Below, one piece after another: positions 1-64,000 of a stretch of 64,000 nt of DNA. The position numbers and the translations under genes were made by a program. The notes beneath the pieces are model-generated. The model had not been told where the DNA came from. It worked only from the letters and a program-made list of their open reading frames with translations, and did not search any database. Source of the DNA: a bacterium (GTDB lineage: Bacteria > Krumholzibacteriota > Krumholzibacteriia > G020349025); assembly GCA_031362565.1 (NCBI GenBank), contig JANLSU010000111.1:1-64000 (forward strand), given 5' to 3'. Position 1 is the first letter of the stretch. Each line of letters begins with the position of its first letter.

Positions 1-158
1 GCGATCCCAGCCGTGAAAAGATGCGCGCCGCCATACACGGTGTGCACGGGCTGCCGCGCGCCGGATTCACCGGGATGCGTCTTCACGAAAGCGCGGTTGG
101 CGCCGTGGAGTTTCTCGGCAACGGCCGCCATCGAAGTCGAGGTCAACGAGGTTTTCAT
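1..158 (-). CDS. N-terminal part of a DUF6986-like / HpcH-HpaI aldolase-citrate lyase-fold protein (runs off the left edge)
   Basis: Not in the ORF track. Hand translation from ATG at 158, which overlaps the uraH stop (TGATG): MKTSLTSTSMAAVAEKLHGANRAFVKTHPGESGARQPVHTVYGGAHLFTAGI. RQPVHTVY is the motif I recall for this family. Confidence 0.6.
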   Translation of the reverse strand, partial: MKTSLTSTSMAAVAEKLHGANRAFVKTHPGESGARQPVHTVYGGAHLFTAGI

Positions 159-508
159 CAGCTCCCCCGGTACGTGGTGTAGCCATGCGCACTCAGGAGC
201 AATGGCACATGGTAGTGCTCTTCCGAATGCGTGACTTCGAAGACGATCGTGACGAAAGGATAAAACCCGGGCGTGCCGGTCTTGGCGAACCAAGGACCGG
301 TTTCGAACTGCAGGCGATACGTGCCCGGCTCGAGGTGTGCGTCCGGCGGCAGCAGGCCTTCGACGCGTCCTTCGGCATTCGTGCTGCTCCGTGCCAGGTC
401 CGTCCAGCGCCCGGCGATGCGGATGTCGAGCGTTACGCCGAGGTCCGCAGCCGGACGGCCGCGCTGGACGTCGAGCACGTGAGTCGTAATGTGGCCGCGA
501 TGAGGCAT
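158..508 (-). CDS. uraH: 5-hydroxyisourate hydrolase (transthyretin-like)
   Basis: ITTHVLD N-terminus, YHVPLLLS and the diagnostic C-terminal YRGS; purine cluster context. Confidence 0.97.
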   Translation of the reverse strand: MPHRGHITTHVLDVQRGRPAADLGVTLDIRIAGRWTDLARSSTNAEGRVEGLLPPDAHLEPGTYRLQFETGPWFAKTGTPGFYPFVTIVFEVTHSEEHYHVPLLLSAHGYTTYRGS

Positions 509-547
509 CCGTTCGATCTCCCCGTTGATGGACGAACCCTTCGGGCA

Positions 548-1033
548 TCAGGACTCGAGGAGCTTCTCGAGCCGGATGCGTGTGATCTTCGCGTGCTCCG
601 TCGCCGCAATGCGCAGTTCGGTTGCCGGATCGTTCGCGAGCCGCAAGCGGAGCGCCGCCAACATCTCGGCCGCGCTCTTGCCCGTAGCGCAAATCAAGAA
701 CACCCAGCCGAAGCGCTCGGCATACTCTTCGTTGCCACGCGCCAGGGACTCGAGCACATCGCGAGACGCCCCTTCGACGCCCTTCTGCTCCAGGCTCGAC
801 CAGGCAGACGCACTCTTGGCCCCGATGCGCGGATGCGCTGCGAAGGCTTGGCGCCAGTCCTCGGGTCCCAGCCGCTCCCAAACCCGGCCGGCGGTTTCGA
901 GAAGCGCCGTGCGACTCGCGAACGGGCGCGCTTCGAGCATCCCTTCGACCCAGCGCGTCGCGCCGCAGCAGCGCTGCAATGCGGCACCCGCCACCGCGTG
1001 GTCGAGCCCGTTCAGTTCGTCCAAGCTCGGCAC
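548..1033 (-). CDS. uraD: OHCU decarboxylase
   Basis: AFAAHPRIG, EQ, YAERFGWVFLICATGKS, RLANDPATE and KITRIRL motifs. Confidence 0.95.
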   Translation of the reverse strand: MPSLDELNGLDHAVAGAALQRCCGATRWVEGMLEARPFASRTALLETAGRVWERLGPEDWRQAFAAHPRIGAKSASAWSSLEQKGVEGASRDVLESLARGNEEYAERFGWVFLICATGKSAAEMLAALRLRLANDPATELRIAATEHAKITRIRLEKLLES

Positions 1034-1034
1034 G

Positions 1035-3434
1035 TCAGGCCTCGTCCCAAGCAGGGTCGCACCACAACCGCAAACGGCTCACGCCGCCGTCGGGGTAGAT
1101 GCTCAAGCGCACGTGATCGTACACGCGTGTCGCCACGTCGCGCACCAATTCCGAGTCGAACTTGTGAATGTGGTCGGCTTGCAACGGAGTCCGTGGCAGA
1201 ATCATTTCCCAGGCAGCGCGGTCCATGTGTGCCACGGCGAGCGGTCCGCGGCAGGCTTCGAGCGAACAGCTTTCCGGGAAGTTGCCCTTGAAGTGCGCGG
1301 TGTCGATCTCGACGGTGCGAATGCGTCCCGGGAGCCCGAGCCGCAGCACGATCCAATCGTTGCCCGGCTCACGGCGCCGGCGAGTTTCCCAGCCGTCGGC
1401 CATCGATTCGCCGCGTCCCGGCATGATCAGGTTGTCCTTCGGCCCGAAAAACATGTCGTTGCAGGCCACGACCGTGCCGCCGTGCAGAACGGCGGCCAGA
1501 TCGACGCGCCCACCCGTTTGCTGGTGCGTCGACCAATCCGGCTTGACGATGCCATGGACGCGCAAGCGCGCCACGCCGCCATCGGGCTCGATGTGCAAGC
1601 GCACGTGCGTGAAGCGCCGCCCGTCGGTGACGGGGAACAGGTTCTCGGCGCCACCGCGCAAGCGCGAACGCGGCACGATCTCGTACCACTCGACCCCTTC
1701 GCCCAAGGCATCGGGCGTCTGGTCAGTGGCTTCGAGCCAGCAAAAGGGCGGAAAATTACCGAGGAAGTGCGCCGTGTCGACATTGATGCCGTAGATGACG
1801 CCCGGTGCACCAAGCCGCACCACACACCAATCGTGGCCCGTGACCCGCTTGCGGCGGCTTTCCCAGCCATCCATCCACTTGCCGCGGTCGGTGTATTCGT
1901 GCGGCAGGAAAATCGCCGCACCCGGCTTGAGCAGGTTTTCCTTGGGCGCGAAGAAGTCATCGGTTGCGTGCAGCGCCTCGCCGCCCAAGCGCGCCGACGC
2001 CAAGTCCACCAACTCGGTGAACGGCACGCGCAGCGTCACGTTAGGTTTGGAAGTTGGCGATTTCACGCGTTGCACCTCGGGCGTTTCGTTCCGAAAGAGG
2101 CGTTCGCCGGGCCGCGGCCCCGTAAAGCGCCCGTTCTCGTATACGCAGACGCCCCGAACGTACGTCGACTGCACGCTGCCTTGCAACGCCCGGCCGACAT
2201 AGGGCGTGACCGCATGCCGGTGGTGGACGTTTTCGGCGGCGAGGACGAAACGCGCATCGGGGTCCCAGACCACGAAATCAGCGTCGAAACCCGGGGCGAT
2301 GGCACCCTTGCGCGTCCCCAGGCCAGCCAGTTGGGCGGGGCCGTGGCACATCCAGCGCACCAGGTCGGCAAAGCTGCGCCCGCGCTCGCGCATCGCCGTC
2401 CACACGACGCTCAAGCCGAATTGCAGCCCGGCGATGCCGCCCCAAGCGGCGTCGAAGTCGCCGGCCTCAAGGCGTTTCAAGGCCGGGGTGCAGGGCGAGT
2501 GGTCGGAGACGATGCAATCGATTTCGCCGGCTACGAGTCCGCGCCACAGGCGCTCCCGATTGGCGCGCTCGCGAATCGGTGGCGCGCACTTGAAATGCGT
2601 CGCACCATTCGGAATCTCTTCGGCCGTGAACGTCAAGTAATGCGGGCAGGTCTCGACGCTGACGGAAAGGCCCTCGGCACGCGCGGCGGTGAGTTCGGCG
2701 AGTGCCGCGGCCGCCGAGAGATGCACGACGTGCGCCTGGCATCCAGTCTCGCGGACGAGGCGCACCAGGAGCCGCGCCGCATTCGTCTCCCACTGTGCCG
2801 GGCGAGCATGCAACCAGTGTGCATAGCTCTGGACATCGCCGCCGGGCGGGGTTGTGGTACCGCTCTCGACTTCGGCATGCGCCAACACCGGAACGCCCGT
2901 TGCGGCGAGAATCCGCATGCCGGCCCGCAGGGTGTCGGCATCAGCCCACGCAAACTCCTCGACGCCCGAGTCGATCATGAAAGCCTTGAACCCGAGGACT
3001 CCGGCCTCGACCAGCGGCAGCAAGTCGGCCGTATTGCCGCGCACGAGTCCGCCCCAGAAACCGTAGTCGACGGTGCAGCGGCCGGCTGCCGCCTCTGCCT
3101 TCGCGGCGAGCGCCACGACGGTGGTTGTCGGTGGAATCGAATTGAGCGGCATGTCGACCAGCGTCGTGATGCCGCCCGCCGCCGCGGCGCGCGTCGCCGA
3201 TTCGAAGCCCTCCCATTCGGTGCGCCCGGGTTCGTTGACATGCACGTGGGTGTCGACGAGGCCCGGCATGAGCACCAAGTCGCCGGTATCGACCACGCGG
3301 CCTTCGAACGCGGCGTCACCAGCCATGACCGACGCAATGCGTCCATCCCGCACGGCGATCGTCGCCGGCACGGGTTCATGATCGGCATAGAGCACGACGC
3401 GCCGGCTGCGAATGGCGAACGAACCGTTGTCCAC
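1035..3434 (-). CDS. Allantoinase-allantoicase fusion protein
   Basis: First ~450 aa: PGLVDTHVHVNEPGRTEWEGF, DMPLNSIP, ETCPHYL, FKCAPPIR, SDHSPC (AllB-type). Last ~340 aa: two allantoicase repeats (DGWESRRKR, DGWETRRRR, DTAHFLGNFP/DTAHFKGNFP, PDGGVARLR/PDGGVSRLR). Confidence 0.93.
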   Translation of the reverse strand: MDNGSFAIRSRRVVLYADHEPVPATIAVRDGRIASVMAGDAAFEGRVVDTGDLVLMPGLVDTHVHVNEPGRTEWEGFESATRAAAAGGITTLVDMPLNSIPPTTTVVALAAKAEAAAGRCTVDYGFWGGLVRGNTADLLPLVEAGVLGFKAFMIDSGVEEFAWADADTLRAGMRILAATGVPVLAHAEVESGTTTPPGGDVQSYAHWLHARPAQWETNAARLLVRLVRETGCQAHVVHLSAAAALAELTAARAEGLSVSVETCPHYLTFTAEEIPNGATHFKCAPPIRERANRERLWRGLVAGEIDCIVSDHSPCTPALKRLEAGDFDAAWGGIAGLQFGLSVVWTAMRERGRSFADLVRWMCHGPAQLAGLGTRKGAIAPGFDADFVVWDPDARFVLAAENVHHRHAVTPYVGRALQGSVQSTYVRGVCVYENGRFTGPRPGERLFRNETPEVQRVKSPTSKPNVTLRVPFTELVDLASARLGGEALHATDDFFAPKENLLKPGAAIFLPHEYTDRGKWMDGWESRRKRVTGHDWCVVRLGAPGVIYGINVDTAHFLGNFPPFCWLEATDQTPDALGEGVEWYEIVPRSRLRGGAENLFPVTDGRRFTHVRLHIEPDGGVARLRVHGIVKPDWSTHQQTGGRVDLAAVLHGGTVVACNDMFFGPKDNLIMPGRGESMADGWETRRRREPGNDWIVLRLGLPGRIRTVEIDTAHFKGNFPESCSLEACRGPLAVAHMDRAAWEMILPRTPLQADHIHKFDSELVRDVATRVYDHVRLSIYPDGGVSRLRLWCDPAWDEA

Positions 3435-3446
3435 TGGGGGCTCCCG

Positions 3447-4325
3447 TCAGCCTTGCGCCGTCCACACCGCGAGCGCGGCCAGTGCCGCGACCGCGCCCAC
3501 CGCGAGCCAAATCGTGCGCCGGTTGGGAACGATCATGTAGTGGCGGAACGCGCCGCCCGCGAGCCCGGCGACGGCGAGGATGAGCCATGCGTGGCGGTGT
3601 CCGTACGTGGTCGGAAAATGCGGACTCAGCATCAGAAAGACGACCGGCAACGTCATGTAGCTGTTCTGCACCGAGCGCTGCTTAGCGCGTTTGGCGAGCG
3701 TCATGTCGCGCGCCCGGCCGGCCTGTGCGGCGGCGATCATTTCGCGCTGCGCGGGCAGGATGCGCGCCCAGACATTCGTCACCATGATCGTGCCCAGCAT
3801 GGCGCCGATATGCAGGAACGTGGCGCGCCCGCTGTACACGTGTCCCAAGGCCCACGTGGCGCCGACCACGAGCAGATACGACAACGTGATGCCCACGGCC
3901 GGGTTCTTGGCGAGCGGCGAGAGCCAAAGCGCGTCGTATGCGAACCAGCCGGCCGCCAGAACTCCGATCGCCAACCCGAACGCCGACCAGGGTCCGAGCG
4001 TCGTTTCGCCGGAATCGAGCACGAGCCCGCCCCAGTGGTAGACGAGGACGAGGAGTGCCAGGCCCGATGTCGCCGTGATGAATGCTTCCCACTTGAACCA
4101 GTGCAGAACGGGCGGCACTTCACCGGCCCCCAAGAGGCGCTTCTCGATCCGATAGAAGCCGCCGCTATGCACCATCCAAAGCGTCCCCGTGACGCGCTCG
4201 TCGGCTGGCACGGGCGGCTCCAGCGTCCGATCGAGCCACATGAAGTAGAACGAGTTGCCGATCCACGAAATCGCCGCTAAGACATGCGTCCAGCGCAGGA
4301 CGAGGTGTAGCCACTCGGTCGTCAT
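3447..4325 (-). CDS. puuD: PuuD-like membrane urate hydroxylase domain (no cytochrome c domain)
   Basis: RWTHVLAAISWIGNSFYF, WMVHSGGFY, LHWFKWEA and GTIMVTNV motifs; multiple TM helices. Start taken at MTTEW (4325). Confidence 0.85.
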   Translation of the reverse strand: MTTEWLHLVLRWTHVLAAISWIGNSFYFMWLDRTLEPPVPADERVTGTLWMVHSGGFYRIEKRLLGAGEVPPVLHWFKWEAFITATSGLALLVLVYHWGGLVLDSGETTLGPWSAFGLAIGVLAAGWFAYDALWLSPLAKNPAVGITLSYLLVVGATWALGHVYSGRATFLHIGAMLGTIMVTNVWARILPAQREMIAAAQAGRARDMTLAKRAKQRSVQNSYMTLPVVFLMLSPHFPTTYGHRHAWLILAVAGLAGGAFRHYMIVPNRRTIWLAVGAVAALAALAVWTAQG

Positions 4326-4386
4326 CGCGGCTCCGTTCCGGCCAAGGTCCCATCGGGGTCCGAGGCGCCATGCTACCCTGGCGCGC

Positions 4387-4938
4387 ATGATGTTCCAACT
4401 GCGACTTGCGACTCTAGAGGATGTGCCCGAGCTGCGGCAGCTCATCAGCCGGTCGGCGCGCGGCCTGAGCCCCGCGTACTACACCGCGGCCCAGATCGAG
4501 AGCGCCATCACCCACGTCTTTGGAACCGACACACGCCTCATCGAGGACGGCACCTACTTCGCCGTGGTCGACGGGGGCCGCATCGTCGGTTGCGGCGGCT
4601 GGAGCCGCCGGCGGACGCTGTATGGTGGCGACCAGGTGCCACGCGTCGACGACTCGTTCCTGGATCCGGCCCTCGAGCCGGCGCGGATTCGGGCCTTCTT
4701 CGTGGACCCGGAGTGGGCGCGGCGTGGGATCGGGCGGCAAATTCTCGGGGCTTGCACCGCTGCGGCGCGCGTGATGAACTTCAGCGCCTTGGAACTCATG
4801 GCGACTCTGCCGGGTGTTCCCATGTACGAAGCAGAGGGGTTCGTTGCCCTGGAACGGACCGATGCGGTGCTCCCCGACGGGGTGGCACTGCCGCTCGTCC
4901 GCATGCGCCGTGCGATTCAATCGGAAGGAACAACTTGA
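4387..4938 (+). CDS. GNAT family N-acetyltransferase
   Basis: RIRAFFVDPEWARRGIGR acetyl-CoA-binding motif and LMATLPGVPMYEAEGF. Confidence 0.9.
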   Translation: MMFQLRLATLEDVPELRQLISRSARGLSPAYYTAAQIESAITHVFGTDTRLIEDGTYFAVVDGGRIVGCGGWSRRRTLYGGDQVPRVDDSFLDPALEPARIRAFFVDPEWARRGIGRQILGACTAAARVMNFSALELMATLPGVPMYEAEGFVALERTDAVLPDGVALPLVRMRRAIQSEGTT

Positions 4939-4967
4939 GCTGGAGTCGACTGGACGGCCGCGGATCG

Positions 4968-6866
4968 ATGGCGCGCAAAACGATGCGGCGAGAATCCCGC
5001 GCCGGCACCAAGCCGGCGGAAGGCAAGCGTCCGAAGCCGAACGCCAAAGCCGTATGGCGTGAATCACGCGACCTCATTTGGGTGCACCGCAAGCGGCTGA
5101 CCTTGGGGCTCGGGTTGATGCTGGTGAACCGGCTCGCGGGACTCGTTCTGCCGGCGACATCGAAGTATCTCGTCGACGAAGTGATTGCCAAGCAGCGCGC
5201 CGACTTGCTCGGGGTGTTGGCGTTGGCGGCCGGCAGCGCGACACTGGTGCAGGCCATCACCTCGTTCACGTTGTCGCAGGTGTTGGGCGTCGCGGCGCAG
5301 CGCGCCATCACCGATATGCGCAAGGCAGTCGATTCGCACGTCATGCGGCTGCCGGTCGGCTACTTCGACTCGACGAAGAGCGGTGTATTGATTTCGCGCA
5401 TCATGAACGACGCGGAAGGCATCCGGAATCTGGTCGGCAACGGCCTCGTGCAGTTGGTTGGCGGTGTCGTGACCGCCATCATCGCTCTCTCGGTGCTCTT
5501 CTGGCTCAATTGGCGTTTGACGAGCCTGACGCTTGTGGTGTTGGCGGCATTCGGTGGCGCCATGTCGGTGGCTTTTGCACGGTTGCGGCCGCTCTTCCGC
5601 GAGCGTGGCCAGATCAATGCCGAGATCACCGGCCGCCTGGCTGAATCGCTGGGCGGGGTGCGGATCGTCAAGGCGTACACGGCGGAACGGCGCGAACGCT
5701 TGGTCTTCGCGCATGGCGCGCACCGGCTGTTCCGCAATGTTGCCAAGTCGATCACCGGTGTCTCGGCGGTGACGGCGTTCTCGGGTGTCGTCATCGGCGT
5801 CATCGGCGTCGTCATGCTGTTGGTGGGTGGGCGCGCGATCCTGGCCGGTCAGATGACGCTCGGCGATTTCTTCATGTACATCTTCTTCACCGGGCTGGTG
5901 GCGACACCGCTGGTGCAGATTGCCGCCATCGGCACCCAGATCACGGAAGCCTTCGCGGGGCTCGACCGCATTCGCGAGATTCGCGACATGGCGACCGAGG
6001 ACGCGGCGACGGCGAATCAAGAGCCGGTCCGCGCCGTGCGCGGTGACGTCACGTTCGAAGACGTCAGCTTCGAGTACGTGCCTGGCACCCGTGTCCTGCA
6101 ACACATCTCGTTTCAGGCGCCCGCCGGCTCGACGACGGCACTCGTGGGATCGAGCGGTTCGGGCAAGAGCACGCTGATCGGGCTCGTGATGGCCTTTCAC
6201 CGGCCGCTCGAGGGCCGGGTGATGGTGGACGGGCGCGATCTCGCCACCATCCGTTTGCACGACTACCGTCGCCATCTGGGAGTCGTGCTCCAAGACAACT
6301 TCCTTTTTGACGGCACGGTCGCCGAAAACATCCGTTACGCGCGCCCGCACGCGACAATAGACGAGGTTCGCAATGTGAGCCGTATCGCGCATTGCGAGGA
6401 ATTCATCGACGGCTTCCCCGACAAGTACGACACGGTCATCGGTGAACGTGGCATCAAGCTGTCGGGCGGCCAACGGCAGCGCATCGCCATCGCACGCGCC
6501 ATCCTGGCCGATCCGCGCATCTTGATCCTGGACGAAGCGACGTCGAGCCTCGACAGCGAGAGCGAAGAACTCATCCAAAATGGCCTGCGGGCGCTGCGCC
6601 AAGGCCGGACGACGTTCGTGATCGCGCACCGCCTGTCGACAATTCGCAGCGCCGACCGCATCCTAGTTCTCGAACACGGTGAGATCGTCGAAAGTGGTAC
6701 GCACGCCGAGCTGTTGGCGTTGGACGGCCGCTACCGGCAGTTGTACGACAAGCAATACCGGTTCGAGACCGACCGGTTCATCAATCCGGGCGAAGACTTC
6801 ACCCCGGAACCGGCGCAGCGCGACATGCCCAAACCCGGCGCACCTTCGGGGATCCCGCGGCTCTGA
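4968..6866 (+). CDS. ABC exporter, fused TMD-NBD (MsbA/Sav1866-like)
   Basis: TM domain, then Walker A GSSGSGKS, LSGGQRQR, ILILDEATSSLD and IAHRLST. Confidence 0.95.
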   Translation: MARKTMRRESRAGTKPAEGKRPKPNAKAVWRESRDLIWVHRKRLTLGLGLMLVNRLAGLVLPATSKYLVDEVIAKQRADLLGVLALAAGSATLVQAITSFTLSQVLGVAAQRAITDMRKAVDSHVMRLPVGYFDSTKSGVLISRIMNDAEGIRNLVGNGLVQLVGGVVTAIIALSVLFWLNWRLTSLTLVVLAAFGGAMSVAFARLRPLFRERGQINAEITGRLAESLGGVRIVKAYTAERRERLVFAHGAHRLFRNVAKSITGVSAVTAFSGVVIGVIGVVMLLVGGRAILAGQMTLGDFFMYIFFTGLVATPLVQIAAIGTQITEAFAGLDRIREIRDMATEDAATANQEPVRAVRGDVTFEDVSFEYVPGTRVLQHISFQAPAGSTTALVGSSGSGKSTLIGLVMAFHRPLEGRVMVDGRDLATIRLHDYRRHLGVVLQDNFLFDGTVAENIRYARPHATIDEVRNVSRIAHCEEFIDGFPDKYDTVIGERGIKLSGGQRQRIAIARAILADPRILILDEATSSLDSESEELIQNGLRALRQGRTTFVIAHRLSTIRSADRILVLEHGEIVESGTHAELLALDGRYRQLYDKQYRFETDRFINPGEDFTPEPAQRDMPKPGAPSGIPRL

Positions 6867-7058
6867 ATGGCGCAATGGAAGGTGCCGAAGCCTCCTTTGT
6901 GCCGGCATCGGCTTACGCGCAGAATGGCCCGTCCTTGCCTTCTCCGATGCTGCCGTCCGCGCCATTGCTCCCTTTGGACACAGCTTGGGACATGACCCCA
7001 GTCGAAGGAATCCCGTGTAACGATCGTATCGACAAGGAATGAGCTTGCCAGGTGTATG

Positions 7059-7073
7059 GGCACGTTGGGTGCA
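7059..7073 (+). promoter_or_regulatory. Putative sigma-54 (-24/-12) promoter
   Basis: GGCACGttggGTGCA: GG and GC are exactly 10 nt apart; one mismatch to TTGC; ~85 nt upstream of the receiver-domain gene. Confidence 0.4.
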
Positions 7074-7158
7074 CAGACAGGTTGTATCTGCTGATTGGCG
7101 CATCCGCGGCGCTTCTCGAAGAAGGCGGCCGGGCGAGATCGGCCGAAGGAGGACCCAA

Positions 7159-7548
7159 GTGAAGCACTTCACTTCCCGAAACGGGTCCGTGTTGATCGTC
7201 AGCGCCGACCCGGCGCTCTCCGAAGGCATCCGCTGGGCGCTCGAGCGCGTCGGCATGGACAGCACCCTGGCGACCGATCCTGTCGAAGCCGTCCAGCGTC
7301 TGGCTTGGGACGCACCAGCAGCCATCGTCGTCGACCTTCGATTTCAGGAAATGGAAGCGGACCAGATCGTACGCCGGGCCATCGTCTGTCGTGAAACGCA
7401 TGGCGTCCCGATCATTGCGCTCGGCGACCATCCTGAAGATGCCGACTCGCTTCTCGACAGCGGCTGCGCCGCGGCACTGCCGCGCGACAGCGCGCCGCAG
7501 TCCCTGGCCGAGATCATTTCACAACTCGTACATGCGCGTCTTGGGTGA
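7159..7548 (+). CDS. Stand-alone atypical response-regulator receiver domain
   Basis: AGGAGG RBS then GTG. VLIVSADP...PAAIVVDL...VPIIALG follows the REC beta/alpha pattern. Confidence 0.65.
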   Translation: MKHFTSRNGSVLIVSADPALSEGIRWALERVGMDSTLATDPVEAVQRLAWDAPAAIVVDLRFQEMEADQIVRRAIVCRETHGVPIIALGDHPEDADSLLDSGCAAALPRDSAPQSLAEIISQLVHARLG

Positions 7549-7606
7549 CGGAGGCTGTTCGTAGCCTTGGATGTGGGATGCCCGCACGACTGGAGGCACG
7601 GCCAAG

Positions 7607-8086
7607 ATGAACCGCGACATTCGCGCCTACGACTACGTCAATCATCCCTACGCGCTCGTTCGTGACGTGCTGAGTACGTATCCCAAGGAAGTGTTGCAGG
7701 CGGCAACCTCGGAGGCGGCGTCGAGGGCGAGGTCGGTGGCGGCAAAGTTGCGCGCTGACATCGGCGGGCTGAAGGTCGGTGCCGAGATCTCGACGTCGAT
7801 CGGCGAGATCGAGGAATCCGCATCAGGTCCGGGTCCGGTGACGCGGATTCCGATCGAGTGGAAAGCCGCCCATCAACCACACTTGTTTCCCTCGACGAGC
7901 GCCGTTCTGTCCGTCTATCCGCTCACCGCGACAGAAACGCAATTGGACTTCCGCGGTCGCTACGAGCCGCCACTGGGTGTGGTTGGTGGCGCCATCGATT
8001 CGATCTTGGGCCACCGAATTGCTGAAGCCTCGGTGCATACGTTCATTGCGGATGTGGCGTGTTATCTGCGCACCGAGTTGGCTTGA
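7607..8086 (+). CDS. Conserved hypothetical protein (possibly SRPBCC/START-like fold)
   Basis: GGAGG RBS, protein-like composition (LSVYPLTATETQLDFRGRYEPPLG); fold call is a guess. Confidence 0.6.
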   Translation: MNRDIRAYDYVNHPYALVRDVLSTYPKEVLQAATSEAASRARSVAAKLRADIGGLKVGAEISTSIGEIEESASGPGPVTRIPIEWKAAHQPHLFPSTSAVLSVYPLTATETQLDFRGRYEPPLGVVGGAIDSILGHRIAEASVHTFIADVACYLRTELA

Positions 8087-8127
8087 ACGAGCAGCGACGG
8101 ATGCAGTAGTCCACGAAGGAGATCCCT

Positions 8128-9174
8128 GTGAAAGCGGCGGTGTTCATCGAGCCGGGGCGTATTGCGCTCCAAGAGAAGCCGATCCCGAAGCCCGGTCCGC
8201 GCGATGCGTTGTTGCGGGTCACCACGACCACGATCTGCGGTACCGACGTGCATATCCTGAAGGGCGAGTATCCGGTTGCACCGCGGCTCACCGTCGGCCA
8301 TGAGCCGGTTGGAGTGATCGAGGAGCTCGGCAGTGCAGTCACCGGCTACGCAGTCGGTCAACGGGTGATTGCCGGGGCGATCACACCGTGCGGTCAGTGC
8401 GACGCCTGCCTCGAAGGTTGCCTGTCCCAATGCGGTGGCAAACCGCTGGGCGGATGGCGCCTCGGGAACACGATCGACGGTTGCCAGGCCGAGTACGTCC
8501 TCATCCCTGATGCAACGGCCAACCTTGCAGCGGTGCCGGATGAACTGACCGACGAGCAGGTGCTGATGTGCCCGGATATCATGAGCACCGGCTTCAGCGG
8601 TGCCGAGAGTGGCCGCATTCGAATCGGCGACACCGTGGCGGTGTTCGCGGTCGGCCCCATCGGCCTGTGCGCGGTGATTGGCGCCAAGCTTTCAGGCGCC
8701 ACGACCATCTTCGCCGTCGACCGCGTGCCGGAACGGCTGGCGATGTCCCGGCAGCTCGGGGCGGACGTGACGATCAACTTCGAGCGCGAGGATCCGGTAC
8801 AGCGCATCCGCGAAGCCACCGGCGGGCGCGGCGTCGACGTCGCGATCGAGGCGCTCGGCACGCAAGTGACATTCGAGAATTGCCTGCGAGTTCTTCGTCC
8901 GGGGGGCACCCTCTCGAGCCTCGGCGTCTATTCCGGCAAGCTGACGCTGCCGCTCGATGCCTTCGCGGCGGGTCTCGGAGATCACCGAGTCGTCACGACG
9001 CTGTGTCCTGGTGGCAAGAACCGCATGCGGCGCCTCATGAACGTGCTCGCCTCGGGGCGTACCGATTTGCGACCGCTCGTCACCCATCGTTTTGCGCTCG
9101 ACCAGATCGAAGCGGCCTATGACCTCTTCGCACACCAACGCGACGGTGTGCTCAAGGTTGCGATCAAGCCGTAA
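8128..9174 (+). CDS. Zinc-dependent alcohol dehydrogenase (MDR family)
   Basis: TTICGTDVH, GHEPVG, structural Zn site CGQCDACLEGCLSQC, CPDIMSTGF. Confidence 0.95.
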   Translation: MKAAVFIEPGRIALQEKPIPKPGPRDALLRVTTTTICGTDVHILKGEYPVAPRLTVGHEPVGVIEELGSAVTGYAVGQRVIAGAITPCGQCDACLEGCLSQCGGKPLGGWRLGNTIDGCQAEYVLIPDATANLAAVPDELTDEQVLMCPDIMSTGFSGAESGRIRIGDTVAVFAVGPIGLCAVIGAKLSGATTIFAVDRVPERLAMSRQLGADVTINFEREDPVQRIREATGGRGVDVAIEALGTQVTFENCLRVLRPGGTLSSLGVYSGKLTLPLDAFAAGLGDHRVVTTLCPGGKNRMRRLMNVLASGRTDLRPLVTHRFALDQIEAAYDLFAHQRDGVLKVAIKP

Positions 9175-9272
9175 ACCGCCGGTGCCCAGATGGGGGCGAC
9201 AAGAATCTCGGAGCGGCCAGTATACTGCCTCTCCAGGCTCATCTTATCGTCTTCTCCAAGGGCGGACCGGGA

Positions 9273-10643
9273 ATGGGAGCACTTGCCGCCGAAACGCGGC
9301 ACCGCGCCGATGTGGATCGGCCCCTCGATTCACGCACCGTGTTCGCCACCTGGCTGCCGCTGGCCGCCAGCTGGTTGCTCATGGGTCTCGAGTTACCGCT
9401 CATCAGCGCAGTCATGGCGCGACTCCCGCAGGCGACCGTGAATCTCGCGGCTTATGGTGGCGTCGTCTTTCCCTGCGCACTGCTTATCGAATCGCCGATC
9501 ATCATGTTGCTGGCGGCCTCGACGGCGGTATGCCGGGATCGGCAGGCGTACGCGCTCGTGCAACGGTTCATGTTCGTCGCCGGGGGATCACTGACGTTGC
9601 TGCACGCGCTCGTGGCGTTCACGCCGCTCTTCGACGTCGTCGCCGGAACCATTTTAGGCGTGCCACCCGAGACCCGCGAACCAGCGCGGCTTGGACTGCG
9701 CTTGATGCTTCCTTGGACGCTCAGCATCGCTTACCGGCGGACGCAACAGGGCGTGCTCATCCGCTTCCATCGGCCACACGCGGTGACCATCGGGACTGCA
9801 ATTCGGCTCGGCACGAACGCCGCTGTACTCGGGATCGGCGCCCGGCACGGCGGGCTGTCCGGTATCGCGGTAGGAGCTGGGGCGGTGGCTTGTGGCGTCG
9901 TCGCGGAGGCGATTTACGCCGGTTGGGCCGTGCGCCCGATCGTCGGGCGCGAGATGCCGGCCATCGGAGCCGGTCCGCCACTGACGTTGCGCGCTTTTCT
10001 GCACTTCTATCTGCCGCTTTCGGCGACGCCGCTCATCGGCTTCCTCGCCATGCCGCTCTCCGCGGCGGGGATGAGCCGCATGCCGCTCGCGCTGGAGAGC
10101 CTGGCCATCTGGCCGGTGCTTACCGGGGTGACCTTCACCCTGCGCAGCCTGGGGTTCGCGTTCAACGAAGTCGTCGTGTCGCAACTCGATCATCAGTTTG
10201 CGGTGCGGACATTGCGGCGATTCGCGTTCGTGTTGTCGGCAGCGTCTTCCGGCGTGCTGCTCCTCGCCGCCGCCACGCCGCTCGGCTGGCTGTGGTTTGG
10301 CCGCGTGTCGGCATTGCCGTCCGCTCTCGCTGGTCTCGCGGCGAGCGCGCTTTGGATCATGGTGCCGCTGCCGGCGCTCGCGGTGTGGCAAAGTTGGTGG
10401 CAAGGGACGCTCGTGCATTCGCGGCGCACGCGCGGAGTGACCGAGTCGGTGGTGGTGTTGCTCGCGGCGACCTTGCTTCCATTGGGGGCCGGCGTGGCTT
10501 TCCATGCCGCGCCGGGCATTCTCTTTGCCGCCGCCGCCTTCACGCTCGGGAACGGCGCGCAGGCCGCCTGGCTGGCGAGGCGCGCGCGCGGCGAGATCGC
10601 GCACCTCGAAGCGCGCGATGCGCTCGCCGCCGACGGGTCATGA
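9273..10643 (+). CDS. MATE/ANKH-like (MOP superfamily) membrane transporter
   Basis: About 12 hydrophobic segments in two similar halves (WLPLAASWLL / YLPLSATPLI). Confidence 0.65.
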   Translation: MGALAAETRHRADVDRPLDSRTVFATWLPLAASWLLMGLELPLISAVMARLPQATVNLAAYGGVVFPCALLIESPIIMLLAASTAVCRDRQAYALVQRFMFVAGGSLTLLHALVAFTPLFDVVAGTILGVPPETREPARLGLRLMLPWTLSIAYRRTQQGVLIRFHRPHAVTIGTAIRLGTNAAVLGIGARHGGLSGIAVGAGAVACGVVAEAIYAGWAVRPIVGREMPAIGAGPPLTLRAFLHFYLPLSATPLIGFLAMPLSAAGMSRMPLALESLAIWPVLTGVTFTLRSLGFAFNEVVVSQLDHQFAVRTLRRFAFVLSAASSGVLLLAAATPLGWLWFGRVSALPSALAGLAASALWIMVPLPALAVWQSWWQGTLVHSRRTRGVTESVVVLLAATLLPLGAGVAFHAAPGILFAAAAFTLGNGAQAAWLARRARGEIAHLEARDALAADGS

Positions 10644-10648
10644 GGGCC

Positions 10649-11490
10649 TCAGTCGCGGGGCCAACCCACGGCCGCCGCAAGCGCCGGGTCGGTGCCGGCG
10701 CGGAAATCGGCCCACGTCGGCGCGATATAGATGTCGGGTTCAGGAAGTTGTTGCCGCCGACATTGCGCCGTAAGTCGACGATCAGCCGGTCGACGCTGGC
10801 GGAATCGACACACGCAAACATTCGCCCGAAGAAACCCTCCAGAGGATCCGGTGCGCGTCGAGCAGCGTCAGTGTGACTTGGAGCGGCGCCAGGTCCTCGT
10901 CCTTGCGCACGTCCTCGATGCAGCGGTAGCCCAGCGCGAAGGCACGCTCCAGCCAGCGCATTGCCGCCACCTTGTCCCCCAAGCGCGCATAGCAGCAGGC
11001 AATGTTGTACGGCGGGTCGAAGGGGAAGCCGGCCCCGGACTCCGCCGAGCGCTCGAAGACCGCGATGGCAGCCCGGTCGTCACCGTTGTGGTGCAACGAC
11101 AGGGCGAGGAAGTCCCACGCATCGGGGTCATACGGGTTGAGCGTGGTCAGTTGGCGGTAGGCGGCGGCGGCCTCGGCCCATTTCTTCGCGGTGAATGCCG
11201 CTTCGCCATCGCGATGCAGGCGCAACGTCTGGACGACGAGCGAATCGGGGGCGATGGGTGCCGGCCCCAACCGCTGCGGCGATGCCTGTGGGACGGCGGC
11301 ATCCCCGCTCAACCCAAGGTCGGCCGCCCACTTGCGTGCCGCAGTGTGGGCGGCGATCGATTCGCCCGCGCGCCGAGCCCGCGTCACTAGCGGCCAGCGC
11401 TGCCCCAGGCGCGGTGGCCAGCAGCAGCACGAGCACGGCCACTATAAGAAGAGGTGAACCTGTACGACGGACAGGGCTCGCGGTCGACAT
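10649..11490 (-). pseudogene. Fragmented secreted TPR + S41-family peptidase
   Basis: Pieces in different frames: signal peptide from 11490; TPRs (10782-11387 frame, YNIACCYARLG); DRLIVDLRRNVGGNN (10540-10821 frame); C-terminal PDIYIAPTWADFRAGTDPAL...* ending at 10649. Catalytic core absent. Confidence 0.7.
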
Positions 11491-11508
11491 GGAGTTGGGA
11501 GCCGATCG

Positions 11509-12111
11509 TCAAGCTCGACGGGATCTCCGAGCGTTTCCACTCACGGCATCAGGCCATCCCAACCGTCGCGATCGGGCCGGTTCCCGGAGGCTGCCGCTCG
11601 CTGCGTGGCCTGTGCCTCGCAGGTATGGGCGAAGATGGTCCGCCAGAAACGGCTCGAGCCGCTGGCGCTCGGTCTCGGAGAGATGCTTGAAACCGCGGAT
11701 GGGCCCGAGGCAATGCACACTCCCGCACCGGCAGTCGAAGGGCTCCGCCATGTCGTATTCGGTCGTGTTGTAGTTGAACGTCACGCCTTCCCAAGGCGCG
11801 AAGTCACGGAGCGCGATGACGTCCATCCCTTGGATGAAGGCGTTGGGATCGCAGCTGTGGTTCATGAACCGCCAGAAGTAGCGGTCGAGAATCTGCTCGG
11901 CGGTCAGTCCGGGGCTCACTTCCAAGTGCTGGTCTTCGCCGATCTGGACGGTGTAGCGCGTCGGGTCAGGCGAGGGCTCGCCCTCCATCCGGAACAACCG
12001 CTCGCCCGCATCGAAGGCGCGAGCTGTGACCAGACGGTATTCGCCCTCCACTCGGACCACGCCGACACTGGGCTTCGTGACTGCCTCGATCAACTGAGTT
12101 TGACGTTTCAT
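11509..12111 (-). CDS. SET-domain lysine methyltransferase-like protein with post-SET
   Basis: RFMNHSCDPN, ALRD...VTFNY and post-SET FDCRCGSVHCLG. Start MKRQ at 12111. Confidence 0.9.
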   Translation of the reverse strand: MKRQTQLIEAVTKPSVGVVRVEGEYRLVTARAFDAGERLFRMEGEPSPDPTRYTVQIGEDQHLEVSPGLTAEQILDRYFWRFMNHSCDPNAFIQGMDVIALRDFAPWEGVTFNYNTTEYDMAEPFDCRCGSVHCLGPIRGFKHLSETERQRLEPFLADHLRPYLRGTGHAASGSLREPARSRRLGWPDAVSGNARRSRRA

Positions 12112-12244
12112 GCTTCCATATATAACAAGTCGGCGCCGATTGCATAGGGGGAAAGTGTTCAAAAGATCATTTTGTGGACCGATCGAACCATCGCGATAGA
12201 GTTCTGATAGCGATAGAGGACCCGACGATGCGGTTCGCGCTGAT

Positions 12245-14548
12245 CTAGTCGCCGGCCACGGCGTGCCCGGCGGTGGAGCGGGCCGTGCGGAAACGTTCGC
12301 CATGGAGGGCCATGAGCACTTTTTCCGGCGTGATCGGTGCTGAGAAGGCGAAACGTGCCGCTGGATTTGCCTGGAGGACGGCGTCGCGGACCGCGAAGTA
12401 GGCGCCGATGCCATAGAGAAGCGGTGGTTCGCCGACGGCCTTCGATCCGAAGAGGGCGGTAGGCGGTCCCTCGGTGTCGAGGGCATGGATCTCGAGCCGC
12501 GCGGGGGCGGCATACACATCGGGCACCTTATAGGTTGAAAGAGCATTGGTGCGGAGCCGGCCTTCGGTGTCGAAGAGCAGCTCTTCCATGGTCATCCAGC
12601 CGATGCCTTGCACGATGCCGCCCTCGGTTTGCCCGCGGTCGACGATTTCGTTCATGCTGCGGCCGAAATCATGCATGGCGATGACGGTTTCGATCTCGTA
12701 CCGGCCGCGGACGACGTCCAAGCGCGCGACGATCGCGGCCGTACCATAGACGTGGTACGAGAACGGGGCGCCCTTGCCGGTCGTCCAGTCGAAGTGCACA
12801 CCCGGTGTCGCGTAGTGGGCGTGTTCGGAGAGCGCGATCCGGGCAAAATAGGCTTCCCGGACAAGCTCTACCCATTCGAGGGCCGTGGCAGTGGCGCCAT
12901 CATGCACGCGCTCGGCCCGCAGAACCAAACCGGCGGCGGTGGGCCGTCCCAAACGCCGGGCGGCGAATTCCAAGAGCCGCGCGCCTATGGCCTCACAAGC
13001 CTCTTCGACCGCCTTGCCGTTCAAGTCGGCACTGGCGCTCGCCGCCGACGGGGACGTGTTGGCGGCCCGCGTCGTATTCGTCGTCTCGACCCGCACTCGC
13101 CCGGTGTCGATGCCGAGGGTGATGGCCGCCGTCTGCGTGATCTTAGTGTTGACCCCCTGGCCCATCTCGACGGCACCCGTCGAAACCCCAACACTGCCAT
13201 CCTGATAGACATGCACGAGAGCGTTCGCCTGATTCATTAAAGTCTTGGTGAACGAGATGCCGAAGCAGATTGGCATCAGCGCCAGGCCCTTTTTCTCGAC
13301 CGTGTGCGACGCGTTGAATGCCTGAACGTCGGTGCGGAGCTGCCCGAGGTCTCCGGCGCGCTCGAGCCCATCCCAGGTCGGCCGCGCATTGCAGCCGGTG
13401 GCCCGCTGGCCATAAGGGAATTCGTCGCCCTCTTGCAGGAGGTTCCGCCGCTGGATGTCGGCGCGGTCGATGCCGAGCGCCTCGGCCGCATGCGCGATCG
13501 CCGCTTCGATGACGAACATGCCCTGCGGGCCGCCGAAGCCGCGAAAAGCGGTATGCGGCACGACGTTGGTGCGGCAGCTATAGGCCGTGGCATGCGCATT
13601 CGGCACGAAGTAGGTGTTGGTATGATGGAAGAGGGTGCGTTCGAGGACCGCCGGTGACAGGTCGGCCGCCGCACCACCATCCTGATAGAACGTGACCTCG
13701 TAGGCCAGGATCCGCAGGTCCGCCGCAAGTCCGATCTTATAGTCGGAGGTATACGGATGGCGCTTGCCGGTCATGCGCATGTCGTCCATGCGATGCAGCG
13801 CGATCTTGACCGGGCGCTTGGTATGGAGCGCCCCAAGCGCCGCCAAGACCGCCCACGTCGTCGCCTGGTCCTCCTTGCCGCCGAACCCGCCGCCCAAGCG
13901 CGTCACGTCGACCTCGATGCGATGCATCGGAACGCCCAGGACGCGGGCCGCGGTCCTTTGCACCGCCGTCGGCCCCTGGGTCGAAGAGTGAATGCGAATG
14001 CCGCCGGCTTCCGTACACCAGGCGTAGGCGCCTTGGGTCTCGATATAGAGATGCTCCTGGCCGCCGGTATCGGCCCGGCCCTCGAAGACGTGCACGCAGT
14101 CGCGCCACGCCGCATCGACGTCACCCAAGCGAAAGCTCTTCGGCGGGACGAGCAGTTCTCCCTGTCGTGCCGCCTCGCGCGGATCGAGGATGGCCGGCAA
14201 CGGATCGATCGCAGCCTGCATGGCGGCCGCGCCGGCGCGTGCGGCCGCGTCGGAGGATGCCAGCACGAGCGCAATGGGCTGGCCGCAGAAGTGGACTTGG
14301 CCGTCGGCCAGCAACGGCTCGTCAGGCACGATGCCGCCGATCTGATTGGCGCCCGGAATGTCGGCCGCGGTCAGTACCGCAATGACACCGGGGACCGCGA
14401 TGGCGCCGCTCGGATCGATGCGGCGCAAAACGCCGTGGGCGACAGGTGAGGCAAAGACCGCACCGTGCAACGTGCCGGTGAGTTCCGGGACGTCGTCCAG
14501 GTAGATGGACTCGCCGCGCAAGTGGCCCCAGGAATCGATGTTCTTCAC
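12245..14548 (-). CDS. xdhB: Xanthine dehydrogenase molybdopterin-binding subunit
   Basis: QEHLYIE, RLGGGFGGKE, TAFRGFGGPQG, EMGQG and catalytic SKAVGEPP. Confidence 0.95.
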   Translation of the reverse strand: MKNIDSWGHLRGESIYLDDVPELTGTLHGAVFASPVAHGVLRRIDPSGAIAVPGVIAVLTAADIPGANQIGGIVPDEPLLADGQVHFCGQPIALVLASSDAAARAGAAAMQAAIDPLPAILDPREAARQGELLVPPKSFRLGDVDAAWRDCVHVFEGRADTGGQEHLYIETQGAYAWCTEAGGIRIHSSTQGPTAVQRTAARVLGVPMHRIEVDVTRLGGGFGGKEDQATTWAVLAALGALHTKRPVKIALHRMDDMRMTGKRHPYTSDYKIGLAADLRILAYEVTFYQDGGAAADLSPAVLERTLFHHTNTYFVPNAHATAYSCRTNVVPHTAFRGFGGPQGMFVIEAAIAHAAEALGIDRADIQRRNLLQEGDEFPYGQRATGCNARPTWDGLERAGDLGQLRTDVQAFNASHTVEKKGLALMPICFGISFTKTLMNQANALVHVYQDGSVGVSTGAVEMGQGVNTKITQTAAITLGIDTGRVRVETTNTTRAANTSPSAASASADLNGKAVEEACEAIGARLLEFAARRLGRPTAAGLVLRAERVHDGATATALEWVELVREAYFARIALSEHAHYATPGVHFDWTTGKGAPFSYHVYGTAAIVARLDVVRGRYEIETVIAMHDFGRSMNEIVDRGQTEGGIVQGIGWMTMEELLFDTEGRLRTNALSTYKVPDVYAAPARLEIHALDTEGPPTALFGSKAVGEPPLLYGIGAYFAVRDAVLQANPAARFAFSAPITPEKVLMALHGERFRTARSTAGHAVAGD

Positions 14549-15996
14549 GCCAGTTCCTCCCAGCGAACGCGTTCCGGGAAGAGCGTCAAGAAGTGGGCGT
14601 AGACGAGCTGCTGCAGGAGGAGCGCCTTGTATTCGGCGGAGCCTCGGGCGTCGGAGATGGGCGCGATCTCGCTGACCGCGAGCGCCGCAGCCTCACCGGC
14701 GGTTGCTGCATCCACGCGCCGCCCCGCCAGGAAGGCGCTCGTCTTGGCGAGGAAGAATGGCACTGGCGCGACGCCGCCGGCGGACAAGGCCGCGCCGGTG
14801 ATGACGCTCCCGTCCGTTTCGAATCGCGCCGCCGTATTGACGCTCGCGATGTCGAGATGGGTGCGCTTGCACACCTTTTCGAAGTTGAATGCGGTGCGGG
14901 CGTCCGGGCAGGCGAATGAAACGGCCGCGATGAACTCGTCGCCCTCACGGTCGAGCGTCTTGTAGCTCTTGTAGAAGCGCCGCAATGGCAGTGTCCGGGT
15001 CCCCGCGGGCCCGGCCAGATGGACTTCGGCCCCGAGTCCCAGGAGCAAGATGGTCATGTCGCCGATGGGCGAGGCGTTCGACAAGTTGCCGCCCACGGTC
15101 GCCATGTTGCGGATCGGCGACGAAGCGACCCATTCCAAGAAGAGGCCAACGCGTGGTACCAGGCGCTGTATGTCGGGCGATTCGACGAATTCGCTGAACG
15201 TCGTCGCGGCGCCGACTTCGCAGCGGCCGTCGCGCAGACGCACGCCGCGCCACGCGGCATGGTCGAACGTCGGGTGGAGTGCCGAGTGCTCCATGGCTTC
15301 AGGCCGTTGGACATAGAGATCCGTGCCGCCGCCGACGGCGACCGGTGCATGATTGACGGTCGCCTTGCCGGTCGCGGCCGGTAGTGGTCCGGGGGCCGCG
15401 GCCGCCGCCGGGATGAACTGCGCCAGCCGGCGCGGGATGCTGCGGAACGATTGCGGCACGTACCCCTGCGTCACGAGCCATTCGAGGCGGTTTGCACCCG
15501 GGCGATCGGCGAGCGCGCGCGTCAAGCGCGCCGCCGCCCGTTCAATACTCTTGTAACCCGTGCAGCGGCAGATGTTGCCATCGATCGCGGCCCGGGCGGC
15601 GCCGTCCGACGGTTGCCGTGCATCGAGGCAGTAGCCCGCGAGCGAGACCACGAACCCCACCGTACAGAACCCGCACTGCGTCGCGCCTTCGTCGGCCATG
15701 GCCTGCTGCACCGGCGACAACGCATCGGGGAGGTTCAGGCCTTCGATCGTCACGACGTGCTTGGCCTGGACGTTGGCGAGCGGCAACAGGCACGAGGTCA
15801 TCGCGCGGTAGACGACATCCGCGCCATCCAGAGTTCCGACGAGCACCGTGCAGGCGCCGCAGTCGCCTTCGCGGCAGCCGATCTTGGTGCCGCACATCCG
15901 CCGAGCGCCGCGCACGAAATCGAGCACCGTCATCCCCGGGCTCGCGTCCGTCGCCACATCCGCGTCGTTCAAGACGAACCGTAGAGGCGTAGTCAT
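14545..15996 (-). CDS. xdhA: Xanthine dehydrogenase small subunit (2x[2Fe-2S] + FAD)
   Basis: GTKIGCREGDCGACT, QCGFCTVG, GNICRCTGY, GGGTDL and NASPIGD; GTGA overlap with xdhB. Confidence 0.95.
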   Translation of the reverse strand: MTTPLRFVLNDADVATDASPGMTVLDFVRGARRMCGTKIGCREGDCGACTVLVGTLDGADVVYRAMTSCLLPLANVQAKHVVTIEGLNLPDALSPVQQAMADEGATQCGFCTVGFVVSLAGYCLDARQPSDGAARAAIDGNICRCTGYKSIERAAARLTRALADRPGANRLEWLVTQGYVPQSFRSIPRRLAQFIPAAAAAPGPLPAATGKATVNHAPVAVGGGTDLYVQRPEAMEHSALHPTFDHAAWRGVRLRDGRCEVGAATTFSEFVESPDIQRLVPRVGLFLEWVASSPIRNMATVGGNLSNASPIGDMTILLLGLGAEVHLAGPAGTRTLPLRRFYKSYKTLDREGDEFIAAVSFACPDARTAFNFEKVCKRTHLDIASVNTAARFETDGSVITGAALSAGGVAPVPFFLAKTSAFLAGRRVDAATAGEAAALAVSEIAPISDARGSAEYKALLLQQLVYAHFLTLFPERVRWEELA

Positions 15997-16023
15997 GTGG
16001 AAAAGATATCACACGCCCGAGCG

Positions 16024-16056
16024 GCCCTGCGCCCGCCCTGCGCCCGCCTTGCGCCC
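16024..16056. repeat. Three 11-bp tandem direct repeats in the xdhA divergent promoter
   Basis: GCCCTGCGCCC GCCCTGCGCCC GCCTTGCGCCC. Confidence 0.8.
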
Positions 16057-16131
16057 GCCGCGGCGCCAAGGTTAGCGTGGGCGCGGATCGCCATCGAGCC
16101 CTCGCACCATCGCCCCAAGGAGGTTCGCCGC

Positions 16132-16554
16132 ATGAAAGCGTGGATTTGGGTCACTGCAGCAGGGCTCGCCGTGAGTGGCTGCTCGGGAGAGGTCCGGACG
16201 ACGAGCCAGGGCGACGACTTGTCGTCGCAGCGCACGACGACTGCGGCGACGCTGCACACGAACAAGGACGACGTGTTGCTCGAGCAAGGCCGCAAGGCGG
16301 CCTCGGTCGGCGAATACGCGACCGCCGCGGGGCGCTTCGAAGCCGTCTATCAGCATTTGGATGCGGGACCGGAGCGGCGCGCCAACGCGCTCTATCACCT
16401 GGGGCTCGTGCAGTCGAATCTGCTCAACACCAAGCGCGACTCGCAGCAGGCCATGGCAACATTCCGGAAGCTCCTGGACGAGTTCCCGAAGTCCGATAAG
16501 CGCGATGCAACCGAGCAAGCCATCGCCGGCCTGCAGAAGAGCGGCACGAAGTAG
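16132..16554 (+). CDS. TPR lipoprotein (BamD/CpoB-like TPR)
   Basis: AAGGAGG RBS, lipobox VSGC, ANALYHLG...FRKLLDEFPKS. Confidence 0.8.
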   Translation: MKAWIWVTAAGLAVSGCSGEVRTTSQGDDLSSQRTTTAATLHTNKDDVLLEQGRKAASVGEYATAAGRFEAVYQHLDAGPERRANALYHLGLVQSNLLNTKRDSQQAMATFRKLLDEFPKSDKRDATEQAIAGLQKSGTK

Positions 16555-16566
16555 GCGGAACGAAGT

Positions 16567-19068
16567 TCAGTGGACGTGGATGACGCGACGGGTGACGTTG
16601 CCGGCGTCGGAGTCGAGGCGCACGAGGTAGGCGCCGGCGGCGACACTGCGGCCGGCCGAGTCGCGTCCATCCCAGGCGATCTCCTGCGTGCCTTGGCCGA
16701 TGCCCGTCGCGAGAACGCGCACGAGCCGGCCATCGACGCCGTACACCGCCGCCCGGAACACCGTCGGGACCCGGAACGAAGCGCGGAATGACGTCGTGCC
16801 GACGAACGGATTCGCCCCCGATGCCGCGAATTCGACCGCCGGTTGGTGGCCGGCAAGCGGCCCCGCATCGGTCGTGTCGTTGGGATACACGAGCACCTTG
16901 ATATCGTCGACATGCCAGCCGTCGGCCACCGTACCCGTGTCGCTCGTCGAGCGGAAACGCAGGCGCAGGTTCGATAGGCCGGCGTACGCCGAGAGATCGA
17001 TGACTTCCGGCGTCATGAAGAGTTGCGTCATGTCGTAGCCCGGTACGCCGAGCGTTTGGGTGCCGCCGGTGTAGTTGCCGGTCGTGCCGTGGCCGGGACG
17101 CGTATTGCGGCCTGCGACTGCCGTCCAGGTGCTGCCGTTCGTCGATACCTCGACGCGTCCAAAGTCGTAGCCACCCTCGTACGACCACTGCGTATTGAAG
17201 GTCAGAAACGCCTTCGCGCCACCGCTCAAATTGAGCAGCGGGGTCAACGTCAAGCGCGTGTCGACGTTATCGGCGTAGTTGCCGAACGGCGAGTCCGAGA
17301 ACTGCGGGTTGGCGGCGACCGTTTGAATCCCCCAGCTCGTGGCACCCGCGGTCACGGTCCAGTTCGCGAGGCCGCCCGACGCGTTGTCCTGGAACACCAC
17401 GACCGGCTGTCCAACGGTGATTGTTGTCGTATCTCGCAGCGTGTAGGTGCCTTGGTCGGTGATCTGCAGATAGATGGGCACAACGGTGCCCGCCGGTACG
17501 CTTGCCGCGGCACTGATGCCCAGGCGGTCGCCGGCGGACGCCCCGGCCGCGCCTGGAGCGAGTGCAGCGTACGTCGCCGTCGCGTCGGTGATGGTGATGC
17601 CGGCCGCCGCCGTCGATGCGGTCACGGTCACGGCGCCATTCGTCGCATCCAACCCCAGGTTCTTGAGCGTCACATCGACTTCCGCCGACCCGTTCGGGTG
17701 CAACCAGCCATCGGTCGAAACGAGTGTGGTCCCGTCGCTCCGCACGTAGGGTCCCGCCGCGTACGACAGGACAACGTTGGACCGGAACTGCGAGTGGGCG
17801 AGCGGCACGATGCGCGATGCCGCCGGCCAAAAACCATCGTCCTGATTGCCGCACTCGGTCGTGACTGCGATCACCTTCGGCTTCGATACCTGGTCCCCGT
17901 ACAGCCAATCGTTCGAATCGCCATTCACCGGGTACAGCAGGTCGACCGGAATTCCGTAGGCGTAGAACGCGTCACGCGCCATGTCGTCGGCGAGCGCGAT
18001 GAAGACGCCCGAATCCGGCGAGTTGGCGCCGTTGTAGGCCCACGGATACAACGTGCCCTCGAAGTACGTGTGGTAGTTGTTCGAAGTTCGGAACCCGTGC
18101 AAGATGGCGAAGTCGCGCAGTCCCTGCGTTTCCGGTTCGCTGAAAGCGGACGGACCCCGATACGTGGTACTCGCCGGCGACGGCGACGACCCGGAGCTGT
18201 CGAAGCCCCACTGGAACCCGTAGTTGCGGTTCAAATCGACGCCGTCTTGGGTGTTGATAATGCCGTTGGCGTCGTTGTCGCGGGCGTTCTTGCGCCACAG
18301 CCCGGGGGTGCCGGTGTTGGTCCAAGTCGTTTGGTTGATCAAATAGCCGTCGGGATTCATGAGCGGCACGAACCAGATCTCGCGATTGTTGACCAGGTAG
18401 GTCAGATTCGGATCGACCCCGTAGCCTTGCAGCAGCTTGTTTATGAAGTAGATCAGGACCTGCATGCCTTCCGGCTCGCGGGCATGCGTGAGACCCGTGA
18501 AGAGGACGCGGGGCCGCGAATGATCCGGTTGGGACTCGTTGGCGATACGCACGGCGCGAACGGCGCGCCCTTGCCGCGACGTCCCGATGGTCACGACACT
18601 CGACACGATGCCGTTGGGATCATTCCCGGCGATGCTGTCGAGATAGGCGTTCACTTCATTGTAATTGTAGAAACCGGCGAACGAGCCGCTGCCGAAAGGC
18701 GGTACGGCGGCGGTCGGTGCGCCAGGCGTTGCTTTGGGCGCCAGGCCGCTGCGGCGAGCGTAGGTCGCGCCTACGTCTTGATCCAAAACGCGCGCCGCGA
18801 ATCCGGCCGCGCGCAACGTCTCCAGGTCACCCGGCCAAGCCAGGATTTGCGCCCAGGCGCCTTGCTTCTGACCGATGAGATCGAGCCCCAACGCCAAGAA
18901 CCGGTCGCGCGCCGCGCCGTCAGCGAGATCGACCTGAACGAGGGAGACAGCCAGTGCGACCGCCACGTCGGGGCGAGCAACGGCAGGCGCGGGCCGCGCC
19001 GGCAGAGCCGCGAGCGACACCGCGAGGATGGTGCATGCGGCGAGGACGCCGCGGGGCGTTGGCTTCAC
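16567..19068 (-). CDS. Secreted M14 zinc carboxypeptidase (carboxypeptidase T-like) with C-terminal FlgD-Ig-type domain
   Basis: Signal peptide; HAREP, NPDG, WRKN, GVDLNRN, SEPET, YHTY; C-terminal GRLVRVL...WDGRDSAGRSVAAGAYLVRL. Confidence 0.9.
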   Translation of the reverse strand: MKPTPRGVLAACTILAVSLAALPARPAPAVARPDVAVALAVSLVQVDLADGAARDRFLALGLDLIGQKQGAWAQILAWPGDLETLRAAGFAARVLDQDVGATYARRSGLAPKATPGAPTAAVPPFGSGSFAGFYNYNEVNAYLDSIAGNDPNGIVSSVVTIGTSRQGRAVRAVRIANESQPDHSRPRVLFTGLTHAREPEGMQVLIYFINKLLQGYGVDPNLTYLVNNREIWFVPLMNPDGYLINQTTWTNTGTPGLWRKNARDNDANGIINTQDGVDLNRNYGFQWGFDSSGSSPSPASTTYRGPSAFSEPETQGLRDFAILHGFRTSNNYHTYFEGTLYPWAYNGANSPDSGVFIALADDMARDAFYAYGIPVDLLYPVNGDSNDWLYGDQVSKPKVIAVTTECGNQDDGFWPAASRIVPLAHSQFRSNVVLSYAAGPYVRSDGTTLVSTDGWLHPNGSAEVDVTLKNLGLDATNGAVTVTASTAAAGITITDATATYAALAPGAAGASAGDRLGISAAASVPAGTVVPIYLQITDQGTYTLRDTTTITVGQPVVVFQDNASGGLANWTVTAGATSWGIQTVAANPQFSDSPFGNYADNVDTRLTLTPLLNLSGGAKAFLTFNTQWSYEGGYDFGRVEVSTNGSTWTAVAGRNTRPGHGTTGNYTGGTQTLGVPGYDMTQLFMTPEVIDLSAYAGLSNLRLRFRSTSDTGTVADGWHVDDIKVLVYPNDTTDAGPLAGHQPAVEFAASGANPFVGTTSFRASFRVPTVFRAAVYGVDGRLVRVLATGIGQGTQEIAWDGRDSAGRSVAAGAYLVRLDSDAGNVTRRVIHVH

Positions 19069-19072
19069 GGCA

Positions 19073-20128
19073 TCAGTATATCTCGGGAGACGAGGCGCGG
19101 TCTACGGGGCTTGTGGGCGCCGGTGGTGCCAATCGCTCCGCAATCCCGCTTCGGGCCGGATGCGACGCGCGAAGGCCTTCCGGCCCGGCCGCGGCGACCT
19201 CCGGAAGCGATGCGGCCGGGCGCGCCGGCCGGCGCGACGCCGTGACGAGCAGCACGACGCCGGTCACGATGAGCGCCGCTGCCAGGACGCCACTCGGCGG
19301 AATTCGTTCGCCGGCCACGAGCCAGCCGAGCGCGACGGCAACCAGCGGATTGACGAACGCATAGGTCGTAGCCCGTGTCGGTGTGGTGGCGCTCAACAAG
19401 TACACGTATGCACTGAAGGCGACGATCGCTCCGAACACCACCAGGTAGCCGGTTGCAACGAGCGAGCGCGTCGAAACCGCGTTTGGATCGAAGGCCGCGA
19501 TCTCACCGCGGAGCGCCCCGGCAAGCACCAGCCACGCGCCACCCGTCAGCATCTCCATGGCGGTCGACAGGAATCGCGACCGGGGCAGATCGGCGCGGCG
19601 CGCCAGCAACGAGCCCCAGGCCCAAGAGGCCGAACCCAGCACCAGAACGATGGCGCCGAGCGGATCGACGGCGTGGCCGCCGGTCGCATCGCGAGCGCGC
19701 ATGAGCCAGGCGACGCCGGCGAGCCCCAAGCACAGCCCAATCGCCACGCGACCCGAGGGGCGCGCCGATTCGCCGCGCCACCATTCGAGGAGCGCCATCC
19801 AGAGAGGCACGGTTGCGATGACGAGCGCGGTCAATCCGGAGGGGACGCGTTGTTCGGCCCACACGACGCAGCCATTGCCGCCCAGCAGCAAGAAGGCGCC
19901 GATCGTGGCCGCATTCCGCCACTGGGCGCGCGTCGGGCGTTCGCGCTCCCGCCAGTACCCGATCGCGAAAAGGATCGAGCCGGCGATCAGGAACCGTATC
20001 CCGGCCATGAGAAGGGGCGGGATCGTCTCGATCGCGATGCGGATCGCGAGGTACGTCGATCCCCAGATGAAATACACCGCGAGAAAGGCCATGAGCAGCA
20101 GCGACCGCCGCGGGGCGTGCTCAGTCAT
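19073..20128 (-). CDS. EamA/DMT family transporter (YedA-like)
   Basis: VYFIWGSTYLAIR, RFLIAG, AFSAYVYLL and TYAFVNPLVA. Confidence 0.92.
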   Translation of the reverse strand: MTEHAPRRSLLLMAFLAVYFIWGSTYLAIRIAIETIPPLLMAGIRFLIAGSILFAIGYWRERERPTRAQWRNAATIGAFLLLGGNGCVVWAEQRVPSGLTALVIATVPLWMALLEWWRGESARPSGRVAIGLCLGLAGVAWLMRARDATGGHAVDPLGAIVLVLGSASWAWGSLLARRADLPRSRFLSTAMEMLTGGAWLVLAGALRGEIAAFDPNAVSTRSLVATGYLVVFGAIVAFSAYVYLLSATTPTRATTYAFVNPLVAVALGWLVAGERIPPSGVLAAALIVTGVVLLVTASRRPARPAASLPEVAAAGPEGLRASHPARSGIAERLAPPAPTSPVDRASSPEIY

Positions 20129-20639
20129 CGAGGGCCTCCACGGTGTCGCCGTTCAGGCGCTCGGCAGGTGCGCCGAGCGGCAAGCAGCCGGTCTCTTTAA
20201 TAGTAGTGAGGACGATCGTGGTGCGGGTCGAACGGACCTCCGGAATGGCCCCGAAGCCGTCCCGCAAGAGCCGCCCCAGGGCCTCGGTGTTTTCGACGCG
20301 CACTTTGACGAGATAGCAGTCCTCGCCGGCGATGTGATGGACTTCCTGAACCTGCGGCACCCCGGCCAGCCGCTCGCCGACGGCGCCAGAGCCGACGCGC
20401 TCATCGGCACGCACGAGCACGAACGCGGCAAGTCCTACCCCGAGCGCCACGGGATCCAGGCGCGGTTCGTAGCCGCGGATGACGCCGCGGCTCTCGAGCT
20501 TGCGGAGGCGTTCGAACACGGCGGACGGCGCCATCTCGACCTGGCGCGCGATCTCAGCATTCGAAATCCGCGCGTCCGTCTGGAGAAGGCGGAGGATCTC
20601 GAGGTCGGTTGCGTCGATCGTTCCCTTTTCGATGCTCAT
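20121..20639 (-). CDS. Lrp/AsnC family transcriptional regulator
   Basis: DLEILRLLQTDARISNAEIAR HTH; HHIAGEDCYLVKV RAM domain. Confidence 0.95.
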   Translation of the reverse strand: MSIEKGTIDATDLEILRLLQTDARISNAEIARQVEMAPSAVFERLRKLESRGVIRGYEPRLDPVALGVGLAAFVLVRADERVGSGAVGERLAGVPQVQEVHHIAGEDCYLVKVRVENTEALGRLLRDGFGAIPEVRSTRTTIVLTTIKETGCLPLGAPAERLNGDTVEALDD

Positions 20640-20645
20640 GGGAGA

Positions 20646-20674
20646 AGTTTAGTCTGCAGATTTATCTATTTCAA
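20646..20674 (-). promoter_or_regulatory. Sigma-70 promoter giving a leaderless transcript of the Lrp gene
   Basis: TTGAAA-N17-TAAACT, then 6 nt to the ATG; no RBS. Confidence 0.7.
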
Positions 20675-20729
20675 GAAGGCCAATCGGGAGGTTGGACGGC
20701 GGTCGATTGGTCTGGTGCGCGACCGGGCA

Positions 20730-21506
20730 TCATCCGTACCGGCCTTCGACATACTCGGCGGTCTTGTGGTTTTTCGGGCTCAGGAACAGATCCGCGGTGT
20801 TGTCGTGTTCGATCAGCTTGCCCAGCAGCATGAAGATGCACTCGTCGCTCGCCCGGCGCGCCTGCGCCATGTTGTGCGTCACGATGACGATCGTGTAGTG
20901 CTCCTTCAGGGTGAACATGAGTTCCTCGATCGCCCGAGTGCCCTCGACGTCGAGTGCGGAACACGGTTCGTCCATGAGGATCACTTCGGGCTTCAAGGGG
21001 ATGAGCCGCGCAATGCACAGCTTCTGTTGCTGCTCGAGCTGCAACTCGGTGGCTCGGTGGCGGAGCCGGTCCTTGAGGTCCTTCCACAACCCCACCTCGG
21101 TGAGCGCTTTCTCGACCGCGTCGTCGAGCACCGAGCGCCGCAGCTCGGAGCGCCCCGAGTGGATCCGCAGGCCGAACACGACGTTCTCGTACACCGACAG
21201 CGGCAGCGGATTGGGGCGTTGAAACACCATGCCGACGGCCTTGCGGAGCTCGATGAGCGAGATCTCCGGCGCATAGATGTTCTGTCCCAGGATGTCGATC
21301 TCGCCCGCGGTCCGGACGTAGCCGTAGCGCTCGTTGACCCGGTTGAAGCACCGTAAGAGCGTCGTCTTGCCGCATCCTGAAGGCCCAATGAGCGACGTGA
21401 TGATCCGTGGACGGATCAGCAGCGACACGTCGAAGAGCGCCTGGAACGTGCCGTACCAGAGGTTGAGACCGCGAGTGGCGATCGAATATGCGCCCGGCTC
21501 GCTCAT
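20730..21506 (-). CDS. pstB: Phosphate ABC transporter ATPase (degenerate signature motif)
   Basis: GPSGCGKT, GMVFQRPNP, DEPCSALD and VTHNM intact; signature reads LQLEQ. Confidence 0.92.
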   Translation of the reverse strand: MSEPGAYSIATRGLNLWYGTFQALFDVSLLIRPRIITSLIGPSGCGKTTLLRCFNRVNERYGYVRTAGEIDILGQNIYAPEISLIELRKAVGMVFQRPNPLPLSVYENVVFGLRIHSGRSELRRSVLDDAVEKALTEVGLWKDLKDRLRHRATELQLEQQQKLCIARLIPLKPEVILMDEPCSALDVEGTRAIEELMFTLKEHYTIVIVTHNMAQARRASDECIFMLLGKLIEHDNTADLFLSPKNHKTAEYVEGRYG

Positions 21507-22267
21507 CCGAAGATCCCCCTCACGTACTCGAACGTGCGGCGCTCGGCAGGCTCGTCCGAGAAGATCACCTCGGTGCGATCGATCTCGACGATCTCACCCT
21601 TCCACAGGAACATGGTGCGATCGGCCAGCCGTCGCGCTTGCTGCACGAGGTTGGTGACGAGAATGATGGTGATTTCCAGGCGGAGCTCCTTCAGAACGTC
21701 CTCGATCCGCATCGTTGTCACGGGGTCGATGGCGATCGAAAACTCGTCGAGGCAGAGGATGTCCGGTTGGTGCGACAAGGCCCGCGCGATGGTCAGGCGC
21801 TGCTGCTGGCCACCCGAGAGCGCGGTGCCGAGGCTCGCCAGCCGGTCCTTGACCTCGTCCCACAGCGCCGACTGCCGCAGGCACCGCTCAACGATGTTGT
21901 CGAGGTCATCCTTGCGCTTCAGCCCCGCCGCACGCGGCGCGAAGGCGACGTTGTCGTAGATCGAAAGCGGCAGGCCGACCGGCAGTGGCGCTACCATGCC
22001 GATCTTGCGGCGCAGGCCAAAGACGTCCTTGACGCGCCGGATATCTTCGCCGTCCAGCCGGATCGTACCCGAAACCTTGGCTTCGGCAACAAAATCGATG
22101 GTGCGGTTGATACAGCGCAGGAGCGAGGTCTTCCCCGACTGCGCCGGGCCGATGATGCCGAGGACTTCGTTGCGCCGGACGTCGAAGCTGATTCCGTGCA
22201 GCACTTCCTTGCCGGAATACGTCAGGCGCAGGTCCTCGACTTCGATGGTCTTCGATCGGTCGTTCAC
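21503..22267 (-). CDS. pstB: Phosphate ABC transporter ATPase (degenerate Q- and H-loops)
   Basis: GPAQSGKT, GMVAPLP, LSGGQQQR, DEFSIAIDP and VTNL. Confidence 0.88.
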   Translation of the reverse strand: MNDRSKTIEVEDLRLTYSGKEVLHGISFDVRRNEVLGIIGPAQSGKTSLLRCINRTIDFVAEAKVSGTIRLDGEDIRRVKDVFGLRRKIGMVAPLPVGLPLSIYDNVAFAPRAAGLKRKDDLDNIVERCLRQSALWDEVKDRLASLGTALSGGQQQRLTIARALSHQPDILCLDEFSIAIDPVTTMRIEDVLKELRLEITIILVTNLVQQARRLADRTMFLWKGEIVEIDRTEVIFSDEPAERRTFEYVRGIFG

Positions 22268-22271
22268 GGGC

Positions 22272-23183
22272 CTACCATTTCTTGCGGTTGCGCAGCCAAA
22301 CCCGCAGGGTGATGGCGGTGGCGTTGACCATCAGCACCGAGCCCAGGAGCACGATCGCAGTGGCGTACGGGATCGACGCTTTGACGTTCGGCACTTGGGT
22401 GGCGACGGTGTAGAGGTGCATCGACAACGCCATGCATTGACCGTCGAGTTTGTACGGGAACAGGTCGCCCCGCTCCACTGCTTTGAAGAAAACTGCCCCC
22501 GTGAACATGATCGGCGCCGTTTCGCCGGCGGCCCGGCTCACCTGCAGGATGACGCCGGTCAGAATGCCGCTGATCGAGTTGGGAAGCACGACCGCCCGGA
22601 TCGTCTGCCAGCGCGTGGCGCCGACGTTCCAGCACGCGGTGCGGAATGCCATCGGCACCGATGACAGGGCCTCGCGCGTGCTGGCGATGATGACGGGCAG
22701 CGTCATGATGGCCAACGTCAGCGCCGCGGAGATGACCGAGTAACCGAAACGCGCCGCGTAAACGAACGCGCCAAGTCCGAAGAGCGCGTGCACGATGCTC
22801 GGCACGCCGGCCAGGTTGATGACCGCCAGGTTGATGATCCGGTTGAACCAGTTGTCCTTGGCGTACTCGTGCAGGTAGATGGCCGCGAGAACGCCGATTG
22901 GCGCGGCGACGGCAAGGGACAGGCCGACGAGGTAGAGCGTGCCTACGAAGGCGGGCCAGATGCCGCCTTCGCGCATGCCTTTTTTCGGTACCTCGACGAG
23001 AAACTCCCAGGAAAGCGACGGCGCGGCTTGGACGAGCAAATAGGCGATGATCGCCACGAGCGGCACGATCATCGACACGGACATCGTGAAGAAGATCCAT
23101 TTGGCGACCGACTCGCTGCGTTCCTTGCGGAAGACGTGTGGGGTCTTGGTGAACAGCGCAGTAACGACTGGAACTTCCGACAT
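22272..23183 (-). CDS. pstA: Phosphate ABC transporter permease
   Basis: AIYLHEY, LAGVPSIV and RAAGETAP. Confidence 0.95.
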   Translation of the reverse strand: MSEVPVVTALFTKTPHVFRKERSESVAKWIFFTMSVSMIVPLVAIIAYLLVQAAPSLSWEFLVEVPKKGMREGGIWPAFVGTLYLVGLSLAVAAPIGVLAAIYLHEYAKDNWFNRIINLAVINLAGVPSIVHALFGLGAFVYAARFGYSVISAALTLAIMTLPVIIASTREALSSVPMAFRTACWNVGATRWQTIRAVVLPNSISGILTGVILQVSRAAGETAPIMFTGAVFFKAVERGDLFPYKLDGQCMALSMHLYTVATQVPNVKASIPYATAIVLLGSVLMVNATAITLRVWLRNRKKW

Positions 23184-23189
23184 GGCCCC

Positions 23190-24155
23190 TCACTTCCTGC
23201 GCACGCCGCGGATCACCAGGTCGGCGGTGAGATTGACGGCGAAGGTGATAATGAACAGCAGCGTGCCGGTCAAGAAGAGCACCCGGTAGTGGTCCGATCC
23301 AGCCGGCGCCTCGCCGAGCTCCGCGGCGATATTCGCGGTCAGCGTCCGGACGGAATCGAGCAGGCTGTGCGGTATCTGCACGGCGTGCCCCGTTGCCATC
23401 AGCACGGCCATGGTCTCGCCGACTGCACGCCCAACGCCCAGCAAGACGGCAGCCAAAAGCCCGTTGCGGGCCGCCGGCACGAGCACGCGATACACCGTCT
23501 GCCACTTGGTGGATCCGAGCGCCAGGGAAGCCTCCCGATAGGAGTCGGGCACGGCTTTGAGGGCGTCCTCGCCGATCGAGACGATGATCGGCACGCTCAT
23601 CAAGGCGAGGATCACGCCGGCGTTCAAGAGGTTCACGCCGACCGGGGCGCCGGTAATCGCGGTGGTCAGCCGGCTCATCACGGTCAGGCCAATGAATCCC
23701 CAGACGACGCTGGGGATCGCGGCCAGCAACTCGATGACGATCTTGAGTGTCTCCTTCAGCCTCGGACCGCAGAATTCCGAGATGAAGATGGCTGCCCCGA
23801 GACCGAACGGAACCGCCAGCGCAATCGCGATCGCCGTCACGCTCAGCGAGCCCACCGTCAGCGCCAAAGTTCCGTAGCGGACGTTCGACACCGAGGTCGG
23901 GTACCACTCGGTGCTGAACAGGAACTCCAGAATGTGGAAATTTTTCGAGAAGAGGACCGGCGCCGCTTCGCGAAAAATGAAGAAGAAGATCGCCAGCACG
24001 AACAGGATGGCGCTGATCCCGGCGAGGCGGATGACCCCTTCGAGCGCCTGTTCGCCGAACACGGCGAGCGCCGAGCGCTGCGGGCGGGCGGCCGCAATCG
24101 CGTCGCTCATCCCGGCGGCGGCCGTTCGCGGCGTCGATCCCTGGGGATGGGCCAT
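23190..24155 (-). CDS. pstC: Phosphate ABC transporter permease
   Basis: ELLAAIPSVVWG, EDALKAVP and GRAVGETMAV. Start uncertain (24155 or 24176). Confidence 0.95.
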   Translation of the reverse strand: MAHPQGSTPRTAAAGMSDAIAAARPQRSALAVFGEQALEGVIRLAGISAILFVLAIFFFIFREAAPVLFSKNFHILEFLFSTEWYPTSVSNVRYGTLALTVGSLSVTAIAIALAVPFGLGAAIFISEFCGPRLKETLKIVIELLAAIPSVVWGFIGLTVMSRLTTAITGAPVGVNLLNAGVILALMSVPIIVSIGEDALKAVPDSYREASLALGSTKWQTVYRVLVPAARNGLLAAVLLGVGRAVGETMAVLMATGHAVQIPHSLLDSVRTLTANIAAELGEAPAGSDHYRVLFLTGTLLFIITFAVNLTADLVIRGVRRK

Positions 24156-24165
24156 CGTCGACTCA

Positions 24166-25074
24166 TCAGTTGCCATGCGGACCGGCGGGCACCGGCACGT
24201 AGCCGCTGTCCTCGAGGATCTTCTGGCCGGCAGGGGACAGCATCCAGTCGATGTAGGTCTTGACCTCGCCCTGCGGCTCGCCAAGCGTGTACACCTGGAG
24301 CGAGCGTGCCAGTGGATAGGTCTTGTTCAAGGTGTTGGCGACCGACGGTTCGAACGCCGTCTCGCCGGCCTTGGAAGCCAGCCTGAGCATCTTGACCGAC
24401 GGCGTCGCGTAGCCCATGCCGCTGTATCCGATCGCGGTTGTCGTGTTGGCGACGAGCTCGACCACTTCCTTGGAGCCGTTCATGTCGCGCGAGCCAAGCT
24501 TGAAGTCCTTCTTGCGGAGCACATGCTCGCGGAAGAACTCGTAGGTACCGGAGCTCGACTGGCGGCTGACACGGACGATCTCATCGTTGGACGTACCGGG
24601 CAACGTCACACCGAGCTGCGACCACTTGGTGAACGTGCCGTCTTCGGCGAAAATCTGGGCGAGCTGCTCCATCGTGATCTCGTTCAACGGGTTGTCCTTG
24701 TGGACGTAGACGGCAAGCGCGTCGTAGCCGACGATGAACTCTTTCGGGTCCTTGCCCGAGTTGCGCCGCGCCTGCTCCATCTCCTCGGGCTTCATGTCGC
24801 GGCTCGAATTGGCGATGTCGATCGTGCCCTTCTCGAGCGCTGCGATCCCCACGCCGGAGCCTCCACCCGAGATCTCGACGTCGACTTTCGGGGCGACCTT
24901 CTTGTACTCCTCGGCCCAAGCCTGGGCGACGTTCACCATGGTGTCCGAGCCCTTCACCTGGATGGACGTCGTGGCGGAACCGGAGTCCTGTTTGTTGCCG
25001 CACGCCCCGAGGACGCAGGCCCCACCGATTGCCAGGCTGGCGCCGAGCAACTTCGCGAACCGTAACGTTCTCAT
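24166..25074 (-). CDS. pstS: Phosphate-binding lipoprotein
   Basis: Lipobox LGAC; KGSDTM, GGGSGVG, ANSSR, SRQSSSGT and YPLARSL. Confidence 0.95.
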   Translation of the reverse strand: MRTLRFAKLLGASLAIGGACVLGACGNKQDSGSATTSIQVKGSDTMVNVAQAWAEEYKKVAPKVDVEISGGGSGVGIAALEKGTIDIANSSRDMKPEEMEQARRNSGKDPKEFIVGYDALAVYVHKDNPLNEITMEQLAQIFAEDGTFTKWSQLGVTLPGTSNDEIVRVSRQSSSGTYEFFREHVLRKKDFKLGSRDMNGSKEVVELVANTTTAIGYSGMGYATPSVKMLRLASKAGETAFEPSVANTLNKTYPLARSLQVYTLGEPQGEVKTYIDWMLSPAGQKILEDSGYVPVPAGPHGN

Positions 25075-25163
25075 CCGCTCCTACCTCCCTCTCCCACACA
25101 GCTGGTTCACGAACGCGGAACATATTTCTGTTTTCTATCGATGGCGAGAGCCTCTGCGGTTGG

Positions 25164-26264
25164 TCAACGTTTGGCGCGGTCGCGGATCGCCGCGACGAGG
25201 TCGCGAAGCTGGCTCTCGATGAACGTGTAGGTCTTCTCGTACGCCTCACGCACCTCGGCTTCGCTGCCGGTGGCGCGGCTCGGGTCTTCGACCGGCCACT
25301 CGAGGAGGACCGCCTTGCGCGGTCGGCGCGGGAAGGCCCGCTTGGCCTCGGGGGCCAGGAGGACGATGACGTCCTGGTGTTCGAGGTTCTCGACGTCGGT
25401 GACCGCCTTGGGCACGGCCCGCGACACGTCGAGGCCCTTGGACTGCATAAAGGCCGTCGTCGCCGGTTCGACCGGTATCGGGTCGAGCCCAGCGCTCGCA
25501 AACACGAAACCCGGCTCATTGAGCGACGCACCAATGGCCTCGGCCATCACGCTCCGGCAGGAGCTTCGCTCGTCGATGAAGAGCACGTCCATGACGGCCG
25601 CGTGCGGGTGCTTCGCGATCTCGCCGGTACAGAGGTACAGCGTCTCCATGCTGATGTTGCGCGCCTGATCGGAGACCCGCTCGAGGCGCCGGATCACCAT
25701 GATCAACGGGTACACCGCTTCGAAGGGCAGACTCCCGTGACGGAAAGCCTCCATGACATCCGTGGTCAGCTTGTCGCGCAACAAATCCACCGCCTCGTCG
25801 GATTCGATGGTCTTGCTGGCGAGAGCCGAATCCTGATCGACGAACGACTGGATCGCGTCGTCGAGCATGTGTTCTGCGAGGCCGCCGATCTGTTGTAAGC
25901 GGTCGAGCGGCAGCTGGGCGTCGATCTGGCTCAGGCGGAGCGCTTCCCGGGCGATCGCCTCCGCGTAGTCGCCGACCCGCTCCAGTTCCAGGTTGATCTT
26001 GATGCTCGAGTACGCGAAGCGCAGGAGCCGAGCCGCCGGCTGGTGGCGGACGAGAAAGCGCAGACAGAGCTGATCGAGCTGCTTCTCCGCCGCGTCGATA
26101 TAGCTGTCGCGGAGGATGACGGCGAACGCGAGCTGACGGTCCTTCTCAAGTACGGCGCGAATACTGCCGCGGACCGCGGTCTTCGCCATCTCGCCCATTT
26201 CGACGACCTGGCGGCGGATTTCCTCCAGATCCTCCTGGACCGCTGCCTCGAGGTGGCCTGTCAT
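25164..26264 (-). CDS. phoU: PhoU fused to a C-terminal LMW-PTP/ArsC-like domain
   Basis: Two PhoU repeats (ELERVGDYA, RLERVSDQA), then VLFIDERSSCRSVMAEA...SAG...WPVEDP. Confidence 0.9.
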   Translation of the reverse strand: MTGHLEAAVQEDLEEIRRQVVEMGEMAKTAVRGSIRAVLEKDRQLAFAVILRDSYIDAAEKQLDQLCLRFLVRHQPAARLLRFAYSSIKINLELERVGDYAEAIAREALRLSQIDAQLPLDRLQQIGGLAEHMLDDAIQSFVDQDSALASKTIESDEAVDLLRDKLTTDVMEAFRHGSLPFEAVYPLIMVIRRLERVSDQARNISMETLYLCTGEIAKHPHAAVMDVLFIDERSSCRSVMAEAIGASLNEPGFVFASAGLDPIPVEPATTAFMQSKGLDVSRAVPKAVTDVENLEHQDVIVLLAPEAKRAFPRRPRKAVLLEWPVEDPSRATGSEAEVREAYEKTYTFIESQLRDLVAAIRDRAKR

Positions 26265-26638
26265 CCTGTCTCCGTCTCGTTTACTCAGTCCGAACGACAT
26301 CTTCGCACAACCCATAAGAACCGTCTGTGAGGCGACACGTCAAGTGCAGAAGGAGGCGGGCGTGGCCCCACCCCCTTGGCCGCCGGGGAGTTACGCGTTG
26401 ACGAAGCCAAACTCAGGATTCCAGTCGGTACCGACGCCCGATCACCGACGCGACCGTCGGTGCGGGGTCGGTCCAGGCCAACGGTCGGTCCGTTGGGGGG
26501 GCGTGACCCACGTCGTTCGGGCTCGGGGGGCTCGATTCCGCTGTCGGCGCCGGCGGCCGCTCTGGCGTACTATCCGGTTCGAATCGCGCCCTGGCGTTGC
26601 GCTCGAGGCGGCGTCTCATCCCTTCCTCGTGAGGACCC

Positions 26639-27529
26639 ATGCAATTTCTTCGTGCCTTGATGCTCGCGGCGGTGTCCGCGGCGGCGCTCACTGCCGTGCC
26701 CCGCGCCGCCGACGCGGCACCCGCGCGTTCGAAGGCGCGATTGGAGTACTCCTGGGGCGTCGATGGCTCCGTGGTCGGCACCGGCGTCGCCGCGCTCTTG
26801 ATCGCCGCGCAACTGAATACCGATACCCGGGCAGTCCCGCCGGGCGGCTTCAATCGAGATGACGTGCATTGGGGCGTCGACCGGCGTGTCGTACACGAGG
26901 TGGATTCAGTTGCCGACCGGCACAGCAACACGACGCGTGATTTCGCGCTCGCCCTGCCGCTCGTCTTGGGTGCCTTCACGGCCGCGCCCGGCAATCGGCT
27001 GCGCGCCAGCGTCGACCGCATCGCACTGCACGTCGAGGCGGCCGCGATTTCACAGGGCGTCGTCGACATCCTGAAGAAGAGCGTGTCGCGGCCGCGGCCC
27101 TACACATACCTGGCCGCCGCGGACCGCCCGGCGGCTTCGATCTTTGACGTGACCAAGGACCGCGCGTTTCAGTCGATGCCTTCAGGCCACGCGTCGACGG
27201 CCTGGTGTGCGGTCGGCGTGACGCTCGCGGATCCATGGCTCGACGCGCCGGACGCGACGTGGAAACGCCGCGCCGCAGTTGCATTTATCGGGTCGACGAT
27301 TGCGACCGCAACGGGTGTGCTGCGGACCGAAGGAGGGCAGCACTTTCCGACCGACGTGACGGCGGGTAGCGCGATCGGTCTCGCGTCGGGCATCGCCGTG
27401 CCGCTCTTGCATCGCTTCACGGTGGACGGCGCGCCCATTGCGGCGCGCTCGCGGCGCGGCTGGTTCGAAAAGACGGCCGGTCTCGTGGCTGGGATCGGCG
27501 CCGGAGTCCTGTTGGGCGAAAAGCTCTGA
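26639..27529 (+). CDS. PAP2-family phosphatase with signal peptide
   Basis: KKSVSRPRP, PSGH and RTEGGQHFPTDV, the three PAP2 motifs. Confidence 0.9.
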   Translation: MQFLRALMLAAVSAAALTAVPRAADAAPARSKARLEYSWGVDGSVVGTGVAALLIAAQLNTDTRAVPPGGFNRDDVHWGVDRRVVHEVDSVADRHSNTTRDFALALPLVLGAFTAAPGNRLRASVDRIALHVEAAAISQGVVDILKKSVSRPRPYTYLAAADRPAASIFDVTKDRAFQSMPSGHASTAWCAVGVTLADPWLDAPDATWKRRAAVAFIGSTIATATGVLRTEGGQHFPTDVTAGSAIGLASGIAVPLLHRFTVDGAPIAARSRRGWFEKTAGLVAGIGAGVLLGEKL

Positions 27530-27531
27530 AC

Positions 27532-28914
27532 TCAGCGCCCAGCGCCAGGGCCGCCGATGGCCGCTGCTAGATCCTTGATCACCTGTGCATCGACATGCCC
27601 AGGCTGGGCGTATTCGCCCTGCCCGGGGGCTGCCGTGCTTGCCACGAATAGGTGATTGAGGGCCGGATACCACGTGCACCGCGCGTTCGTCCGCCCGGCG
27701 AGTGCCTTCTGCCACAGGTCGAAATCGGTTCGTCCCACCTGGTAGTCATGCCCGCCCTGCAGAACGCGGATCGGGATCGCCAGCCCGCGCGCCGTCTTGG
27801 CCGGGTCATAACTGCGCAAGTCGAGCCAGTACGAACCCGGTAGCGGCGCTCCGAGCACGGTCACGACCGAGGTGTCGGTGAGTGCCGCACTGCGCACCTG
27901 GACGCGCAAGCGTTCGGCGGCTTCGAGTTGGGTTTTTTCGTAGTTGGAGACCGAGCTGTCGACATTGGCGAGGAATGTCAGCTGCTCGACCAAGAGATCC
28001 TCGAGCGGCCGCACGTTGCCGGCGAGCAATGCCAGGCCGGCGATGTTCGACTGTCCGGCCGCAATGCGCGGTCCGAGATTGGCGCCCAAACTGTGCCCCA
28101 GCACCCAGATGCGTTTTGCATCCACGCCGGGCGTATGGCCGAGCAATGCGACTGCGGTGCGTGCGTCGTCGATGGTTTCGCCCCAGACCGTCAGTCCGGC
28201 AATGGATGGATTCTGCTGTTGCGACAAGAGCAGCGTGCGCTTGTCGTAGCGCAGTACAGCGATGCCGCGGCTCGCGAGCCCCCAAGCCAGATCCCGAAAC
28301 GGCTTCACCGCTTCGATCGTTTCGTCACGGTCGTGCGGCCCCGACCCGTGCACGAGCACGACCGCCGGGAAAGGTCCGGTGCCCTTGGGCATGGTCAGCG
28401 TGCCCGGCAACTTCCATGTACCACTCTCGACGGTGATTGCGGTTTCGGCGAAACGTTCGGGCTGGGCGTATGCCGGCGGTGTCCAAGGCGGCCGGTTGTC
28501 CGGCGTGCCGCCCGGTGGTGCCGCGCTCGCAGCCGGCGAGAAGAAAAAGCCCGCGACCAGGTCGCCGGCGTTGAACACGATCTTGATGTCGAGCGGCAGA
28601 TTCTCGAAGGCGCAGGTCAGAATGACGATGCGGTACTCGCCCCTCGCTTCGGTGCGTGCGCCGGTGATACTGCGAAACGCCCCCGCCTGCGCCCCGATCT
28701 GCTGCCACACCGAACTCAAGCGCTCCGCCGGCAGCGCTTCCCGCATCTTGTCGTCGAACCGTGCCACCGGGCCGGCGAAATCCTGCGCCACGAGTTGGGC
28801 GACGATTTGTTTCGCTGCTTCCTCGATCGGCGTCGCCGTAGCCGCGCCGCTGGTACCCATCAAGAGGAGCGCAATCAACGCCACCGGCGCGCCCAGTTTC
28901 GATCGCAATCGCAT
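27532..28914 (-). CDS. Secreted alpha/beta hydrolase with DUF3887-like N-terminal domain
   Basis: VHGSGPHDRD, nucleophile GHSLG, QGGHDYQV and LNHLF. Alternative start at 28932. Confidence 0.9.
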   Translation of the reverse strand: MRLRSKLGAPVALIALLLMGTSGAATATPIEEAAKQIVAQLVAQDFAGPVARFDDKMREALPAERLSSVWQQIGAQAGAFRSITGARTEARGEYRIVILTCAFENLPLDIKIVFNAGDLVAGFFFSPAASAAPPGGTPDNRPPWTPPAYAQPERFAETAITVESGTWKLPGTLTMPKGTGPFPAVVLVHGSGPHDRDETIEAVKPFRDLAWGLASRGIAVLRYDKRTLLLSQQQNPSIAGLTVWGETIDDARTAVALLGHTPGVDAKRIWVLGHSLGANLGPRIAAGQSNIAGLALLAGNVRPLEDLLVEQLTFLANVDSSVSNYEKTQLEAAERLRVQVRSAALTDTSVVTVLGAPLPGSYWLDLRSYDPAKTARGLAIPIRVLQGGHDYQVGRTDFDLWQKALAGRTNARCTWYPALNHLFVASTAAPGQGEYAQPGHVDAQVIKDLAAAIGGPGAGR

Positions 28915-29026
28915 TCGCAGTCTCTCCCGCATTGTCGCACTAGAGCCGCGCCGCAGCTCGAGCTACAGCGGCGCCGGGCCCGGGCGGGGAGAGTAACACG
29001 GCGGCGAACGCCGCATCGTAGCAGGC

Positions 29027-32000
29027 TCAAAATTCGATGCCGATCCCAACACGAAACAAGCGCCGCGGGCCGTATACATTGGGATCATGCACCGGAATGA
29101 ACTCGTCGAACCCGTCACCGTCGCTGTCATGCAGGAACGCGCCGCCGAATTGACCGGTCTCGGTGGCGTACTCCCGGTAAGCGGCGCGCGCATCGGGTGG
29201 GGCCGGGCCGGCGCCCGGCGCGACGCTCACGACCTGCGCTTCGTCGAGAAGGTTCTTGCCGTCGAAAATGAGCCGCAAGTCGTGTCCGTGCAGCTGAAAG
29301 TACTTCTGGCCGCGAAAATCGACGGTGTGGGTCGAGGGGCGGCGCCGCGAGTTCTCGAGGGTGGGATCGGCGCGGCGCTCGAATCGGAACGCCGGGGTCC
29401 AGGGGAAACCGCTGCCGTACTGGAATACCGTCGTTGCCGCCCAATCTCCGGCCCGCGCCAGGGTGACCGCGGCGTTGAAGGTGTGCCGCTGGTCCCAGTC
29501 GAGCGGCAGCTCGCCGGTCGGCAGATGCGACAGGCCTTGCGCCTGGCGGCCGAAATCCGCGTCGGAACTCACTCCATCCGCGAACCCCCAGGTGTAGGCG
29601 AGGTCGAACGCGAAGCCCCGGCTCAAGGCCTTGTTGAACGCCAACTCGACGCCGCGCGAGCTCGCATAGGTCTTGTTGACGTACCGCAAGTTCTGGATGC
29701 CGGTCGAATCGTCCGTGATCTCGGTCGATGACACGAGCCCATACACATCCTTGTTGAAGAGCGCGAACTGCGTCGACAAATCGCGTGACCACTGGTGCTT
29801 GATGCCGGCCTGAAAGGCAATCGAGGTCTCCGGCTGCAGGTTCGGGTTGCCGAGCGTGCCGCCCCAGGTCGGATCCTGGGAATCGAACAGGTACGCCTTG
29901 GGCGGAAACTGAATGAAACGTCCATAGTGGAAGTGGAAAACGTCGCGATCGGTGATCGGGAAGGCGAGGCCCAAACGCGGGCTCCACTGCGTTTGCCAAC
30001 GATCGAGCTCGCGGGCGATCTCTTTGTTCCGGACGTCGATGCTGACGCCGGAACCCGGCGAGAAGAAGTCGTAGCGCACCCCGCCATTCACCACCATGCC
30101 TTCGTGTTCCCAGCGGTCTTGCAAGTAGATCGAACCTTCCGGTGCAAAGGAGTGGAAGTTGTCGCGGAACAACCCGAATGGCCCATGGAACACCCGTTGC
30201 CGCCCGGGCGAATCGATGGATACCTGGTCGAGATCGGCGTACTGCAGTTGGAAGCCGCTCTTCACCTTGTGGTTCGCAAACCGCAGCGTCGAGAGGTCGC
30301 TGCGGAGCAGATACGTCGCGGTTTGGCGCTGTGACCAGAACGGAAAATCGTAGGCGGTCGCGAACAGCGGGTACTCCGAATCGGTGTAGAAGTCGGGGTT
30401 GCCGATTGCAACGGGGCCGCGCCCTGGAATCCACAGGAATTTGCCGGCCGTCTCGTACTGTTCGGGGGTTTGATTCGCGACCGCCGTCGTGACATCGAAG
30501 GCGAGGCGCGACAACTTCACCTCGTAGTAGGTCTTCGTCGACAGCGCCTGTGTGAACGACCATTTGAGCTGCTGGCTGCGGCTGTCGGTGCGCGCCAGAT
30601 GATCGGCGGCATTGTAGGCGCGCTTGCTCGAATCGCCGGGCGCGCTCGTGGCTTCCGGGCCCCACGTCGACAACGGGCGCTGGTACCCCTCGAACAACGG
30701 GTAATCCGCCAAAACGTACGCCGGGCGGCCACTGCGTCCCAAGGCGTCATCGACTCGCACCGCGCGCAAGGTCGAGTTGTCGGAGAGGGGCAGAAGGCAG
30801 TACACGCAGTCGCGCGCGTCCCGAATGTCGTAATAGGTTGCTTGGGCCGCACGCGCCCGCCAGGGTCCGTCGTACGTCGTGATGCGATTGCCGGTCACGA
30901 ACCAGAATGCGGGGTTGCGCGGGTTCACCTGGAGTTCTGGAAATCCGACGATGCGTGTCGTCGCACCCGGCACATTCCAAGTTTGCACATACGGATCCGA
31001 GTGGCCGCGATCGAGCGTCCACTCGCCGGTCATCTTGATGGTGCTGCCGAGCTTCCAGTCGAGACGGACCTGGCCGCGGTATTGCGCCGCGGCGCGATCG
31101 CGCGTCGTCACGAACCCACCCAGGTACTGGTGCTGGCGGTAGGTTCGCCCCGGCGGATGCTCGCCGTCCTGGAACGTTGCTTCGCCGGAGGCGTAAAACG
31201 CCAGGTTCTCGAATTGCGTCGGCCCGCCGAGCCCGAGCGCAACTTGGTCGAAGTTGGTGAACGTCTTGTCGGCGCGCCCGTAGTCGTCGGTCCGGTAGTT
31301 CAGAATACCCTCGAAGCGTCTGCCGCCGGCCCGCGTGTTGTAGGTGAGAACCGACGACGCGTTGCCGTACTCGGCATCCAGCCCGCCATTGATCAGTTGA
31401 TAGTCGGCCACTGAAAGCGTCGAGAGATCCAGTCCCGCGCCCGTCAACGGGTCGGTCGAGGCCACGCCGTTCGTCATGGTCGATGTCTGGTGGCCGTAGG
31501 ATCCCTCCACATGCAACACGCCATCCGTGACCACAACCCCGGCTTCCATACCCACCGCGTCGACCACGTTTTCGACCGGCAGGCGGCTGATCTGCTCGTG
31601 GGTCTTGGAGTGTTTGATCTCCGAGTCGTGCACGTCGTAGTCGGATCTCGGGCCGTGCACGACGACGGGGTTGACGCGCTGGTCGAGCGATTGGGCCAGC
31701 ACGATACGCAGGCGCGCCGTTTCTCCCGCTTCGACACGCACGCCCAGCGTCGACCGCGGGGCGTGTCCAACGATGGAGGCGCGGACCTCGTACGTTCCCG
31801 GCCGCAGTCCGGCGATACGGAATTCGCCGTTCGCGTCGGTCATGCTGCCCGACGTCGTGCCCGCCAGGAACACCCCGGCATAACGCAGCGGCCGGCCGGT
31901 CGTTTGGTCCAGAACCTGGCCCGTGATGGTGCCCGTGGGGAGCGGGGCACCGCGGGCCAGGCCCGATGTCAGGACGAAGAGTAACGCGGCGAGGGCCGCA

Positions 32001-32029
32001 AGGGACCGGCGCGAGGAAGCGAGGCGCAT
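29027..32029 (-). CDS. TonB-dependent receptor with carboxypeptidase-regulatory-like N-terminal domain
   Basis: Signal peptide; GTITGQVLD...TDANGEF; plug GGLDAEYGN; SPRLG, GNPNLQPET; terminal RVGIGIEF. Confidence 0.92.
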   Translation of the reverse strand: MRLASSRRSLAALAALLFVLTSGLARGAPLPTGTITGQVLDQTTGRPLRYAGVFLAGTTSGSMTDANGEFRIAGLRPGTYEVRASIVGHAPRSTLGVRVEAGETARLRIVLAQSLDQRVNPVVVHGPRSDYDVHDSEIKHSKTHEQISRLPVENVVDAVGMEAGVVVTDGVLHVEGSYGHQTSTMTNGVASTDPLTGAGLDLSTLSVADYQLINGGLDAEYGNASSVLTYNTRAGGRRFEGILNYRTDDYGRADKTFTNFDQVALGLGGPTQFENLAFYASGEATFQDGEHPPGRTYRQHQYLGGFVTTRDRAAAQYRGQVRLDWKLGSTIKMTGEWTLDRGHSDPYVQTWNVPGATTRIVGFPELQVNPRNPAFWFVTGNRITTYDGPWRARAAQATYYDIRDARDCVYCLLPLSDNSTLRAVRVDDALGRSGRPAYVLADYPLFEGYQRPLSTWGPEATSAPGDSSKRAYNAADHLARTDSRSQQLKWSFTQALSTKTYYEVKLSRLAFDVTTAVANQTPEQYETAGKFLWIPGRGPVAIGNPDFYTDSEYPLFATAYDFPFWSQRQTATYLLRSDLSTLRFANHKVKSGFQLQYADLDQVSIDSPGRQRVFHGPFGLFRDNFHSFAPEGSIYLQDRWEHEGMVVNGGVRYDFFSPGSGVSIDVRNKEIARELDRWQTQWSPRLGLAFPITDRDVFHFHYGRFIQFPPKAYLFDSQDPTWGGTLGNPNLQPETSIAFQAGIKHQWSRDLSTQFALFNKDVYGLVSSTEITDDSTGIQNLRYVNKTYASSRGVELAFNKALSRGFAFDLAYTWGFADGVSSDADFGRQAQGLSHLPTGELPLDWDQRHTFNAAVTLARAGDWAATTVFQYGSGFPWTPAFRFERRADPTLENSRRRPSTHTVDFRGQKYFQLHGHDLRLIFDGKNLLDEAQVVSVAPGAGPAPPDARAAYREYATETGQFGGAFLHDSDGDGFDEFIPVHDPNVYGPRRLFRVGIGIEF

Positions 32030-32162
32030 CGTTCCACCCCTTTGCGATCGTTGCGGTTCCGGCGTTCGAGACGACGCCAAAACCCGCGGTCAGGGTGGGA
32101 TGGGACCCCGGGTGATGTGGCCCCAAAGATACGGGCTGCGGCGCCCGGCGCCAGGGGCGGGC

Positions 32163-32188
32163 GTAACATCGGCAGACCCCGGCGCGTT
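32163..32188 (+). promoter_or_regulatory. Putative autoregulatory ECF promoter
   Basis: GTAAC-N17-CGTT, 13 nt upstream of the ECF ATG; fits the generic AAC...CGT ECF pattern. Confidence 0.5.
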
Positions 32189-32201
32189 CTTGGAGTAGCC
32201 G

Positions 32202-32726
32202 ATGCAGCAAGTCTTCGAGCAGATGGCAGCCCGGCACCGCGACCGGATCTTCACCTACGCGTGGTACTGCCTCGGCGATCGCGACGATGCCGAAGACGTG
32301 ACCCAAGAGGTGCTGGTCCGCCTGTGGCGCCACTGGGCTCTGCTGGAAGAACCCAAGGTCGTGCCGTGGCTCATCCACGTCACACGCAACCTGTGCATCG
32401 ACACGATGCGGCGGCGAAAGACGCATCGCGGCGTGATAAAGGACGATCCAGAGGGTCTCGTGATGAACCAAGTGGCGAGCGACGCCCCCAGTCCTGGGGC
32501 GCGGGTGGAAGCGGCAGAGATGGGAGCGCGTGTCGAACGGGCGCTCCGCCAGGTGCCGGAACCGTATCGCAGCATCGTCATCCTGCGCGAGATCCAGGAC
32601 TTCAAGTACGAAGAGATTGCGGCCGCGCTCGAGGTGCCGCTCAACACCGTCAAGGTGTACTTGCACCGCGGAAGGCGCAAGTTGCGCGACCGGCTTCGGG
32701 AGATGGTGAGTGATGCGACGAGCTGA
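32202..32726 (+). CDS. ECF RNA polymerase sigma factor
   Basis: DAEDVTQEVL, WLIHVTRNLCID and YEEIAAALEVPLNTVKVYLHRGR. Confidence 0.95.
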   Translation: MQQVFEQMAARHRDRIFTYAWYCLGDRDDAEDVTQEVLVRLWRHWALLEEPKVVPWLIHVTRNLCIDTMRRRKTHRGVIKDDPEGLVMNQVASDAPSPGARVEAAEMGARVERALRQVPEPYRSIVILREIQDFKYEEIAAALEVPLNTVKVYLHRGRRKLRDRLREMVSDATS

Positions 32727-33321
32727 TACACCCTTGAGTTGTGGGCGCGTCAAGGTGCTGGTCGAGGCGTACCTCGACGAGTCACTGGCCGGTCCGCGCC
32801 GGGCGCGCGTCGATGCACATCTGGTGGGCTGCGAGGCGTGCCGCGCCGAGGTCGCGCAAGCATTGCAGGTGCGGACGGCGTTGCGGGCGCTGCCCTGGCG
32901 GGCCTGCTCGGATGTGGTGTTGGAAACAGTACGCACGCGCCTTGCGGCGGCGGATGCGCCGGCGAGCGGCGGCAACCGCAAGCCGGCGGCGGTACGTGCG
33001 GCGGCGGCGCAAGAGTGGACGCGGCGGCTCCAAGAATGGTTGGTGCCGCGGTCCAGCGTGTGGAAGCCGGCCGTGGGCCTTGCGGCGGCGGCGGTTCTGG
33101 TCGTGGGTGTGTATGCGTTCGTGCACCGGCCGACCGAGATCCAAGTGACGCCGCAGGATATGCAACGCGCCGAAGGTCAGGTGCGCTGGGTCATGGCGCG
33201 CATTGGACAGATCAGCCAGCACGCCGGCAACAAAGTGCGCACCGACGTGCTCGAGAAACGGGTGGCGGATCCAGCCGCGCGCGCCGTGAGCGGTGTGCTC
33301 GAGGACAACATTCGACAGTGA
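32713..33321 (+). CDS. Zinc-finger (HxxxCxxC) membrane anti-sigma factor
   Basis: HLVGCEAC plus one TM helix; overlaps the sigma gene. Confidence 0.88.
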   Translation: MRRADTPLSCGRVKVLVEAYLDESLAGPRRARVDAHLVGCEACRAEVAQALQVRTALRALPWRACSDVVLETVRTRLAAADAPASGGNRKPAAVRAAAAQEWTRRLQEWLVPRSSVWKPAVGLAAAAVLVVGVYAFVHRPTEIQVTPQDMQRAEGQVRWVMARIGQISQHAGNKVRTDVLEKRVADPAARAVSGVLEDNIRQ

Positions 33322-33387
33322 CACGCGTGTCGCCGACACGATCAACCAAGCGCCATTCGGGCGCCACGTGGGAACGGAGAGAAAACG

Positions 33388-34023
33388 ATGCAGATCAAGC
33401 AGGCATGGATGACGGTGGCTTTGGTGGCGACGCTGGCCGGCGCAGGACGCGCCTTTGCCACCGATGACCTCACCAAGCACCCTGGTTACGTCGACTTCGA
33501 CAACATTGTGAAACTCTTCGGGAAGCAGGAGACGAACGTCGAAGTCTTTCTGGAGCCGGCGATGCTGCAGTTCATCGGCAAAATGGCCAGCGGCGATCCG
33601 GAGATGGCAGCGCTATGCGCCAAGCTGCTGCAGATTCGCGTCCAATCATTCCAAATGGATTCGGACAAGGTCGATGCGGTCGAGAAGACGGTGGCGGACG
33701 CGGCGCAGAAGCTGGAGGGCCAGGGCTGGGGTCCGCTCATCAAGGTGCGCGATCGCAAGGGCGGCAGTCAAACGTACGTGTACATGAAGCTGGTGAATGG
33801 CAAGTCCCAGGGCATGACTGTAATGAATATCGATCCGCACGACGAGGCGACGTTCGTGAACATCGTCGGTGAGATCGATCCGGAACAAATCGGCCGCCTG
33901 AGCCGCACGATCCACATCGATCAATTGGATAGCCTGAGGATGAACATGCACGGCAAGAACTACGACCGCTCGGACGACAAGTCCGACGACAAGGCGGATG
34001 ACAAGAAACCCGTGAAAAAATAG
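33388..34023 (+). CDS. DUF4252-like exported protein
   Basis: Signal peptide; PGYVDF, VEVFLE and FVNIVGEIDPEQI; usual ECF operon position. Confidence 0.8.
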   Translation: MQIKQAWMTVALVATLAGAGRAFATDDLTKHPGYVDFDNIVKLFGKQETNVEVFLEPAMLQFIGKMASGDPEMAALCAKLLQIRVQSFQMDSDKVDAVEKTVADAAQKLEGQGWGPLIKVRDRKGGSQTYVYMKLVNGKSQGMTVMNIDPHDEATFVNIVGEIDPEQIGRLSRTIHIDQLDSLRMNMHGKNYDRSDDKSDDKADDKKPVKK

Positions 34024-34112
34024 CCCGCGCCCCTTCTCGAGGTGAGTTGCGCGCGATGCGGCGAGACCTTACACTTGTCTCTGCCACCTCGCCCCGCCTT
34101 GGGAGACTCCGT

Positions 34113-36710
34113 ATGGGTCGTTTCCGGTTTGCGGTTCTGATTTTCCTGCTGCTTGGCCTCCTGGTGTCGGTGGGCGCCGGTCTGCACCGGAGGGCGGTCG
34201 AGGGCGAGTCCGAGTCCGAAGAGCGCGAGGCAGGCACCTTCCCGAGCGATTGGTTCGTGCGCCAGCGCGAATTCCCCAACACGGCGATCCCGGCGGGCGC
34301 TCTCGACGCCGCCGTCGCGCAAGCGCAATTCGACCGCGCATTGGCGCTCTCCAAGCCCGGCGCCCAAACCGCAGCACTTGCCTGGCAGAACGCCGGCCCC
34401 TTCAATATCGGCGGGCGGGTCACGGCGTTGGCCGTGGCGCCCGGCGGCAGCACCATCTACCTGGGGGCGGCGAACGGCGGGGTCTTCAAGTCGGTGAATA
34501 GCGGCGTGAACTGGACGCCTCTCTTCGACAATTTCGCGGTGTTCTCCATCGGCGCGCTGACGCTGCAGCCGGGCACTTCGAATGTGTTGTACGTGGGCAC
34601 CGGCGAGGCGAATGGCTCCGTCGACTCCTACGATGGCGCCGGACTCTTCCGCACCAGCGACGGCGGCACGTCGTGGCAATTCCTGGGGCTCGAAGCCACC
34701 CGGCGCATCGCGCGGGTCGCGGTGGATCCCACCAACGCCAATCGCATTTTCGTCGCGGCAATGGGCACGCAATTCTCGACCGGGCCCGACCGCGGTCTGT
34801 ATTTGAGCGAGAACGGCGGTTCGTCGTGGAACCGCGTCCTATTCGTGAACGACAGCACGGGTGTTTGCGACGTCGCCATCAACGCGGCGCATCCGGATAC
34901 CGTGTTCGCGGCCTCCTGGGAACGCCTGCGCAAACCGAGCTACCGGCGCGCCTACGGCGCCGGCTGCGGAATCTGGCGGAGCGTCAATGCGGGCCACACC
35001 TGGGCGCGGTTGCAAACGGGCCTGCCGGCGCCGTCGGACAGCATCGGGCGCATCGGACTCGCGATTGCACCATCGCGGCCGGCGTGGATCTATGCGCAAA
35101 TCACCAGTGGCACCAACATGGGCTATGTCGGGCGCGGCATGTACCGCTCGACGGACGGCGGCACCACCTGGGCGCGGCGCGATGCCGGCAACTCGTTCAC
35201 TTCGATGTTCGGCGGCTTCAGCTGGTATTTCGGCGACTGTGCCGTCGATCCCACCAATCCGAACGTCGTCTACGCGCTGGGACTCACGATCCGCCGTTCG
35301 ACGAACGGCGGCCAGAGCTTCTCGAGCATCACCTCCAACGCGCATGTCGACAATCACGCGGTGTGGATCGACCCCGCCAACCCGGCGCACGTGTATCTCG
35401 GCAACGACGGCGGATTCTTCTCGACGACGACGACCGGATCCGCGTGGTTCAAGTCCGTCGACCTGCCGATCACTCAATTCTATGCAGGCGCGATCGACCC
35501 GTCGAATCCGGCCCGGCTCTTGGGTGGGACGCAGGACAACAATACGCTTCTGACCGCCGGGTCGCCCAGCAGCTGGACTCCGATTCTGGGCGGTGACGGA
35601 TTCCAATGTCTCGTGGACCCGCTCGACCCTTTGGTGGTGTTCGCCGAGTATCAGAATGCCTGCAGCGGCCAGGGTCCGTTCCGTTCGACCGACGGCGGGT
35701 CGACGTTCTTCGCGGCATCGGGGTTCAGTTCGGGCGACCGGTACAACTGGAACGCGCCGATCGTCATGAGTTCGCTCGATCACAACGTTCTCTTGGCGGC
35801 AAGCCAGCGGGTCTACAAGAGCACCGACAATGGCCAGAACTACGATCCGGTCAGTCCCGATCTCACGACCAATCCCATTTCGCCGCTCGTCTACGGCACC
35901 GTCACGACGCTCGACATTTCGCCCAAGAATGCCAACCTGTATTACGCCGGCACCGACGATGGGCGGGTGTGGCGGTCGATCGATGCGGGCAGTTCCTGGT
36001 CACGCATCGATGCGGGGTTGCCGGTACGTTGGGTGACGCGAATCACCGCCGACCCCAGCGACGGCTTCGTCGTCTATTTGACGCTATCGGGATTCATGCT
36101 CGATGAGCACGCGTCGCATGTCTATCGCAGCACGAACCGTGGCGATACCTGGACGGCCATCGACAGCAATCTGCCGGATGTGCCGGCCAACGACATCGTG
36201 GTCGATCCCACCGACACGTACACCCTGTACTTGGCCACCGACGTCGGCGTGTACGCGTCGCGGAACCGTGGTGGGAGCTGGTTCGCTCTCGGCACCGGGA
36301 TGCCGGTGCAGACGATTTTCGATCTGACACTGCATTCACCGTCCCGCACCTTGGTGGCGGCGACACATGGGCGCGGTCAGTGGAAACTCAATGTCACCGG
36401 CCTGCCGACCGATGTCGCCGGGGATGCGATAGGCGGGTTCGAACTGTCGCGACCGGTGCCGAATCCGAGCCGTGGCGAAACGCAACTCGCCCTCGATCTG
36501 CCTGCCGCAGCCGATGTGCAAGTCGCCATTTATGATGTGCGGGGGCGCGCCGTGCGCGTGTTGCGGACCGGTGCACTTGGACGCGGCTCACACCCCATGC
36601 GATGGGACGGTCTCGACGCCGCGGGTGGCCGCGTTGCGGCCGGCACCTACTTCATCCGCGCCCAATCCGCCGGCACCGTGCGTACGCAGCGCATCGTGCG
36701 CGTCGAATGA
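34113..36710 (+). CDS. Secreted BNR/Asp-box beta-propeller (VPS10/GH74-like) with C-terminal FlgD-Ig-type domain
   Basis: GPFNIGGRV, many SxDGGxxW Asp-boxes, GGTQDN, ATHGRG; C-terminal PNP...YDVRGRAVR...WDG...GTYF. Confidence 0.88.
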   Translation: MGRFRFAVLIFLLLGLLVSVGAGLHRRAVEGESESEEREAGTFPSDWFVRQREFPNTAIPAGALDAAVAQAQFDRALALSKPGAQTAALAWQNAGPFNIGGRVTALAVAPGGSTIYLGAANGGVFKSVNSGVNWTPLFDNFAVFSIGALTLQPGTSNVLYVGTGEANGSVDSYDGAGLFRTSDGGTSWQFLGLEATRRIARVAVDPTNANRIFVAAMGTQFSTGPDRGLYLSENGGSSWNRVLFVNDSTGVCDVAINAAHPDTVFAASWERLRKPSYRRAYGAGCGIWRSVNAGHTWARLQTGLPAPSDSIGRIGLAIAPSRPAWIYAQITSGTNMGYVGRGMYRSTDGGTTWARRDAGNSFTSMFGGFSWYFGDCAVDPTNPNVVYALGLTIRRSTNGGQSFSSITSNAHVDNHAVWIDPANPAHVYLGNDGGFFSTTTTGSAWFKSVDLPITQFYAGAIDPSNPARLLGGTQDNNTLLTAGSPSSWTPILGGDGFQCLVDPLDPLVVFAEYQNACSGQGPFRSTDGGSTFFAASGFSSGDRYNWNAPIVMSSLDHNVLLAASQRVYKSTDNGQNYDPVSPDLTTNPISPLVYGTVTTLDISPKNANLYYAGTDDGRVWRSIDAGSSWSRIDAGLPVRWVTRITADPSDGFVVYLTLSGFMLDEHASHVYRSTNRGDTWTAIDSNLPDVPANDIVVDPTDTYTLYLATDVGVYASRNRGGSWFALGTGMPVQTIFDLTLHSPSRTLVAATHGRGQWKLNVTGLPTDVAGDAIGGFELSRPVPNPSRGETQLALDLPAAADVQVAIYDVRGRAVRVLRTGALGRGSHPMRWDGLDAAGGRVAAGTYFIRAQSAGTVRTQRIVRVE

Positions 36711-37336
36711 CCACCTGCCACCCGACCCTTCCCGATCGCGTTGGGCCCGGGCTCGACGTGTTGTTCGTGGGCATCAACCCGGGGGTGCGATCCGCCGAAC
36801 TCGGGCATCACTTCGCCGGCCATTCGAATCGATTCTGGGTCTTGCTGCGCGATGTCGGGCTGGTGCCGCCGGAGTTCGGATTCGCGGCCGACGAACAATT
36901 GCCGTCTTTGGGCCTCGGGATTACGAATCTCGTCGCGCGCACCACGCCGGGCGTCGCGGACCTCGAGCCGGCGGAGTTCGCGGCCGGGCGCCTCGTGTTG
37001 CTCCGCAAAGTGCGCCGCCTGCGGCCGCGCATCGTGGCGCTCGTGGGAGTCACGGTGGCGCGCGCCGTGCATCCGCTCTTGCGCACCGGGCGGGTCGAAC
37101 TTGGCTTGCAGTCCGTCTCCATGCATGAGGCGCGGGTTTTCGTTTTGCCGAACCCGAGCGGCCGCAACGCGCACTACTCGTATGCGGCGATGCGCGCCGC
37201 GTTCGCAGCCTTGGCGGCGGCAGCGCATCCGGAGACTCGACGCCGGCAGCCAGGGGTGGCCGCGGGGCGTGTTTCCGCAGTAGCATCGCCCGAGTTGCAT
37301 CCCCAGCCAACCGGACGACGCCGAGGAGACCGATGA
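36707..37336 (+). CDS. mug: Mismatch-specific uracil-DNA glycosylase (UDG family 2)
   Basis: LFVGINPG, NRFW, GITNLV and LPNPSGRN. Confidence 0.92.
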   Translation: MTTCHPTLPDRVGPGLDVLFVGINPGVRSAELGHHFAGHSNRFWVLLRDVGLVPPEFGFAADEQLPSLGLGITNLVARTTPGVADLEPAEFAAGRLVLLRKVRRLRPRIVALVGVTVARAVHPLLRTGRVELGLQSVSMHEARVFVLPNPSGRNAHYSYAAMRAAFAALAAAAHPETRRRQPGVAAGRVSAVASPELHPQPTGRRRGDR

Positions 37337-39042
37337 GCGCCCATCTGGAACGACGCCCGGGCGACCGGCTCGTGATCCTGCTCGTGGTGCCGACGTTTCC
37401 GCCCGACCAATGCGGCGTCGGGGACTACACCTACCAACTGGCGCTGCACCTGCATCAGGTCGGGCATCGCGTCGTGCTGCTGAGTACCCAGCGGCAGGCG
37501 CCGCCGTCCGTGCCGGTGCCGTTCGATTTCCGGCCGCTCATCGCCAATTGGCACTTCCCGGACATGAAAACGGTGCTGGATGTGGCGCTCGAAGTGCGGC
37601 CCGATGTGGTTCACATTCAGTATCACAACGAGGACTACGACTCGGTCGAAATGATCTCGGCTGTGCCGCTCTGCCTGCGCGAGACGCTGCCTGAAACGCT
37701 CGTCGTATCGACGCTGCACAACATTCGGTCGTTCACGTTTGCGCCGCGCCTCACCATGAGCGTATTCATGCGGTTTTCGGACTGGCTCGTGATTACCAAC
37801 GAGGCGGATCGCGAGGTCCTGCTGGCCGAGCATCCGGAGCATGCACACAAGTATTCGGTGGTGCCGGCGGCCGGCGGGTTGCCGTGTCCGGCGGGAATCC
37901 GCGCCCAGCGCGGCGAATTGCGGCGGGCATTGCGCGACCGGCTGGAGATCGGCGACGACACCTACCTCCTCGGCTATTTCGGCTTCATCAACGAGGAGAA
38001 GGGGCTGGAGTCGGTGCTGTTCGCGCTGCGTGACTTGCGGGCGAGCGGTTTCCCGGCCCATTTGCTGCTCGTCGGCGGCTTGCACTCGGACCGCGAGGCG
38101 CAGGTTTCGCCGTACCACGAAACGCTGTTGCGGGCGATCGACGACCTGGGCCTGCGCGATGCCGTGACCGCGACCGGTTACTTGGAAGCCGATGCCGCGT
38201 CGCAGCACTTGGTAGCGCTCGACCTGGCGGTGCTGCCGTTTCGCGACGGGCTCACCACCAAGCGGTCGTCGTTTCTCTCGGTCCTGAGCCACGACGTGCC
38301 GGTTCTGTCGACACGCGGACCGCACCTGCCGGCGGCGCTGCGTCATGGCGGCAATGCGTACTTGGTGCCGGTCGGCGAACCGGAACCCACCGGCAAGGCC
38401 CTGGCGCGCGCCGTGCGCGAGTTGCATGGCGATCCGGAACTGCGCGAACGGGTGCGGTCCGGCGGCCGCAAGCTCTTCGACGAGATCTTTTCGTGGGAGC
38501 CCATCGTGCGGGCGCACGAAGCCATCTACCACCACGCCCGCAGCTCGGGACGCGCGCCGGAAACCGGCCAAGTGGCGACGAAGTACAAGTCGCGCGGCGA
38601 AATGGGCATGGTGGCAACACGTTTGCGGGAACAAGGCAAGACGATCGTTCTGGCGGGCGGTTGCTTCGATCTCTTGCACGTCGGCCACATTCGTTACTTG
38701 CGCGCCGCACGCGCCCACGGCGATGTGCTGATCGTCGCCCTCAACTCCGACCGCTCGGTCCAGGCCCTCAAGGGCCAGGGGCGGCCGATCATCGGCGAGC
38801 GGGAACGCGCCGAAATTCTCTCCGAGTTCGCGTTCGTGGACTACGTCGTCGTGTTTCCGGAGGAAACCGCCGAGAATTTACTCGCCGAAATTCAACCGCA
38901 CTACTACGCCAAGGGCACCGACTACGCCAATCAAACCGTGCCCGGGACGGCGCGCTTCCTCGAGCGCGGCGGCAGAATGCTCTTCGTCGGCGACGAGAAG
39001 ACCCGTTCGTCGTCGGCCTACGTGGCGCGGCTCGAGGGGTAG
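37333..39042 (+). CDS. GT4 glycosyltransferase fused to an RfaE-II/HldE-type nucleotidyltransferase
   Basis: CGVGDYT, YFGFINEEKG, FSW; then GGCFDLLHVGH, LNSDRSV, KGQGRP and KGTDY. Confidence 0.88.
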   Translation: MSAHLERRPGDRLVILLVVPTFPPDQCGVGDYTYQLALHLHQVGHRVVLLSTQRQAPPSVPVPFDFRPLIANWHFPDMKTVLDVALEVRPDVVHIQYHNEDYDSVEMISAVPLCLRETLPETLVVSTLHNIRSFTFAPRLTMSVFMRFSDWLVITNEADREVLLAEHPEHAHKYSVVPAAGGLPCPAGIRAQRGELRRALRDRLEIGDDTYLLGYFGFINEEKGLESVLFALRDLRASGFPAHLLLVGGLHSDREAQVSPYHETLLRAIDDLGLRDAVTATGYLEADAASQHLVALDLAVLPFRDGLTTKRSSFLSVLSHDVPVLSTRGPHLPAALRHGGNAYLVPVGEPEPTGKALARAVRELHGDPELRERVRSGGRKLFDEIFSWEPIVRAHEAIYHHARSSGRAPETGQVATKYKSRGEMGMVATRLREQGKTIVLAGGCFDLLHVGHIRYLRAARAHGDVLIVALNSDRSVQALKGQGRPIIGERERAEILSEFAFVDYVVVFPEETAENLLAEIQPHYYAKGTDYANQTVPGTARFLERGGRMLFVGDEKTRSSSAYVARLEG

Positions 39043-39075
39043 AACGCCGGCCGCGGAAATCTACGAACCGGATCA

Positions 39076-39405
39076 CTACGCTGCGAACATTTCACCAAGG
39101 ATGGTCAAGACCTGCTCGGCCGTCTTTTGGTCGAGACGGCCGACCTTCTTGACCAAACGCGACATGTCGACGTTGCGAATTTGGTCGAGAACGATTTGTC
39201 CAACTCGGCCCTTGAATTTGCAATGGATTCGCGTTGGATACGGGCGCCCCTTGGTCGTCATTGGAGCGACTATGATCGTGTGGATATGGTGATTCATCTC
39301 GTCGGGAGATATGACGAGACACGGTCGAGCTTTCTTGATCTGTGAACCGACCGTTGGATCGAGATTGACGAGATAGACCTCGAATCGATTGACTACCACT
39401 CCCAC
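39076..39405 (-). CDS. mazF: PemK/MazF family endoribonuclease toxin
   Basis: VNLDPTVGS, RPCLVIS, APMTT and DQIR; GTG start overlapping the antitoxin. Confidence 0.93.
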   Translation of the reverse strand: MGVVVNRFEVYLVNLDPTVGSQIKKARPCLVISPDEMNHHIHTIIVAPMTTKGRPYPTRIHCKFKGRVGQIVLDQIRNVDMSRLVKKVGRLDQKTAEQVLTILGEMFAA

Positions 39406-39647
39406 TCGTCCTTTTCCCATTGAGTCAGCGATGGTCGATTCCCATCGACTAGCGCGTCATCCCCGCAGGCCCCCATGCGCTCGAAGGCGTCGGCCCAGTC
39501 CGATCGTGGGCGCTCCGTCGGGCGAATGATCAGGCAATTGCCCTCGACGTCGAGCTCGACCTCACCGCTCAAGCCGGTTTGCTCGATCAGTGGCTTCGGG
39601 ATGCGAATTCCCTGGGAGTTACCGATTCGGACGATCCTGCTCTTCAA
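39393..39647 (-). CDS. mazE: AbrB/MazE family antitoxin
   Basis: IVRIGNSQGIRIPK and acidic C-terminus WEKDEWEW. Confidence 0.93.
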   Translation of the reverse strand: MKSRIVRIGNSQGIRIPKPLIEQTGLSGEVELDVEGNCLIIRPTERPRSDWADAFERMGACGDDALVDGNRPSLTQWEKDEWEW

Positions 39648-39672
39648 TCTGCACCTCCAGAAGTGTGCCTAC

Positions 39673-39702
39673 ATTGTAGCTACTTTGGCTTGGCCGGCCA
39701 AG
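39673..39702 (-). promoter_or_regulatory. mazEF promoter with overlapping palindromes
   Basis: TTGGCC-N17-TACAAT; palindromes GTAGCTAC (39676-39683) and CTTGGCCGGCCAAG (39689-39702). Confidence 0.65.
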
Positions 39703-39816
39703 ACCCTACTATCCATCCAGGGCCCCAGCTCGGATTCGCACCAAGAGCGAGCGGAGGCGGCGATCGGGCCGGGAACCTTCACACCCCGGTTCGCATTGCG
39801 GGGACGGAGGTGTGGC

Positions 39817-41190
39817 ATGAGTGATCGAGTCCCGACGCGCATCGTGATCTTGGGTGGAGGCTTCGGCGGCATCTATGCGGCGCTCGAGCTGGAGAAGCTG
39901 CTTCGCGAGGAACGCAATCGCGACCTCGAGGTGACGCTCGTCAACCGCGAGAATTTCTTTCTGTTCACGCCCATGCTGCACGAGGTGGCGGCGAGTGATC
40001 TTGATGTCACGCACATCGTGAACCCGGTGCGGAAGCTGTTGCGGCGGGTCAAGTTCTTCGAAGGTGACATCCGGAGCGTCGACCTCGCGGCGCACGAGGT
40101 CGTCGTGTCGCATGGCTCGGACATCCACCAACATGCGTTGCCGTACGACAACTTGGTGCTCGGACTGGGGTCGGTGACGAATTTCTTCGGCATCCCGGGA
40201 CTCGAGTCCACAGCGCTCACCATGAAGTCGCTTGGCGACGCCATTCACATGCGCAACCGGCTCATCGCTTGCTTGGAGGAAGCCGACCTCGAATGCTGCT
40301 CGACGCGCCGGCAGGAACTCTTGACGGTGGTCGTTGCGGGCGGTGGTTTTGCGGGCGTCGAGACGCTGGCTGGCATCAATGATTTCGTGCGCGAAGCGCT
40401 GCCTCACTATCCCAACCTACATGCAGACCAACTCCGCATGGTGCTCGTCCATCCCGGCGAAGTGATTCTGCCGGAACTCGGGCCCAAGCTCGGCGCCTAT
40501 GCACAAGGCAAGCTCGCGGCGCGTGGCGTCGAAATCCGTTTGAAGACCAAGGTGGCGGGAGTCGAGGACGGTTTGGTGACTCTGACGGATGGCACGCAGA
40601 TGGCAGCACACACGGTCGTGTGGACGGCCGGCACGTCGGCGCATCCGCTCCTGCAGGAAATCCCCTGTGCCAAGGAGCGTGGCCGGTTGCGTGTCGATTC
40701 GTTCTTGCAGGTCGAAGGGACGCCGGGCGTCTGGGCGCTCGGCGATTGCGCCCTCGTGCCCGATGCGAAGAACGGCGGCTACTATCCGCCGACGGCGCAG
40801 CACGCCGTGCGCCAAGGCAAGGTGCTGGCGCGCAATCTCCTGGCAACCGTGCGCCACGAGCCGCTCGAGCCGTTTCGATTTCGCACCATCGGCCAGCTCG
40901 CGGCGATTGGCCGGCGCACGGGCGTCGCACAGGTCTTCGGAGTGCAGTTCTCCGGCTTCCTCGCCTGGTGGATGTGGCGCACGATCTATCTCTCGAAGTT
41001 GCCGCGTTTCGAAAAGAAACTGCGCGTGGCGCTCGACTGGACCCTCGATCTCTTCTTTGCGAAGGACTTCGTGCAATTCTCGACCAGCCGGAGCCGGGCC
41101 GAGGGCGCTCCGGCTCTTGGCGCCATGCCGGTCGTCCCGGTGGTGCCCGTGCCGGTCGTGCGTTCTCCGGAGCAAGAGGCTGCAGCGTAG
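39817..41190 (+). CDS. ndh: Type II NADH dehydrogenase-like FAD oxidoreductase
   Basis: ILGGGFGG, FTPMLHEVA, VAGGGFAGVE, WALGDCA and PTAQHA. Confidence 0.9.
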   Translation: MSDRVPTRIVILGGGFGGIYAALELEKLLREERNRDLEVTLVNRENFFLFTPMLHEVAASDLDVTHIVNPVRKLLRRVKFFEGDIRSVDLAAHEVVVSHGSDIHQHALPYDNLVLGLGSVTNFFGIPGLESTALTMKSLGDAIHMRNRLIACLEEADLECCSTRRQELLTVVVAGGGFAGVETLAGINDFVREALPHYPNLHADQLRMVLVHPGEVILPELGPKLGAYAQGKLAARGVEIRLKTKVAGVEDGLVTLTDGTQMAAHTVVWTAGTSAHPLLQEIPCAKERGRLRVDSFLQVEGTPGVWALGDCALVPDAKNGGYYPPTAQHAVRQGKVLARNLLATVRHEPLEPFRFRTIGQLAAIGRRTGVAQVFGVQFSGFLAWWMWRTIYLSKLPRFEKKLRVALDWTLDLFFAKDFVQFSTSRSRAEGAPALGAMPVVPVVPVPVVRSPEQEAAA

Positions 41191-41520
41191 CCCCGGACCG
41201 CCGCGAGGTCGGCGCAGCCGGCGCCCGGTGTCAACTCCCGCGACAGACGTCCGTCATTCCCGTCGACGAATGCCCCCGGCACGCCGCCCGAAAAACACCG
41301 GAGTAGAGCGGTTATTCACCAAACTCCGCGGTGGCCCATGGTTTGCGAAAGCAGTCTCGACCGTCGAACCCCCGGCGCCGTCGAGCGCCGCGGTGTTGTT
41401 TGAAAAAACAAAACGCCCGGGGGCACAGACGTTTTGCAACGGGGCCTCTGAGGGTTGCGACACGAGTCGGGCCCTCGGAGGATCCCTGTTTCAACCTGTG
41501 CGCCTCGCCGATCGTGCGGA

Positions 41521-41750
41521 GCGCAGACGTTTTCCATCCGACGGCCTTGGACGGGGTGGCGGTGCACGCCAAGCGGAGCCAGGAGCACTGTCTCGACGTT
41601 ATCCGTCCCCTGTCGCCGAATGCCGCAGCGCAGACGTTTTCAATCCGACGACCTTGGACGGGGTGGCGGTGCACGCCAACCGGAGCCAGGAGCACTGTCC
41701 CGACGTTATCCGTCCCGTGTCGACGGAGTGCCGCAGCGCAGACGTTTTCC
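41521..41750. repeat. Intergenic tandem repeat, two ~107-108-bp units plus the start of a third
   Basis: Units start with GCGCAGACGTTTT at 41521, 41628 and 41736; units 1 and 2 are nearly identical; variant GCACAGACGTTTT at 41423. Confidence 0.9.
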
Positions 41751-41804
41751 GTTGCGAGGCTCGCTGCCGCGGCGCCGGGCCGCCGCACTCCACGGTGCAC
41801 AGAT

Positions 41805-42698
41805 TTACCGGGCGGTTTCTGCGAGTCGGGCGATGCGGTCGCCGAGGCTTCGGAAGCCGAACTCTTGGATGGCGTGCTGTGCCGTTTCGGGGGTGAAGGC
41901 CGGGAAGCGGGCGGCTTCGAGGTCGAGCGTGACGGGTGCGTCGGTGCGCAACGTGACCAACCGGCGTGACAAGTCGGCCGATTCGCGGCCGTCGGCGAGC
42001 GCATTGCGGGCTCGAGTGTTGGTGATCTGATCGAGGTGCGTGTAGATCGCGTCCAACGATTCGTAGCGCTGCAGCAACTCGGTCGCAGTTTTCTTGCCGA
42101 TGCCCGCGACGCCGGGAATTTCGTCCGAGGCGTCGCCGACGAGTGCTTTCCAATCGCGGATCTTGGTGGGCGGCACGCCGTAGCGCGCTACGACAGCGGC
42201 TTCGTCGTAGACGACGGGCTCCGCAAATGTCTTGCCAGGGGTGACGATACGGACGCCTGGGGCGACGAGTTGCAGGACGTCGAAGTCGCCGCTCAGGACA
42301 TCGACGTTGCAGCCGTGCGCTTGGCCTTGGCGCGTCAACGTCGCGAGTAAATCGTCGGCCTCGAAGCCGTCGCGTTCGAAGACCGGCACGCCGAGGCGTG
42401 CGAGAAGCGTGCGCAAACGCGCCACTTGCGGTTCCAAGTCCTCGGGTCCCGCGGTGCGCGAGGCTTTGTAGGCGGGGAAGAGCGCGGTGCGAAACGGCTC
42501 GCCCAGGTCGAACGTCACCGCGACGTGGGTCGGCTGGCGGTCCTGGACCACTCGCACGAGAATATTCATGAAGCCGTAGAACGAATGCGCCGGCTCGCCG
42601 GTGGCGAAGCGCACCGTGTCGGGAATGGCGTAGTAGGCGCGGAATGCCACCGAGTGCCCATCGACGAGCATCAGGAGCGGGGCCGTAACGTTCGACAT
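41805..42698 (-). CDS. Stand-alone 5'-3' exonuclease / flap endonuclease (PolA N-terminal-like)
   Basis: LVDGHSVAFRAYY, YKASR, FEADD, SGDFD and LVGDASDEIPGVAGIGKKTA; no polymerase domain. Confidence 0.92.
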   Translation of the reverse strand: MSNVTAPLLMLVDGHSVAFRAYYAIPDTVRFATGEPAHSFYGFMNILVRVVQDRQPTHVAVTFDLGEPFRTALFPAYKASRTAGPEDLEPQVARLRTLLARLGVPVFERDGFEADDLLATLTRQGQAHGCNVDVLSGDFDVLQLVAPGVRIVTPGKTFAEPVVYDEAAVVARYGVPPTKIRDWKALVGDASDEIPGVAGIGKKTATELLQRYESLDAIYTHLDQITNTRARNALADGRESADLSRRLVTLRTDAPVTLDLEAARFPAFTPETAQHAIQEFGFRSLGDRIARLAETAR

Positions 42699-42893
42699 GC
42701 CCGCACCATACCCGATTGGAGCGGGGGCGCGGGGTGGCGTCGCGTCGCGGCGAGCTGCGCGTCGGGGCGGCGGCTCTTGCGTCCTGCCCTGGGCATTCCT
42801 ATAGTCGAGGACGAGATTCGAGACCGGGTCGCAATCCGCGGCTCACTGCCCGCGTCCGTCGTTCGTTCGAGCCGCCCACGGAGGTCCGTCCCA

Positions 42894-43328
42894 ATGCCTT
42901 ACGATCCCAAAATGGTGCAGCCCATGCGCGAGGAACTGACTCGCATCGGCGTTCAGGAACTACTGACCCCGGCCGATGTCGACGCCTTCATGGGCCAAAA
43001 GACCGGCACCACCCTCATCGTCGTCAATTCCGTTTGCGGTTGCGCCGCGGGCACGGCGCGCCCGGGTGTGCGCCTGGCGCTCGAAAGTGACGTCAAGCCG
43101 GATCGCGTTGCGACGGTGTTCGCCGGGCAGGATCTCGACGCCGTGGCGAAGGTGCGTGGCTACTTCGGCCAGTTCCCGCCGAGCAGCCCCTCGATGGCGC
43201 TCTTCAAGGACGGCCAGGTCGTGCACTTCGTGCCGCGGCATGTCATCGAAGGCCGCGATGCGGTCGGCGTCGCGAACCATTTGGTCGAAGCCTTCCAGAA
43301 GCATTGCGTACCGGCTGGGGCCAAGTGA
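42894..43328 (+). CDS. Bacilliredoxin, BrxA/BrxB (YphP) family
   Basis: VQPMREEL, NSVCGCAAG, TVFAGQD and PPSSPSMALFKDG. Confidence 0.93.
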   Translation: MPYDPKMVQPMREELTRIGVQELLTPADVDAFMGQKTGTTLIVVNSVCGCAAGTARPGVRLALESDVKPDRVATVFAGQDLDAVAKVRGYFGQFPPSSPSMALFKDGQVVHFVPRHVIEGRDAVGVANHLVEAFQKHCVPAGAK

Positions 43329-43612
43329 GCCATCGCACTTTCCATCACGACCGTCACGAGCTGCACGGCATCACCGTCGTCGTCGACACGAGCGGCCCCG
43401 AAGTGTGGGTCGGCCGCTGCGACGACATCGACGCGGAATCGGTCATCCTGCTCGATGCCGCTATGCACCAGGATGGCGAAGGCGGCCACTCGAAGACGGA
43501 CTGGGTCAAGCAAGCCGCTTTGTACGGCGTGTGGAAGAAGCACGACCGGGTGCAGCTGCCGCGCGCGCAGGTTGCATCCGTGGTGCGCCTCTGCGACGTG
43601 CCGACCACCTGA
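43325..43612 (+). CDS. Small hypothetical protein
   Basis: GTGA overlap with the brx gene; protein-like sequence (LHGITVVVDT...WVGRCD); followed by a hairpin. Confidence 0.7.
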   Translation: MSHRTFHHDRHELHGITVVVDTSGPEVWVGRCDDIDAESVILLDAAMHQDGEGGHSKTDWVKQAALYGVWKKHDRVQLPRAQVASVVRLCDVPTT

Positions 43613-43639
43613 CAGCACCGCAATAGAGCCTCGAAACGA

Positions 43640-43668
43640 CGACGCGCCGGCTCGCACCCGGCGCGTCG
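43640..43668. terminator. Hairpin between convergent genes
   Basis: CGACGCGCCGG-7 nt-CCGGCGCGTCG. Confidence 0.6.
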
Positions 43669-43716
43669 CGCTTTCCATCCGTTCGCTGGTCGCTTGCGGC
43701 TCGCAACTGCTCCAGG

Positions 43717-44310
43717 CTACTTCACCTGCTTCGCCTTCCACGACCGGTACACCATGTTGACGCCGATGAGGACGATGAACGCCGGCCACCAGTCCTCCAG
43801 CCAATCGAGACGGAAGTCGACGTCGAAGCGCGTGTTGAGCAGGATCATGATGCCGAGCACCGTGATGACGATACCGCCGACGAGCGAACTGCGGCCCGAC
43901 GGCAGCTTGAAGTCTTCCGGCATCGGCGCCGGGCTCAAGCCCGCGAGTGCCTGGTTGTAGAGCGAGGCGCGCCGCGCCGCGTCGATCAATTGGTAGAAGA
44001 AGAAGAAACCGAGACCGACGCCCAGCAACGGTTCGAGCCCGCGGCCATGCCGGCCATTCGCGAGGGCGGCAATGGTGCACGCGAAAATTCCCGCATGCAC
44101 GAAACCACGCTGGTAGTAACCGATGTAAATCTGCCCGAGCCCGGGCATGAACGACAACAGCGCGGCCAAGAGCGGACTCTTGCGGCGCGAGTTCACCCAG
44201 CGTGGATCCCAGGCCGGCGGCACGGCGCCCGGCGCGCCGAATCCTGCGGTGCCTGGTGCACCTTGGGGAGCGTCCGTCCCCATGGAGTGCGCTTCCTCTT
44301 GAGACGTCAT
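43717..44310 (-). CDS. Membrane protein (TM2/DUF5683-like plus LiaF/DUF5668-like)
   Basis: KSPLLAALLSFMPGLGQIYIG; C-terminal WWPAFIVLIG. Confidence 0.75.
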   Translation of the reverse strand: MTSQEEAHSMGTDAPQGAPGTAGFGAPGAVPPAWDPRWVNSRRKSPLLAALLSFMPGLGQIYIGYYQRGFVHAGIFACTIAALANGRHGRGLEPLLGVGLGFFFFYQLIDAARRASLYNQALAGLSPAPMPEDFKLPSGRSSLVGGIVITVLGIMILLNTRFDVDFRLDWLEDWWPAFIVLIGVNMVYRSWKAKQVK

Positions 44311-44417
44311 GAGCTTCTCTCCCAGTGATCTTCAGCGGACTCGCGTCGCGCGAGCGTCCTTCGCTCGCAGTGGACACGCACCGAGTGCGTGCCGGGTTCC
44401 GTTGCCCGGTGCCCCGC

Positions 44418-45377
44418 TTACGGCGGCGGAGCAGGGTTCGATGTCTCGACGCCCGTCCAACTGCTCCACAGGGCGCGCACATCGCTGCCGATGCCATGCA
44501 AGGCCAAGGTGGTGCCGGCGAAGTTGTGATCGCCGAGGGATTGCTGCAGAACTCCCCAATGGATCTGGAAGCTGCCATACGCTTCGTGCATCCCCGGGTG
44601 ATGGTCGGCGAATGAACTCGCTTGGTCGCGGCCGCCGCCGGCGACGCGTCCCGCGGTTTCGTCCCAGGCGCGTTGCCCGAGCGCCCCGACGCCGCTGTGC
44701 AAGGCCCGAAGCTGGGCGCCGGCGTCACGCGCCGCGGCGCGCGGATCGACTTGCACGAGGGCGAGGGCGCGCGCCGGCACATTGCGAAACGGCGACGCCG
44801 ACGTGCCGCACAGAGCAACGATCAAGAGCAGGGCGACGTAGGCTGCTTCCCAGGCGAAACGCGGCCGCACGACCATGCGGCGCCACCACGTTTCGACCGT
44901 ATCGCGCCAACCGGGTTCTGCCGTCTGGCGCGCCCCCGACGTGGCTTCGACGACGGCGCGGGTGAATTCCGCGCCTGGGTCGAGGGCCGCCATTTGCGGC
45001 AATTCCAGTGTCAGAACGACGAGAGCGCCGTGCAGCGCCGTGCAACGCTCGCAGTGCTCGACATGCGACTGCACGAGCTCGGCCAAGAGCGGCTCCAAGG
45101 CGTGATCCACGAACTCGGGCAAGAGTCCCACGGCACGTTCGCATCCCGAGCCGCTCGTGCGCTCGAGGATGGCACCCGCCAGCTCACGCGGCGCGGCCTG
45201 TGTTCGTGCCTCTGCGTCCGCTGCCGGCAGAACACCGAGCGCTTCGTGCAGCGCGCCGACGAGCGCGGCGCACTGCGCGCAGCCCGCCAGGTGCGACTCG
45301 GCAGCACGCTGCTCGACATCCGAGAGCTGGTGCTCCAGGTAGTCGGTGAGCCGGTCTTCGAAGCGTTCACAGTTCAC
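44418..45377 (-). CDS. Membrane anti-sigma factor with two zf-HC2 modules
   Basis: HLAGCAQC and HVEHCERC, then a TM helix; GTGA overlap with the sigma gene. Confidence 0.85.
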   Translation of the reverse strand: MNCERFEDRLTDYLEHQLSDVEQRAAESHLAGCAQCAALVGALHEALGVLPAADAEARTQAAPRELAGAILERTSGSGCERAVGLLPEFVDHALEPLLAELVQSHVEHCERCTALHGALVVLTLELPQMAALDPGAEFTRAVVEATSGARQTAEPGWRDTVETWWRRMVVRPRFAWEAAYVALLLIVALCGTSASPFRNVPARALALVQVDPRAAARDAGAQLRALHSGVGALGQRAWDETAGRVAGGGRDQASSFADHHPGMHEAYGSFQIHWGVLQQSLGDHNFAGTTLALHGIGSDVRALWSSWTGVETSNPAPPP

Positions 45378-45976
45378 GACTGCGTCTCCGATTGCGGTGC
45401 CGCGGCTTCGGGCAATGTGCCGCCCGACAGTGCCAGTACCTTGCGCGCCAATTCGATGCGGGCGCGGTTCGATCGTGACTTGACCGTGCCGATCGGGACA
45501 TCGAGCATGGTGGCGATTTCTTCCAGGCTCAGCTCTTGAATGTCTTTCAGCAGAATGATTTCCCGCGACAGTTCCGAGAGCTGCTGCAGCGCCAGGTGCA
45601 CGAGCCGGCGCCGCGCGTTCGAGTGCAACGCTTCGTCCGGGCGCGGCGTTTTCGACGCCAAGCTCACCATGTCTTCGGCCGGCACGTCGCGGGCGGGTGG
45701 GCGTGCCTTGCGCCGTCGCAAGTGGTCGATGCAGGCGTTGCGCGCGATCCGAATCGTCCACGGGACGAAATGTTTTTCTTCGGTGCAGGCGTCCAGATTG
45801 CGGTAGATGCGCACGAAGACGTCCTGCGTCACATCCTGCGCGTCCTCGACATCACCGACGTAATGCAGCACGAGCCCGTGCAGCCGCGATTGGTGCTGGC
45901 GCACGATGCGCTCCCAGGCGAGTTCATCGCCCTGCCGGCAGCGCTCAAGGAGAGAGGCGAGGTCCATCGCGTGCAT
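45374..45976 (-). CDS. ECF RNA polymerase sigma factor
   Basis: DAQDVTQDVF, WTIRIARNACID and EEIATMLDVPIGTVKSR. Start 45976 or 45967. Confidence 0.95.
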   Translation of the reverse strand: MHAMDLASLLERCRQGDELAWERIVRQHQSRLHGLVLHYVGDVEDAQDVTQDVFVRIYRNLDACTEEKHFVPWTIRIARNACIDHLRRRKARPPARDVPAEDMVSLASKTPRPDEALHSNARRRLVHLALQQLSELSREIILLKDIQELSLEEIATMLDVPIGTVKSRSNRARIELARKVLALSGGTLPEAAAPQSETQS

Positions 45977-46296
45977 CCCAGGGAACGGTCTCGAAGGTTT
46001 CGTCTGGATCCGACGCCTCCGAGGTTTGCACTCCCTCAAGCGCCCTGTCGACCTCCAAACGCATCCCAGGCTCCCGGGGTTCGGTCAGTCGCCGGAGGCC
46101 CGTCCCGGGCCTCCGGCTTTCGTCGGCGTTGGGGGGGCGTGAGTAGCCGCGGTGGCGAGGACGGCGATCGGGAGCGAAGGGTGCCTGGACGGTCGACGGG
46201 GGGCGCCCCCCCGGCCCCCGGGCTTGGCTCCCTCCCACCCGCCGCCCCATACTCCGCCCCTCGGTTCCGCCCAAGCTCCACAGGAGGCATCCGCCC

Positions 46297-46704
46297 TTGG
46301 CCCACTGGCTCGTGAAATCGGATCCCGAAACCTACGGCCTCACCGAACTCGAGCGCGATCGCAAGACGCGCTGGGATGGCGTCGCCAATGCGGTGGCGGT
46401 GCGCCACATCCGCGCCATTCGCAAAGGGGATGACGTGTTCGTGTATCACAGCGGCGGCGACAAGGCGATCGTCGGCGTCGCCCGCGCCACGACCGACGGG
46501 CGCGACGATCCCAAGAATGCCAAGCTTGCGGTCTTCGATCTGCAGTTCGTGCGCCGCCTCGCGTTCCCCGTGCCGCTCGCAGCCGTCAAGGCCGATGCAC
46601 AGTTCGCCGGCTTCGATCTGGTGCGTTTGCCGCGCTTGTCGGTGTTGCCGGTGCCGGCGCCGCTTTGGAAACGCTTGTTGGCAATGGCCGGCGAGAAGGC
46701 CTGA
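46297..46704 (+). CDS. EVE domain protein
   Basis: WLVKSDP, WDGV, YHSG and RLSVLPV; AGGAGG RBS with TTG start. Confidence 0.92.
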   Translation: MAHWLVKSDPETYGLTELERDRKTRWDGVANAVAVRHIRAIRKGDDVFVYHSGGDKAIVGVARATTDGRDDPKNAKLAVFDLQFVRRLAFPVPLAAVKADAQFAGFDLVRLPRLSVLPVPAPLWKRLLAMAGEKA

Positions 46705-46715
46705 AAATAGAAACA

Positions 46716-46745
46716 ACACGGGCGCCCCGCCAAGGGCGCCCGTGT
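46716..46745. terminator. Bidirectional intrinsic terminator
   Basis: ACACGGGCGCCC-6 nt-GGGCGCCCGTGT between convergent genes. Confidence 0.75.
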
Positions 46746-46774
46746 CATTTGGGGCGTGCATGCCACCCAGGATT

Positions 46775-48928
46775 TCAGCCGGCGGACTTCTTGAACTTGT
46801 CGGCTGGAATCGCGTCCGTCGTCAGGCTCGTCGTTTCCGCCGACAAGAACGGCTGGCCGTCCTGCACGATGGACACCTTGTGCGGCAGGAGCAATGCGCC
46901 AACCTTCTTGAAGCCTTCGTAGAACGTCTCGGAGCGCACCGGCGCGCCTTGCATGTTCTTGCTGCGGCCTTCCTGTTTGACCACCAGGCGAGAGGCCTTG
47001 TCCACGAAGACCTTGAACTTCTTGCCGCCCACCGGTGACATGAGCACGACGTCGGTCGCGGCGCCATTGACCGGCTCGGCACCGATCCATTGCGGCGAGT
47101 ACGAGTCCGGATCGCGCAGGTAGGCGAGGAAGTCCTGCGCCACTTGGTCCTTGGCGTCGGCGATGTCGCTCGGATCGAAGTCCTTGGCGCGCGGGCCGGC
47201 CATTTGGAAGCCGGTGTTCGCGGGCCCGCTGAATACCTCGACCATCTTCTGGCCCATGACTTCGATTTCTTGGCGCGTGTTGCCGGGATACTGGCGATAG
47301 CGCGTCAGTTTGCCCGGAATGGTCTGGCCCATCACCGACAGCGTCAGGGACTGTTGTTCGGTGATGTTGGTGAGCTTGCGGAGGGCGTCGCCGCCGCCGA
47401 GCGCTTTCGTGGCCTCGGCGAGCACCGTCTTGCCCTTGGCAAGCGTCTCCGGCGTCGCCACCGGATATTCCTCGACGACCGCCGGTTCGGGAATCGTCAC
47501 GTCGATCGTGTCCACCTTGCCGAGCGATGTGAGCGGCGCACCGAAGTCGGCCGCCTTGCCCACGACCAGGACCGCGAACTGATCCGGTTGCAGGTACTTG
47601 CCGGCGGCCGCTTTCACCTGGTCGATGCTGACCGCTTCGATCCGCTTGGCGAATTGCTCCAAGAAATCCGCCGGGTAGCCGTTCCGTACGTAGTTGATCT
47701 GACGGTTGACGATCGCACCTTTGTTGGTGAAGTTGAACACGTAGGAGTTGAGAATGCTCTCCTTGGCGCGTTGCAGTTCTTCCGGTGTGATCGACTGCGT
47801 CTTCATCTTGCGCACTTCATCGATGCACGCCTGCACGGCTTTGACCGTCGTTTCCGACTTGGTGCCGCACGACACCATGAACATGCCCGGATACTGCAAG
47901 CCGGCGCCGAGCGACGAACCGACGTTATACGACAATCCCTGCCGGGACCGCACTTCGCTGAAGAGCCGCGATCCAAACCCGCCGCCCAGCACTTCGTTCA
48001 TGACGCTCAAGGCGTAATAGTCCGGGTCCTTTTGCGTCGTGCCGCGGTGGCCCATGGCGATGTTGGATTGGTTGACGCTCTCCTTGACCACGAGATCGAG
48101 CGACGGCGTCGTGGCCGGCACCGGCGGGATCTCGGGGTACGCGACCGCTACCTTGGGCCATTCACCCAGCACGTTGCGCACCCGTTCGATGGCCTGCTTG
48201 GCATCGAAGTCGCCCCACACGGCGAGGTACGCATCCTGCGGGTGGTAGTACTTCTGGTGAAACGCCACGAGATCGTCGCGCGTCATATGCGCCAAGTCTT
48301 CGTACTCCATCTGGCGCGCGAACGGATGCTCGGCTCCGAAGAGCAATTTGTCCATTTCGCGGCTGGCGATACCGCTCGGATCGTCGTTGCGGCGCGCGAT
48401 GCCCGAGCGCGCTTGCTTGAGTTCCAGATCGATCTTGTCGGCGGGATAGGCCGGCAAGAGCAGCAGGTCGCGCAGCATCGCCAGCGACTTGTCCATGTCT
48501 TCGACCAGGACATTGACGCTCACCGTGGTCGTCAGCTCGGAAGCACTGGTTTCGATCGCGCCGCCCATGTTTTCCAGCACTTCGTCCATGTGGTCGCCGG
48601 GCACGACTTCAGACCCGCCGGAACGCAGCACGTCGGCGGTGACTTCGGCCAAGCCGATCTTGCCGGCCGGGTCGAACGCCGTCCCGGCCTTCATCGTCAG
48701 CGTCAAACGGAAGAGCGGCAGCTCGTGATCCTCGATCATGAAGACCTGCAGGCCATTGTCCAGCGTCACGCGCTGCACTTGTGGCGCGACGATGTCGCGC
48801 AGCTTGGGCGTCTTGATCTTCTGGTAAGGCTTGGCCCCGGCAAGCGCGAGCCCCGGCGCGGCGATGGCCGCTGCGACGATGGCCCCGGTGACGGCACCGG
48901 CGATGATGCGGAATCGGTTCGTGTTCAT
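46775..48928 (-). CDS. M16B peptidase, non-catalytic subunit with extra C-terminal domain
   Basis: Signal peptide; TLDNGL, DHELP, no HxxEH, LGGGFGSRLFSEVRSRQGLSY; ~230-aa beta-rich extension. Confidence 0.88.
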   Translation of the reverse strand: MNTNRFRIIAGAVTGAIVAAAIAAPGLALAGAKPYQKIKTPKLRDIVAPQVQRVTLDNGLQVFMIEDHELPLFRLTLTMKAGTAFDPAGKIGLAEVTADVLRSGGSEVVPGDHMDEVLENMGGAIETSASELTTTVSVNVLVEDMDKSLAMLRDLLLLPAYPADKIDLELKQARSGIARRNDDPSGIASREMDKLLFGAEHPFARQMEYEDLAHMTRDDLVAFHQKYYHPQDAYLAVWGDFDAKQAIERVRNVLGEWPKVAVAYPEIPPVPATTPSLDLVVKESVNQSNIAMGHRGTTQKDPDYYALSVMNEVLGGGFGSRLFSEVRSRQGLSYNVGSSLGAGLQYPGMFMVSCGTKSETTVKAVQACIDEVRKMKTQSITPEELQRAKESILNSYVFNFTNKGAIVNRQINYVRNGYPADFLEQFAKRIEAVSIDQVKAAAGKYLQPDQFAVLVVGKAADFGAPLTSLGKVDTIDVTIPEPAVVEEYPVATPETLAKGKTVLAEATKALGGGDALRKLTNITEQQSLTLSVMGQTIPGKLTRYRQYPGNTRQEIEVMGQKMVEVFSGPANTGFQMAGPRAKDFDPSDIADAKDQVAQDFLAYLRDPDSYSPQWIGAEPVNGAATDVVLMSPVGGKKFKVFVDKASRLVVKQEGRSKNMQGAPVRSETFYEGFKKVGALLLPHKVSIVQDGQPFLSAETTSLTTDAIPADKFKKSAG

Positions 48929-50499
48929 TCTCCCTGCGCTCCCTTGCCGTTCGCGCCCTCGGTCACCATCGAACCGACGGTCGAGTTCTCGAGTTCGAGG
49001 TACTTGCGGGCCGCGTCGCGCACTTGCTCGCGCGTCACCGTTTGAATCCGCGCCACCTCGTCGAACACCTTCTGCCAGCCGCCGTGCAGTGTCTCGAACT
49101 CGGCGAGCTGGTTGGCGAGGCCGGAATTACTGCCCAGCCCGCGGATGAAGTTGGCGCGTACTTGGGTCTTGATCCGCGCCAGTTCGTCGTCTGCAATGAG
49201 ATCGGTCTTCAGGCGATCGATCTCTTCGAACGTCACTTTTTCCATCTCTTGCGGGTCGTGCCCGGCGTTCGGCACCGCATAGACCAGGAACAGATTGGGA
49301 TACTTGGTGCCCGGGAAGCCGCCGAACGAGCCCGCCGCGAGCGCGCTCTTGTCCTGCTTCACGAGCCGTTTGTAGAGGCGCGAGGTGCGGCCGTCGCCGA
49401 GCACCGAACCCAACACCGTGAGCGCGGCATCGTCCGGATCCGAATCGGCCGGCCGATGGAATGCGACCCCGAAAATGGGTTGCGTGTCGCCCTTCAGCTC
49501 GAAGCGCCGCTGGCCGTTCTGCTTCGGCTCCACGGTGTGCACGAGCGGCGAATCCGTCCGGTGCGGGATGCGCGCGAAGTATTTCTCCGCCAGCTTCTTG
49601 ACCTCGGCGGGGTAGACGTCACCGACGACGGCGATCACCAGATTTTGCGGCGTGTAGTAGGTATCGAAGAACTTGTGGGCGTCGGAAAGACGCAAGTTCT
49701 CGAGATCCGAGCGGTGGCCGATGCCTTCGCTCTTGTACGGATGGGCCCGGAACGAAACGCCGAGCATTTCCTCGATGAACTGTCCGAACGGCTGGGAATC
49801 GACGCGCATGTTGCGCTCTTCCATGACCACGTCGCGTTCCTTGTAGAACTGCCGGAACACCGGTTCCAGGAAGCGCTCCGATTCCAAGTAGGCCCACAGT
49901 TCGAGGCGGTTCGACGGCAGGCTGTAGTAGTAGTACGTGCCGTCCGACGCGGTGCTGGCATTCAGCCCCACGCCGCCGACGGTATCGATGATCTGGCCGA
50001 ACTCGTTGGTCTCGACAAGGTTGTCGGCCTCCTTGTCGGCGGCGGCGATTTCGGCCCGCAACGTCTTGAGGCGCGTCGAATCGGCGCCGCTGCCCTTGGC
50101 GCGCTCGGCGTACAACTGCATGAAGAGCGCGTCGACCTTGTCGATCGCCTTCTTCTCCTTGCCGTAGTCCTTGGTGCCGATTTCAGTCGTGCCTTTGAAA
50201 GCCATGTGCTCGAACATGTGCGCCAGGCCGGTCTGGCCGGCCGCTTCGTTGACCGAGCCGGCGTTCACCTGGGTCATGAAACTGAACACTGGACTGTCGT
50301 GCCGTTCCATGACGACGAAGCGCAGGCCGTTGGGAAGGGCGAATTCAGTGACGCGGCTCTTGAGCTGGCTCGGGTCCCACTCAGCCGACGACCGGGCGAG
50401 AACGCGGCCCGGGCCCGCGGCCACGACGATTGCGGCAAGCCCCGCCGCGAGCCAGGGCGACGGCCCAGGCCAGCTCGCGCTCCGACGGAAACAGAACAT
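48925..50499 (-). CDS. M16B zinc peptidase, catalytic subunit
   Basis: GLAHMFEHMAFKGT, LNAST and ERDVVMEER; AAGGAG RBS. Confidence 0.93.
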   Translation of the reverse strand: MFCFRRSASWPGPSPWLAAGLAAIVVAAGPGRVLARSSAEWDPSQLKSRVTEFALPNGLRFVVMERHDSPVFSFMTQVNAGSVNEAAGQTGLAHMFEHMAFKGTTEIGTKDYGKEKKAIDKVDALFMQLYAERAKGSGADSTRLKTLRAEIAAADKEADNLVETNEFGQIIDTVGGVGLNASTASDGTYYYYSLPSNRLELWAYLESERFLEPVFRQFYKERDVVMEERNMRVDSQPFGQFIEEMLGVSFRAHPYKSEGIGHRSDLENLRLSDAHKFFDTYYTPQNLVIAVVGDVYPAEVKKLAEKYFARIPHRTDSPLVHTVEPKQNGQRRFELKGDTQPIFGVAFHRPADSDPDDAALTVLGSVLGDGRTSRLYKRLVKQDKSALAAGSFGGFPGTKYPNLFLVYAVPNAGHDPQEMEKVTFEEIDRLKTDLIADDELARIKTQVRANFIRGLGSNSGLANQLAEFETLHGGWQKVFDEVARIQTVTREQVRDAARKYLELENSTVGSMVTEGANGKGAQGE

Positions 50500-50865
50500 C
50501 GTTTCTCCTTGAAAAGCCGTTGGGGTGAAGGCGAAATTCCGTGCGTTTCGCTGCTTGGCGTTGGCGGTGCCGGCAAGCGGCCGCTCCAGGCGCTGGAAAC
50601 GCCGCCATCGTAGTCCACGGGCGCGGCGGGCACAATGCGCCCTGCCGCTTGGTCCAGGGCTCCGCCGGAGCCGGATCGGGCCCGGCGCAACCAGGGCCCC
50701 GGACGGCACCTCGGCCGCGATACAAAGAAATTACCCATCAAACGGGCGCACCCGGGTTAGCTCTTGCGTACAATAGGCTTGTGAGCTCCGTCGCGGCTTG
50801 AAGTTCGTCGAGGGCCGAGGCGGTGTCGGCGGTTTTTTTGATTTCCCCTTCGCGGAGGTTCGGTC

Positions 50866-51294
50866 GTGCGGGTTCTCCAGATTACAACGGCGTCGGCTCT
50901 CGCCTTGGCGCTCGCTGCGAGCGCGGCGTTCGCAGGCGGCAGCTGTTGCGCCAAGAACGTTTCGACAAGCATGTGCACGGCATCGCAGACGGCGTCCTGC
51001 CAGGCGAGCGCCATGAACGGCACCCGCGTCGAGGCGACGCGCCTGTCGTCGGGCGACCTGGTCGTCCACTACATCGGTACGAGCCCCGAGGCGGTCGCCA
51101 TGCTGCATGCCAAGGCGGCCGGTTCTGCCGAAAAGTTCTGCTGCGGGATGACGCAGAAGATGGCGTCGAACACCAATTGCAAGGTCGACATGTCGAAGGT
51201 TTCGAACGGCGTCATCGTTTTCGTGACGTCGCCCAAGAAGGAAGTCGTCGACCAGTACGAGAAGGAATTCGCGGCGCTGACCGCGACCAAGTAA
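50866..51294 (+). CDS. Small secreted Cys-rich protein
   Basis: GGAGG RBS, signal peptide ending AFA, SCC...C...C...FCC...C. Confidence 0.75.
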   Translation: MRVLQITTASALALALAASAAFAGGSCCAKNVSTSMCTASQTASCQASAMNGTRVEATRLSSGDLVVHYIGTSPEAVAMLHAKAAGSAEKFCCGMTQKMASNTNCKVDMSKVSNGVIVFVTSPKKEVVDQYEKEFAALTATK

Positions 51295-51316
51295 TCCGAC
51301 ACGACGGCCGAAACCA

Positions 51317-51348
51317 GCGGGCCCTTTGGTGCGAGCCAAGGGGCCCGC
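51317..51348 (+). terminator. Intrinsic terminator hairpin
   Basis: GCGGGCCCTTTGG-6 nt-CCAAGGGGCCCGC followed by ACCTTT. Confidence 0.7.
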
Positions 51349-51471
51349 ACCTTTGTCCCCCGCATTGCAGCGTGACCGGCAGACCGCGTACCATCTGCCA
51401 TGTTGCGGTTCGGCTTGGCCGAGGGCCCGCATCTTGGGTGATTTCCAGCGATAAACGGAGGTCGGCGCGAC

Positions 51472-52272
51472 ATGGGCCGGATGCACGAAGTGGATTACAA
51501 GATTTTCGGTGACGACATGCAGTTCGTCGAGATCGAATTGGATCCGCAAGAGGCGGTCGTGGCCGAAGCCGGCGGCATGATGTACATGGACGACGGCATC
51601 GCCATGGAGACTATCTTCGGCGACGGTTCGCAGGGGCAGAAGTCGGGCATCATGGGCGCGCTCATGGGGGCCGGCAAGCGGCTCCTGACCGGCGAATCGA
51701 TGTTCATGACCGTGTTCCAGAATCAGAGCACCACCAAGCGCAAGGTCGCCTTCGGAGCACCGATTCCCGGCAAGATCGTCGCCATGCATCTGTCGCAACT
51801 GGGTGGCGAACTCATCTGTCAGAAGGAGTCGTTCCTGGCGGCCGCCAAGGGAGTGTCGCTCGGGATCGCATTCCAGCGCAAGCTCGGGGTCGGACTCTTC
51901 GGCGGCGAAGGCTTCATCATGCAACGCCTCCAGGGCGATGGCTGGGCATTCATCAATGCCTCCGGCGCACTCGTCGAGCGCGACCTGGGCCCCGGTGAAA
52001 TCCTGCGCGTCGACACCGGCTGTCTCGTGGCACTGCAGCCGGCCGTTTCCTACGACATCGAGATGGTGCGCGGCATCAAGACGGCGCTCTTCGGTGGCGA
52101 GGGCCTGTTCTTCGCGACGCTGCGTGGCCCGGGGCGCATCTGGTTGCAGTCGCTGCCGTTCAGCCGCCTCGCCGGGCGCATTTTCGCTGCCGCACCACAG
52201 ACCGGCGGCCGCGGCCACGGCGAAGGTTCGATCCTGGGATCGCTCGGCGGGCTCATCGATGGTGGCCGGTAA
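51472..52272 (+). CDS. TIGR00266 / AIM24 family protein
   Basis: [28 protein letters not shown] and [11 protein letters not shown]. Confidence 0.92.
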
Positions 52273-52282
52273 CCGCGGTTCG

Positions 52283-53401
52283 ATGGCGCCTATCGCGGCA
52301 TCGCTCTTCACTTCCGGCGGTGCGGCGCAGGGACAGCGCGTGCACGTCGAACTGCGCTCGCGCTCGCTGGTGCTGCACGAGGATTCGGGGCACGACACCG
52401 AGGTCGCCTACGCCGCACTCACGCCGCGCTCCGGCGGTTGGAACGGCGCGGCAGTGCTGTTCGACTGGCGCGACGAAACCGGCAACCGGACCCTCGCCGT
52501 ACACGATGCCGCACTCGATGCATTGCGCGCCGCGGCGCCGGACGCGTTGCGCGAACGGCTCGGAAGCCACGCGCGCCGCCAGCGCCGCGGCCCGTCGCGG
52601 GCTGTCTTGCTGGTTGCGGCCGCCGTATTCGTCGCCGCCACCGTACCGGTTTTCGTCTTCATCAACGATTCGGACCGGCTGGTGAACATCGCCGTCGAGC
52701 GCATTCCGCCGGAAATCGAGGCACGATTGGGCCGGCTCACGGTCGAGAGCCTGACGCAGCACCGCACGCCCGCCGGCCTCGCGACGCGGACGCTCGAGGA
52801 TCTCGGCGGGCGTCTGGCCGCGCAAACGGTGTCGCCGTACACGTTTCGTTGGATCCTCGTCGACGATCCGCAAGTCAACGCCATGGCGGCGCCCGGTGGC
52901 ACGGTCGTTGTATTCTCCGGCCTTCTGCGCGCCGCGGAATCGCCGGAGGAATTGGCCGGCGTGCTGGCGCACGAGGTCCAGCACGTGGTCCTGCGGCACA
53001 GTTTGCGCGGTATGGTGCGCGATCTAGGCTGGCGCGCGATGCTCGGAATCGTGTTCAGTGGGGCTGGAGACTGGGGTGGTTCGGCGGCGGGATGGGCGGC
53101 GCAGTTGGGAAGCCTGCGATTCTCGCGCCAGCAAGAAGCCGAGGCTGACGCCGGCGGGGTGCGATTGCTGGAGAAAGCCGGCATCGATCCGCAAGGCATG
53201 GCGACGTTCTTTGCGCGCCTGTCGCGTGACGAACAGCAAATTCCGGCCCTCTTGTCGACGCATCCGGCGAGCGAGGAACGGGCGCAAAAGGTGCGAGCGA
53301 TGGTCGCCGGCGCACCGGCTGCGGCACCGTTGCCGTATGACTGGCGCGCCGTGCGCGAGGAATTGAGCCCTCGGGCCGGCGGCGCGCCGACCGGCAACTG
53401 A
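52283..53401 (+). CDS. M48 family metallopeptidase
   Basis: NAMAAPGG, VLAHEVQH, FSRQQEAEAD and LSTHP. Confidence 0.9.
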   Translation: MAPIAASLFTSGGAAQGQRVHVELRSRSLVLHEDSGHDTEVAYAALTPRSGGWNGAAVLFDWRDETGNRTLAVHDAALDALRAAAPDALRERLGSHARRQRRGPSRAVLLVAAAVFVAATVPVFVFINDSDRLVNIAVERIPPEIEARLGRLTVESLTQHRTPAGLATRTLEDLGGRLAAQTVSPYTFRWILVDDPQVNAMAAPGGTVVVFSGLLRAAESPEELAGVLAHEVQHVVLRHSLRGMVRDLGWRAMLGIVFSGAGDWGGSAAGWAAQLGSLRFSRQQEAEADAGGVRLLEKAGIDPQGMATFFARLSRDEQQIPALLSTHPASEERAQKVRAMVAGAPAAAPLPYDWRAVREELSPRAGGAPTGN

Positions 53402-53456
53402 ATCGCGCCTTCTTAGGGTCCGCGAAGGGCCGCAGGGTCAAAATACGGGAGTCGCA

Positions 53457-53927
53457 ATGCCGACGTATGACTACGAGTGTGACAACGGTCACCACTTCGA
53501 ACTATTTCAGTCGATGAAGGACGAAGCGCTCACGACGTGCACCCAGTGTGACGCCAAGGCGCGGCGCATCATCGGTCCCGGGGCCGGTTTCATTTTCAAG
53601 GGCGGCGGCTTCTACATTACCGACTACCGTTCCAAGGACTACAAAGAGAAGGCCAAGTCCGAGTCGTCCGGCGACGCCGGTTCGAGCAGCAGCAAAAGCT
53701 CGCCGGCGGAAAGCAGTGGATCGGCGGGGACGGCCGACAGCGCGGGCTCGAGCGGCAAGTCCGATGGGAGCAGCAAGCCGGGTTCGAGCGGCGACGCGGG
53801 CAGTAGCGGCAGTTCATCCGGCAAGAGTGGTTCGGCGGACAAGGGCGGAGCTTCGGGGAGCGGCAAATCGTCGGGTGACAAGGGCGGCAGTTCGGGGTCG
53901 GGGTCGGGTTCGAGCGGCGGCTCGTGA
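53457..53927 (+). CDS. FmdB-family zinc-ribbon protein with Ser/Gly-rich tail
   Basis: MPTYDYEC...C..C...FKGGGFYITDY. Confidence 0.9.
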   Translation: MPTYDYECDNGHHFELFQSMKDEALTTCTQCDAKARRIIGPGAGFIFKGGGFYITDYRSKDYKEKAKSESSGDAGSSSSKSSPAESSGSAGTADSAGSSGKSDGSSKPGSSGDAGSSGSSSGKSGSADKGGASGSGKSSGDKGGSSGSGSGSSGGS

Positions 53928-53962
53928 ACGATGTGGGTGGTGGCGCCGGCGCCGCCTCCGCC

Positions 53963-54808
53963 TTACGGTTCGAGTTGCGACAAGATCGCCAGCGGCCTGA
54001 GAACATTCAACGCGAATCCCGCCAACGTCATCGCAAAAAGCGCCAAGGCGACAAGCTGCGTCGTACGGCCTTCACGCCGCTCGCGTTGCGACGGCAACCA
54101 GTGGCCGAGCAGATAGCCGCTGGCGATTCCCCCCACGTGCGCCAAGTTGTTGACGCCGGACATCATCAAACCAAAGAGCAGGTTGATGACGATCGTCTGC
54201 ATCAGTGGGCCTGATGCGATCTCACTCCAACTCGTGCGCTGGCGCCGCGTGAAGGCCAGCACCGCGCCCATGATGCCGAAAATGGCTCCCGACGCGCCAA
54301 TCGACGGGTGCGCTCCCATGGCATTCGAGAGCACGAAACCGGCGGCACCCGTCAACGTGAAGAGAATGAAGAACCGCGCCCGCCCGAAGAGTTCCTGTGC
54401 TTCGGGCCCGAGCCGGCGGATCCACCAGAGGTTGAAAAAAATGTGCAGCAAGCCGCCGTGCAGGTAGATGGCGGTCAGAATCGTCCACCAACGCCCCTCG
54501 CCGATCGCGATTCCGCCCGTCATCCCAAGTTTGTAGAGCGCCAACCCACTCGGTGAGAGCAAGTTCAACAGCCCGCGCGACTGCATCGCGCCCGGCAAAT
54601 CGATCAAGAGGCCGATCACATACAGCACGGCGCAGGCACCGATGATGCCCGGCACGAGATCCATGCGGGCGCCGAACAAACGCTGCAGCGCCGGGGTCGC
54701 ACCCCACAGACCGGGGCGCACCGTGCCGCAATAGGGGCAACGCGGCTCATCGGCGCTGATGAGCTTGCGGCAGTTTGGACAGAGCATCGCGTTGCCGCGG
54801 CCGGCCAT
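53963..54808 (-). CDS. Rhomboid intramembrane serine protease with N-terminal zinc ribbon
   Basis: CPNC...CPYC; HGGLLHIFFN, GASG and AHVGG. Confidence 0.92.
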   Translation of the reverse strand: MAGRGNAMLCPNCRKLISADEPRCPYCGTVRPGLWGATPALQRLFGARMDLVPGIIGACAVLYVIGLLIDLPGAMQSRGLLNLLSPSGLALYKLGMTGGIAIGEGRWWTILTAIYLHGGLLHIFFNLWWIRRLGPEAQELFGRARFFILFTLTGAAGFVLSNAMGAHPSIGASGAIFGIMGAVLAFTRRQRTSWSEIASGPLMQTIVINLLFGLMMSGVNNLAHVGGIASGYLLGHWLPSQRERREGRTTQLVALALFAMTLAGFALNVLRPLAILSQLEP

Positions 54809-54985
54809 CGAACCTCCCTCCCGGGGCGCATTGTAGCCGTGCACGGTGTTTCTGTGCGCGTCGAATGCCGAGCCTCGAAGTGGGGGAATTCGCGCCGCCT
54901 CCGCCGGGCGCGGGCTGAATGACGCGAAACGGGATCCGGACAAGGAACAACGCGGCACCAACGGCTCTTTGGCAACACGACCGCG

Positions 54986-55000
54986 TGGCGCGCGCCTTGC
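54986..55000 (+). promoter_or_regulatory. Sigma-54 promoter of the PEP-CTERM gene
   Basis: TGGCGCGcgccTTGC with exact -24/-12 spacing, 70 nt upstream of the start. Confidence 0.7.
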
Positions 55001-55069
55001 GCTGTTGCGACGTCGAGACACGGCGGGCGCCGTGCTCGCTGTCGATGTCCGAGTCCCGGAGGCCCCGAG

Positions 55070-55660
55070 TTGCGAAAACACCGCCTCGCTCTCTTCTGCG
55101 TACTGTCCGTGTCACTCGCGAGCGCCGGCGCCGCGTCGGCGGAGCCGGTGTCGCCAGTGGTCACAGGGACCGCTCCTTCGGTCCTGGATGACGTGTTGCG
55201 GATCTGGAATCAGGCTCCCGCAACCGACGCCGGCGACGACACCCCGGAAGCAATGGACGCGTCGCAACAGTGGTACAACTCGAACAACTCGAACAACGCG
55301 AACGACGAGGATGACGCCACGGATGACGTCACGCCGTCGTACACGGCACCCGACGGCTCGGCGCTGACGCCGAATCTCGACCGCTTGCTGCAAGGCGCCG
55401 GACGCCCGCTCATGCCGAGCGATGGCGTGCGATCTGGCGCCAGCCAGCCGGCGACCGACGCCTACGGATTCACGGCGTCGCCGTACTTCCAAAAGGGCAA
55501 CCAGAATACGCACCAGCCGTCGCATTACACCCCGCCTCCGCCGCCGCGCTGCCCGCCGCCGACGCCGACGCCGGAACCCGGCAGTCTGATGCTCTTCGGT
55601 GCCGCGGCAGTCAGTGCCGCCGCCGCGCGCCGCCGCCGCCGGTCGGGTTCGGGAAACTGA
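55070..55660 (+). CDS. PEP-CTERM sorting-signal protein
   Basis: Signal peptide; low-complexity D/N/T/P body; C-terminal TPEPGSLMLFGAAAV...RRRRR. Confidence 0.88.
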   Translation: MRKHRLALFCVLSVSLASAGAASAEPVSPVVTGTAPSVLDDVLRIWNQAPATDAGDDTPEAMDASQQWYNSNNSNNANDEDDATDDVTPSYTAPDGSALTPNLDRLLQGAGRPLMPSDGVRSGASQPATDAYGFTASPYFQKGNQNTHQPSHYTPPPPPRCPPPTPTPEPGSLMLFGAAAVSAAAARRRRRSGSGN

Positions 55661-55702
55661 ATCGCCTGACTACGGTGCCGCCGTCACGAGCGCTCAAATG
55701 AG

Positions 55703-55744
55703 AATGCCGCCCGGTCACCAACGTGTCCGGGCGGCATTTCGTTT
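55703..55744. terminator. Intrinsic terminator between convergent genes
   Basis: AATGCCGCCCGG...CCGGGCGGCATT followed by TCGTTT. Confidence 0.75.
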
Positions 55745-55769
55745 GTGGTCCGCTTGCTTCGGCCGCGCT

Positions 55770-56384
55770 TCAGGACAGCAATTCGTCCTCGAGCGATGAC
55801 GTGATCAACAACAAGCAGCCGTCGACCGTGAACTGCGGCACATGCACGCTGCCGGCGGCAGCGCGCTGAAAATCGCCGGCGTGCATGACCAGGTCGGCAC
55901 CGACATGCAAATCACCTTCGAGCACGAGGCATTCCTCGGCGTCGGCGTGGCGGTGGCTGGGGTACTGGGTGCCCGGCAGCATTCGCACCAGCATGGTTGC
56001 GGTGCGGCGCGCCGCGTCGAGATACAGCTTCTTGACCGACACGCCGGCCAACACCGATTCCCAATGGCCCTCGGTCGCCCGAACGAGAAATAGATCCTGC
56101 GCCGCCACGTCGCCGGGCGACCAGTTCTTCCACGACTGCACGGTTTCAGTACGCCCTTCGGGAGCGAGGGCGGCGTCCAACACGCGCTGGCGCAAGGCCG
56201 CTGGCGGTGCAACCGGCGTCACGACGGAGGCGAGACTCGCGACCGTCGCATCGTGGGCGCGCAACTCACGCTCGCACTCTTCACAGCCGGTTTGGAGATG
56301 GGTTTGGACCGCCGCGAGTTCCGCCGGGTCGAGCACGCCGAGTGCATAGAGCGGCAGGAGTTCCTGCAGTGACACGTGGTTCAC
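55770..56384 (-). CDS. ChrR-like anti-sigma factor (zinc-binding ASD + cupin)
   Basis: YALGVLD...HLQTGCEEC; cupin YPSHRH...EECLVLEG...GSVH; GTGA overlap with the upstream gene. Confidence 0.85.
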   Translation of the reverse strand: MNHVSLQELLPLYALGVLDPAELAAVQTHLQTGCEECERELRAHDATVASLASVVTPVAPPAALRQRVLDAALAPEGRTETVQSWKNWSPGDVAAQDLFLVRATEGHWESVLAGVSVKKLYLDAARRTATMLVRMLPGTQYPSHRHADAEECLVLEGDLHVGADLVMHAGDFQRAAAGSVHVPQFTVDGCLLLITSSLEDELLS

Positions 56385-56911
56385 TTGGATGCCTCCAATT
56401 GCCGCGACCGTGTGCCGGCTACCCGCGCCATCGCGTTTCGCAAGCGGCGTCGGACTTCCGTCTCCGGAAGGCCCGTGTGCGCCGCCATGGCCGACACGGA
56501 ACGTCCTTCCCAGTATGCCAACCCGAGCAGGTCTTGGTCCACCGGCTCCAGTTGTGCCACCGCGCTGAGGACCGCAGTGGCGGATTTGGGGGGCCGGTGC
56601 ATTGCCACGACCCCGTCGCTCGGCACGGCCGCGGCCACCGTGGCGCCACGGACGCTCGGATCGCGCCGCGCCAACGCCCACTGTCGAACCCGGATGAGCA
56701 GCATCCTGCGCCGCTCGGATTCCGGCCCGGGCCACGACCCGACTTCCCGATACACGGCGACGAGGGCGGCCTGCGCCACGTCCGGACGCCCCACGATCCG
56801 TAGGGCCAGTCCATACGCTGTGGCGGCGGTGCGATCGTAGAAACCCACCAAATCGTCCGATCCGCCCATCGGCTGGGACCCGGCCCCGAAGGGTGACTGT
56901 GCTGGGACCAT
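56381..56911 (-). CDS. Degenerate ECF sigma-like protein
   Basis: FYDRTAATAYGLALRIV and LAYWEGRSVSAMAAHTGLPETEVRRRLRNAM resemble SigK-type regions 2 and 4, but core motifs are eroded. Start 56911 or 56869. Confidence 0.7.
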   Translation of the reverse strand: MVPAQSPFGAGSQPMGGSDDLVGFYDRTAATAYGLALRIVGRPDVAQAALVAVYREVGSWPGPESERRRMLLIRVRQWALARRDPSVRGATVAAAVPSDGVVAMHRPPKSATAVLSAVAQLEPVDQDLLGLAYWEGRSVSAMAAHTGLPETEVRRRLRNAMARVAGTRSRQLEASK

Positions 56912-56974
56912 GCTCTTCCCCCGCGGCTCCGGACTCGGCTGGGCGGTGCCCGCTGTTCCACTGTCCGATCCCTC

Positions 56975-57001
56975 TACGCAAGGTGCTACCCGGGCGGATT
57001 G
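56975..57001 (-). promoter_or_regulatory. Putative ECF promoter for the sigma-like/ChrR operon
   Basis: CAATCC-N17-CGTA on the minus strand, similar to the ATCC...CGTA promoters of RpoE-ChrR-type systems. Confidence 0.5.
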
Positions 57002-57096
57002 CCGGGGTGCCCCGGACCGGCTAGGCTCGCCCTTGATGCCCCCCCGTTCCCCCCGCGAACGGGGACCCACCCCGATGCAGCGACTGGGAAGGGTCC

Positions 57097-57705
57097 ATGA
57101 CCGCTGGTTTCGACACGTCCGCCGCGGGCGAAAGCCGGTTGCTTGCCGCGCTCAAGGTGCAGGACCCGGCTGCACTGGATGAACTCTATCGCGCCCATGC
57201 GGCCTTCGTGCACGGCATTGCGGTGCGCGTTCTACGCGACGCGGCCGAGGCCGAGGAAACGACCCAGGACGTCTTCGTGTACGTGTGGCAGAACGCGGCG
57301 CGCTTCGACCGCCAACGCGGCACCCTCGCTTCATGGCTCGTGACGCTGGCGCGGAGCCGGTCCATCGATCGCTTGCGAGCCCGCGCCAGTCAGACGCGGC
57401 GGGTCGAAGGCCTGGGGCGCGAAATGAGTGCGGCGCCAAGCGTCGATGGCAACGATCCGCTCGCCGGCCTGCTGCAGTCCGAAACCGGCCAACGGGTCCG
57501 CGCGGCTTTGCAGCAGTTGCCCGCGGAGCAACGCCAGGCGCTCGAGATCGCCTACTTCGAAGGCTTGTCGCACCGCGAAGTTGCGGCCCGCCTCGGTACC
57601 CCACTCGGCACCATCAAGACGCGAATTCGGCAGGGCATGCTGCGCTTGCGCGCGGCTCTCGACACCGATTCGCAGACCTTTCCCGGCCCGCCGGCCGGCA
57701 CATGA
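57097..57705 (+). CDS. ECF sigma factor (SigK/RpoE-ChrR-like)
   Basis: EAEETTQDVF, WLVTLARSRSIDRLR and AYFEGLSHREVA...PLGTIKTRIR. Confidence 0.95.
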   Translation: MTAGFDTSAAGESRLLAALKVQDPAALDELYRAHAAFVHGIAVRVLRDAAEAEETTQDVFVYVWQNAARFDRQRGTLASWLVTLARSRSIDRLRARASQTRRVEGLGREMSAAPSVDGNDPLAGLLQSETGQRVRAALQQLPAEQRQALEIAYFEGLSHREVAARLGTPLGTIKTRIRQGMLRLRAALDTDSQTFPGPPAGT

Positions 57706-58616
57706 AGCGGCCCGATGCAGTGCCGCCGGGGCGTCCGACCGGTGGCGGCTACGGTCACGCGGTGCAACGGGTCCTGTGGATCACGCTCGGACTGAACCTC
57801 GCCGTCGCCGCGGCGAAATTCATCGTCGGCATGCTGAGCCACAATTTGACCCTGCTCGGCGATTCGGCGCATTCGTTGGTGGACGCCGTGAACAATGTCG
57901 TCGGCCTGGTCGCGGTCGGAGTCGCAGCCAAAGACGCCGATGCCGGTCATCCGTACGGCCACTCCAAATTCGAAACCCTCGCCGCCTTCGTGCTCTCGGG
58001 ATTGCTCTTCCTGACCTGTGCGCAACTGGCGATCGTCAGCGTGAAGCGGATCCTGCACGCGCCGGAACACCCGCCGGAAGCGAGCGTCACGGCCTTCGCG
58101 GTGGCGATGGCAACGCTGCTCGTGAATCTCGGCGTTTCGATCTACGAAGAACGCCGCGGCCGGGCGCTCGGCAGCGATTTCCTCGTTGCCGACGCGGCGC
58201 ACACGCGCAGCGATGTGCTGGTGACGGCCGTCGTCGTCACGAGTCTCGTGTGCGTGCGCCTTGGTTACCCGCGCGTCGACGCGTACTTGTCACTCGTGGT
58301 CGCGGGTTTTATCGGCCGCATTGGTTACCAGGTGTTCCGTGCGACGTTGCCGGTGTTGGTGGATGCCTCGGCGGTGGCCGACGCGACGGTTCAAGAGATC
58401 GTCCGTTCCGTACCGGGGGTGCATTCGCCGCATGCGGTGCGCTCGCGCCGCGCCGGCAACATGGTGTTCGTGGAGATGCATGTGTTGGTGGAACCGAATC
58501 AAGAGACCGAAGCGACCCACGCCCTCACCGAATCCGTCGAAGCCGCGCTGACCCGCGCGTTGGGGCCAACGACCGCCACCATTCACGTCGAAACGTTACG
58601 CGATTGCGGCTGGTAG
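57702..58616 (+). CDS. Cation diffusion facilitator transporter
   Basis: DSAHSLVD, HPYGHSKFE, DAAHTRSD and IHVE; ATGA overlap with the sigma gene. Confidence 0.93.
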   Translation: MKRPDAVPPGRPTGGGYGHAVQRVLWITLGLNLAVAAAKFIVGMLSHNLTLLGDSAHSLVDAVNNVVGLVAVGVAAKDADAGHPYGHSKFETLAAFVLSGLLFLTCAQLAIVSVKRILHAPEHPPEASVTAFAVAMATLLVNLGVSIYEERRGRALGSDFLVADAAHTRSDVLVTAVVVTSLVCVRLGYPRVDAYLSLVVAGFIGRIGYQVFRATLPVLVDASAVADATVQEIVRSVPGVHSPHAVRSRRAGNMVFVEMHVLVEPNQETEATHALTESVEAALTRALGPTTATIHVETLRDCGW

Positions 58617-58617
58617 T

Positions 58618-60342
58618 TCAGTCCTGGCGTTCGATGCCGGCGAGGCGCCAGCCGGCGGCGGCGTGCGGATCGCGGTCCAGGTACACGTGCACCAAGGGGC
58701 TCCAGGCGCCACCATCGCGCCGCGCCGTGGCAATGCGCAACTCGAGCTGATCCGGCGTTTGGGTCGCGCCAACTGGGAAGCGTGCGAAGCGCGGCTCGGT
58801 CGCGACCTGTGACGGTTGCAACGCCTTGCCGCCGGCGAAGAGCGCGCACCGGTAGCGGGTCGCTCGAGCCGCCTCGAATCCATGCTCGACCGCGAGATCC
58901 GTCCATTGCAGCTCGAGGCCGTCGCCGGACCCCGCGAGCGCGAAGCGGTCGAGTGGATTGACGCGTGCCAACCACGTGCGGCCCGTCTTGTCACGCCGCT
59001 CGATGAGGATCTTCACCAGAGCGCGCGCCGCTTCCGGATCGGAATACTGTCCAGTGCCAACGGCGGCGGCGATTTGCTCGTCGGTGAACGACAGAACGAG
59101 CTTGGCGCCCCAGAACCCATCGCGGCCGGTGCAGTTCGCGAACGCCGGGTTGGGGATGTAGAACTCGTAGCCGGCCGGGTCGAAGGTGGCGGATTCGAAG
59201 TACCCGAGCGCCGGCCACGGCGCCGGCCGCAGCTTCTCCCATGGTTCCACGTGCAGTCCCAGCGTCACCAGCCGCGCAAACGAGTCATTCGGGTCGACCG
59301 CATTCTGGTGGCCGATGTACGGCTCGATGGAATGATTCGACCCGCTGCCGAGCGTCGAACTGAAATCGAGCAGGTAATGCCGGATGTAGCGCCGGCCGTG
59401 GTCGTCGATCCAGGTGTCGAGCGAATTGCCGTCCTTGGTGTCGAAATGGTGCAGCCATGCCGCCATGACGCGCAGGCCGCGCAACTCGCGCCGGTGTTCG
59501 TGCGGCACGAGATCGTTCGGATCGTCGCGGCGCGTGCCATCGTACGAGAATGGGCCCAACACCTTGCCGGGCAACGACCGGCTCGCCAGGGCGCGAATGC
59601 GCCCGTCCGCCCGGCGCTCCACTCCGGCCAAGATCGCGTCGAGGTCGGCTTGAACGAGGGGCCGGGTGCGGCCGTGTTTGTCGGTGAATTTGACCTTGGA
59701 GCCGAGGCGAAGGCGTTGCGGATCGAACACCGTCACGTAGTCTTCGGCGACGTGGAATCCCGCTGCCCAGAACAGCTTCGTGCAGACGACGTCCGCCCCA
59801 CTCGACATCTCGGGGCGGCCCGGCGGATCGAACTTGATGAAGTACCGGTCACCGCGCGAATCCTGAATCGCGAAACCGGGCGTGACGCCTTCCGTCTTGG
59901 CGCGGACCACCGTCCAAACCGTCGACGTGTCGGGTCCATCGACGGTGTTTGGACCACGCTCGATTTCGGCGCCGCTGAGTTTGTGGCGGGCGTTGCGATT
60001 CGTGAACCAGGCGGAATCGGCGACTTCATCGAATGCATCGGTATTGAACGCTTGCTTGGGCCGGCCCGCCAAGGCTCGCAGTTGCCGCGACAGGTCCAGC
60101 CGGCGCTCCAACGGCATCATGGCCTGTTTGTCGAAGCTGTCTTCGGCGACGTCGTAGGCACGTGGCTTGGGTTCGGGAATAGACACGCGGTCGTCGGGCC
60201 GCGTTCGCGGGGCAGCCCAGCGGGTGCTACTGGCGCAGCCCACGACGAGTGTCATGCAAGCGGCTGCAACTGCCAGTCCAGGTGCGCCATGCCACGCCGC
60301 ATTCCGCCCGTGGCGGCCCCGGGCTTCAATTGAGCGCGACAT
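58618..60342 (-). CDS. Putative lipoprotein with an atypical (HipA/PI3K-like) kinase fold
   Basis: Lipobox VVGC; EGVTPG, YFIKFD, HFDTKDGN and YLLDFSSTLG. Confidence 0.7.
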   Translation of the reverse strand: MSRSIEARGRHGRNAAWHGAPGLAVAAACMTLVVGCASSTRWAAPRTRPDDRVSIPEPKPRAYDVAEDSFDKQAMMPLERRLDLSRQLRALAGRPKQAFNTDAFDEVADSAWFTNRNARHKLSGAEIERGPNTVDGPDTSTVWTVVRAKTEGVTPGFAIQDSRGDRYFIKFDPPGRPEMSSGADVVCTKLFWAAGFHVAEDYVTVFDPQRLRLGSKVKFTDKHGRTRPLVQADLDAILAGVERRADGRIRALASRSLPGKVLGPFSYDGTRRDDPNDLVPHEHRRELRGLRVMAAWLHHFDTKDGNSLDTWIDDHGRRYIRHYLLDFSSTLGSGSNHSIEPYIGHQNAVDPNDSFARLVTLGLHVEPWEKLRPAPWPALGYFESATFDPAGYEFYIPNPAFANCTGRDGFWGAKLVLSFTDEQIAAAVGTGQYSDPEAARALVKILIERRDKTGRTWLARVNPLDRFALAGSGDGLELQWTDLAVEHGFEAARATRYRCALFAGGKALQPSQVATEPRFARFPVGATQTPDQLELRIATARRDGGAWSPLVHVYLDRDPHAAAGWRLAGIERQD

Positions 60343-61618
60343 AGAAATTCCACCCTTCGCGCGACCATGCGGCGTCGACGCTGGCGCCGCCACCGCGCGT
60401 ATTCCAAAGCCGCAGCCCGACGCCATAGCCGACGTGAAATTGCTGCCCGCTGAAGCCCGCGCCGTCACCCGAGAAGGTATTGCCGACATCGACGAAGAGT
60501 GCGGCGTCGAGCTTGTCGGGCTGCACGGGAAAACGGTATTCGGCCGTGCTGCGCATGGTCTCGTCGTCGCGGAAGCGGCCGCGTTGGTAACCGCGCAGCG
60601 TTTCGCGCCCGCCGAGTTCGAGCAAATCGTAGAACGGCACGGTACGATTCGCGGCCTCCCACTGCGCGCGGCCTGCCGTCCCGAGCGTCAGCGTCCGGCC
60701 GTAACCCAAGTGGATGTAGCGTGTGTACGCCGCCGCCGCTTCCACCCATCCGAAATCGTCGCCGTTCGTTTGCCGTGCGTAGGCGCCGCCGATCATCGCT
60801 TCGTCGCCGCGCGTCGGCCGGCCGCGTTGATCGCGTGTATCCCGGTGCAACCCCGCATCGATGCGCACGATCTGCGCGAGGTCGCGCAATCCCGGCAGCG
60901 ACGCAAACTGTGCCGTCGTCGACGGAGTCGACTTGCGGCGCCCGCCACGAATGTTGTTCGCCGCCCAACCGAAACCGGCGCTGGCGTTCAGGCCGCGTGT
61001 CACATCGAGGGCGACGCCGGCATTGGCACTGGTGCGTTCATTTGCGAAGTTCGTCTTGTCGCTCTCACGGCTGGTGAAACCGGCACCGAAGTACGGCTCG
61101 TCGGGCAGGAATTGGTAACGAACCCCGGCTCCCGCCGTGACGCGTCCGCTGGCCATCCGCACTCGTTCGATCTGGGCCTCGAAGAGTTGGCGCCGCAAGC
61201 GGCCACCCGTGGCGCTCAGGGTGAATTTGCTGCCGCGGGTCAGAAGATTGCGCTGCTGATAGAGCGCACCGGCGCCGCCGCGTGCCGAATAGGTCGGCAG
61301 GAGCGCGCGGCTACCGTCGGCGGCGACCAGGACATCCAGCACGCGGTCGGACACGTGCCCCCGGTTGAGTACGCCGATGACCGCCTTCGTGCCGCCCAGC
61401 ACGACCTCGAAGGGCAGCAGGATCACCGTGCCCGGCAGCGAAACGACGGTTTCCCACGGCGAGTGAGCCCGTAGCCGGTGGCGGGGCGCCGTCGCGGAGT
61501 CGCCGGGCGCCGCGGCCGGAAAATCGGCCCGTGCCGTCGCCGCCGCCGTGGTTCCAAGCGCGCAAACCAGTCCGATTCGCGCCACGCCCCGTTGAAACCA
61601 AAGCCCCGTGAGTCGCAT
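60326..61618 (-). CDS. Omp85/BamA-TamA family beta-barrel without evident POTRA domains
   Basis: Signal peptide; LGGRETLRGY..GRF loop-6 motif, AEYRFP, LFVDVG and GYGVGLR. Confidence 0.85.
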   Translation of the reverse strand: MRLTGLWFQRGVARIGLVCALGTTAAATARADFPAAAPGDSATAPRHRLRAHSPWETVVSLPGTVILLPFEVVLGGTKAVIGVLNRGHVSDRVLDVLVAADGSRALLPTYSARGGAGALYQQRNLLTRGSKFTLSATGGRLRRQLFEAQIERVRMASGRVTAGAGVRYQFLPDEPYFGAGFTSRESDKTNFANERTSANAGVALDVTRGLNASAGFGWAANNIRGGRRKSTPSTTAQFASLPGLRDLAQIVRIDAGLHRDTRDQRGRPTRGDEAMIGGAYARQTNGDDFGWVEAAAAYTRYIHLGYGRTLTLGTAGRAQWEAANRTVPFYDLLELGGRETLRGYQRGRFRDDETMRSTAEYRFPVQPDKLDAALFVDVGNTFSGDGAGFSGQQFHVGYGVGLRLWNTRGGGASVDAAWSREGWNFYVALN

Positions 61619-61856
61619 GCGAACGTCCCGTTCCCAAAGTGTGCCCACGCGGGCGCCCGATCTGTTCCCGAACGTCACAATGGCGAGGTGCCAGGCATTC
61701 AACCACACCCGGTGAGTGCGGATCTAGGGCTCCCAGGCGCCGGATGCCCGGGCGCCCGTTGCCCGCGCCGCGTCGCAGCCACCAACAAAAGAAGGCAACC
61801 TCGCGGCGGTTCGATCCGTCTAGAGTGCAGGCTCACGCCGAAAGGGGTCCGAGATC

Positions 61857-63059
61857 ATGATTCGACGTCTGCACCCATTCCGTGCCTCCGAGATCCTGAG
61901 GCTGGCCGGGGCACTTGCCGCCCTGGCGGTCCAGCCCGCCGTCGCGGCCGAGTTCGAGAAGACCTTTTCTTATGATGCCCGCGAACTGACCGTGACCGAC
62001 CTGATCGGAGCGGTGCACGTCGAGAGCGCCCCCGGCTCCAAGTTCGAAGTCCTCGTCCAGGTTCGAGGCGCGGACGCCGACCCCAAGTACATCAAACTGG
62101 AGAGCACGGAGGGCAACCGCGCCCGGCTCATCGTGCGCTTCCCGGTGGACGAGTATCGCAAATACACTTACCCGGCACTCGGGCACAACAGCCGCAGTTC
62201 GTTCAGCGCCCGTGACGATGACCGGCACCACGGCGGCGACTGGTTGCGCGACCTGATGGATTTTGCGTACGGCGACCGGATCGATGTTTCGGGCCGGTCC
62301 TCGGGGCGGGCGCTCGAACTGTGGGCCGATGTGACGGTCAAGGTGCCGGCATCACAGCACGCCACCATCCAACTGGGGTGCGGCGAGATCACCGCCAATC
62401 AAGTCTCGGCGTCACTCGATCTCAAGTCCAAGTCCGGCGCCGTGCATGCGAACGACATCAAGGGCGATCTCCTGGCCGATACCGGCAGCGGCAGCGTCGA
62501 GGTCCGTGGGGTGCGCGGTGAACTGACCGTCGACACGGGGAGCGGTTCGGTGATCGTCGCCGACGTGCAGGACGCCAAGGCGGTGTCGATCGACACCGGC
62601 AGCGGTGAAGTGCGCGTTTCGGGCATCAAGGCCGGCGACCTCAAAGTGGACACCGGCAGCGGCTCGGTGGATCTTGCCGATATCACCACCGACAATCTCG
62701 ATGTCGATACCGGCAGCGGCGGCGTCGACGGGGCCCGAATCGATACGCAGGACATGAAAGTCGATACCGGCAGCGGTGGATTGGAAGTCGAGCTCGTGCG
62801 CATGGGCCACGGCCATTACCAATTCGAAACCGGCAGCGGCGGGATTCGCCTCGACATGCCGCGCGACCTCTCCGCCGACTTCGACGCCTCGACCGGCAGC
62901 GGATCGATCGATGCCGACATCGATGGCGTGCAGTTGTCGCGCCGTGAACGTCGCGAAGCGCACTTCAAGGTCGGCAGCGGCGACGCGCGGGTGCTGGCTT
63001 CGACGGGGAGCGGCGGGATTCATCTGACGCAGGATGCCGGCAGAGCGTCGCGCCGGTAA
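61857..63059 (+). CDS. Exported DUF4097-like beta-strand-repeat protein
   Basis: Signal peptide; nine TGSG repeats, mostly at ~19-20-aa period. Confidence 0.85.
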   Translation: MIRRLHPFRASEILRLAGALAALAVQPAVAAEFEKTFSYDARELTVTDLIGAVHVESAPGSKFEVLVQVRGADADPKYIKLESTEGNRARLIVRFPVDEYRKYTYPALGHNSRSSFSARDDDRHHGGDWLRDLMDFAYGDRIDVSGRSSGRALELWADVTVKVPASQHATIQLGCGEITANQVSASLDLKSKSGAVHANDIKGDLLADTGSGSVEVRGVRGELTVDTGSGSVIVADVQDAKAVSIDTGSGEVRVSGIKAGDLKVDTGSGSVDLADITTDNLDVDTGSGGVDGARIDTQDMKVDTGSGGLEVELVRMGHGHYQFETGSGGIRLDMPRDLSADFDASTGSGSIDADIDGVQLSRRERREAHFKVGSGDARVLASTGSGGIHLTQDAGRASRR

Positions 63060-63095
63060 GGCCAACACGCCACGATTTGATGCAGTGCCGTGGCT

Positions 63096-63560
63096 TTAGT
63101 CGGTTTCGAATGGAATCGCCGGATGCCACCGCTTGATCATCTTGAGGATGGTGAGCGACTCCATGTGGTTGATGCCGCCCAGCGCGATGATCTTTTCGTT
63201 GATGAAACGTTCGAGCGCCGCCACGTCCTTCACGGCCACGTGGGCGATGAAATCGAACCGTCCGAGCAATTGCGCGCAGATCAGCACTTCGTCCAATGTC
63301 GCCATCGCCCGAATGAACCGCTGCACCTCTTCGGTGCTCTGATTCGCCAGCGTGAACGTCATCAGCACTTCGAGGCCACGATCCACCCGCGCCGGTTCGA
63401 CGAGCGCCGCATAGCCCTTGATGACGCCGCTCTGCTCGAGCCGGCGGACGCGCTCCAAGGTCGCGGATTCGGAGAGTCCGACGGTCTTGGCCAGGCGGGC
63501 GTTGGTGGTTTGCCCGTCTTCCATCAAAATGCGCAGGATATTCCGGTCGATTCGGTCCAT
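63096..63560 (-). CDS. Lrp/AsnC family transcriptional regulator
   Basis: MDRIDRNILRIL...VGLSESATLERVRRLE...GVIKGY. Confidence 0.93.
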   Translation of the reverse strand: MDRIDRNILRILMEDGQTTNARLAKTVGLSESATLERVRRLEQSGVIKGYAALVEPARVDRGLEVLMTFTLANQSTEEVQRFIRAMATLDEVLICAQLLGRFDFIAHVAVKDVAALERFINEKIIALGGINHMESLTILKMIKRWHPAIPFETD

Positions 63561-63565
63561 GCCCT

Positions 63566-63594
63566 ATGATATGCGGGCCGCGGCCCCTGTTCAA
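63566..63594 (-). promoter_or_regulatory. Sigma-70 promoter giving a leaderless transcript of the second Lrp gene
   Basis: TTGAAC-N17-TATCAT, then 5 nt to the ATG; palindrome GGGCCGCGGCCC in the spacer. Confidence 0.65.
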
Positions 63595-63615
63595 CCCTGG
63601 TCTCCGGAGGATCGC

Positions 63616-64000
63616 ATGTCGGTGGAGGCAGCTCTCAAGCAGTACCGGACGTCGCGTGAGGCCCATCTCGAAGACCTGAAGCGCCTTGTCCGCATCCCGA
63701 GCGTCAGCGCCAGCGGGTTCGACCCGGCCCAGGTCAAACGCTCCGCCGAGGCAGTGGCGGCGCTCCTGCGCGAACGCGGCCTCGAAAATGTCGAAATGTT
63801 CAGCGTCGGCGGCTCCCACCCCTATGTCTACGGCGACTGGCTGCACGCCCCGGGCAAGCCGACGGTGCTCTTGTACGCCCACCATGACGTGCAACCGCCC
63901 GGCCGCGCCGAGGTGTGGAAGACCGACCCCTTCGAGCCGACATTCGGAGCCGATGGGCGCCTCTACGGTCGCGGCGCCGCCGACGACAAGGCCGGAGTTG
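63616..64000 (+). CDS. M20/M25/M40 family dipeptidase (runs off the right edge)
   Basis: Hand translation: GGAGG RBS, LVRIPSVS, KPTVLLYAHHDVQP, WKTDPFEP and RLYGRGAADDKAG. Confidence 0.92.
   Translation, partial: MSVEAALKQYRTSREAHLEDLKRLVRIPSVSASGFDPAQVKRSAEAVAALLRERGLENVEMFSVGGSHPYVYGDWLHAPGKPTVLLYAHHDVQPPGRAEVWKTDPFEPTFGADGRLYGRGAADDKAGV

Follow-up and report, generated by a model that had tools for sequence, protein, structure and literature searches.

The locus described here raises the question of how a phosphate importer can be driven by two PstB-type ATPases, neither of which carries the complete set of motifs for ATP hydrolysis. In the window, i.e. the whole analysed stretch of 64,000 nucleotides, the two PstB paralogue genes, referred to as B1 (21503..22267, minus strand; 254 aa, GTG start) and B2 (20730..21506, minus strand; 258 aa), close a minus-strand operon with the order PhoU–ArsC-like fusion, PstS, PstC, PstA, B1 and B2. 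It is the second phosphate-uptake operon of the genome, a canonical pstSCAB-phoU operon being found together with phoBR on contig C2. The stop codon of B1 and the start codon of B2 overlap as ATGA in the window. PstB (TIGR00972) is by a wide margin the best-matching family for both proteins; their scores of 274.2 (B1) and 318.7 bits (B2) lie below the equivalog cut-off of 343.2, compared to 393.1 bits for the canonical copy on C2. Both are currently annotated plainly as “phosphate transport system ATP-binding protein”. [quoted passage not shown]

The full catalytic motif set of an ABC ATPase, consisting of Walker A (GxxGxGK[ST]), the Q-loop Gln, the signature LSGGQ, the Walker B Asp-Glu and the switch His (definitions as quoted in PMC12096839), is incomplete in B1 as well as in B2. 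The translation of B1 reads GPAQSGKT, MVAPLPVGLP, LSGGQQQRL, DEFSIAID and VTNL. The Q-loop Gln is thus replaced by Pro and the switch His by Asn, the fourth-position Gly of Walker A is lost and the D-loop reads IAID; what B1 retains is an intact signature, the Lys of Walker A and the Asp-Glu of Walker B. In B2, which reads GPSGCGKT, MVFQ, LQLEQQQKL, DEPCSALD and VTHN, Walker A, Q-loop, Walker B, D-loop and H-switch are canonical, and the SGG of the signature is replaced. In a shared alignment, ordinary PstB proteins keep the Q-loop Gln, SGGQ and the switch His in 67/67 rows, the exchanges of Gln to Pro and His to Asn are found in all 22 rows of B1, and an xLEx signature in all 21 complete rows of B2 (pattern L[QSLA][LM]E.QQKL, with the other motifs canonical). 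Among 26 B1 sequences the columns P94–P100, L150–L158, D174–D181, T205 and N206 are invariant, K46, D174 and the catalytic Glu E175 are kept, and the A-loop Tyr (Y17) is present in at least 90%; in the 25 complete B2 sequences, otherwise canonical throughout, the signature GG is exchanged for LE, with E158 strictly conserved and L157 almost so. The states of B1 are identical in 120/120 close metagenomic clusters.

The deviations were mapped onto a pair of nucleotide-binding domains (NBDs) in the head-to-tail geometry of E. coli PstB, as given in PMC12976172. Judged by motif, the changed P-loop, Q-loop and H-switch of B1 and the changed signature of B2 all come together in one composite site, and the other site combines the P-loop, Q-loop, Walker B and H-switch of B2 with the signature of B1, all of them consensus. 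The motifs quoted in the preliminary description of this DNA are all present in the translations, at the coordinates given there, and its claim that almost all of the defects are concentrated in one site agrees with the mapping. The D-loop of one ABC NBD belongs structurally to the opposite ATP site, and the Ser to Ile exchange in the D-loop of B1 is accordingly assigned to the consensus site; it is the one exception, so that the partition comprises nearly all, not all, of the defects. Owing to this altered D-loop, the kinetics of the consensus site may differ from those of a canonical one.

Orthologues of B1 were found at 25 further loci, distributed over about ten phyla, and each of them is followed by an orthologue of B2. 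The B2 gene is placed directly downstream of B1 in 21/21 loci from genome contigs (one B2 being cut by the contig end) and in all four relatives, and neither gene occurs without the other in any of the 25 other loci. As in the window, where B1 and B2 come right after pstS, pstC and pstA, the same gene order is seen elsewhere as far as the contigs reach. Overall, the distribution of the pair is sparse and scattered. Of 11 genomes checked, seven also have a canonical pstSCAB-phoU; in the remaining four the pair is the sole PstB-like ATPase, no PstB scoring over the TIGR00972 cut-off, and two of these four are titled as whole chromosomes. In a mirror-tree comparison the pairwise identities of B1 and B2 are correlated with r = 0.89, a value reached in 0/2000 permutations. 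B1 and B2 are inherited together. The substitutions are therefore not peculiar to this genome: the partition of the defects is conserved in the 25 other loci, and, as the preliminary description had proposed to check on tandem pairs, a B2 of the LQLEQ type and a B1 devoid of the Q-loop Gln and switch His co-occur in every orthologous pair examined and are under purifying selection.

The same description had held that so non-random a partition argues against simple decay, which is borne out by the invariance of the replaced residues and by dN/dS ratios of 0.10–0.17. Calculated by the NG86 method for three genomes, for which dS amounts to 0.7–1.1 and is thus near saturation for this method, the ratios are 0.10–0.12 for B1 and 0.16–0.17 for B2, compared to 0.06–0.17 for the canonical PstB of the same genomes; since the values resemble those of canonical PstB, they speak for selection and not for decay. 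Averaged over the columns, identity amounts to 72% in the B1 as well as in the B2 alignment, and the identity of B1 across the approximately ten phyla is 55–89%. In IQ-TREE searches of the “quick” type, with SH-aLRT support only, B1 forms one clade (26 rows, SH-aLRT 100) and B2 another (25 rows, SH-aLRT 98). When intermediates picked by their motifs are included, in a second search of the same type, seven less derived proteins without Q-loop Gln and switch His join B1 (33 rows, SH-aLRT 99) and five proteins with an xE signature join B2 (30 rows, SH-aLRT 93). The representative library clustered at 50%, in which the B1 family collapses to few clusters, was useful as the source of these intermediate forms. 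The B1–B2 pair has a single origin.

The remaining transport components are recognizable Pst proteins, as PstS, PstC and PstA each score above their own NCBIfam cut-off. PstA (22272..23183, minus strand) reaches 264.5 bits with TIGR00974 (cut-off 193.45), PstC (23190..24284, minus strand) 282.2 bits with TIGR02138 (cut-off 196.45; residues 81–360 matched), and the periplasmic phosphate-binding protein of the PstS family (24166..25074, minus strand; PBP_like_2) 240.7 bits with TIGR02136 (cut-off 206.6). The 5′ end of the PstC ORF as listed probably extends too far, because it overlaps pstS. PstA keeps the Arg equivalent to Arg220 of E. coli PstA (alignment to 9k3x_A) and PstC that equivalent to Arg237 of E. 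coli PstC (alignment to 9k3s_B), two residues named as determinants of Pi specificity in the E. coli structure paper (PMC12976172). These features point to phosphate as the presumable substrate, with arsenate or another oxyanion as a possible one. The EAA loop of PstA carries a family-specific A-C-W-N; among the rows listed, ACW[NTS] is present in 24 of the 25 belonging to the family and absent from all canonical ones. When the upstream regions were compared with a view to a Pho box, the region preceding the canonical pstS on C2 showed an AT-rich stretch with TGTTCA-like repeats, compared to only a GC-rich 11-bp repeat upstream of the window operon. A further candidate for a fourth PstB, at C29:16000-16725 (231 bits against TIGR00972), was dropped on account of the surrounding ORFs, whose translations resemble an amino-acid-type ABC system.

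The first gene of the operon (25164..26315, minus strand) encodes PhoU (TIGR02135, 157.7 bits) fused to a domain resembling ArsC and low-molecular-weight (LMW) phosphatases (PF01451). Its model has a pLDDT of 88 and matches the folds of 1t72 (TMt 0.94) and of the ArsC structure 1jl3 (TMt 0.87). The fused domain does not have the CX5R P-loop with a nucleophilic Cys typical of arsenate reductases and LMW phosphatases, and scores 59.6 with TIGR02691 at a cut-off of 174.3. In the window the P-loop reads D-E-R-S-S-C-R-S with the nucleophile Cys changed to Asp; among 18 fusions this position is Asp in 17 and Ser in one, and the P-loop Arg is kept in six. From these residues the ArsC-like domain is predicted to be catalytically dead. 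A role of this domain as an oxyanion sensor was considered and dropped, the P-loop Arg being present in only 6/18 fusions. A complex prediction with the PhoU fusion as partner to B1 and B2, carried out without controls, gave a score of 0.00 and is evidence neither way.

Based on the motif analysis, we propose the following scenario for the importer. PstS would hand phosphate over to the channel formed by PstC and PstA, and a B1:B2 heterodimer would replace the PstB homodimer as the motor. Formation of the heterodimer is suggested by the fact that no other combination yields a consensus site, since a B1 homodimer would have neither Q-loop Gln nor switch His, and a B2 homodimer no SGG, at both of its sites; the intact signature of B1 and the intact catalytic motifs of B2 would face each other, and selection on both would thereby be explained. 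To site 1, the consensus one, B2 would contribute its Walker A, Q-loop, Walker B and switch His, the LSGGQ of B1 would close the site, and hydrolysis of ATP would power the cycle. Site 2, the degenerate one, would consist of the altered P-loop of B1, devoid of Q-loop Gln and switch His, closed by the LxLEx signature of B2. Because B1 preserves the A-loop Tyr along with the Lys of Walker A and the Asp-Glu of Walker B, site 2 probably still binds ATP, and it is presumably non-hydrolytic, with hydrolysis poor or absent; some activity may be left, because B1 retains the catalytic Glu E175 and the Walker A Lys. Site 2 is likely to serve as a structural or regulatory latch, such that about one ATP would be spent per cycle; a nucleotide sensor or a PhoU signalling platform, as suggested in the preliminary description, would be hypothetical roles. 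A single functional site may be enough to drive a type I importer, as stated for HisP2MQJ in PMC3971661. Regulation of the pump probably falls to the operon's own fusion of PhoU with the dead ArsC-like domain.

Three other explanations of the locus have to be weighed against this scenario. B1 and B2 might form separate homodimers, acting e.g. as alternative engines for one permease under different conditions, as discussed for the tandem PstBs of Firmicutes; tandem pstB genes with non-overlapping functions do exist in Enterococcus faecalis (PMC12096839). However, both E. faecalis copies are described in that source as keeping all four motifs, and those of B. subtilis and other Firmicute tandems are canonical in our alignment (rows L080, L064 and L082), whereas in a homodimer of B1 or of B2 both sites would be defective in the same way, and the invariant LSGGQ of B1 and the invariant catalytic set of B2 would be left without a partner. 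Moreover, the two genes are never apart in the 25 other loci, and we regard separate homodimers as very improbable. Even less credible, to a degree that we hardly reckon with it, is a decaying duplicate, i.e. a B1 reduced to a role-less pseudo-ATPase in a transporter running on B2. Its score with the PstB model is the lowest (274 bits) and two residues generally needed for hydrolysis are lost, but its dN/dS is below that of B2, its identity across the phyla is as high as given above, the substituted residues are invariant and kept in all 120 metagenomic clusters, and neither stops nor frameshifts occur in any copy inspected.

A larger, though still small, probability is given to the view that the complex works chiefly in sensing or signalling, as a “transceptor”, or takes up a different oxyanion (arsenate or phosphite, for example) instead of being a bulk importer of phosphate, the degenerate site and the PhoU–dead-ArsC fusion then serving signalling. 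This would fit the canonical pstSCAB-phoU present in 7/11 genomes, which in the window genome sits with phoBR on C2, the derivation of the fused domain from the arsenate reductase fold and the signalling of E. coli Pst/PhoU to PhoR mentioned in PMC12976172. The genomes in which the pair is the only Pst-like one (4/11) argue instead for a self-sufficient importer; PstS, PstC and PstA pass phosphate-specific cut-offs and both channel arginines are present, and the unconserved P-loop of the ArsC-like domain speaks against an oxyanion-binding sensor pocket. A phosphate importer driven by the B1:B2 heterodimer is the explanation that we prefer.

Among known systems, the canonical PstSCAB of E. coli with its PstB homodimer (9k3x, 9k3y and 9k3s; PMC12976172) shares PstS, PstC, PstA, the NBD pair and PhoU with the window system; it is the best solved match for B1 (E 4e-59), PstA and PstC, and the channel arginines are common to both. 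The window differs from it in having two NBD genes instead of one, one degenerate composite site, two NBDs below the PstB cut-off, a PhoU with an extra, putatively dead ArsC-like domain and an altered EAA loop of PstA. The Firmicute tandems PstB1/PstB2 (PstBA/PstBB; E. faecalis, B. subtilis) resemble the window pair in being encoded by adjacent pstB genes within one pst operon, and PstBA/PstBB of B. subtilis is listed as a heterodimer in PMC11466899. Unlike B1 and B2, however, both tandem copies retain Walker A and LSGGQ as well as the H-loop according to PMC12096839, and they fall among the canonical PstB rows in our tree, outside the B1 and B2 clades.

The same combination of a consensus and a degenerate site, produced by complementary changes in two NBDs, is found in heterodimeric exporters, among them TM287/288, TAP and CFTR (PMC7756269, PMC3971661); according to PMC3971661, their degenerate site presumably retains nucleotide and maintains the contact between the NBDs. 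In these proteins the NBDs are fused to exporter-type membrane domains, whereas they are separate subunits in the window system, a type I importer that depends on a binding protein. The window pair, compared to these exporters, keeps the catalytic Glu and has lost the Gln of the Q-loop, the His of the switch and the SGG of the signature, and apart from the ABC fold the two groups are not related in sequence. RbsA and NupO of B. subtilis are importers too, in which one site of the NBD pair was judged incompetent from motifs in PMC11466899; as characterized there, they are single polypeptides with two NBDs, have a different permease type, have lost the Walker A Lys or Walker B and are unrelated to Pst. 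In a literature search we found no published account of a Pst importer with one degenerate site. The preliminary description, whose author did not know this arrangement in a Pst importer, is thus supported as far as Pst is concerned, but with RbsA and NupO importers with one degenerate site are known. The one-live-site design, well known in drug exporters, is apparently undescribed for phosphate importers.

Going further, we speculate, with considerable doubt, that the degenerate B1:B2 site and the PhoU–dead-ArsC fusion together provide a built-in brake that is absent from canonical Pst. ATP or another nucleotide remaining at the silent site might keep the NBDs pre-engaged, the remodelled, invariant Q-loop of B1 (PLPVGLP) might dock onto the family-specific ACWN coupling loop of PstA, and the fused regulator might read this half of the complex to gate uptake and to signal the phosphate status. 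If this were true, the system would be an allosterically gated type I importer using one ATP, which arose once and was spread by transfer through many phyla.

Degenerate ATP sites have so far been studied almost only in exporters, and it is mostly through engineered mutants, e.g. HisP2MQJ (as cited in PMC3971661), that the question of a binding-protein-dependent importer with a single hydrolytic site has been approached. With B1–B2, a natural, widespread and strongly conserved importer is at hand which appears to run on one hydrolytic site. Its two sites are located on separate small soluble subunits that can be mutated individually, and the canonical Pst of the same genome offers an internal comparison. 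The ATP:substrate stoichiometry, the role of the silent site and the way in which each NBD is coupled to PstA or PstC thereby become testable in a type I importer. The finding also matters for annotation, as the pair carries plain PstB names and yet, in some genomes, no other Pst ATPase exists beside it.

On the minus strand of the window, the studied operon encodes a PhoU fused to an LMW-phosphatase/ArsC-like domain (25164–26315; TIGR02135, 157.7 bits; PF01451), PstS (24166–25074; TIGR02136, 240.7 bits), PstC (23190–24284; TIGR02138, 282.2 bits), PstA (22272–23183; TIGR00974, 264.5 bits) and two PstB-like ATPases, B1 (21503–22267; TIGR00972, 274.2 bits) and B2 (20730–21506; 318.7 bits), whose stop and start codons, respectively, are joined in an ATGA overlap. 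PstB (TIGR00972) is the best family for both ATPases, each score lying below its cut-off of 343.2 bits. All motif strings quoted for the two PstBs in the preliminary description were recovered: B1 contains GPAQSGKT, MVAPLPVGLP, LSGGQQQRL, DEFSIAID and VTNL, and B2 GPSGCGKT, MVFQ, LQLEQQQKL, DEPCSALD and VTHN. Contig C2 of the same genome harbors an ordinary phoB-phoR-pstS-pstC-pstA-pstB-phoU region (order read from ORF translations) with a canonical PstB of 393.1 bits in which every consensus motif is present; the studied operon is therefore the second Pst system of the genome. The C2 region extends over ca. 95300–104800 (response regulator, histidine kinase, PstS, PstC, PstA, the PstB of 393 bits and PhoU); its PstC and PstA reading frames are unusually long, and TGTTCA-like repeats in an AT-rich stretch upstream of pstS might constitute a Pho box.

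The peculiar motifs of B1 and B2 are strongly conserved. The best 120 B1 matches in a large protein collection, the window's own protein among them, are each at least 80% identical and show identical motif states in all 120 cases. More distant B1 orthologues (55–78% identity) were found on one-genome-per-species contigs in 21 loci (L009–L029), assigned by their record names to Acidobacteriota, Verrucomicrobiota (Limisphaera), Poribacteria, Binatia, Planctomycetota, Myxococcota, Bdellovibrionota, 'delta proteobacteria' and Gammaproteobacteria including Accumulibacter; beyond these, matches fall to at most 48% identity and represent ordinary PstB. A B2 orthologue (58–80% identity) directly follows B1 in 21/21 loci, one copy being cut by the contig end, and likewise in 4/4 B1-bearing relatives of the window's genome. 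In B1, the Q-loop Gln is replaced by Pro and the switch His by Asn in 22/22 alignment rows, while LSGGQQQRL and DEFSIA[IV]D are kept in every row; invariant columns among 26 B1 sequences comprise K46, P94–P100, L150–L158, D174–D181, T205 and N206. The B2 signature reads L[QSLA][LM]E.QQKL in all 21 complete rows, with the remaining motifs canonical, and E158 is invariant among 25 B2 sequences. Ordinary PstBs in the same alignment possess Q, SGGQ and H in 67/67 rows. In the co-occurrence check suggested in the preliminary description, the Q/H losses of B1 thus accompany the [LM]E signature of B2 in all complete pairs aligned. The substituted residues are themselves fixed, which marks a newly acquired constraint rather than relaxed selection. 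Purifying selection on the pair was also found: NG86 comparisons of the window's genome and two family relatives gave dN/dS values of 0.10–0.12 for B1 and 0.16–0.17 for B2, beside 0.06–0.17 for the canonical PstB of the same genomes, at high dS values of 0.7–1.1. Moreover, the pairwise identities among B1 proteins correlate with those among B2 proteins across 25 loci (r = 0.89), a value reached by none of 2000 label permutations.

The canonical Pst transporter is described as running on a PstB homodimer (PMC12976172), whereas the studied operon provides two unlike nucleotide-binding domain (NBD) genes. For E. coli PstSCAB the same source describes ATP as held by Walker A/B of one PstB and LSGGQ of the other, with one PstB sitting on PstA and the other on PstC. 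In a B1:B2 dimer, the catalytic motifs of B2 and the signature of B1 would form one site of full consensus (site 1), while P-loop, Q-loop, H-switch and facing signature would all be altered in site 2; in a homodimer of either B1 or B2 both sites would be defective. This geometry would explain why only the signature is intact in B1 and everything except the signature in B2. In the 26-sequence alignment, B1 preserves Tyr of the A-loop, Lys of Walker A and Asp-Glu of Walker B, so that site 2 is expected to bind nucleotide while hydrolysing it little or not at all; the degenerate sites of exporters are reported to behave in this manner, and in the histidine importer a single active site can reportedly suffice (PMC3971661). 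Based on these sequences and analogies, we infer that B1 and B2 form a heterodimer with a silent site 2 and a one-ATP cycle. Among exporters, degenerate sites are described as common (PMC3971661; PMC7756269), and they are also noted in RbsA and NupO, importers with fused NBDs (PMC11466899). The tandem PstBs of Firmicutes retain all motifs, as reported (PMC12096839) and also seen in our alignment, in contrast to the complementary losses of B1 and B2.

The substrate is most likely phosphate because PstS, PstC and PstA each exceed their own family cut-off and the arginines matching E. coli PstA R220 and PstC R237, described as specificity determinants (PMC12976172), are kept in the window's PstA and PstC. 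The EAA (coupling) loop of PstA (residues ca. 208–214) reads ..FRxACWN[VM]GATRWQT.. in 24/25 core-family rows (window, L009–L029 and L103–L106, the latter from relatives of the window's genome) and ..REGSLALGAT.. in canonical PstA. On the basis of this single correlated change, the ACWN loop may dock on the remodelled Q-loop of B1.

The predicted model of the PhoU fusion (mean pLDDT 88.3) matches PhoU 1t72 in its N-terminal part (TMt 0.94) and B. subtilis ArsC 1jl3 in its C-terminal domain (TMt 0.87). The window and 17/25 other loci encode full-length fusions; one further locus, L009, shows just the C-terminal end of a fusion gene where its contig starts. At the position of the P-loop nucleophile Cys, 17/18 fusions carry Asp and one Ser, and the P-loop Arg is kept in only 6/18; judged from these residues, the fused domain is not a conventional reductase or phosphatase. 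In the two Poribacteria loci, the fusion is replaced by a plain PhoU, which lies after a third PstB-like gene downstream of the pair (L013:8547–9404, L014:8477–9277). This third gene encodes an ABC_tran domain with almost all motifs altered (GPANCGKS or GPTNSGKS, MVFR, LSIGQQQLL, DEPCGELD, [VA]TNK); in a 125-row tree it sits on a long branch within the canonical PstB rows. Divergently oriented, ca. 320 bp upstream of the PhoU fusion, lies a PAP2-superfamily (acid phosphatase-like) gene (26639–27529, plus strand) with a predicted signal peptide-like N-terminus. Downstream of B2 on the same strand follow genes for an Lrp/AsnC-type regulator (20121–20639) and an EamA-family transporter (19073–20128), which overlap by 8 bases. 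Both are probably not part of the Pst system because tblastn detected no counterparts in 21 related loci.

In the 125-row tree (quick IQ-TREE), B1 and B2 each form one clade (26 rows, SH-aLRT 100; 25 rows, SH-aLRT 98) and split into the same two subclades; the tree groups the Firmicute tandem PstBs with ordinary PstB and does not fix the placement of the B1 and B2 clades relative to the latter. A profile search of 208 genomes of the window's phylum yielded matches of ca. 300 bits in five genomes of one genus, which carry less derived pairs (L107:6330–7819, L108:5866–7355 and L109:5813–7287). Their NBD-1 (GPS[NG]SGKT, DEPCSGLD) has nearly canonical Walker A and D-loop motifs and an intact LSGGQ, with Q replaced by Ala and H by Asn, and their NBD-2 is canonical except for LSLEQ; a plain PhoU follows the pair and the PstA EAA loop is ordinary. 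In a second tree with added less derived proteins from a representative library, 7/7 NBD-1-like intermediates group with B1 (33 rows, SH-aLRT 99) and five xE-signature proteins with B2 (30 rows, SH-aLRT 93). As the intermediates join both clades, the ATPase asymmetry appears to have arisen once, in a tree whose intermediates were chosen by motif and whose root is not fixed. In core and intermediate pairs alike, one subunit has lost Q and H and the other has exchanged GG for xE; the Walker A change, PLPVGLP loop, DEFSIA D-loop, PstA ACWN loop and PhoU fusion characterize the core clade.

The distribution of the pair is sparse and patchy: it is present in 4/40 relatives of the window's genome, in 3/121 sampled genomes of the Accumulibacter record's family and, among the 208 genomes of the window's phylum, in five as core type (the window's genome included) and in five as intermediate. 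Taxa are mixed inside both clades, which fits a transfer of whole operons. A PstB above the TIGR00972 cut-off is also present in 7/11 pair-bearing genomes searched; in the other four (G040, G046 and G041 and G042, whose records are titled whole chromosomes) this search revealed no Pst-type ATPase besides the pair. In the full-text literature searched, which mostly excludes subscription journals, no description of an asymmetric PstB pair or of a PhoU–ArsC-like fusion was found. The present analysis contributes the less derived intermediates with an apparently single origin, the existence of genomes whose sole Pst ATPase is the pair, the selection figures for B1 and B2 set beside the canonical paralogue, and a change in the PstA loop that goes together with that in B1.
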